Shown: positions 1 to 64,000 of the stretch, one piece after another
Layout of the letters: every line of letters begins with the position of its first letter
Position numbering within the stretch: the stretch's first letter is position 1
Assembly (NCBI GenBank): GCA_964016885.1
Contig: OZ024757.1
Coordinates: forward strand, 37,882,001-37,946,000
Length of the DNA: 64,000 nucleotides
DNA from: Eledone cirrhosa
Taxonomy: Eukaryota
Direction: 5' to 3'
Made by a program: the position numbers and the translations under genes
The notes under the pieces: model-generated
What the model was told of the DNA's origin: nothing
What the model saw: the letters and a program-made list of their open reading frames with translations, nothing else
Database searches by the model: none

Positions 1-16414: not shown

Positions 16415-16661
16415 AATATATAAACAACCATCTGGTTGTTGTGGAACCAACCAACCAACCGGAAATTTATAAATTCCTAAATTTATAAATTTATTATAAT
16501 AAATTGAAGTGAAAGCAACTGGTGCGTGTGTTTCTTATTGACAACATGGCCCTCCCAAAGTATAACAATATCGGTTTCAACACACGTTTTCAGATAAAGA
16601 ATCTTACTAAACAAATTCAGAAACGAAATATATATATATATATACATATATATATGTATAC

Positions 16662-16713
<52 letters not shown>

Positions 16714-16934
16714 TTTTGTCAACTCTGTACATTGTTAGTAGGCGTGAACAAAAGCCGGTATTTCTTTCTGTTTGTTTATGCTGTTCTTTTGTTGTATGTT
16801 TCTCCAGGCTGTACATAATTAATGGCGGAAGTAAGGAATATTTTTCATATAAATCTTATATCATGGATTATAATGATAATGATGATGACTGAAATATTGT
16901 GACAACACATTAATAAACAACTGTGACCCTATTG

Positions 16935-17120
16935 GTAGTAGAAGTAGTAGTGGTTGTAGTAGTAGGAGTAGTAGTAATAGTAGTAGTAGGAGTAGTAGTA
17001 GTGGTAGCGTTAGTAGTGGGAGTAGTAGAAGTAGTGGCAGTAATAGTAGTGGTAGTAGTAGCAATACGAGTAGTAGCGGTAGTAGTATTACTGGTGTTAG
17101 TAGTAGTAGTAGTAGTAATA
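16935..17120. repeat. Degenerate (GTA)n microsatellite
   Basis: Read directly from the sequence. Confidence 0.9.
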
Positions 17121-17551
17121 ATATTGTTAATAACTATGATAACAACATTGTATTTTTTTTAAAGGGAAGATATGTAATTTTTACAGTAACGATACAATCG
17201 TATAACAGCAAAGCACATTTGACGAAATCGCCATTAAATATACATTAAAAAGATATGAACAAAAGATTATAAGAGAATCAGTGTGAATAACAAGGAAGAC
17301 GTTAAGAGCCATCACATAAATAATAGGGGAGAGAATTATTGAGGAAAATGAAATATGTGAGAAAATTACTAACGTAAGAGAGAGCTTAATAGAATGTTGG
17401 GGTTTTTGTGGTGGATTTTTTGTTTCTTAGTTGTTTGTTTTTTGTTGTTTGTTGTTTTATGCCTTTCGAAACTATAACGGTAATGGCGGCCGAAATTACA
17501 TGCGGTATATATTTGTGTGTGTATGTGTGTGTGTATATATATATATATGTA

Positions 17552-17591
<40 letters not shown>

Positions 17592-17727
17592 ACGTATATA
17601 TAGTTATTCAATCAGGTATACTCACACCCTTTTGTATATGCACATATACATATATATGTAGATGTATATACATGTATATATATATATATATAGATAGAGA
17701 GAGAGTGAGAAAAGGAGAAAGAAATAG

Positions 17728-17760
<33 letters not shown>

Positions 17761-17943
17761 ACGAAGGAAATGTGGTAAGGAACCAGGTGGACCATAACGC
17801 ACCAAAGTACTCAATACTTGAGGTAGTAGAGTGGGTAATAGGAACCAGTAAGACCCCGACAGTTGAGCTCAAGCCGTTTCGACGGCTAATTTTGAATTAG
17901 CCGTCGAAACGGCTTGAGCTCAGCTGTCGGGGTCTTACTGGTT

Positions 17944-17947
<4 letters not shown>
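17761..17947. mobile_element. Family F HHR cassette, fold-back centred on stem II
   Basis: Near-perfect palindrome 17838-17947 containing GAA-acggc ttgagctca gctgt-C-ggggtc. Flanked by TA on both sides. Confidence 0.85.
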
Positions 17948-17999
<52 letters not shown>

Positions 18000-18461
18000 C
18001 ATTCATATAGATGCATATATTTAGAGAGAGCGAGTGACAGGGAGGTAGGAAAAGAGTGAGAAAAGGGGTAAGACAGAGAGTGAGCAAGCTAGATACATAG
18101 ATAAATAGAGAGGAAGTGAGTATACTATTAAATTGCACCAAGAGTTAGTTCCCATGAAACAGATACACAAATACAATAACACACGTTATGGAAGAAGTAA
18201 TATTTAGGCTGCAAAACACCTTAAGTCAGCACAACGTAGCAGACATCCATTTGTTACAATGAGAATGTAGTTGATTGCTGTTTTGATGGTTAGGAAACGT
18301 AATAATGACAAAGCCTGAGGTGTTTGCATACAGAAGCATGATCCTACCAGATGACAGAAACATATATTGAATGATATATATATATATATATATATTCATA
18401 TATATACATACTAACGTATATATATATGAATGTATGTTTTTGTGTGTATATATATATATAT

Positions 18462-18642
18462 ATTTCGTTTCTGAATTTGTTTAGCAAGATTCTTTATCTG
18501 AAATCGTGTGTTGAAACCGATATTGTTATACTTTGGGAGGGTCATGTTGCCAATAAGAAACATACGCACCAGCTGCTTTCACTTAAAGTGAAAGCAACTG
18601 GTGCGTGTGTTTCTTATTGGCAACATGACCCTCCCAAAGTAT

Positions 18643-18650
<8 letters not shown>
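18462..18650. mobile_element. Penelope pLTR (family B) 3' end folded into a hairpin
   Basis: Matches 16508-16630. Arms of about 65 bp (18520-18650) with almost no spacer. Confidence 0.85.
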
Positions 18651-18677
<27 letters not shown>

Positions 18678-18701
18678 CAAACATATATATATGAATGTAT
18701 G

Positions 18702-18740
<39 letters not shown>

Positions 18741-19803
18741 GATTGTATGTTTTTTGTATATATATATATATATATATTGAATGATATATATATATTTATA
18801 TATAATCATTGTATAGATCCTATTCCTTTTGGCAAAAATACAGATTTTGTCGTCAAGAAATTCGCCGTATCTTAGTTTTCCAATAACCATCGATACTATA
18901 CTTTAATATTTCTATATATACCTTAGACCACTGTCTGTATGTGTATGTGTGTGTGTGTGTATGTGTGTGAGAGAGAGAGAGAGAGAGTAAAAGAAAGAGA
19001 GTGACGCAGTGAGAAAGAGAGGAAGAGCGAAGGAAGTTTAACGTATGAGTATTACAATATCAGTTCTATTCTCGAGAGAATCTCCTCCTAACCTAATCAT
19101 TATGTAATTTTCTTTCCCAATGTTTTACAAGCCATCTCAGACAGATAAGACAGTCCGCCTGACAAAGACTGGCTACTATAGATTGTCATAGACAACGTTT
19201 ACAGTATTGTATATTGGCTGAGGTATTGTGGGTCTCGGATGAGAAGTATTCTTAGTAATATGACAAATAACTTCATACTTAACTTCAATTTAAGAACATT
19301 TCTTTGACTTTGCTAATACTAACATTTTAATATTGTATACGTATATTTTATAATGTGTATATAGTTGGACATCATGCCTTCGAAATACAGATATATATAT
19401 ATATCTATATATATATATACAATAACTAACAAAATGCATTGATGAATGGTAACCACCCAGAAATATTGGTGTCTACAGTTCTGTTTACATACCAACACAA
19501 GAGCAAGAATGAGGGGATCATTCTACTGACATGGCTTAAGACAGGATATTTGCATAATTGCAAACGAATTGAATGTTATTAATATTCGAAACACTCAGAT
19601 TATATGTATATATATAATATTAATAGGAAAAAAAGAATCAGTATTGCATCATTTACACATTTAATTACATATTACATATTTTTCACTGCAGAGCAGCTCG
19701 AGGAAGGATCGATTAATGCTCGAATCCGATTCTGGAATCGGAAGGTCCTGAGATATGTGTTAACATTTATACCCATGTTGAAGTGATTGCCTATATATAT
19801 ATA

Positions 19804-19857
<54 letters not shown>

Positions 19858-19928
19858 GTATATATATATATACATATGTATATATATATATACATATGTA
19901 TATATATATATATATATATATACATATG

Positions 19929-20079
<151 letters not shown>

Positions 20080-20083
20080 GTAC

Positions 20084-20136
<53 letters not shown>

Positions 20137-20169
20137 CATATGTATATATATATGTATATATATATATAC

Positions 20170-20292
<123 letters not shown>

Positions 20293-20298
20293 CATATG

Positions 20299-20372
<74 letters not shown>

Positions 20373-20378
20373 CATATG

Positions 20379-20444
<66 letters not shown>

Positions 20445-20509
20445 GTATATATATATATACATATGTATATATATATATATATATATAATGTATATATATA
20501 TATACATAT

Positions 20510-20580
<71 letters not shown>

Positions 20581-20624
20581 TATATACACATGTATATATA
20601 TATATATATATACATGTATATGCA

Positions 20625-21191
20625 CATGGTGCTACTGGTAACATGTATCCCAGTAAACCTGTCTCATGGTCGGGTCGTTGGCGACTAAACTGGCAACCCC
20701 ACCAAGGTTTCTTGGTGAGAAGGGTGACTTTGGACATCCTGCAGGACTAAAAACAAAACCTGTCAAAGGGCAAAGGAGCTCCTTAGAGTCAATGGCCATA
20801 TCCAAAATCACCGGGAGAGAATTCTAGGAGAAGGAAGACTCTGATATAACACCTGCTATCCTGATGGTATCTAATGATGTTGACTTGTTCTTCTTTTTGG
20901 TAAATATCATCTTGGTTAAGAGAGTGGGACTGGCTTTGTGCAGTGCCTTTGTTCACTATAAAAGCTTCACGGCCAAGGCATTGCTTTATATCTGGAGATC
21001 TCTGTACTTGTCGTCACTGGTACCATGGCCCCAGCACTATGTGTCAATAATTGTCACAAGTGTAGTGTTTGTACCAGAGTTTTCAAGTCGCTGGCTGGAC
21101 TAAAAAGTCACACTCGTTCAGCGCATCGGTGGGGGTTCTCCTACATGGATATATAGTAGTGGCCATACTCGAAAACGAGTTGGCAGCCACC
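20625..21191 (+). mobile_element. Bipartite non-autonomous RTE-derived element, copy 1
   Basis: The 5' part has tctaggagaagga(a/g)actctga, an RTE 5'UTR-like motif. The 3' part encodes [22 protein letters not shown] (C2H2 finger, 21061-21126), then the hairpin actcg-aaaa-cgagt, then (TA)n. Confidence 0.75.
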
Positions 21192-21404
21192 ATATACATG
21201 TATATATATATATATACATGTATATATATATACATGTATATATATATACATGTATATATATATATATATACATGTATACATATATACATGTATATATACA
21301 TATATATTTATATATATATATATGTGTATATATATATATGTATATATATATACATGTATATATATATACATGTATATATATATATATACATATATATATG
21401 TATA

Positions 21405-21499
<95 letters not shown>

Positions 21500-21507
21500 G
21501 TTATATA

Positions 21508-21557
<50 letters not shown>

Positions 21558-21596
21558 TGTATACATATATATATATGTATATATATATTTTCTATG

Positions 21597-21647
<51 letters not shown>

Positions 21648-21741
21648 TTTCTATGTATATATATATATATACATGTATATATATATATATATACATGTAT
21701 ACATATATACATGTATATATACATATATATTTATATATATA

Positions 21742-21797
<56 letters not shown>

Positions 21798-22525
21798 TAG
21801 GTGGTTCAATGAATTACGGGTGATGGTACCAAAAAAGCATTCTGTGCACAGGCAGAATGTATATATTAGAAATCAACGAGGAATTTCGTTTATATATGGT
21901 AGATTTTAATTGTGTACGCCCTGCCTCTAAACCTGTTGTTGTTTACACACGATTATTCAGTGTCGGCACGCATTTCATAAACTAGACACAATATTTGCTA
22001 ATTAAAAGGGAAGAACTACTTCAATATCTTACAGAATGTTTAAAAAAAAATCAACAACCAAAAAATCCAAATTGAAATTCCAAAACCTGCTTTCTATCCT
22101 ACTCTGTTTACTCAGGCATTTTCAGCATTTCATTGTGTTGTTTTCTATAATAAATAGCGCCAATTCCATCAATGAACGCCTGATTAAGAATTAACGAGAA
22201 TGATTTTTCCGGATTAGAATTAAAAAGACACAAAATCATATATATATATATATATATATAAAAATATATTTCTTGGTAAAAATCGATATCTTTAAAATAC
22301 ATTCTGTGTATGTAACAAAAACAAGAAAGGTTTATTTTAATAGTGTTTTCTTAACATAAATATAACACGTTACATATTTGTGTAGGAAAATATTAAGTAA
22401 CTTTTATATTCCCAACCTCGTATCAGTAAACGGAGAGGAACTACATCTTAACATCTTATGCGTAAATATGAAAAAAAAAACTAACTGCTATCAACACTTT
22501 CAAAATGATGCAACAGAAATACATT

Positions 22526-22595
22526 CTGCTGCTGCTGCTGCTGTTGTTGTTGTTGTTGTTGCTGCTGCTGCTGTTGCTGTTGCTGTTGTTGTTGT
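22526..22595. repeat. (GCT)/(GTT) trinucleotide tract, probably the tail of the adjacent RTE remnant
   Basis: Read directly from the sequence. Confidence 0.8.
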
Positions 22596-22603
22596 TTCTT
22601 TTT

Positions 22604-22732
22604 CCATGGATGAGTGCTCTCCAGCAGTCTCTGTCCTTCATCATGGCTGTCATGTTCTGTCTCAAGGACCAGTGTCTGTTTTTAGACATCAACATATGTT
22701 AACGTCGGTCTTCCTCTTCGAGTGTGTTCATT
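22604..22732 (-). mobile_element. RTE-clade LINE ORF C-terminal remnant
   Basis: Minus-strand translation HTRRGRPTLTYVDV...TDTG, then after a frameshift MTAMMKDRDCWRALI. Confidence 0.65.
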
Positions 22733-22957
22733 AAAACACTTGATAACCATGGCAACTAAATAATATTAATTGAAATAGTCAAATGATGCGCATAACTAAT
22801 TAATTTACTTTTTATTCTTTTACTAGTTTCAGTCATCAGATTGTGCTTTTCCTGGAGTATCGCTTTCATTTTGTCTATCTTAGGGGACGTATTTTCTCGA
22901 GATTTTTTCATTACTTGACCTTCTCGGTTATAGGCCGCAAAGACACGTTGTAACTTC

Positions 22958-22999
<42 letters not shown>

Positions 23000-23000
23000 A

Positions 23001-23031
<31 letters not shown>

Positions 23032-23106
23032 CACAACATATATATATATAAACCTTATCCATATTCATATATATATTGTTATACTTGGGTCATATTGTTG
23101 TAATAA

Positions 23107-23291
23107 TTGTTTCTACTTTTGGCACAAGGCCAGCGATTTTCAGTACATTACTGGTACTTTATTTTATCGACCCAGTAAGGATGAAAGGCAAAGTTAACCT
23201 CGGCGGGATTTGAACTCAGACTGTAAAGGGACGTAACTATGCTAGAAAGCATGGCGTCCAACCCTCTACTGATACTGCCAATTCACCGCCC
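23107..23291 (-). mobile_element. tRNA-derived SINE with Nin/Deu-type core (octopus OR-like)
   Basis: Minus strand: ggcggtgaattggcag (A box)...gagttcaaatccc (B box)...gcctttcatccttactgggtcgataaaataaagtaccag. Confidence 0.85.
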
Positions 23292-23354
23292 TTTTGTTGT
23301 AATAATATTGTGTGTTAGGTAATTCCGAAGGAAAAGCATTTCATATCTTTTATC

Positions 23355-23438
23355 TATAACATCTCTGTCTGACGATCGATCCAGACGTATATTATTATCG
23401 TCTGTGATCCAGAAACCTTTCGTAATGGAGTAGTTATA
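23355..23438 (+). ncRNA. Type I hammerhead ribozyme, family D
   Basis: ctctgt-CTGACGA-tc gatc cagacg...cgtctg t gatc ca-GAA-ac ctttc gt-A-atggag. Outer pairing tataac/gttata. Confidence 0.75.
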
Positions 23439-23452
23439 TTGTGTTGTTCAAT

Positions 23453-23494
<42 letters not shown>

Positions 23495-24375
23495 AAAAGA
23501 AATTGAAGATGCGACTGGAGTCTTTTTAAGAATATGTATTTGTATCCTTTACCGGATATATATATATTCCTGCTATATCAAGCGTTAACCTAATATATCC
23601 CTTCCATATACTGTACCGATTGTGTTATTTCTGTTTACCTTTTACATACATATATATATATATATAAATATATATATATATCTCTATATATATATATATA
23701 TATCTATATATATATATATATATATCTATATATATATATATATATATATATTGTGTTGTTATTTCTGTTTACCTTTTATATATATATAGTTCAAGGTAAC
23801 GACAAAACGGAGATACAAAACGTCGTATCAGATTTACACTTTATATGGACAAGAGGAAAGAAAGTTTGACGATCAGGCTTTAGCCTTTCTTTAGGAGCGT
23901 ATCACATCATTTTGTCGCATACTTTTATCACATGAGTGGAGAGGAAACACCGTTAGGATACAGCATCTTCATAAGGTTGTAAAGCACAGCCCACATGTTT
24001 AAGGGCACCGTCCTAAACGATCTTACCATCGTGAGCTTACCCACTCTGGACACTAAACTACGTACCTCCCCTTATGTGAGAATACTTTAGGCGTATTTCA
24101 ATAGCAATCTCTCCGAAACTGGATATGGTTGGCAAGTGAAACATTTCCGATTGAGCAAGTGGCAATATCATTATTTAAGATGCCATAAAATCTCACTAAA
24201 GTTGCTACAGCCTCGCAGAAGTAATAACATTACGCCACGAATAATGATTCGTTTAATATCATGGCTCTCTCTCTTCCTTTCTCTCTCTCTCCCTTTCTCC
24301 CTCTCTCTCTCTATCTCTCAAACAAACACACATCTCTCCATCCACCCCTCTATCCATCTATCTATCTGTCTGTCT

Positions 24376-28820
<4,445 letters not shown>

Positions 28821-28993
28821 ATATGTATATATTTGTATTTTAAAAGGGAAGTAAGGTTCTATACAAACAGTGGTTACATAGAAAATGTGAGATTGGAAAT
28901 AGCAGGGAAAATCTGTTCAAGGGTCTGTTTTTCTTTTTCTTCTTTTTCTCCTTCTTTCCCTTCTTTGACACTACAACCACATGCCCGAACACA

Positions 28994-29054
<61 letters not shown>

Positions 29055-29126
29055 TAGGTAATTCCGAAGGAAAAGCAAAGGAAATAATATATGAGTGCTC
29101 TATGTACTGAAGAGCTATTTTAATTA

Positions 29127-29265
29127 GAAAGTGAACAACACAATATATAACTACTCCATTGTCATAACATCTCTGTCTGATGAACGATCCAGACGTATAT
29201 AATTTTTTTCTAGGATCCAGAAACCTTTTGTAATGGACAGTTATATATTGTGTTGTTCACTTTCA
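29127..29265 (+). ncRNA. Hammerhead family D, second copy (29171-29238), preceded by an inverted copy of its 3' flank
   Basis: ctctgt-CTGATGA-acgatcc...ggatcca-GAA-ac ctttt gt-A-atgga. Bases 29127-29160 are the reverse complement of about 29232-29264. Confidence 0.7.
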
Positions 29266-30838
29266 ACTTTCTAAATATATATATTTATATATATTTATAT
29301 ATATATAACGAACCTTTTCCTATATATATAACTAGAGATTGTGATTGGGAGAGAGCTCTTGCTGTTGAGAGCATTCGTCTGACTTCAAAATGATCTCTAG
29401 ATAAGTCAAATATAATTATTCCTTGTTAATTGTATTGAGTTCTCCCTTATGGCCTGCACTATCATTATTATTGGTATTATGCTATACGTTATATATCGTA
29501 AATCTACCTCATTCTAAGATTAGGTGTGAACATTTTGATTATATGTCATATCTAAACTACACTACTCTATAGCAAGTTACAACTAGGTGTGCGTTATTCA
29601 CAGTTAATTGTTTGCTTGAATAAAACCTTCAGATTAAGTATAGCCTTTCCAGTCCAAACGAGGTCGATTATTTCCCAATTTCATCTTAAATACTATAAGA
29701 ATTTCAGTTTTCGGTTGTCGATATTTCATTTTATATTTTGATTTCCCTCTGATGAGGTCTCCTACCTTTACTTGTACAATTTTGGTCGTTAGCCGGGGTG
29801 GGTTGAGACGGTTCCATCGATGGAATTCCCGGGGTAAAAACATTTCAGTGGAGTTCCCTCTGCTGGTTGTTTTTACAAGCAGTTCCCAACTGCAAGTATA
29901 TGCACTTTAGGATAATGTAATCAAAGCATTGTATCGCTTTATAGCATCCAGCCCTTACTTTCACACCCCAACTGATGGGGCCAGTTCCGCAGAGGGTAAC
30001 AATAGGAGGGGTTTTATCCGGTAGAAGTGGATAAACACAATATATTTGAGCGATTTGGAGGCCAGCGGGAGATCACCTCACGGCCCAGCTTAGTCATTTC
30101 GAATCTCTACTGACGAGGGGACTGAAGAATCGTCTTCCATGCGGACATCAATAATAGCTTCTCAATGTGTCGGCTATAGTTACACATACATAAGGACGTG
30201 CATTCATACATACACACACATATACATACATAACTACATACATAAATACATGCGTACAAACACACACGCATAAATACATACATACATATAGGCATACGTA
30301 CATACATATATGCATACGTACGCTTATATTTATATAATCAAATAGACTTTCAAATATCGAATATTTATAGATGTTACGATATTTTAAAATGTTCAATAGA
30401 TTTTTTTCCGTTTGTTTACTACATTGAAATTTACGTTATTTTAATAATAAAAAATACATATGTAGAATCAAATAAATATCAGTAATTGAAAAATATTTGT
30501 AATATTAAACTAAAGTGGATTCATCTATGTAATTATTTATAGCTTTTAGAAGTTGCCAAGTGCAATTTCACGTGACTCGACGAATATATAATAATTGTAA
30601 GCATTCTGGTTTTTTTTTTTTTTTTGTAAATATATCGTTTTTGTAAATAATTTTTTGTAAACTTATTTCTGTATGAAATTGATGATATCTGAAGTGAAAT
30701 AGAAGTGAGTGGTGATTCTATAGTTCTCCCCCTTCACCTTCGAAAAGAAAAAAACACATCTCTTATTTTCTCCCACACTTGTTTACACCTGCTATAAATG
30801 AGAGCTATATCATCATCTTCAAATAACAACACTTTTGC

Positions 30839-30893
<55 letters not shown>

Positions 30894-30900
<7 letters not shown>

Positions 30901-31148
30901 AGATCAAAAGATGGTTAAAAGAGTTCCAAGTATTTCAAAAACAAATATCATCATGGGATGATATCTGCGTTCTCATCAGATGAAATAGGGATACATCATA
31001 TGAAGCTTAAAAAACACTTGTGAATAATGAAGTTTTAAATCAACATATCTGATGAGAACGTAGATATCATCCCATGATGATATTTGTTTTTGAAATGCGC
31101 ATAATAAAATACTTGGAACTCTTTTAACATCTTTTGATCTTATATTAT
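30894..31148. mobile_element. Family E HHR cassette, inverted duplication
   Basis: Arms about 30894-30981 and 31047-31148. Confidence 0.8.
31046..31106 (+). ncRNA. Minimal hammerhead ribozyme, family E
   Basis: tat-CTGATGA-gaacgt agatatcatc ccat gatgatattt gttttt-GAA-at gcgc at-A-ata. Confidence 0.75.
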
Positions 31149-31350
31149 TTATACTCCAGTCCTACAAACTGTAGAGTGCTACTTATCCGATATTTGCATA
31201 GCTTTATTGTGCTACAATAAAACTCACTTCCTACACATATATATATATATCTATATCTATACATATATACGTGTGTATAATGGTAGCTATGGTGCTTTCA
31301 TAGGCGGTATGCCAAAGTTAGCACTCAATATTCTTACAGAGCAGAGTGTG

Positions 31351-31403
<53 letters not shown>

Positions 31404-32464
31404 CGTGTGAGTGTATATATATATATATATGTGTGTATGTGTGTATATATATATATATAAGTATATATATAAGTATATATATAAGTATATAATATATATA
31501 TATAATATATATATATATATAATATATATTTATATATATATAATATATATATATAATATATATATATATATAATATATATATAATATATATATATAATAT
31601 ATATATATATATAATATATATTTATATACATATATATAATATATATATATATATAATATATATTTATATATATATAATATATATATATAATATATATATT
31701 TATATATATATAATATATATTTATATATATATATATAATATATATATATATATATAATATATATTTATATATATATAATATATATATATATAATATATAT
31801 TTATATATATATAATATATATATATATAATATATATTTATATATATATATATATAATACCAGTTAGATACGGGGTTGATATATTCGACTTTCGTCTTCTC
31901 ATCTAATATTGGTGGCCTTGTGCTTAAATAAGAAAACCCTCTTTCTATAATAGTGTAGACAAGCACATCTTTTCTGTTTGTCAGTATGCGGAACATTCGG
32001 TGTTAAATCTTCGTGTAACATCTTGACATAAATTCTTCTTATGACATGAATATAAAACGAACAAAGGTCAATATTTATACAACAAGACCAAAAAATGCGT
32101 AATCTTCGTTGAACGTAATGGTATTTTTTCCCGTTACTTAAGGACATTCAGCAGCTTATATGAAGCAATATTTGTTAGGTTCCATTAAAACGAATATATG
32201 ATTGCATTTTGTAATGTTGGAGGAGTGCATCCATTATTTCAACTTTTATAGAAGCCATATTTTCTTAGTTTGCTGGACTGGATTTAAATTATTTCTGCAT
32301 TGACAGGTAGTAAGGTTGCAAAGAGAATTATTAATGCAAAACATATTGAATGTTGGTAAGTGAATTAGACTTAGATGCACGGATAGTCGTCGGGATAACT
32401 GTTGCGGCACAGCAGGGAAGAGTTTCACGGTTCCACCGATCCTATGACATATAATAATGGTCAT

Positions 32465-32533
<69 letters not shown>

Positions 32534-32534
32534 A

Positions 32535-32568
<34 letters not shown>

Positions 32569-32585
32569 ATGTGTGTGTGTGTGTA

Positions 32586-32686
<101 letters not shown>

Positions 32687-32723
32687 GTGTATATATGTAT
32701 ATATATATATATGTGTATATATG

Positions 32724-32763
<40 letters not shown>

Positions 32764-33174
32764 TAAAAACAAATAACGAAACGAAATTAAATTTCGTTTC
32801 GTTTGTAACTCACTTTTGTATGACTGACGCTTAAATATATTTTTAACTTAATTGTTTATATATATGTGTATATATATACATATATGTATATATATATATA
32901 TATATATGTGTATATATATATGTGTGTATATATATATATGTGTATATATATATATGTATATATATATATACATTTATGTGTATGTGTATATATATACATA
33001 TATATATGTATATATATATATACACATATATATATTTATGTGTATGTGTATATATATACATATATATATGTATAATGTATATATACACATATATATATTT
33101 ATGTGTATGTGTATATATATACATATATATATATACACATATATATATTTATGTGTATGTGTATATATATATAA

Positions 33175-33208
<34 letters not shown>

Positions 33209-33294
33209 GTATATATATATGGATATTTATATTTTTATACACGTATATATATATACACATATATATATTTATGTGTATGTGTATATATATATAA

Positions 33295-33326
<32 letters not shown>

Positions 33327-33465
33327 GTATATATATATGGATATTTATATTTTTATACACGTATATATATATATATATCTATATATAATGTCGTAACGGC
33401 CGCAGCTCATCCATCGGGATCCTGACTCTTTCCACACAAACATACACACACACAGACACACACAT

Positions 33466-33496
<31 letters not shown>

Positions 33497-34081
33497 AATA
33501 TATATATACTTGTTACAACCAGGTCACATGCACCACACGCATGATTTTCTCCTGCACTCCTATAACCCCTTCCTTTTAAATCTCCCTTAATTACACCTAT
33601 AATTGACACTCCTTTATTTATTTTTACACAAGAACTTTCAATTTATTATACCAAATTCCAGCTTCCTTGCGACTTTCAGGAACAATTATTTCTCAGATTT
33701 TCTTCACCTCATCCAATCCATAAATCTTCAATGGCTGTTTTGTGATTTTCGTTCATTTTAACCTCCGTTCAATCTAATCTTAGTCACCTTTAGAAACATT
33801 TGAAGTGTTTTGTACTCCGTTTACTTAATTCCCTACCAGCCTATGTTCTTTATATTTCACAACTGTATCTTTTCCCTGTTTTCCTTATCTAACTTCGATA
33901 TCTTTTTGATAACACCTACGTCGTTTATAATAACTATTTCGCTTTTTAGTTCTCCTCAGGTGCATCCATACACATTTCCATCATCGCTTTATAATCCCTT
34001 CCTATTTCGTTTCTCATCAACTCTCTCCCACCTCCCATCTATATATATATACATATATATATATTCATGTACTATATATAA

Positions 34082-34121
<40 letters not shown>

Positions 34122-34127
34122 TGTACA

Positions 34128-34167
<40 letters not shown>

Positions 34168-34776
34168 AAATATATATATGTATATATAAAATATATATAT
34201 ATATATAATACATTTATATATATATGTATATATAAAATATATATATATATATATAATAAATGTATATCTATATGTATATACAAATATATATATATATATA
34301 TATATATTATAAATATATAAATATGTATATAAATATATAAGTATATATACATATATTATACATCTGTGAGTGTATATAATGTACATGAATATATATATAA
34401 TAAATATATATCTATAGGTATATACAAATATATATATATATATTATAAATATATAAATATGTATATACATATATAAGTATATATACATATATTATAAATC
34501 TGTGAGCCTATATATATATATATATATATATAAGTGTGTATATATATATTCCACCTGCATTTCTATTAATTTCTTTATAACTCTTTCACTTCATATCTCT
34601 CATTGATGATCTTCTTTCTACACATTCAATAACAATATTTTGTCTCTCACACACACATCTCCCTTTCTTTCTCTTTCTCACATATGTATATATATATATA
34701 TATGTATGTATATATATGTATATATATATGTATATCTATATATATATACATGTATATATATATATAATAATAATAA

Positions 34777-34962
34777 TTGCTTCTACTTTTGGCACAAGGC
34801 CAGGTATTACCTCAGTGTATTACTGGTACTTTATTTTATCGCCCCCGTAAGGATGAACGGCAAAGTTAACCTCGTCGGGATTTGAACTCAGGATGGCAAG
34901 GGCCGTAACTCAATGCGTCAAAGCATGGCGTCCGACCCTCTACCGATACTGCCAATCCACCG
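34777..34962 (-). mobile_element. Nin/Deu-core tRNA SINE
   Basis: Same family as 23107-23291. Confidence 0.85.
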
Positions 34963-35059
34963 ATAATGATTCTATTTATAGTTATGTATATACTATATGT
35001 ATATACTATATATATATACTATATCTATATATATTTATATGTATATATATATGTATGTG

Positions 35060-35094
<35 letters not shown>

Positions 35095-35123
35095 ATATAT
35101 ATGTATATATGTATATATATATG

Positions 35124-35160
<37 letters not shown>

Positions 35161-35161
<1 letters not shown>

Positions 35162-35634
35162 ACAAAGGAATTGTGGTAAGGAACCAGATGGACCATTACG
35201 CATCAGAGTACTCAATACTTAGGGTAGAAGAGTGGGAAATAGGAAAAAAGTATGACGCCGACGGCAGAGCTCAAGCTGTTTCGACGGCTATTTATGGACT
35301 AATTTAGAATTTTTAGCCTGGTGAATAAATAGCCGAACTTGTCAAGGGGGTACTTCCTTATATGGGAAGATTGTAGTTGTCAAGAGGATTGGTTAAAATT
35401 TGTTGTAAACACAAATAAGTCTATCATGGCATTTGGTGATAGACTGATGATAGACTTATTTGTGTTTACAACAAATTTTAACCAATCCTCTTGACAACTA
35501 CAATCTTCCCATATAAGGAAGTACCCCCTTGACAAGTTCGGCTATTTATTCACCAGGCTAAAAATTTTAATTTAATCCAGAAATAGCCGTCGAAAGGGCT
35601 TGAGCTCTGCCGTCGGGGACATACTTTTTCCTAT
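35161..35634. mobile_element. Longest family F cassette: palindrome of about 400 bp with an HHR on each strand
   Basis: Arms 35239-35428 and 35447-35634. Flanked by TA. Confidence 0.9.
35524..35618 (+). ncRNA. Hammerhead family F with U3-A8 core variant
   Basis: cccc-TTGACAA-gtt cggctattt...aaatagccg tc-GAA-agggc ttgagctct gccgt-C-gggg. Mirror copy at about 35256-35350 on the minus strand. Confidence 0.7.
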
Positions 35635-35866
35635 ATATATATCTATATATATATATGTATGTGTATATATATATATATGTATATATATATAATGTATATC
35701 TATCTATATATATATATATGTATATATATATAATGTATATCTATCTCTATATATATATATGTATATATATATAATGTATATCTATCTCTATATATATATA
35801 TGTATATATATATATAATGTATATCTATCTATATATATATGTATATATATATAATGTATATCTATC

Positions 35867-35898
<32 letters not shown>

Positions 35899-36021
35899 AT
35901 GTATATCTATCTATATATATATATATCTATATATATATGTATATATATATATATACATACATATAAAAATATATGTATATATATATATATGTATATATAT
36001 ATATAAGTATGTATATACATA

Positions 36022-36062
<41 letters not shown>

Positions 36063-36119
36063 GCATATATATATATATGCATATATATATATATATACAT
36101 ACATATAAAAATATATATG

Positions 36120-36177
<58 letters not shown>

Positions 36178-36339
36178 TATGTATATATACATATATATAT
36201 ATGTAAATATACATATATATACATATATATATATATGTAAATATACATATATATACATATATATATATATGTAAATATACATATATATACATATATATAT
36301 ATATGTAAATATACATATATATACATATATATATATATG

Positions 36340-36408
<69 letters not shown>

Positions 36409-36500
36409 GTATATATATATGTATGTATATATATATATATATACATACATATATAAATATATATATATATATAAGTATATGTATATATATATGTATATAT

Positions 36501-36539
<39 letters not shown>

Positions 36540-36585
36540 CATATATATATATTTATATATATATATATATATATATATGTGTATA

Positions 36586-36635
<50 letters not shown>

Positions 36636-37034
36636 CATACATATATAAAAATATATATATATACATACATATATAAAAAAAAAAATATATATATATGTAT
36701 ATATATATATACACTCTATTTACCCTCTCTCACATTCCTCTATATACGTGTGTGTTGTGTGTGTGTCTAACCCTTACATTTAAATTCTCAAGCCTTGCTC
36801 TGTCACCTCACATCTCAGATTTGTCTTATTATAAATGACAAGAGGATAACTAACAAGATGAGAAAGACGCTCCCAAGATGACATGAAAGCTATATCTCAC
36901 TCGTTTTATCTCAGATTTAACCAAACTTCTTTCCATCCCCATGTTTCTCTTTACATCTAACACCTAGCCTTTCTCTCTCTCTCACCCCCCTCTCTCTCAC
37001 CCCCTCTCTCTCCCATCTCTCTCCCTCTCTCTCT

Positions 37035-37116
<82 letters not shown>

Positions 37117-37290
37117 TAGGTATATATATATTATGTATATATATATATATATTAGGTATATATATATTATGTATATATATATATATTATATATATATGCA
37201 TATATATAAATATATATATATATTATATATATATGCATATATATAAATATATATACATATATATACATATACACATACATATATATATAA

Positions 37291-37331
<41 letters not shown>

Positions 37332-37348
37332 AATACATATATATATAA

Positions 37349-37385
<37 letters not shown>

Positions 37386-37390
37386 AATAC

Positions 37391-37441
<51 letters not shown>

Positions 37442-37466
37442 CATATATATACATATATATATATAC

Positions 37467-37533
<67 letters not shown>

Positions 37534-38719
37534 TCGCGTGTGTGTATCTATATACATATACACATTTGTAACTTTGTGACCATCGTGGTACATTCAACAT
37601 GTTCGTTGCTACACGTGTTTATGTGGATATATTATAATGCCTGGTTATAAATATCTATACGATTCTTAATATCCGCACATTCAGCTTCTTGCTTTGCTGT
37701 CACTCCCTCACTCACTCACTCGCTCTCTCTCTCTCTATCTCTCTCTCTCTCCCCCTCTCGCTCTCTCTTTCTCTCTCCCCCTCTCGCTCTCTCTTTCTCA
37801 CTTTCTTTCTCTTTCTCTCACACACTATCTCCATCTATTTATCTCACTCTGTTTATCTCTGACCCTTTTTCTTTTCCCCTCTCTAACTTTCATTCTCTTT
37901 TTCTTTCTATTTATCCTCTCCTCTCCTCGCTCAATCCATTCTTATCTCGTCCCGTACCCCTCTCTCTCTCTCCGTCTCCTGTCCCCTCATGTCCCGTGCC
38001 TCTCTCTGTCTATGCTCTCCTACGCTCTCTCAATCCACCTCACCCCACCCTTTCCGGTCTCTCTCTATACGGTCCTTCACTGAATCAATCCATCTCTCGT
38101 CCTGCCCCCTCCCCATATATCCACCCCTCTCCTTCCCCCACTCCCTCGCTCCACCCCTCTCTCTATCTCTCATCTATATACTAACTCCCTCTCCCTGCTA
38201 CTCCTATTACTGATTATTCCTCCTTATCTGTCGTTCACACAAGCAACGCTCTCTTTACGTCTATCTCTGATGTTTTCACTCCCACCCTCCCTTTATTTAT
38301 TTTTATTTTATTCGTTTTTCCTTTCTCTAAATCCAAATAAGTGTTTACTTTAAATGGAAAATTCCGTTCCTTTTATTTTTGTATTTGAAGACTTGACTTT
38401 TCTTGACATTCCTTGATTTGGCTTTGTGAGATAGCAATAGAATTGAAGACATTATAAGAATACAAACGGTTACTGTTTTATGCTATTGTCTTATTCTAAA
38501 ATGGTAAAGCTTATTTTCTTTTATAGTTCATATAAATCAAAATCTGGATAATATTTGACGTGGTGTGTAAGTTGGTTGTGGCGGTGATGCATGTAATGTT
38601 TGCTTGTAGAAATTTTCTTTAAGATAAATGACGTTTATCATAGAGAGAACGTCGCTGCATATTTTGATAAATCTAACATGTAGCTTGTTAGTTAGAAAGC
38701 CTAGAACATGTATCTTAGT

Positions 38720-39750
38720 GTATGACGGCGGCGTATGTGTGCTCGCGTGTGATCTCGCGTGCTAGCGTATATATGAGTTCATGCACATGTATGAATATCT
38801 GTGTGTGGGTATGTATGTCTGTTGGGTTTATGTACATGTGGGCGTTTGTGTATGCATGCAGCATATGTATGTTTGTGCGTCTGTGTGTGTATATTCTCGT
38901 TTGTATATGCGAGTGCATGCAACATATGTATGTCTATGTGTAGGTATGTGTGTCTGGGAGGGTGTATGTGCTTGCGTATGTGTGTGTGTGAGTGCATGTG
39001 CATGTATGTAATTCTGTGCATTGGTATGTGTGTATATGCTCGTGCGTGTCGCGTGTGCAATCGCATGTATATATGTCTTTCTGTGTGTGTGTATGTGTGT
39101 CAATGGGTGAAGGTGCTCACGTGTGTATGCGTGTGCAAGCGCATGCGTGTATATGTGTAGGTGTATGTTCTTGTGTGCATATGCGTGTGAATGCGCATGT
39201 GCGTCTGTGGGTGTATATGCTCGCGTGTTCATGCGAATGTATGCTCACACATTTATCTATATGTGTGTGTGTCTGCGTGTGTGTATACGGGTTCGTTGCA
39301 TTGTGTCTGTGAGTCTATATGTGTTTATGCGCGCAAGTGTGTTGCTTATCTTTGTGCATATGGATGTGTGGACACGTGTGTGTCTCTCTGTGGCAGTGGG
39401 TGTCCTTGTATGTCTGCTTATGTGTGAGTGTGTGCATCTGTGAGTGTGTGCATCTGTGTGTTTGTGCATATGTGTCTCTCTGAGTGCTTGCGTTTGTACT
39501 TGTGTCTATTTGTGTGTGATCCTATATATGAATGTGTGTTTGTGTGTGATCCTATATATGAATGTGTGTTTGTGTGTGATTGTGTGTCTGTGCACAATTA
39601 TGTGTGTGCATGTGTGTTTGTGTGTGTGTGTGTGTGTTTGCGTGTGATCCTATATGGGATCGTGTGTGTTTGTGCATTTGCGTATTTGTATGTGTATATT
39701 TACTGTCGTGTGTCTGTGTCTGTGGGAATGTGACAGTGTTTGTGTATTTA
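38720..39750. repeat. Degenerate (GT/RY)n low-complexity tract
   Basis: About 1 kb of alternating purine-pyrimidine sequence. Confidence 0.85.
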
Positions 39751-40436
39751 TTGAAACCTGTGTAAGGAGATAGAGATGGCAAACTAAAGGTTAGTGTAGG
39801 GGCTGGTAGGTGGTTGTATAATCATATTGTTTGCAGTATCAGCCGGTATAAAGACATCAAAATGCAAACAAATGAAAGAAAGAAACAAACAAAATAAAAG
39901 ATGGATGTAAAAAAGAAAGAAAGAAACAAACAAACAAAGACAAAAATAAATAAAGATATAAAAACAAGCAAACAAGACTAGTAAACAAAAGACAGATAAA
40001 TGAGACGCAGGTTTGTTCTAAGTAAACTTCAGCTGTCCTATTATGATTTTAAAACGTGATTTAGCGTGATTAGACGGAATTAGATTTGATTAAACGTGAT
40101 TTACATGGAATACATTGGCAAGCGTTTCTAAGTTATGGATTCCATTATTATAAATACTTAGTTGCTTTTATTTGTGAGGATGACGTTGTTGTTTTGGATG
40201 ATGCCGTTGTTTGATTTATTGTCAATAGTGTGAGAACCCGATGTGGGATCTAACTGCGATAATGGGAGCTCCTATGTACGTATGTACGATCCCGTAACTC
40301 CGTATAGAATCGTAATGGCGCCGTATTGAAATGCGTTGTTTCTCCAGGTCTGAGTAAAGCAGATTTCTTCCAGAGAAAGATAGAAAATGATAGATAGGAA
40401 ATGAGAAAGAGATATAGAGGAAGAATAGAACGCAGT

Positions 40437-40566
40437 ACTAGACTGGTACGTTTTTATAGAACCTTCAATGGACGAAAGACAAAGTTGACCTAGGCGGCAT
40501 TTGAACCGGAACAATACCATAAAACTATCTATCCGACGTTCTAACCATTCTGCCAATTCGCCGCCT
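40437..40566 (-). mobile_element. Diverged Nin-core tRNA SINE
   Basis: Minus strand: ggcggcgaattggcagaatggttag...ggttcaaatgccgcc...aaacgtaccagt. Confidence 0.7.
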
Positions 40567-41095
40567 TGAAAGCTCATACACGATACTAAAAACGATCAAC
40601 ACATATATTAAAGTATTTTAATCCCCACCACTTTTTGGCGGTGGGCCATGTTGTCCTAATATTGACCAAAAATAATCAAATACACCCACTGGTTTGGTTT
40701 TCAGTTCAGTTTCAATGTATATATATATATTTAATTTTGCCATAAATAATTTAGCTGGCAATCAATCTTTATTATTGACTGACCAACAGTTAAACATATA
40801 AATATAATATGTCAAAGTTCTTTCATCAAACATTTCTGTGACATATCCAGTGTTTATCACTTTGTTTTGTATATTGAAGTCAGAGAGAGAAATGTTGGTA
40901 AAAAAAAATTAAGGAAGCCTTGCTTATACCCAGACTTAACCCACAGATCAGTGACAATCGTTGGGTTTGTAGAGTGTATATGAAGTGACGATAACAATTG
41001 CAGCTATTTGTAAACACTTTATTACATATATGAAATAAAGTATATATATATATATATAATATATATATATATATAATATATATATAATATATATA

Positions 41096-41346
<251 letters not shown>

Positions 41347-41390
41347 CTTTGGATTTTAGTCTTGAAATTTATTATTATTACTATATATAT

Positions 41391-41437
<47 letters not shown>

Positions 41438-41451
41438 TATATAAATATATA

Positions 41452-41574
<123 letters not shown>

Positions 41575-41642
41575 CAATATATATATATATATACAATATA
41601 TATATATATACACATATATATATATATATACAATATATATAT

Positions 41643-41683
<41 letters not shown>

Positions 41684-41728
41684 TATACATATATGTATAT
41701 ACATATATATATACATATATATATATAC

Positions 41729-41773
<45 letters not shown>

Positions 41774-41864
41774 CATATATATATACATATATACATATAT
41801 ATATATATACATATATATATACATATATATATATATACATATATATATACATATATATATATAC

Positions 41865-41901
<37 letters not shown>

Positions 41902-42312
41902 CATATATATATACATATATATATACATATATATATATACACATATATATACACATATATATACACATATATATACACACATATATATATGTATATAATC
42001 CCTTTCTCGTGAAATACATTCTTAATTATAAGGTGTAATAGATACAGCCCTTAGTGTTTCATTACTATAGAGAAGGAATTGCATTGTATTACGAACTACT
42101 CATGAATTGAACCCAGTCACACATGCTGGTGATAGTCTTGTAGATTGGAAATAAGGAGCCCTGGTATTGCAGCAAATTATCTGATAAAAAACCTGTATAT
42201 ATACGTATACATACATACACAGTATATATACATATATATATATATACGTGTGTGTGTGTATGTATATGTATATACATATATATAAATATAGATATATACA
42301 TATATATATATG

Positions 42313-42437
<125 letters not shown>

Positions 42438-43418
42438 ACTAATAACCATTAAACATGTTGAAGCTGCGACCAATTTCATTTGGAAAATCCTTAAAAATAA
42501 GAACAAATTATATGCTATAAATATATATACACAAAATAGAGAATATTAAAGCAATGTATAAAGAAATAGAATATACAAGTCCACGAAGAAGAGAATCTTC
42601 TATATATCGAGGAAGAAGAAACATATCAGATATATAAACCAGTAGTGGGAATCATGCTATCAATAAAAGTACATACATATGTCTTATTTCTTATTTTTTG
42701 AGAGAGAGGTTACCAGGATCGGGTTTGAACTGAAAGGGTACAGGCGCAACCCTTTCCGCAAAATATTTCCATCGATATACTTCAGATTTTGTAAAATCAC
42801 GCAGACAAAACAAAACAAGACAAACAAACAAAACATGTGAAGAAGATATTTGACATTTAAATATAAAGTAAGCGAAAGTCATCTTGACGAATCTGAAAGA
42901 CACTTGCCAGACAATTCGTAAGCCGCAGTTGTAATATAAGAAGACAGATGCTAAGTGAAGAGCCTACACAGGTGGGCGAAAAAGCTACTCAATGGATTCT
43001 AAATACAATATATTCATTGATAAATATATATATATATGTGTATATATATTTATATTTATATATGTATATATATATATATTTATATTTATATATGTATATA
43101 TATATATTTATATTTATATATGTAATATATATAGTTATATTTACATATATATATGTATATAGTCAGTTTAAGCGTCTGCATAGACCAAGTATTGATTTCA
43201 AGCCATGACAGACTAAGGCATGTATCCAATAACTTTATAATTAAGAATTAAAAAGAAGTGGGAGGCATATGTGGACACACACACACATACACACACACAC
43301 ACACTTACACACACACATACATACATATATATATATCAGGATTTAACCAGCTTTAAACTAGTAAGTCCATTTTACTGCAGAGTATTCGGTACTTAAGATA
43401 GTCTAGTCAAGTGTGAAC

Positions 43419-43471
<53 letters not shown>

Positions 43472-43782
43472 ATGAGCTGACGAATGAAATTTGAATAGTA
43501 CTAGAAATATATCTTAGTGTCTATTAAAAGTCTCAGTTTAAAAGCTAATACATAAAGCTGATTATTGTAAAGTAATATGAATAAAAACTGCATCTACTTA
43601 TATATTGAATAATTATTAGCCGTATAGAAGTTGAACCACTTTGGGATAGAGAAATAAGAGAGAACAAAATATAGAACTTAATATAAAAATATAAAATGTA
43701 TAGAAAGATCAAGATTTTTACATCAAAATACTAAAATAAATTAATGACAAATACACACACTCGCACATGTATTTATATATAA

Positions 43783-43817
<35 letters not shown>

Positions 43818-43818
43818 C

Positions 43819-44011
43819 AGGAAAAGAGTCGGGACCCCGACGGCTGAGCTCAAGCCGTTTCGACGGCTAATTCAGTCCAGAATTAGCCGTCGAAACGGTT
43901 TGAGCTCAGCCGTCGGGGTCTTACTTGTTCCTATTACCCACTTTACTACCCTAAGTATTGAGTACTTTGGTGCGTTATGGTCCACCTGGTTCCTTACCAC
44001 ATTTCCTTCGT

Positions 44012-44012
<1 letters not shown>
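43819..44012. mobile_element. Family F cassette, fold-back at stem II
   Basis: Palindrome about 43832-43920. The 3' end catttccttcgtt abuts (TA)n. Confidence 0.85.
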
Positions 44013-44069
<57 letters not shown>

Positions 44070-44399
44070 AAGATTAGGGATTGTAACTTCTATTTACTGT
44101 TGGTACACCAAAGAGAGCAGTTGATGCGTGGTCTCCAGTATCTTCTTCTGAGTTGTACTAACACTAAGCAGAGTGTAATAATAAAGATAAGCATGGACGA
44201 GGTGTCAAATTTTCTTTACGTTTCTCTCTCTCTCTCTATATATATATATATTGAGTCAGAATATTTTTCGAAACAACGAGTTGGTTTGAAATTATTATAA
44301 ATATAAGCTATCGCCGTATTTTGACTAAAGCAATTAAAGAAATTATTTAGCCTGATAGTGGGGTTAAGAACCCTCGGTGAAACGGAAAAAGATGAGTAT

Positions 44400-44467
44400 T
44401 GACGTACATGGGAGTCGAACCGACATCTTTGGTTATCCAGACCACTGTGCTACCATTTACACCAACA
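44400..44467 (-). pseudogene. tRNA-like sequence (pseudogene or SINE head)
   Basis: Minus strand: tggtgtaaatggtagca (A box), tggt-ctggata-acca arm, ggttcgactcc (B box). The acceptor stem is poor. Confidence 0.6.
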
Positions 44468-44480
44468 CACATATATATAT

Positions 44481-44654
44481 AACGAGGGAAGTGTGGTAAG
44501 GAACCAGGTGGACCATAAAGCACCAGAGTACTCGATACTTTAGGTAGTAGAGTGAGTCATAGGAAAAGAGTCAGGAGCCCGACGGACTCAGAATCCTGAA
44601 ATAGTCGTCGAAACGGCTTGAGCTCTGCCGTCGGAGTCCTGAACCCATTCCTAT
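44481..44654. mobile_element. Family F cassette, fold-back
   Basis: Homologous to 17761-17947. Confidence 0.8.
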
Positions 44655-44811
44655 ATATATATGTGTGTGTGTGTATGTGTGTGTGCCTTTCTACGTTATG
44701 AATGATGGAACGTAGAAAAAAGAAAGCCTGGTATACACTATTTTAGTATATTATATATATATGTATATATATGTATATACGTATATATATATGTATGTAT
44801 GTATATATATG

Positions 44812-44843
<32 letters not shown>

Positions 44844-44875
44844 TATATATATGTATGTATATATATATATATATG

Positions 44876-44922
<47 letters not shown>

Positions 44923-45195
44923 GCATGTATATATGTATATATATATGCATGTATGTATATATTATGCATGTATGTATGTATATATATATGCATGTATGTA
45001 TGTATATATATATATGCATGTATGTATGCATATATATATGCATGTATGTATGCATATATATATGCATGTATGTATGTGTATATATATATATGCATGCATA
45101 TATGTATATATATATATGCATGTATATATATATATGTGTATATATATGTGTATATATATATATATATATGCATGTATATATATATATATATATAT

Positions 45196-45725
45196 ATTGA
45201 CTCTTAAGAGCTCCTTTGCCCTTTGACAGGTTTTGTTTTTAGTCCCGCAGGATGTCCAAAGTCACCCTCCTCACCAAGAAACCTTTGTGGGGTTGCCAGT
45301 TTAGTCGCCAACGACCCCACCATGAGAGATGACCCCTTAGCCTTTGTCAAGGCAGAATTCTAGGAGAAGGAAAACTCTGATATAACACCTGCAACTCTGA
45401 TGGTATCCAATGATGTTGACTTGTTCTTCTTTTTGGTAAATATCATCTTGGTTAAGAGAGTTGGACTGGCTTTGTGCAGTGCCTTTACTCACTATAAAAG
45501 CTTCACGGCACAGGCATTGCTTTATATCTTGAGATCTCTCCGCACTTGTCGTCACATGGTACCATGGGCCCAGCACTATGTGTCAATAATTGTCACAAGT
45601 GTAGTGTTTGTACCAGAGTTTTCAAGTCGCTGGCTGGACTAAGTCACACTTGTTCAGCGCATCGGTAGGAGTTCTCCTACATGGATATAAAGTAGTGGCC
45701 GTACTTGAAAACGAGTTGGCAGCCA

Positions 45726-45727
<2 letters not shown>
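45196..45727 (+). mobile_element. Bipartite RTE-derived element, copy 2, 5'-inverted
   Basis: 45196-45325 is the reverse complement of about 20663-20793. The remainder is direct. Confidence 0.8.
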
Positions 45728-47984
<2,257 letters not shown>

Positions 47985-47987
47985 TTT

Positions 47988-48135
47988 AACCCGGGTTCAA
48001 TCTGGGGTAACCACAATAAGTAAGGTACTCAATACAAAGCAGACTATAAATATTTGATATAAAAAAACTGCTACAGGACTAGAACTGTTTCATTCGTGAG
48101 AAATCAAACAGTGCTTGTCATGTAGAAGCTTTTCT

Positions 48136-48136
<1 letters not shown>
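47988..48136. mobile_element. Family G cassette, degenerate fold-back
   Basis: Homologous to 2876-3038. Confidence 0.75.
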
Positions 48137-48211
<75 letters not shown>

Positions 48212-48266
48212 AATGTATATTAATTCAAAATATTAATAAATATAGACATTCATCTAATGAAATATA

Positions 48267-48326
48267 TTTTATTATATATATTTCGGAGGTACTGTGCTGT
48301 TTCCTCGGTACATGCTCATCAAATAT
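48267..48326 (-). ncRNA. Decayed hammerhead related to family H
   Basis: Minus strand: tat-TTGATGA-gcatgtac...gtacctcc-GAA-at atat at-A-ata. Confidence 0.55.
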
Positions 48327-48442
48327 GTAAACATGTAAATATTTAAATTGATGTATGACATACCTCAACTGTGCGGATGGTTCAATTCCAGTCTTGGCAG
48401 TCTTTTGGTTATATATATATATATATATATATATATACAAAT

Positions 48443-48671
48443 AAAGCTTCAGCGAGAATAGCATTTTCGGCGGGCAGGAAAAGCGTAGCGAACCGCAAAA
48501 ATCAGAAATGATATTGGCAAAGTTCTCAATAGTTACAAACCATCGTTAAACAATGTGTTAAGAAGCCATACAAAACTGAAAAGGTGGTCAAGAATGCATT
48601 AACCACCCAAGCCAAAAAACAAATCAAGCTAAACAAGTCAAAACGAAATAAATGATAAAAAATAAGTGATA
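48443..48671 (+). repeat. Unclassified dispersed repeat (partner of 2240-2476)
   Basis: Manual alignment. Confidence 0.75.
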
Positions 48672-48678
48672 ACCAGAC

Positions 48679-48723
<45 letters not shown>

Positions 48724-49006
48724 TTAATAGGGCGTGGAAAATAAATATATACATATAAACCAGGTCAGATAATTTATTTCATCTCAGCTCATAAGAATAA
48801 AACACAGATTTGTTCTTGGCCGGGTTTGAAATCCTTTTTGTTAAATAGAGATGGTTGAATACCGCAACATATTAGATTTACCACCTATATGTGTTGAGGA
48901 AGAGGATGATGTTGTCTTTGCTGTTGTTGTCGTTGCTGTTGTTGTTTTGGTTGTTGTTGTTGTCGTTGATATGGAAGTGGATATAGGTTGTGGTGGTTTA
49001 GGATAA

Positions 49007-49187
49007 TTGTTTCTACTTGTTGGCACAAGGCCAGCAATTACCCAGTGCATTACTGGTACTTTATTTTATCGACCCCGTAAAGATGAAAGGCAAAGTCAAC
49101 CTCAGCGGGATTTGAACTCAGATCGTTAAGGGACGTAACTATGCTGGAAAGCATGGCATCCGACTCTCTTCCGATACTGACAATCCA
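49007..49187 (-). mobile_element. Nin-core tRNA SINE
   Basis: Same family as 23107-23291. Confidence 0.85.
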
Positions 49188-49432
49188 ATAAATAAGATGG
49201 GTAAAAAATGGATTAGAAAAGAAGAGGAAAACGGAAAGAGTAAAAGAGAAGATGAAGAAGAAGAAGAATGAGATGAAGTAGATTAAGGAGAAGAAGAAGA
49301 AGATGAAGGGGATGAAGGTGAAGAAGAAGATGGAGAAGATAAAGCGGGAGAAGGAGAAGAAGAAGGAGGCGGAGAAGAAGACTGAGAAGGAGAATGCGGC
49401 GAAGAAAGAGAAGTAGAAGGAGAATAATAATA

Positions 49433-49608
49433 ATTGTTTCTATTTTGGCAAAAGGCCAGCAATTACCCAGTGTATTACTGGTACTTTATTTTATCCACCC
49501 CGTAAGGATGAAAGGCAAAGTTAACCTCGGCGGGATTTGAACTCAGACCGTAAAGGGACGTAACTATGATAGAAAGCATGGCGTCCAGCCCTCAACCGAT
49601 ACTGCCAA
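49433..49608 (-). mobile_element. Nin-core tRNA SINE
   Basis: Same family. Separated from the previous copy by a GAA-rich tract. Confidence 0.85.
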
Positions 49609-50376
49609 TATAATAATAAGAAGACAAAAAGGAGGCGGAGAAGAAAAATGAGGCGACAAAGAAGGAAGGAGAAAAAAGAAAAAGGAGAATAAGAAGAATA
49701 AGAAGAAGGAGGAGAAAGAGAAGGAGGAGGAAAGAGAAGAAGAAGAAGAAAAACCAAACGACCAAAGAAACAAACAACCAGTAAAGAATTATATAAAACA
49801 TAAAACCACGATCAAAAATGAGAGGTTTATTCTAACGTATAAACAGAATGCTAAAACAAAAACAAACTATTAAAAGATATTTTTGAAAATCCGTACATGT
49901 TCCTGAATAAAAAATATGTAATATTTAGAGATTTATGTCATTTTCTCAAAAATACATGTTATTTTCTAACAACCAAAATAGAATATTCTATGCGAAAGGG
50001 AAATATTCAAATGACATAAGTTGCCTCAAGGCATTCATTAAAAGTAAAAGTGCAAAAGTGTATATAAATGGTGTTTTGTTGTAAACAATGTATGCATGCT
50101 TCGAACCCCCCTCCACCATCACCATCTACTGTCAATGTCTCTCTCCCTACACACAGAAACACACATATATATATATATATATATGCACGTATATATATAT
50201 ATGCACGTATATAGACATATATATACACAAATGTATATATGTATATACGTATGTATATACATACTTATATATATATGTATAAATATTAATATAAATATAT
50301 ATATATATATATGTGTATATATATATATATATACATATATACATATATGTATAAATATTAATATAAATATATATAT

Positions 50377-50804
50377 GTCAATGGCCATCCAAAATCACCG
50401 GGAGAGATGACCCCTTAGCCTTTGTCAAGGTAGAATTCTAGAAGGAAAAACTCTGATATAACACATGCAACTCTGATGGTATCCAATGATGCTGACTTTT
50501 TCTTCTTTTTGGTAAATATCATCTTGGTTAAGAGAGTGGGACTGGCTTTGTGCAGTGCCTTTGCTCACTATGAAAGCTTCACGGCACAGGCATTGCTTTA
50601 TATCTGGAGATCTCTCTGCACTTGTCGTCACATGGTACCATGGGCCCAGCACTATGTGTCAATAATTGTCACAAGTGTAGTGTTTGTACCAGAGTTTTCA
50701 AGTCGCTGGCTGGACTAAAAAGTCACACTCGTTCAGCGCATCGGTAGGAGTTCTCCTACATGGATATAAAGTAGTGGCCGTACTCGAAAACGAGTTGGCA
50801 GCCA

Positions 50805-50806
<2 letters not shown>
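50377..50806 (+). mobile_element. Bipartite RTE-derived element, copy 3 (5'-truncated)
   Basis: Matches 20788-21191. Confidence 0.8.
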
Positions 50807-50854
<48 letters not shown>

Positions 50855-51246
50855 CTATTTTCAGACTAATTTATACAGTTTAACTTCTTCACCTTGTCTT
50901 AATGTTTGACTCCTTGGTGTTCTTACATAGGTAATACACACACACACACACATACATACACACACAAACACACACCCACATACACCCACATACACCCACA
51001 CATACGAACGTGTGTTTCTTTTTCTACCTTATGTTCCCTTTCTTTTCCTCGTTCCTACCTCTGATCACTCTTTACTTATGATTTATCTTCTATTTCTAAA
51101 TCATATCTTCTGATGAAAGAATAATGTCCAAAATGTTAAGACTCTCTTCTTGGTATTTCAAGCGTTAAGCGTATAATACGCACATAAATACCTACATATG
51201 CCTACATACGTACATCAAGTGTATATATATATATATATGTTTGTGT

Positions 51247-51365
51247 GAAGGCGTGTGGCAGAGTCGTTGGAGAATTGGATTCGCAATCGTGAGGTTGTGA
51301 GTTCCATCCCGGGACCTGGCGATGTGTTATATCCTTGGACAAGACACTTTATTCCACGTTGCTCC
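51247..51365 (+). mobile_element. tRNA-derived SINE, second family
   Basis: tggcagagtcg...gagttccatccc...tccttggacaagacactttattccacgttgctcc. Confidence 0.65.
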
Positions 51366-52174
51366 TTCTACCAGGAGTTGCCAACGATAGATAGTATTAG
51401 CAATTGCTCTTTATATATATATATATACATGCATATGAACCATACTTTTGATTATAGTAAAATATCATCTTTGGAGTACAAATATACATGCATGAAAATA
51501 TGTTTAGAATGTAGAGTTTTCGAAATATATAAATGAATACCACTAGAAAAATAGACTTGCTTTGGAGAAGAAAAAAACGGAAATTGAGACATTTTCAATA
51601 GAATACAGAGGAACTTATAGCATGAAAATATTGTAAATGCGTGATATGGAAAATGAAATTGATCCATTTTGCCCTCGCTGAATACGAATATATAATATCA
51701 TTACATAGACTAGCATTCACCTATTTTCAAACTCATTTATACAGTTTAGATTTCAGACACGCAAATAGAAAGCGAATATTCTGCTGAAATGGCGGATCAC
51801 GCTATACTGAAATACAAGGGTTTTGAGTCAGTTGCTGGATACTTGGCTACGGATATGAAATTAATGAATACTGTATATGTGTTAAGAGAAGTTCTCGCGT
51901 ATTTGATTGGGATGTAAGTTGAGAGTAAATATACATAATGGAGAGAGTGAGAGATAGGTAGATAGATAGGTAGATAGATAGGTAGATAAGCAACGCAAGA
52001 GAGAAGGAGAGATAAAGAATGGAACAGAGTGAGAGAGTGAGAGAGTGAGAGAGTGAGAGAGTGAGAGAGAGAGAGAGAGAGAGGTATGAAGAATACAAGA
52101 GAAAGTGATGGAATCTGGAAGAAAGGAAATATGTAATGTAAAAAATTTAAACATATATATATGTATTTATATAA

Positions 52175-52238
<64 letters not shown>

Positions 52239-52311
52239 TTATATATTTATATTCCAAACGACTTAAACATATTTACATATTTATATATATATATATTTAT
52301 TTATATATATT

Positions 52312-52342
<31 letters not shown>

Positions 52343-52395
52343 ATATATTTATTTATATATATATTTATATATATATATTTATTTATATATATATT

Positions 52396-52426
<31 letters not shown>

Positions 52427-52449
52427 ATATATTTATTTATATATATATT

Positions 52450-52642
<193 letters not shown>

Positions 52643-52681
52643 ATATATATATTTGTATATATATATATATTTATATATATT

Positions 52682-52712
<31 letters not shown>

Positions 52713-52933
52713 ATTTATATATTTATATATATATATATTTATATATATATATATTTATATATTTATATATATATATATTTATATATTTATATATATATAT
52801 TTATATATATATATTTATATATATATATATTTATATATATATATATTTATATATATATATATTTATATAAATATATATATATATTTGAGCGCTTTACTCG
52901 ACACACACACACACCACACACACACACACACAG

Positions 52934-52997
<64 letters not shown>

Positions 52998-53146
52998 GTA
53001 TTATCTCTGGATTAATTCATGTTGGTTTGTAGAGAAGTTCAAATATTTTTCTCTTGCACCACTTTCATATTTAATAAAACACGGAAACACATACATATAA
53101 TAAGCATATATATATACTTATATATATCTACATATCTAATTATCTG

Positions 53147-53191
<45 letters not shown>

Positions 53192-53506
53192 GTCACACAT
53201 TGAAATGTGTGAATAACGTGTCAAAAACGCCATGTCAATTTGATGCAACAGAAATTTATAAATGAACTTGCTTCGAAGACCGATTCTATTTTATTTCTAT
53301 TTTTTACTAAGCTCCAACTGTCAAAATTTGTGGAGAAAGTCATAAATATTTAGATTTATGTGTAAAATATAAAATAATAAATGTTTGTTTATGTCAAACA
53401 TTTCTCAGGCAAGATTGATCAATGAAGTTGTTCTGCCGTGTGAGTCTATATTAGTGTTGGCAGTTTTTGTCCAAATATCTCACATGTTCGCCCCCTTGTC
53501 TGTAAT

Positions 53507-53590
<84 letters not shown>

Positions 53591-53604
53591 GAGTTGTGCC
53601 TCTT

Positions 53605-53639
<35 letters not shown>

Positions 53640-53779
53640 ATGTCTGTGTATGTATACGTGTGTATGTATACGTGTGTGTATGTATACGTGTGTATATATA
53701 TATATATAATGCATAATCCTTTCTATAAATTTAATGAAAAGAGATTGACTCTTTCTGTCACTCAGTATGAGCCCCCCCC

Positions 53780-53839
<60 letters not shown>

Positions 53840-53956
53840 ATATATATATAAATATATATATGTATATTTAAATGTTAAACAAGGTTCAATGAATAAATCA
53901 AAGAATGAGTTTTACAATAGATTGGAAGCACTCAACAGTTTGGTTTTCGGAGTTAT

Positions 53957-54300
53957 TAATATTAATTCAAAATATTAACAAAATAGATTTTCTTGTGATC
54001 AATTATATTTTATTATACATATTTCAGAGTACTGAGTTAACTTCAACAGTACGTCCTCATCAGATAAAATAAGATGATGCTTGACATATCCTGACATAGT
54101 AGATGGTTAAGATTCAGTCATGGTAGTGAGTAATATATGACAAAACTCAATATGTATCTACCTTAATATTGAAAACATGAAAATAACATGCATCATCTTA
54201 TTTTATCTGATGGGGACGTACTGTAGTACCTCTGAAATATGTATAATAAAATATACTTGATCACAAGAATATATATTTTGTTAATATTTTGAATTAATAT
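53957..54300. mobile_element. Family H HHR cassette, inverted duplication
   Basis: Arms about 53957-54080 and 54190-54300. Confidence 0.85.
54008..54069 (-). ncRNA. Minimal hammerhead ribozyme, family H
   Basis: Minus strand: ttttat-CTGATGA-gga c gtactg...cagtac tct-GAA-at atgt at-A-ataaaa. The plus-strand mirror at 54201-54251 has an A9G change. Confidence 0.85.
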
Positions 54301-54360
54301 ATATATATATATATAGTTACGAAACATAAGTCAATTGCATGAACTCATAATCCTTTATTT

Positions 54361-54416
54361 ACTGCTATATATATTTCGATGATAGCCATTGAATGGCTAT
54401 GACCTCATCAGGCAGT
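54361..54416 (-). ncRNA. Minimal hammerhead ribozyme, family I
   Basis: Minus strand: actgc-CTGATGA-ggtc atagccat tca atggctat catc-GAA-at atat at-A-gcagt. Confidence 0.9.
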
Positions 54417-54503
54417 TAGTCAGTTCTAAGATATGCCAGCTCTGTGTTTATAGTGTTGATGGTATCAGAGCCTTGAGACATAAATATATATATATTTATA
54501 CAT

Positions 54504-54539
<36 letters not shown>

Positions 54540-55113
54540 AAACATCCCCTTCAACCCCACTCTCATTACATCTTCAAAGAAGCAATCAATTTTAATTCTT
54601 TTGATATTTTACTAACAATGATAAACAATATATTTGAGTTGGAATTCTACCGATTTGTCACACTTTCAATATCAAAGCACATCACACACACACATATATA
54701 TAAATACTTACACACACATACCCAAACACACACTCACACACGTACAAAACCCATCAAGATAGATCGATTCTCTATTCATATCAATGATAATCTTAGTTAT
54801 CTGCATTATGGCTGCTATATTTTACAGAATCTAGTTGATAATTAGCGGTTTCTTAGTAGACCTAATTTTATGTTAGAAGCATTGAAACACTCTATGCGCT
54901 TTCACACGCACACGCACAGACACGCACACTCACAATCACACACGTATATATATGTGTTTATATATTAATATATATATATATATTAATATATAATATATAT
55001 TATATATATATATAAATATATATATATACGTAGGTCCCGGTTGAGTCGGGGATAACCACAGTAAGTAAGGTACTCAATACATGGCAGAGTAAAATTTTTT
55101 ATTTTATAGAAGG

Positions 55114-55164
55114 AGCTTCTACAGGACTAGTACTGTTTCATTCAGATGAAATCTTCAGGAAGCT
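55114..55164 (-). ncRNA. Hammerhead ribozyme, family G
   Basis: Minus strand: agcttc-CTGAAGA-t ttca tc tgaa t-GAA-acag tactagtc ctgt-A-gaagct. Confidence 0.8.
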
Positions 55165-55202
55165 GGGTGTCATATTAAGTTCTGGTATTTAATATGACAC
55201 CT

Positions 55203-55253
55203 AGCTTCCTGAAGATTTCATCTGAATGAAACAGTACTAGTCTTGTAGAAGCT
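55203..55253 (+). ncRNA. Hammerhead ribozyme, family G, mirror copy
   Basis: Same fold with one G.U pair in stem III. Confidence 0.8.
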
Positions 55254-55277
55254 CCTTCTATAAAATAAAAAAAAAAA

Positions 55278-55288
55278 ATATATATATA

Positions 55289-55331
<43 letters not shown>

Positions 55332-55369
55332 ATATATATTATATATATATATATTATATATATATATAT

Positions 55370-55401
<32 letters not shown>

Positions 55402-55445
55402 ATATTATATATATATATATATATATATTATATTATATATATATA

Positions 55446-55487
<42 letters not shown>

Positions 55488-55533
55488 TATATATATATAT
55501 ATGTTAATATATATATATTATATATATATATAT

Positions 55534-55576
<43 letters not shown>

Positions 55577-56459
55577 TATATATATATATATGTTAATATA
55601 TATATATATAATATATATATATATATATAAATTATATATATATATATGTTAATATATATATATATAATATATATATATATATATAAATTATATATATATA
55701 TATGTTAATATATATATATATAATATATATATATATATAAATTATATATATATATATGTGTTAATATATATATATATAATATATATATATATATAAATTA
55801 TATATATATATATATGTTAATATATATATATATAATATATATATTATATATAAATTATATATATATATGTTAATATATATATATATATAAAATTATATAT
55901 ATATATATATATGTTAATATATATATATATAATATATATATATATGTAAATTATATATATATATATAAGTTAATATATATATATATAATATATATATATA
56001 TATAAATTATATATATATATATATGTTAATATATATATATATAATATATATATATATGTAAATTATATATATATATATATGTTAATATATATATATATAA
56101 TATATATATATATATGTAAATTATATATATATATATATGTTAATATATATATATATAATATATATATATATATAAATTATATATATATATATATGTTAAT
56201 ATATATATATAATATATATATATATATATGTTAATATATATATATATGTTAATATATATATATATATATATGTTAATGATATATATATATATATATGTTA
56301 ATATAATATATATATATGTTAATATATATATATATATAATATATATATATATATGTTAATATATATATTATATATATATAATATATATATAAATTATATA
56401 TATATATAAATTATATATATATATATTAAATATATATATATATATAATTTATATATATA

Positions 56460-56518
<59 letters not shown>

Positions 56519-56565
56519 AAATTATATATATTATATTAATATATATATATATATATATATATGTT

Positions 56566-56600
<35 letters not shown>

Positions 56601-56917
56601 ATATATATATAAATTATATATATATATATATATAAATTATATATATATATATATATATAAATTATATATATATATATATATAAATTATATATATATATAT
56701 ATGTATATATATACATTATATATATATATATATATATATACATTATATAATATATATATACATTATATATATATATATACATTATATATATATATTATAT
56801 ATATATACATTATATATATATATATATATATATATACATTATATATATATATATATATATACATTATATATATATATATACATTATATATATATACATTA
56901 TATATATATATATACAT

Positions 56918-56948
<31 letters not shown>

Positions 56949-57242
56949 TATATATATAAATTATATATATATATATATGTTAATATATATATATCTATAA
57001 ATTATATATATATATATAGTTAATATATATATATATAATATATATATATATGTAAATTATATATATATATATATGTTAATATATATATATATAATATATA
57101 TATATAAATTATATATATATATATATGTTAATATATATATATATAATATATATATATATGTAAATTATATATATATATATATGTTAATATATATATATAT
57201 AATATATATATATATATGTAAATTATATATATATATATATGT

Positions 57243-57274
<32 letters not shown>

Positions 57275-57455
57275 ATTATATATATATATATGTTAATATA
57301 TAGTATATATAATATATATATATATATAATTATATATATATATATGTTAATATATATATATATGTTAATATATATATATATATATATAATATATATATAA
57401 ATTATATATATATATAAATTATATATATATATATTAATATATATATATATATATA

Positions 57456-57509
<54 letters not shown>

Positions 57510-57809
57510 TATATATATATATATATAAATTATATATATATATATTAATATAATATATATATATATATATAAATTATATATATATATATATATATAAATT
57601 ATATATATATATATATATATAAATTATATATATATATATATGTATATATATACATTATATATATATATATATATATATACATTATATATATATATATACA
57701 TTATAATATATATATATACATTATATATATATATATATATATATATACATTATATATATATATATATATATACATTATATATATATATATACATTATATA
57801 TATATACAT

Positions 57810-57849
<40 letters not shown>

Positions 57850-59210
57850 CATTATATATATATATATACATTATATATATATATATATACATTATATATA
57901 TATATATACATTATATATATATATATACATTATATATATATATATACATTATATATATATATATACATTATATATATATATATATACATTATATATATAT
58001 ATATATACATTATATATATATATATACATTATATATATATATATACATTATATATATATATATATACATTATATATATATATATACATTATATATATATA
58101 TATATACATTATATATATATATATATACATTATATATATATATATACATTATATATATATATATATACATTACATATATATATACATTATATATATATAT
58201 ATACATTATATATATATATACATTATATATATATATATACATTATATATATATATATATATACATTATATATATATATACATTATATATATATATATACA
58301 TTATATATATATATATATACATTATATATATATATATACATTATATATATATATATATACATTATATATATATATATACATTATATATATATATATATAT
58401 ACATTATATATATATATATATATACATTATATATATAAATATATACATTATATATATATATATATATACATTATATATATAAATATATACATTATATATA
58501 TATATATATATACATTATATATATATATATATACATTATATATATATATATATACATTATATATATATATATACATTATATATATATATAAATGTATATA
58601 TATATATATATATATATAAATATATTAATATATATATATATATATAAATATATAAATTATATATAAATTATATATATTAATATATATATATATAAATATA
58701 TAAATTATATATAAATTATATATATTAATATATATATATATAAATATATAAATTATATATAAATTATATATATTAATATATATATATATAAATATATAAA
58801 TTATATATAAATTATATATATAATATATATATATATATATAAATATATAAATTATATATAAATTATATATATTAATATATATATATAAATATATAAATTA
58901 TATATAAATTATATATATTAATATATATATATATAAATATATAAATTATATATAAATTATATATATTAATATATATATATAAATATATAAATTATATATA
59001 AATTATATATATTAATATATATATATATAAATATATAAATTATATATAAATTATATATATTAATATATATATATAAATATATAAATTATATATAAATTAT
59101 ATATATATAATATATATATATATATAAATTATATATAAATTATATATATATAATATATATATATATAAATGTATAAATTATATATATATATAATATATAT
59201 ATATATATAT
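55278..59210. repeat. TA-derived array of about 4 kb with sub-domains (GTTAA/AAATT, CATT, and a unit of about 35 bp)
   Basis: Read directly from the sequence. Confidence 0.95.
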
Positions 59211-59411
59211 AGTTATATAACCATATAGTTTGCATATATAGCTATGTATACATGTATCTATGCCCATATATATATATATATAGTTATATAACCATGTAGT
59301 ATGCATATATAACTATGTATACATATATGACCATATATATATATATATAGTTATATATAGTTATATAACCATGTAGTATGCATACATAGCTATGTATACA
59401 TGTATGTATGC

Positions 59412-59416
<5 letters not shown>
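59210..59416 (+). repeat. Three tandem copies of a unit of about 55 bp separated by TA
   Basis: tagttatataaccatgtagtatgcatatatagctatgtatacat...ccata, three times. Confidence 0.85.
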
Positions 59417-59455
<39 letters not shown>

Positions 59456-59614
59456 CCAATTCTTTTCTTCGAGACATTACAAATCGAAAGTGATAGTATA
59501 ATTTTACTTGAATTCTACATGAATAATTTTCCAGTGAATGCACAATAGCCTGAGAATCAATAAGACATACAGTTTTATACAAGTAATAAACTAAACAGGT
59601 ACATACCCCCCCCC

Positions 59615-59662
<48 letters not shown>

Positions 59663-59983
59663 CGCTCGTATACACCTCGAGCTCACCCAACGTGAAACAA
59701 TGCTATGTATAAATTATTCCTCTATATTAAGAGAAGGAGATATAATAGATATAAAATACACATATATGTGTACCTAGTGTACGTTTTGAAAATATATCAG
59801 TAAATAGATCAACGTGAATCCATGTGAAAATATGTTAGTCAAACAGTCAATTTTCCTCTCCCTCACTCTCTCTCTCTCTCTCGCTCTCTCTACATATATA
59901 CTCATATGTATACTCATATGTACCGATTGTGTTGTTATTTCTGTTTCCCTTTTACATACATTATACATACAGTATACACTGAG

Positions 59984-60134
59984 GATGAAAAACTCAGAGC
60001 TGTATGGGAGCATCCCAAAAGTCAGCTCAAAAGTGACACAGAGGAGACTGAGGTTGGCTGGACATGCTCACCGACAGCCAGAGTTGACATTGCACTCAGT
60101 GCTCCTTTGGGAGCCCCTACATGGACACACTAGA
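59984..60134 (+). mobile_element. RTE-clade LINE ORF remnant (post-RT region)
   Basis: MKNSELYGSIPKVSSKVTQRRLRLAGHAHRQPELTLHSVLLWEPLHGHTR. Confidence 0.8.
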
Positions 60135-60321
60135 AAAAAAAAAAATATATATATATATATATGTGTGTGTGTGTTGGTGTATATATATACTCATAATTAC
60201 ATACACAACACTCAAATATACTCTTATACATTATTCGATATATATGTGGAAGTCGCGAACTTGAAATCCATTGACCGTTATGTCTGGTTTTATCTGATCA
60301 ATAAAGTTTAAATTAGGACTA

Positions 60322-60354
<33 letters not shown>

Positions 60355-61949
60355 CACGCTACAAATCGAAATGTTAAGTGTATATATTACAATTGTTTTT
60401 GGGTGTTATAGTCTTCCGGAGCCAGTATACGCCAACGTTGAATCAGAACAAGATAAGATAGATTCCATTCCTCTAAGCTACACATTGTTTATAGTATAAA
60501 CTGTCACCAACTATTACACGATGTTATAGCAATTTGATTTTAATTCTGCTTATTAAGGAATCAAATGTCGTATTGAATTCGTGTGTATTTCACAGCATTT
60601 TGACCAGAATGGAATTGAAAATATAAGCCACGCGCTAATTTTATTGAGCTGAACATTCAAAATCGATTGTATGTCCAAACATGTTTTTGTGGATAACAAC
60701 ATTAATTCAGATGTAATTATTTTTCAACATTTATTTATTTCTAGGTATGGCTTTCTCTCTATTATTTTTGTTTTCTCATGTCGACCATGATTAAAGGTCT
60801 ATGTTTGGGGCAACGCCAACCAATTTGGTGCTGTCTTATCTTGTTTGCAGCTTGGACAAGTTCATTGGTTGTTGTGATATTTTGGCAAGTTTCCAATCTA
60901 AATTATATCTTTAAATATACCCATTGCGAAACAGACACCACTTGTGCTTCCTGCTTGTGTTTAATAAACGTTTGGGCATTCCAAGGCATTTAATTATTAG
61001 GTTCTGTTCAGCCATGTCTCTATGTTAACCTCCCACGCCGTTCACTCGATCTAGATAAGGCATATATCAATATATTTCTGATAGATGATATCCAATTTAC
61101 GAAGAGAATGGAACTATTTTCTTAGTGTCAGCTAATATTTGTTTTATTATTAGACGGATAGAAGATGCTGAGAGGAGAATATGATGGAAGACCGGAAGGA
61201 AAAAAATATTCTGCAGTATATTTACATTCTTCCGATTACATTTTGAGTTTAAATATGGCACGTGTTGACTCTGCCTCTTATACTTGCACTGTTGAGGTAG
61301 AGTATACAATGGTCATGCGATCCAGTTGACTTTCTTCTGAGCCTATGAGAAACAATTATTTGAATGTCAGTGGGGTGCATTCACGCTGAAATCAAATTAA
61401 GTGTCACAGCCGTCATACTGAGAAACATTCTCCGATTTGCTGTAGGATTAAGCCAATGTGAGATTAACTACACATTTCCCTATTTTCTTCATCCACTGTT
61501 GATCTGCCACATATATAGGGATATTTCTGTTGTTGTTATTTACCATGAAAGAGCAGATCAATGACAAAAGCGTTCCAATCGTGACCATCCCATATGTTAT
61601 TTAAGGCCAAGAAAGCTACGTGTCTTCTTGCTCAAAACAAAGTTGTCTCTGACCGTGTCTAAGCGAGAGTATATTTGACAACATATAAAAATGAGAAACC
61701 TCATCACTAGTATAGCTGTTAAAACAGCTAAATGTTGTCAAAGACATCAATGCACAAAAACGCCTAACATGACAGAGATCAACGGCCAGTGGTCAACAGA
61801 GAGACAATCCACTAGATGAGTGGCAGACAGATTAAACATAGAAAATATTGAAAGAGGATGAAGACAAGGAGAAGTATATAGCTAGATAGAAGATTTGAGG
61901 AAGATTGACTCTTAGAGATATTTATTATAATTACTAACTCTGGGGTGAG

Positions 61950-62230
61950 ACTGCGCTTAGCTTAGTGGCAAGGGAGTTTATCTCACGATTGGAAACTCAT
62001 AATTTCGATTCTCTGACCAGGTGCAGGTTATATTCTTGAGCAAGACAATTTATTTAACGTTACTGCAGTCAACTCAGCTGGCAAAAATTAGTTGTAAAAG
62101 AGCCAGCCTTGGCACACACTGTATCACACTGCATCACCAGCGAACTACTGAGTTTTACATGTAATTCAATCGAATCTCTCTGAGCACTATGGTAATGTTA
62201 CACGCGTATGTGAAACGCTCAGCCACTTTC
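61950..62230 (+). mobile_element. Diverged tRNA-derived SINE, second family
   Basis: tagcttagtgg (A box)...ttcttgagcaagacaatttatttaacgtt...ctcagccact. Confidence 0.6.
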
Positions 62231-62705
62231 TTACACTGAAATCATCTTGAACACTCGTCGTTGGAAACGACGGAGGACCTCCATAAGACAAAATATTGCA
62301 TCTTTATTTTCATATTTCTTTTAATTACATCCTTTCGAAAGATAAATGGCTGCAAATTGCTGAATTTTTCTACTGAGATATGAATAAGTCCGTGAAATTA
62401 AGAAATGTCAACTGTCTTAGTAAACGAATTACGTTGAATTAACAAGGAAATCACCAGATATTTCCTATTAGAGAGAAAATGGTTTGTGAAATATGAAAGT
62501 CATGTTTTTCTGTAATTAATGATTTTCATTGAATTAACATTTTCTACAAAGTTCTATAGCATTTCCTTAGAATACAAACATATAAAATATATGTATTCAC
62601 TGTTGATTTTCCATTTCGTTTTGCCAGGATATGAAATATAGCTACAATTAAGCAATACTTATAATATAATTTTGCCTGTATATATAACAATTATATACGT
62701 CTGTT

Positions 62706-62762
62706 GCCGAGGTCAACTTTGTCTTACTTAATCCTTCTATGGGTCGATACTATAAAGTACCA
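62706..62762 (+). mobile_element. Nin-core SINE fragment
   Basis: gccgaggtcaactttg...atccttctatgggtcgatactataaagtacca. Confidence 0.6.
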
Positions 62763-63137
62763 TCATGTACGGGACTCTGTTTAAGCATCGTTCCCCTCCT
62801 GCGTACTTTAGGATGAACATATTTCCCAGACAACTATATGAATTTTAGGATAGTATACTGTAATATAAGCAAAATCTGAGTGATATTTCTAACTTGCCGC
62901 ATGTATTAATTAGTACAGCCAGCCTCTCCCCACATGTAAGGTCACGTGAATCTGCCTCAGTTTAACACTGCTATCACTGCCACACTGTGACGATTCACTT
63001 TGACTCTGGCAGTCTCTCGGATGACCCCCCCCCCCGTTGGTATTAGGACTGAACTCCACCTATGATTCGCCTCGTCTCTGTTGGTAATATAGTGTTTGTA
63101 ATTTTTTAGAAATGTCGTATGACGTCTGCGTGCAGTG

Positions 63138-63190
<53 letters not shown>

Positions 63191-63290
63191 CAATAATAAT
63201 AAATGTGAAGACTAAAATCCGAAGAGGGCTCGATAAGGATAATATATATATCAAAATATATAAAACAATAGAGCAAATATTAACGGGCTC

Positions 63291-63338
63291 TTCTGAAGAT
63301 CCCGTTAAGGGTGAAAGTAGCGATTCTTTGCTTAAACT
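63291..63338 (+). ncRNA. Hammerhead family A with intact core and stem I reduced to 2 bp
   Basis: tt-CTGAAGA-t-ccc gttaa ggg-t-GAA-agta gcgattctt tgct-T-aaact. Bases 63280-63292 are a short inverted copy of stem II. Confidence 0.7.
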
Positions 63339-63358
63339 TTAATCTGTTATTCTAATAT

Positions 63359-63428
<70 letters not shown>

Positions 63429-64000
63429 CTTTGTGTAATACTACTGCTTCTTAATTCTAGGCAGCCAGCGTTTGCCATCTAGAATGAAACCCACAATTTC
63501 TTCGAAGGGAGGCAAATTTGTGGGCCACCTTTAAACCTGTAGTTATATTTGTAAAAAACCTTCATGAAACTATGTCTAAGAAGTCTGAATATCTATCCAA
63601 CAGAATTTAACTAATCAAACATTTATATCAGAATTATGTTACTACTTCTCAGTGAATTGAGCTTAGTTTAAAATTAACACCAGATAGGTTAAGATATTGC
63701 GTGCCATTTTTCTTACACGTGGACATTATTAATCTTTAGGTATACTATCACGCAATCACCGCGGGGTATCTGTAGAAATCGATTAATAAATATTTAATGA
63801 GAAAACGCAATTAATCTTGATGTGAAGAAAATGACGTAGTGTACTTGTAACGTACAACTTCTGCTAATTACTGAAACTCTCAGCGCAGAAGAATATCCGA
63901 TTCCCACATTACAATCACTTATCGAATTTCCTCGTCTGTAAGTTGTTTACATTAATTCATGATACTTTTAATTAATATTATTGTCAAGATTTGTCTGTTA

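Follow-up and report, generated by a model that had tools for sequence, protein, structure and literature searches.

Among the closest described systems are the Cercyon elements of Schistosoma mansoni, Penelope-like elements (PLEs) that carry a type I hammerhead in which U3-A8 replaces the C3-G8 core pair. A dedicated descriptor gave about 1,300 Schistosoma matches, mostly single, truncated copies, in which stem II of the hammerhead is short, stem III is all but absent and A9 is separated from G10.1 by an extra nucleotide (PMC4209133). The same source reports opposite-strand pairs for minimal PLE motifs and low in vitro cleavage for the minimal PLE hammerheads tested (PMC4209133). Several natural U3-A8 hammerheads, active in vitro according to earlier work cited in PMC3088659, share this core change, with other peripheral structure and with no PLE tie stated in the available text of that source. 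Insertions of PLEs show 5' truncation, inverted copies and a one-sided tail as described in PMC8557442, the supplement of which places hammerheads near the 3' end of (TA)n-targeting PLEs; how the inverted repeats form and what the hammerheads do are both treated there as open questions. Cleavage as a dimer through a palindromic loop III is summarised in PMC6765202, and the accessible text of PMC13282606 does not mention hammerheads.

We analysed a 64,000-nucleotide stretch of Eledone cirrhosa DNA, called the window throughout, in which a palindrome at 35161-35634 carries the heptamer TTGACAA in both arms, at 35529-35535 (+) and 35345-35339 (-). This locus is probably a decayed palindromic insertion from the 3' end of a high-copy, (TA)n-targeting PLE, with a type I hammerhead that combines U3-A8, a two-helix stem II and a 5-bp stem III. 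The evidence on the core, on where insertions of the family break off and on the identity of the element is considered in turn below.

The palindromic insertion and its hammerhead motifs

The long arm (35161-35438, minus strand) is the 5'-truncated 3' end of an element and runs from roughly 90 nt before the core through the hammerhead into a 3' tail of about 80 nt, which ends in (TA)n (35161-35238) and is present on this arm only. It is followed by a 19-nt spacer (35428-35446) and by the short arm (35447-35634, plus strand), an inverted copy without the tail that stops where stem I ends, in (TA)n. All three frames of the roughly 90 nt upstream of the core contain stops at this locus, and no RT or GIY-YIG frame of the family was detected in it. 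The spacer holds a fold-back scar: eight nucleotides at 35437-35444 are complementary to 35419-35426 and are repeated at 35448-35455, and 35437-35455 shows the pattern that fold-back copying would be expected to leave. The two arms are 95% alike, with 120 central nucleotides, core included, identical and nine differences in the outer 69 columns (Fisher p = 8e-5). Because of this identity and the scar, the two core-bearing arms count as one piece of evidence, as the preliminary description had said when it called them not independent. The palindrome centre (35308-35427 and 35447-35566) shows neither arm-to-arm differences nor, among the read differences listed, any majority difference; in the outer parts, each arm has about 6% private changes. 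The mutation-free centre could result from polishing of the assembly, from a composite insertion or from a recent conversion with a young copy as the donor.

Hammerhead positions are numbered here by the established consensus. In the plus-arm copy (35524-35618), a C-run (35524-35528) forms the 5' strand of stem I beside the core and pairs with GGGG at 35615-35618, and stem I extends outward with bulges (about 35516-35523 with 35622-35631, plus strand). The core U3 U4 G5 A6 N7 A8 A9 occupies 35529-35535; stem II takes up the next 56 nt (35536-35591); and 35592-35614 contains GAAA (35592-35595), stem III with a 9-nt loop that holds a 6-nt palindrome, and GUC (35612-35614). By the hammerhead numbering, cleavage is predicted between 35614 and 35615. 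The minus-arm copy (35256-35350) has its core U3-A9 at 35345-35339, GAAA at 35282-35279 and C17 at 35260. A hammerhead-type motif at 35524-35618, as first proposed, is thus confirmed, with core, G10.1, stem II, C11.1, GAAA, GUC and GGGG all in place, and its core is of type I, with a Watson-Crick 3-8 pair (U3-A8), GAAA and GUC as the NUH site.

The three-stem layout with an open stem I is found in the family majority and in the sister copies, and each arm here has one or two broken pairs: G15.2.G16.2 in stem III of the plus arm, and an A.C mismatch in stem III and a C.C mismatch in stem I of the minus arm. The broken pairs in both arms make it probable that this copy is inactive, as does the base pairing expected between the two arms of any read-through transcript. 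The minimum-energy fold of either arm is not the hammerhead, and the core-open folds lie 2.5 and 3.7 kcal/mol higher. Stem III had been given as 5 bp in sister copies, and 42 of 45 cells are indeed paired over nine aligned arms (two from this locus and seven sister arms, with the two shortest sister arms left out); no two-sided, covarying change was seen over these nine arms. The heptamer TTGACAA recurs 38 nt upstream in each arm, at 35383 (-) and 35491 (+), and 97 reads with a single start skip exactly the 38 nt between both occurrences (35347-35386).

Stem II begins with G10.1-C11.1 (35536/35591) and a UU/U internal loop, followed by the 9-bp stem IIa (35539-35547/35581-35589), which encloses 33 nt, an asymmetric internal loop and stem IIb (35556-35562/35571-35577) with an 8-nt apical loop. 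Pair walks give 9 consecutive stem II pairs in the plus arm and 11 in the minus arm. The large stem II insertion of the preliminary description, 9 bp around 33 nt, therefore stands as to its size but not as an open loop, since the region holds a second helix. In the minus arm this helix reaches -14.8 kcal/mol (z -5.5) and is matched by none of 200 shuffles; in the plus arm it is weak (z -2.1; 6 of 200 shuffles). A pseudoknot between stem II and the tail finds no statistical support: the 6-bp match that could join the tail to the region of the internal loop is equalled in 28-32 of 500 shuffles for the sister copies and in 135 of 500 for this copy.

The heptamer alone occurs 17 times in the window, and a 17-nt core pattern with up to three mismatches matches twice, both times at this locus, against 0.01 expected. 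A loose type I descriptor with this core gave 0.13 matches per 35.4 kb of shuffled sequence, with 12 of 100 shuffles positive; when stem II of at least 9 bp was required, a condition set after the motif was known, the descriptor returned the two arms only and none of 400 controls. The first strict descriptor overlooked the locus because its stem III pairs are broken. TTGACAA was also considered as a bacterial -35 box and dismissed, the context being a eukaryotic repeat. Searches of the CUGANGA type had been predicted to miss this family, and Rfam did: at the gathering score it reported nothing at this locus, and at E up to 10 it gave 14 matches, none of them a hammerhead, from hairpin-type models of which the strong ones lie across the palindrome centre. 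This miss weighs little, because Rfam also missed six canonical-core candidates elsewhere in the window.

The preliminary description counted six loci of the family. Searches with nhmmer confirmed the six loci, but these are not six cores, as the core is present at 35161-35634 only. The five sister loci, with nine arms, none of which has the core, are a diverged palindrome (3073-3190), a palindrome with a tail (17755-17954), a single degraded arm (33389-33445, plus strand; nhmmer E 7.7e-06), another palindrome with a tail (43817-44013) and a locus of two inverted arms plus a tail (44480-44655). Because all sister arms are coreless, U3-A8 is represented within the window by one locus. Two inverted arms are found at five of the six loci and a full tail at four, each time on one arm, and a TA-rich microsatellite lies on at least one side of all six. 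Within 43817-43934 the 3' strand of stem I is very unlike between the two arms, which would fit separate templates, whereas the arms at 17838-17948 have a private change in common.

Several other features of the window deserve mention. A stop-to-stop frame at 15545-16144, which belongs to another family, has Cys motifs and a weak GIY-YIG match (Pfam E 0.004, below the curated cut-off); in a homolog search with part of this frame, none of 127 candidates passed. About 230 nt after this fragment lies a canonical minimal PLE hammerhead (16376-16422, plus strand), and the same hammerhead recurs at 2684 (-), near an inverted partial copy at about 2748. Hammerhead-like motifs with a CTGA core, a long stem II and a TA-palindromic stem III are located at 7627 (+), 54063 (-), 54207 (+) and 54411 (-). 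Those at 54063 and 54207 are paired in inverted orientation, and in the latter position 9 is G. A canonical-core candidate with a long stem II region at 23369-23424 (+) was found by the first descriptor only. There is a 200-N assembly gap at 8696-8895 and a dispersed repeat at 34780-34990, which may resemble an abundant octopus SINE-like sequence, and the genome context of the window is animal-like and TA-rich.

The 3/8 pair across the family

Four of 13 listed sequencing runs (X1, X4, X6 and X11) were aligned to 35160-35447 at 80% likeness, with differences counted from 4%; what follows draws on the 40 differences listed out of 94. The core is crossed by about 600-700 raw X11 reads, and depth does not dip there. 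N7 varies widely: of 616 X11 reads, 196 have A and 107 have G, C being common too, and in X1 A makes up 41% and G 10% of depth. At positions 3 (35345) and 8 (35340), no change appears among the 40 of 94 differences. The X1 tally contains three T>C places, and because all three lie elsewhere (35203, 35277 and 35394), G8 must be below 4% in X1, provided that places are counted at 4% or more, which is consistent with the T>A, A>C and G>T counts of that run. Both T>C places of X6 are also at positions other than 8. One T>C and ten A>G places in X11, and four A>G places in X1, have no assigned position.

In X4, a contig from another organism (record 14, organism B), which covers 35258-35393 without a gap at depth 23.3, differs at three positions, and 35277, 35294 and 35303 account for all of them; its core is therefore that of this locus, and both stem III and stem IIb are paired in it. 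In X6, record 17 (organism C) has seven differences, six of which are placed outside the core. The family majority repairs the breaks of the minus arm, in stem III at 35277 (90%) and in stem I at 35257 (92%). At 35303 the majority allele (71% of X11 reads, more than 99% of X1 depth) also completes stem IIb, giving a helix of 7 bp capped by an 8-nt loop. The variation listed within stem II falls in the apical loop (35305, 35307, 35309 and 35311) and the internal loop (35323), and the sole stem IIb variant listed (35316) stems from five read starts.

Some minority states are worth noting. A changed A9 is seen in 105 of 615 X11 reads, but these derive from five starts, and the change makes up 0.2% of X1 depth. 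Another minority, 18 of 728 X11 reads plus a single X4 contig, lacks one nucleotide at 35344; this can be read as C3 beside a stem of four Cs, so that C3 could be a minority state, and G8 in the same copies would be direct evidence of 3/8 covariation in the family. The alleles of four of seven aligned sister arms at the equivalent of 35291, and of five of seven at that of 35266, have no counterpart among the differences listed, and clipping at 35245 affects 4,420 reads; a diverged subfamily is therefore under-sampled.

Together these data support U3/A8 as the state of most family copies alignable to this locus. The opposite possibility, which the preliminary description had itself raised, is that the family consensus is CTGACGA (CUGACGA in the RNA) and that this copy carries two decay mutations; these would then have been copied to both arms, and G8A could be CpG decay if N7 was C. 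A core at a single locus in the window, arms that are identical at the core and the other private damage of this copy could all be explained in this way. For the alignable copies, however, decay is refuted by the split at N7, the absence of a listed change at 3 or 8, the X1 tally that puts G8 below 4% and the organism B contig with the same core; moreover, about 600 X11 reads cross the core without a dip in depth, roughly half of the reads have A or G at N7 and hence no CpG, and no difference listed in the core stretch exceeds 50%. We give decay next to no credence. A founder that acquired U3-A8 and whose motif was then copied along without cleavage mattering has a small but real chance of being the explanation. 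PLE hammerheads cleave poorly in vitro (PMC4209133), Naiad PLEs are described as spreading without canonical hammerheads (PMC8557442), most insertions drop the core, stem III lacks two-sided covariation and a UU/U loop sits at the base of stem II, all of which speak for an idle motif. Yet a U.U at the base of stem II is also found in the axolotl retrozyme hammerhead (PMC7229834), the stem II variants listed lie mostly in the apical and internal loops (with one stem IIb variant, from five read starts), and at least one further organism carries an intact motif. N7 occurs in three common states, and no alternative at positions 3 and 8 is among the differences listed, which argues for several source elements in which the pair was kept. 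From this free N7 beside an unchanged 3/8 pair we infer that selection for activity may have maintained the core. U3-A8 as a compensatory variant, as first proposed, thus holds as the majority state of the alignable copies and has published counterparts, and for the same reason it is not new (PMC4209133, PMC3088659).

Truncation and fold-back in stem II

Most insertions end just past the 3' strand of stem IIa, without the core, at a truncation and fold-back hot spot at 35293-35300 (minus strand). Read depth drops 7.7-fold across 35290-35310 in X11, and from 35270-35279 to 35310-35319 it drops 10.6-fold in X1 and 6.9-fold in X4; although depth does not equal copy number and the X11 library is of the reduced-representation type, the three runs and the assembly agree. 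Beyond the drop, X11 depth is roughly flat up to 35438, upstream of which other copies go on (loose ends: 774 X11 reads, 25 X1 contigs, two from X4 and one from X6). Of the 12 joints between opposite strands in the reads, ten involve 35293-35300 at one end, and seven of nine sister arms, read by eye, begin at the equivalent of 35294-35300, with differing spacers.

A mechanism can be proposed for the life cycle of the source element, part of which would follow from known PLE biology. Its ribozyme would cut after GUC and so process tandem transcripts, either as a monomer or as a dimer through the palindromic loop III, and U3-A8 would restore the tertiary pair and keep the core active. Because copies extend about 100 nt past the cleavage site, we infer that insertions arise from templates that were uncut or had been re-ligated there. 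Reverse transcription would usually stop just past the stem IIa 3' strand and fold back, leaving coreless palindromes, and the present locus would be one of the minority that read through.

Whether stem II itself sets the stop and the fold-back, turning about 85-90% of insertions into coreless palindromes, is a tentative proposal that we regard as possible but doubtful. The enzyme would copy the stem IIa 3' strand, and the displaced 5' strand would re-pair and peel off the end of the new DNA. It is possible instead that the break point derives from short master copies or from RNA cut at the internal loop. A narrow literature search found no publication linking Penelope, hammerhead and truncation. 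If the proposal about stem II is right, it would tie ribozyme structure directly to the unexplained inverted-repeat insertions of PLEs and would amount to a built-in limit on the genomic spread of active ribozymes. A fixed break point in a defined RNA helix can be tested in vitro, making it a sharper lead than the core variant.

Element identity and relation to known hammerheads

Judged by its sequence features, the family likely belongs to the PLEs. Its copies are 5'-truncated, with an inverted copy joined at the 5' end, a one-sided tail and (TA)n flanks, and the hammerhead lies about 100 nt from the 3' end of the element, measured at the cleavage site. In X11, 759 reads enter (TA)n before 35245. 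The tail of about 80 nt at this locus is longer than the 30-40 bp published for PLEs (PMC8557442). No direct (pLTR) or head-to-tail tandem was seen among the six short loci, and no relatives of the family were found in metagenome contigs or in viral contigs. A looser pattern gave 24 loci, which we regard as chance matches because all have 46-74% GC, none of the 24 has a core upstream and there is no BLAST similarity beyond one 18-nt match (E 0.59).

The element might alternatively be non-autonomous and retrozyme-like, a short hammerhead repeat with a circular RNA that borrows PLE enzymes, and this has a small chance of being correct. The lack of an ORF in the roughly 90 nt upstream of the core, copies that run past the cleavage site, and a 5-bp stem III with a long bulged stem I, closer to monomeric type I hammerheads than to the minimal PLE ones, are what such an element would be expected to show. 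Metazoan retrozymes are, however, short tandem repeats (PMC7229834), and none of the six loci has a head-to-tail tandem; the copies, inverted and truncated at the 5' end, with a tail on one side and set in (TA)n, fit PLE insertions (PMC8557442), and the loose ends show at least 100-150 nt more upstream. There is a very slight chance that the element is a Naiad, a PLE with an N-terminal endonuclease, whose reported lack of hammerheads would then be in part an artefact of descriptors built on CUGANGA and short spacers. Naiads prefer (TA)n, and the descriptor of the published search was built on cuganga and spacers of 7-17 nt, or of 35-50 nt for half cores (PMC8557442); the motif of this family has UUGANAA and 56 nt. 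But Hydra and Neptune PLEs likewise target TA repeats or microsatellites (PMC8557442), and six short family motifs have no occurrence in the Naiad, Chlamys and Hydra consensus files of that source, two octopus Naiads included, a count from which line breaks could hide single motifs. With the family motifs absent from the published consensus files, identity as a Naiad is not supported, and a (TA)n-targeting PLE remains the reading we prefer.

Core variant U3-A8 is already published for PLEs, and each feature of the family has precedent. The Hydra-clade PLEs have (TA)n targets and a hammerhead near the 3' end, as this family does (PMC8557442), and PLE-X1_sMoe (PMC8557442, File S2) has a 9-bp stem II with a 34-nt loop, much like the stem II described here; the motifs listed alongside it have CTGA cores, and the Hydra ones have stems III with 1-3 nt loops, unlike those of the present family (PMC8557442). 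Metazoan type I retrozymes share the topology, but they form short head-to-tail tandems in place of inverted, truncated insertions, and the U.U at the base of stem II in the axolotl hammerhead invites comparison with the UU/U loop found here (PMC7229834). We found no published precedent for the combination of features in this family, though Lunse et al. may cover similar variants. Counts of hammerheads based on CUGANGA or Rfam miss whole families of this kind.

The motif is not a minimal PLE hammerhead, as it has a 5-bp stem III and G10.1 directly after A9. It differs from Cercyon in that stem III with its 9-nt loop, in a 56-nt, two-helix stem II, in the absence of an extra nucleotide and in the UU/U loop. 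This larger scaffold could cleave as a monomer and would then be easier to assay than the minimal PLE hammerheads. Alongside Cercyon, with which it shares the core change, the family described here is an independent animal case, present in high copy number, of U3-A8 as the majority state.
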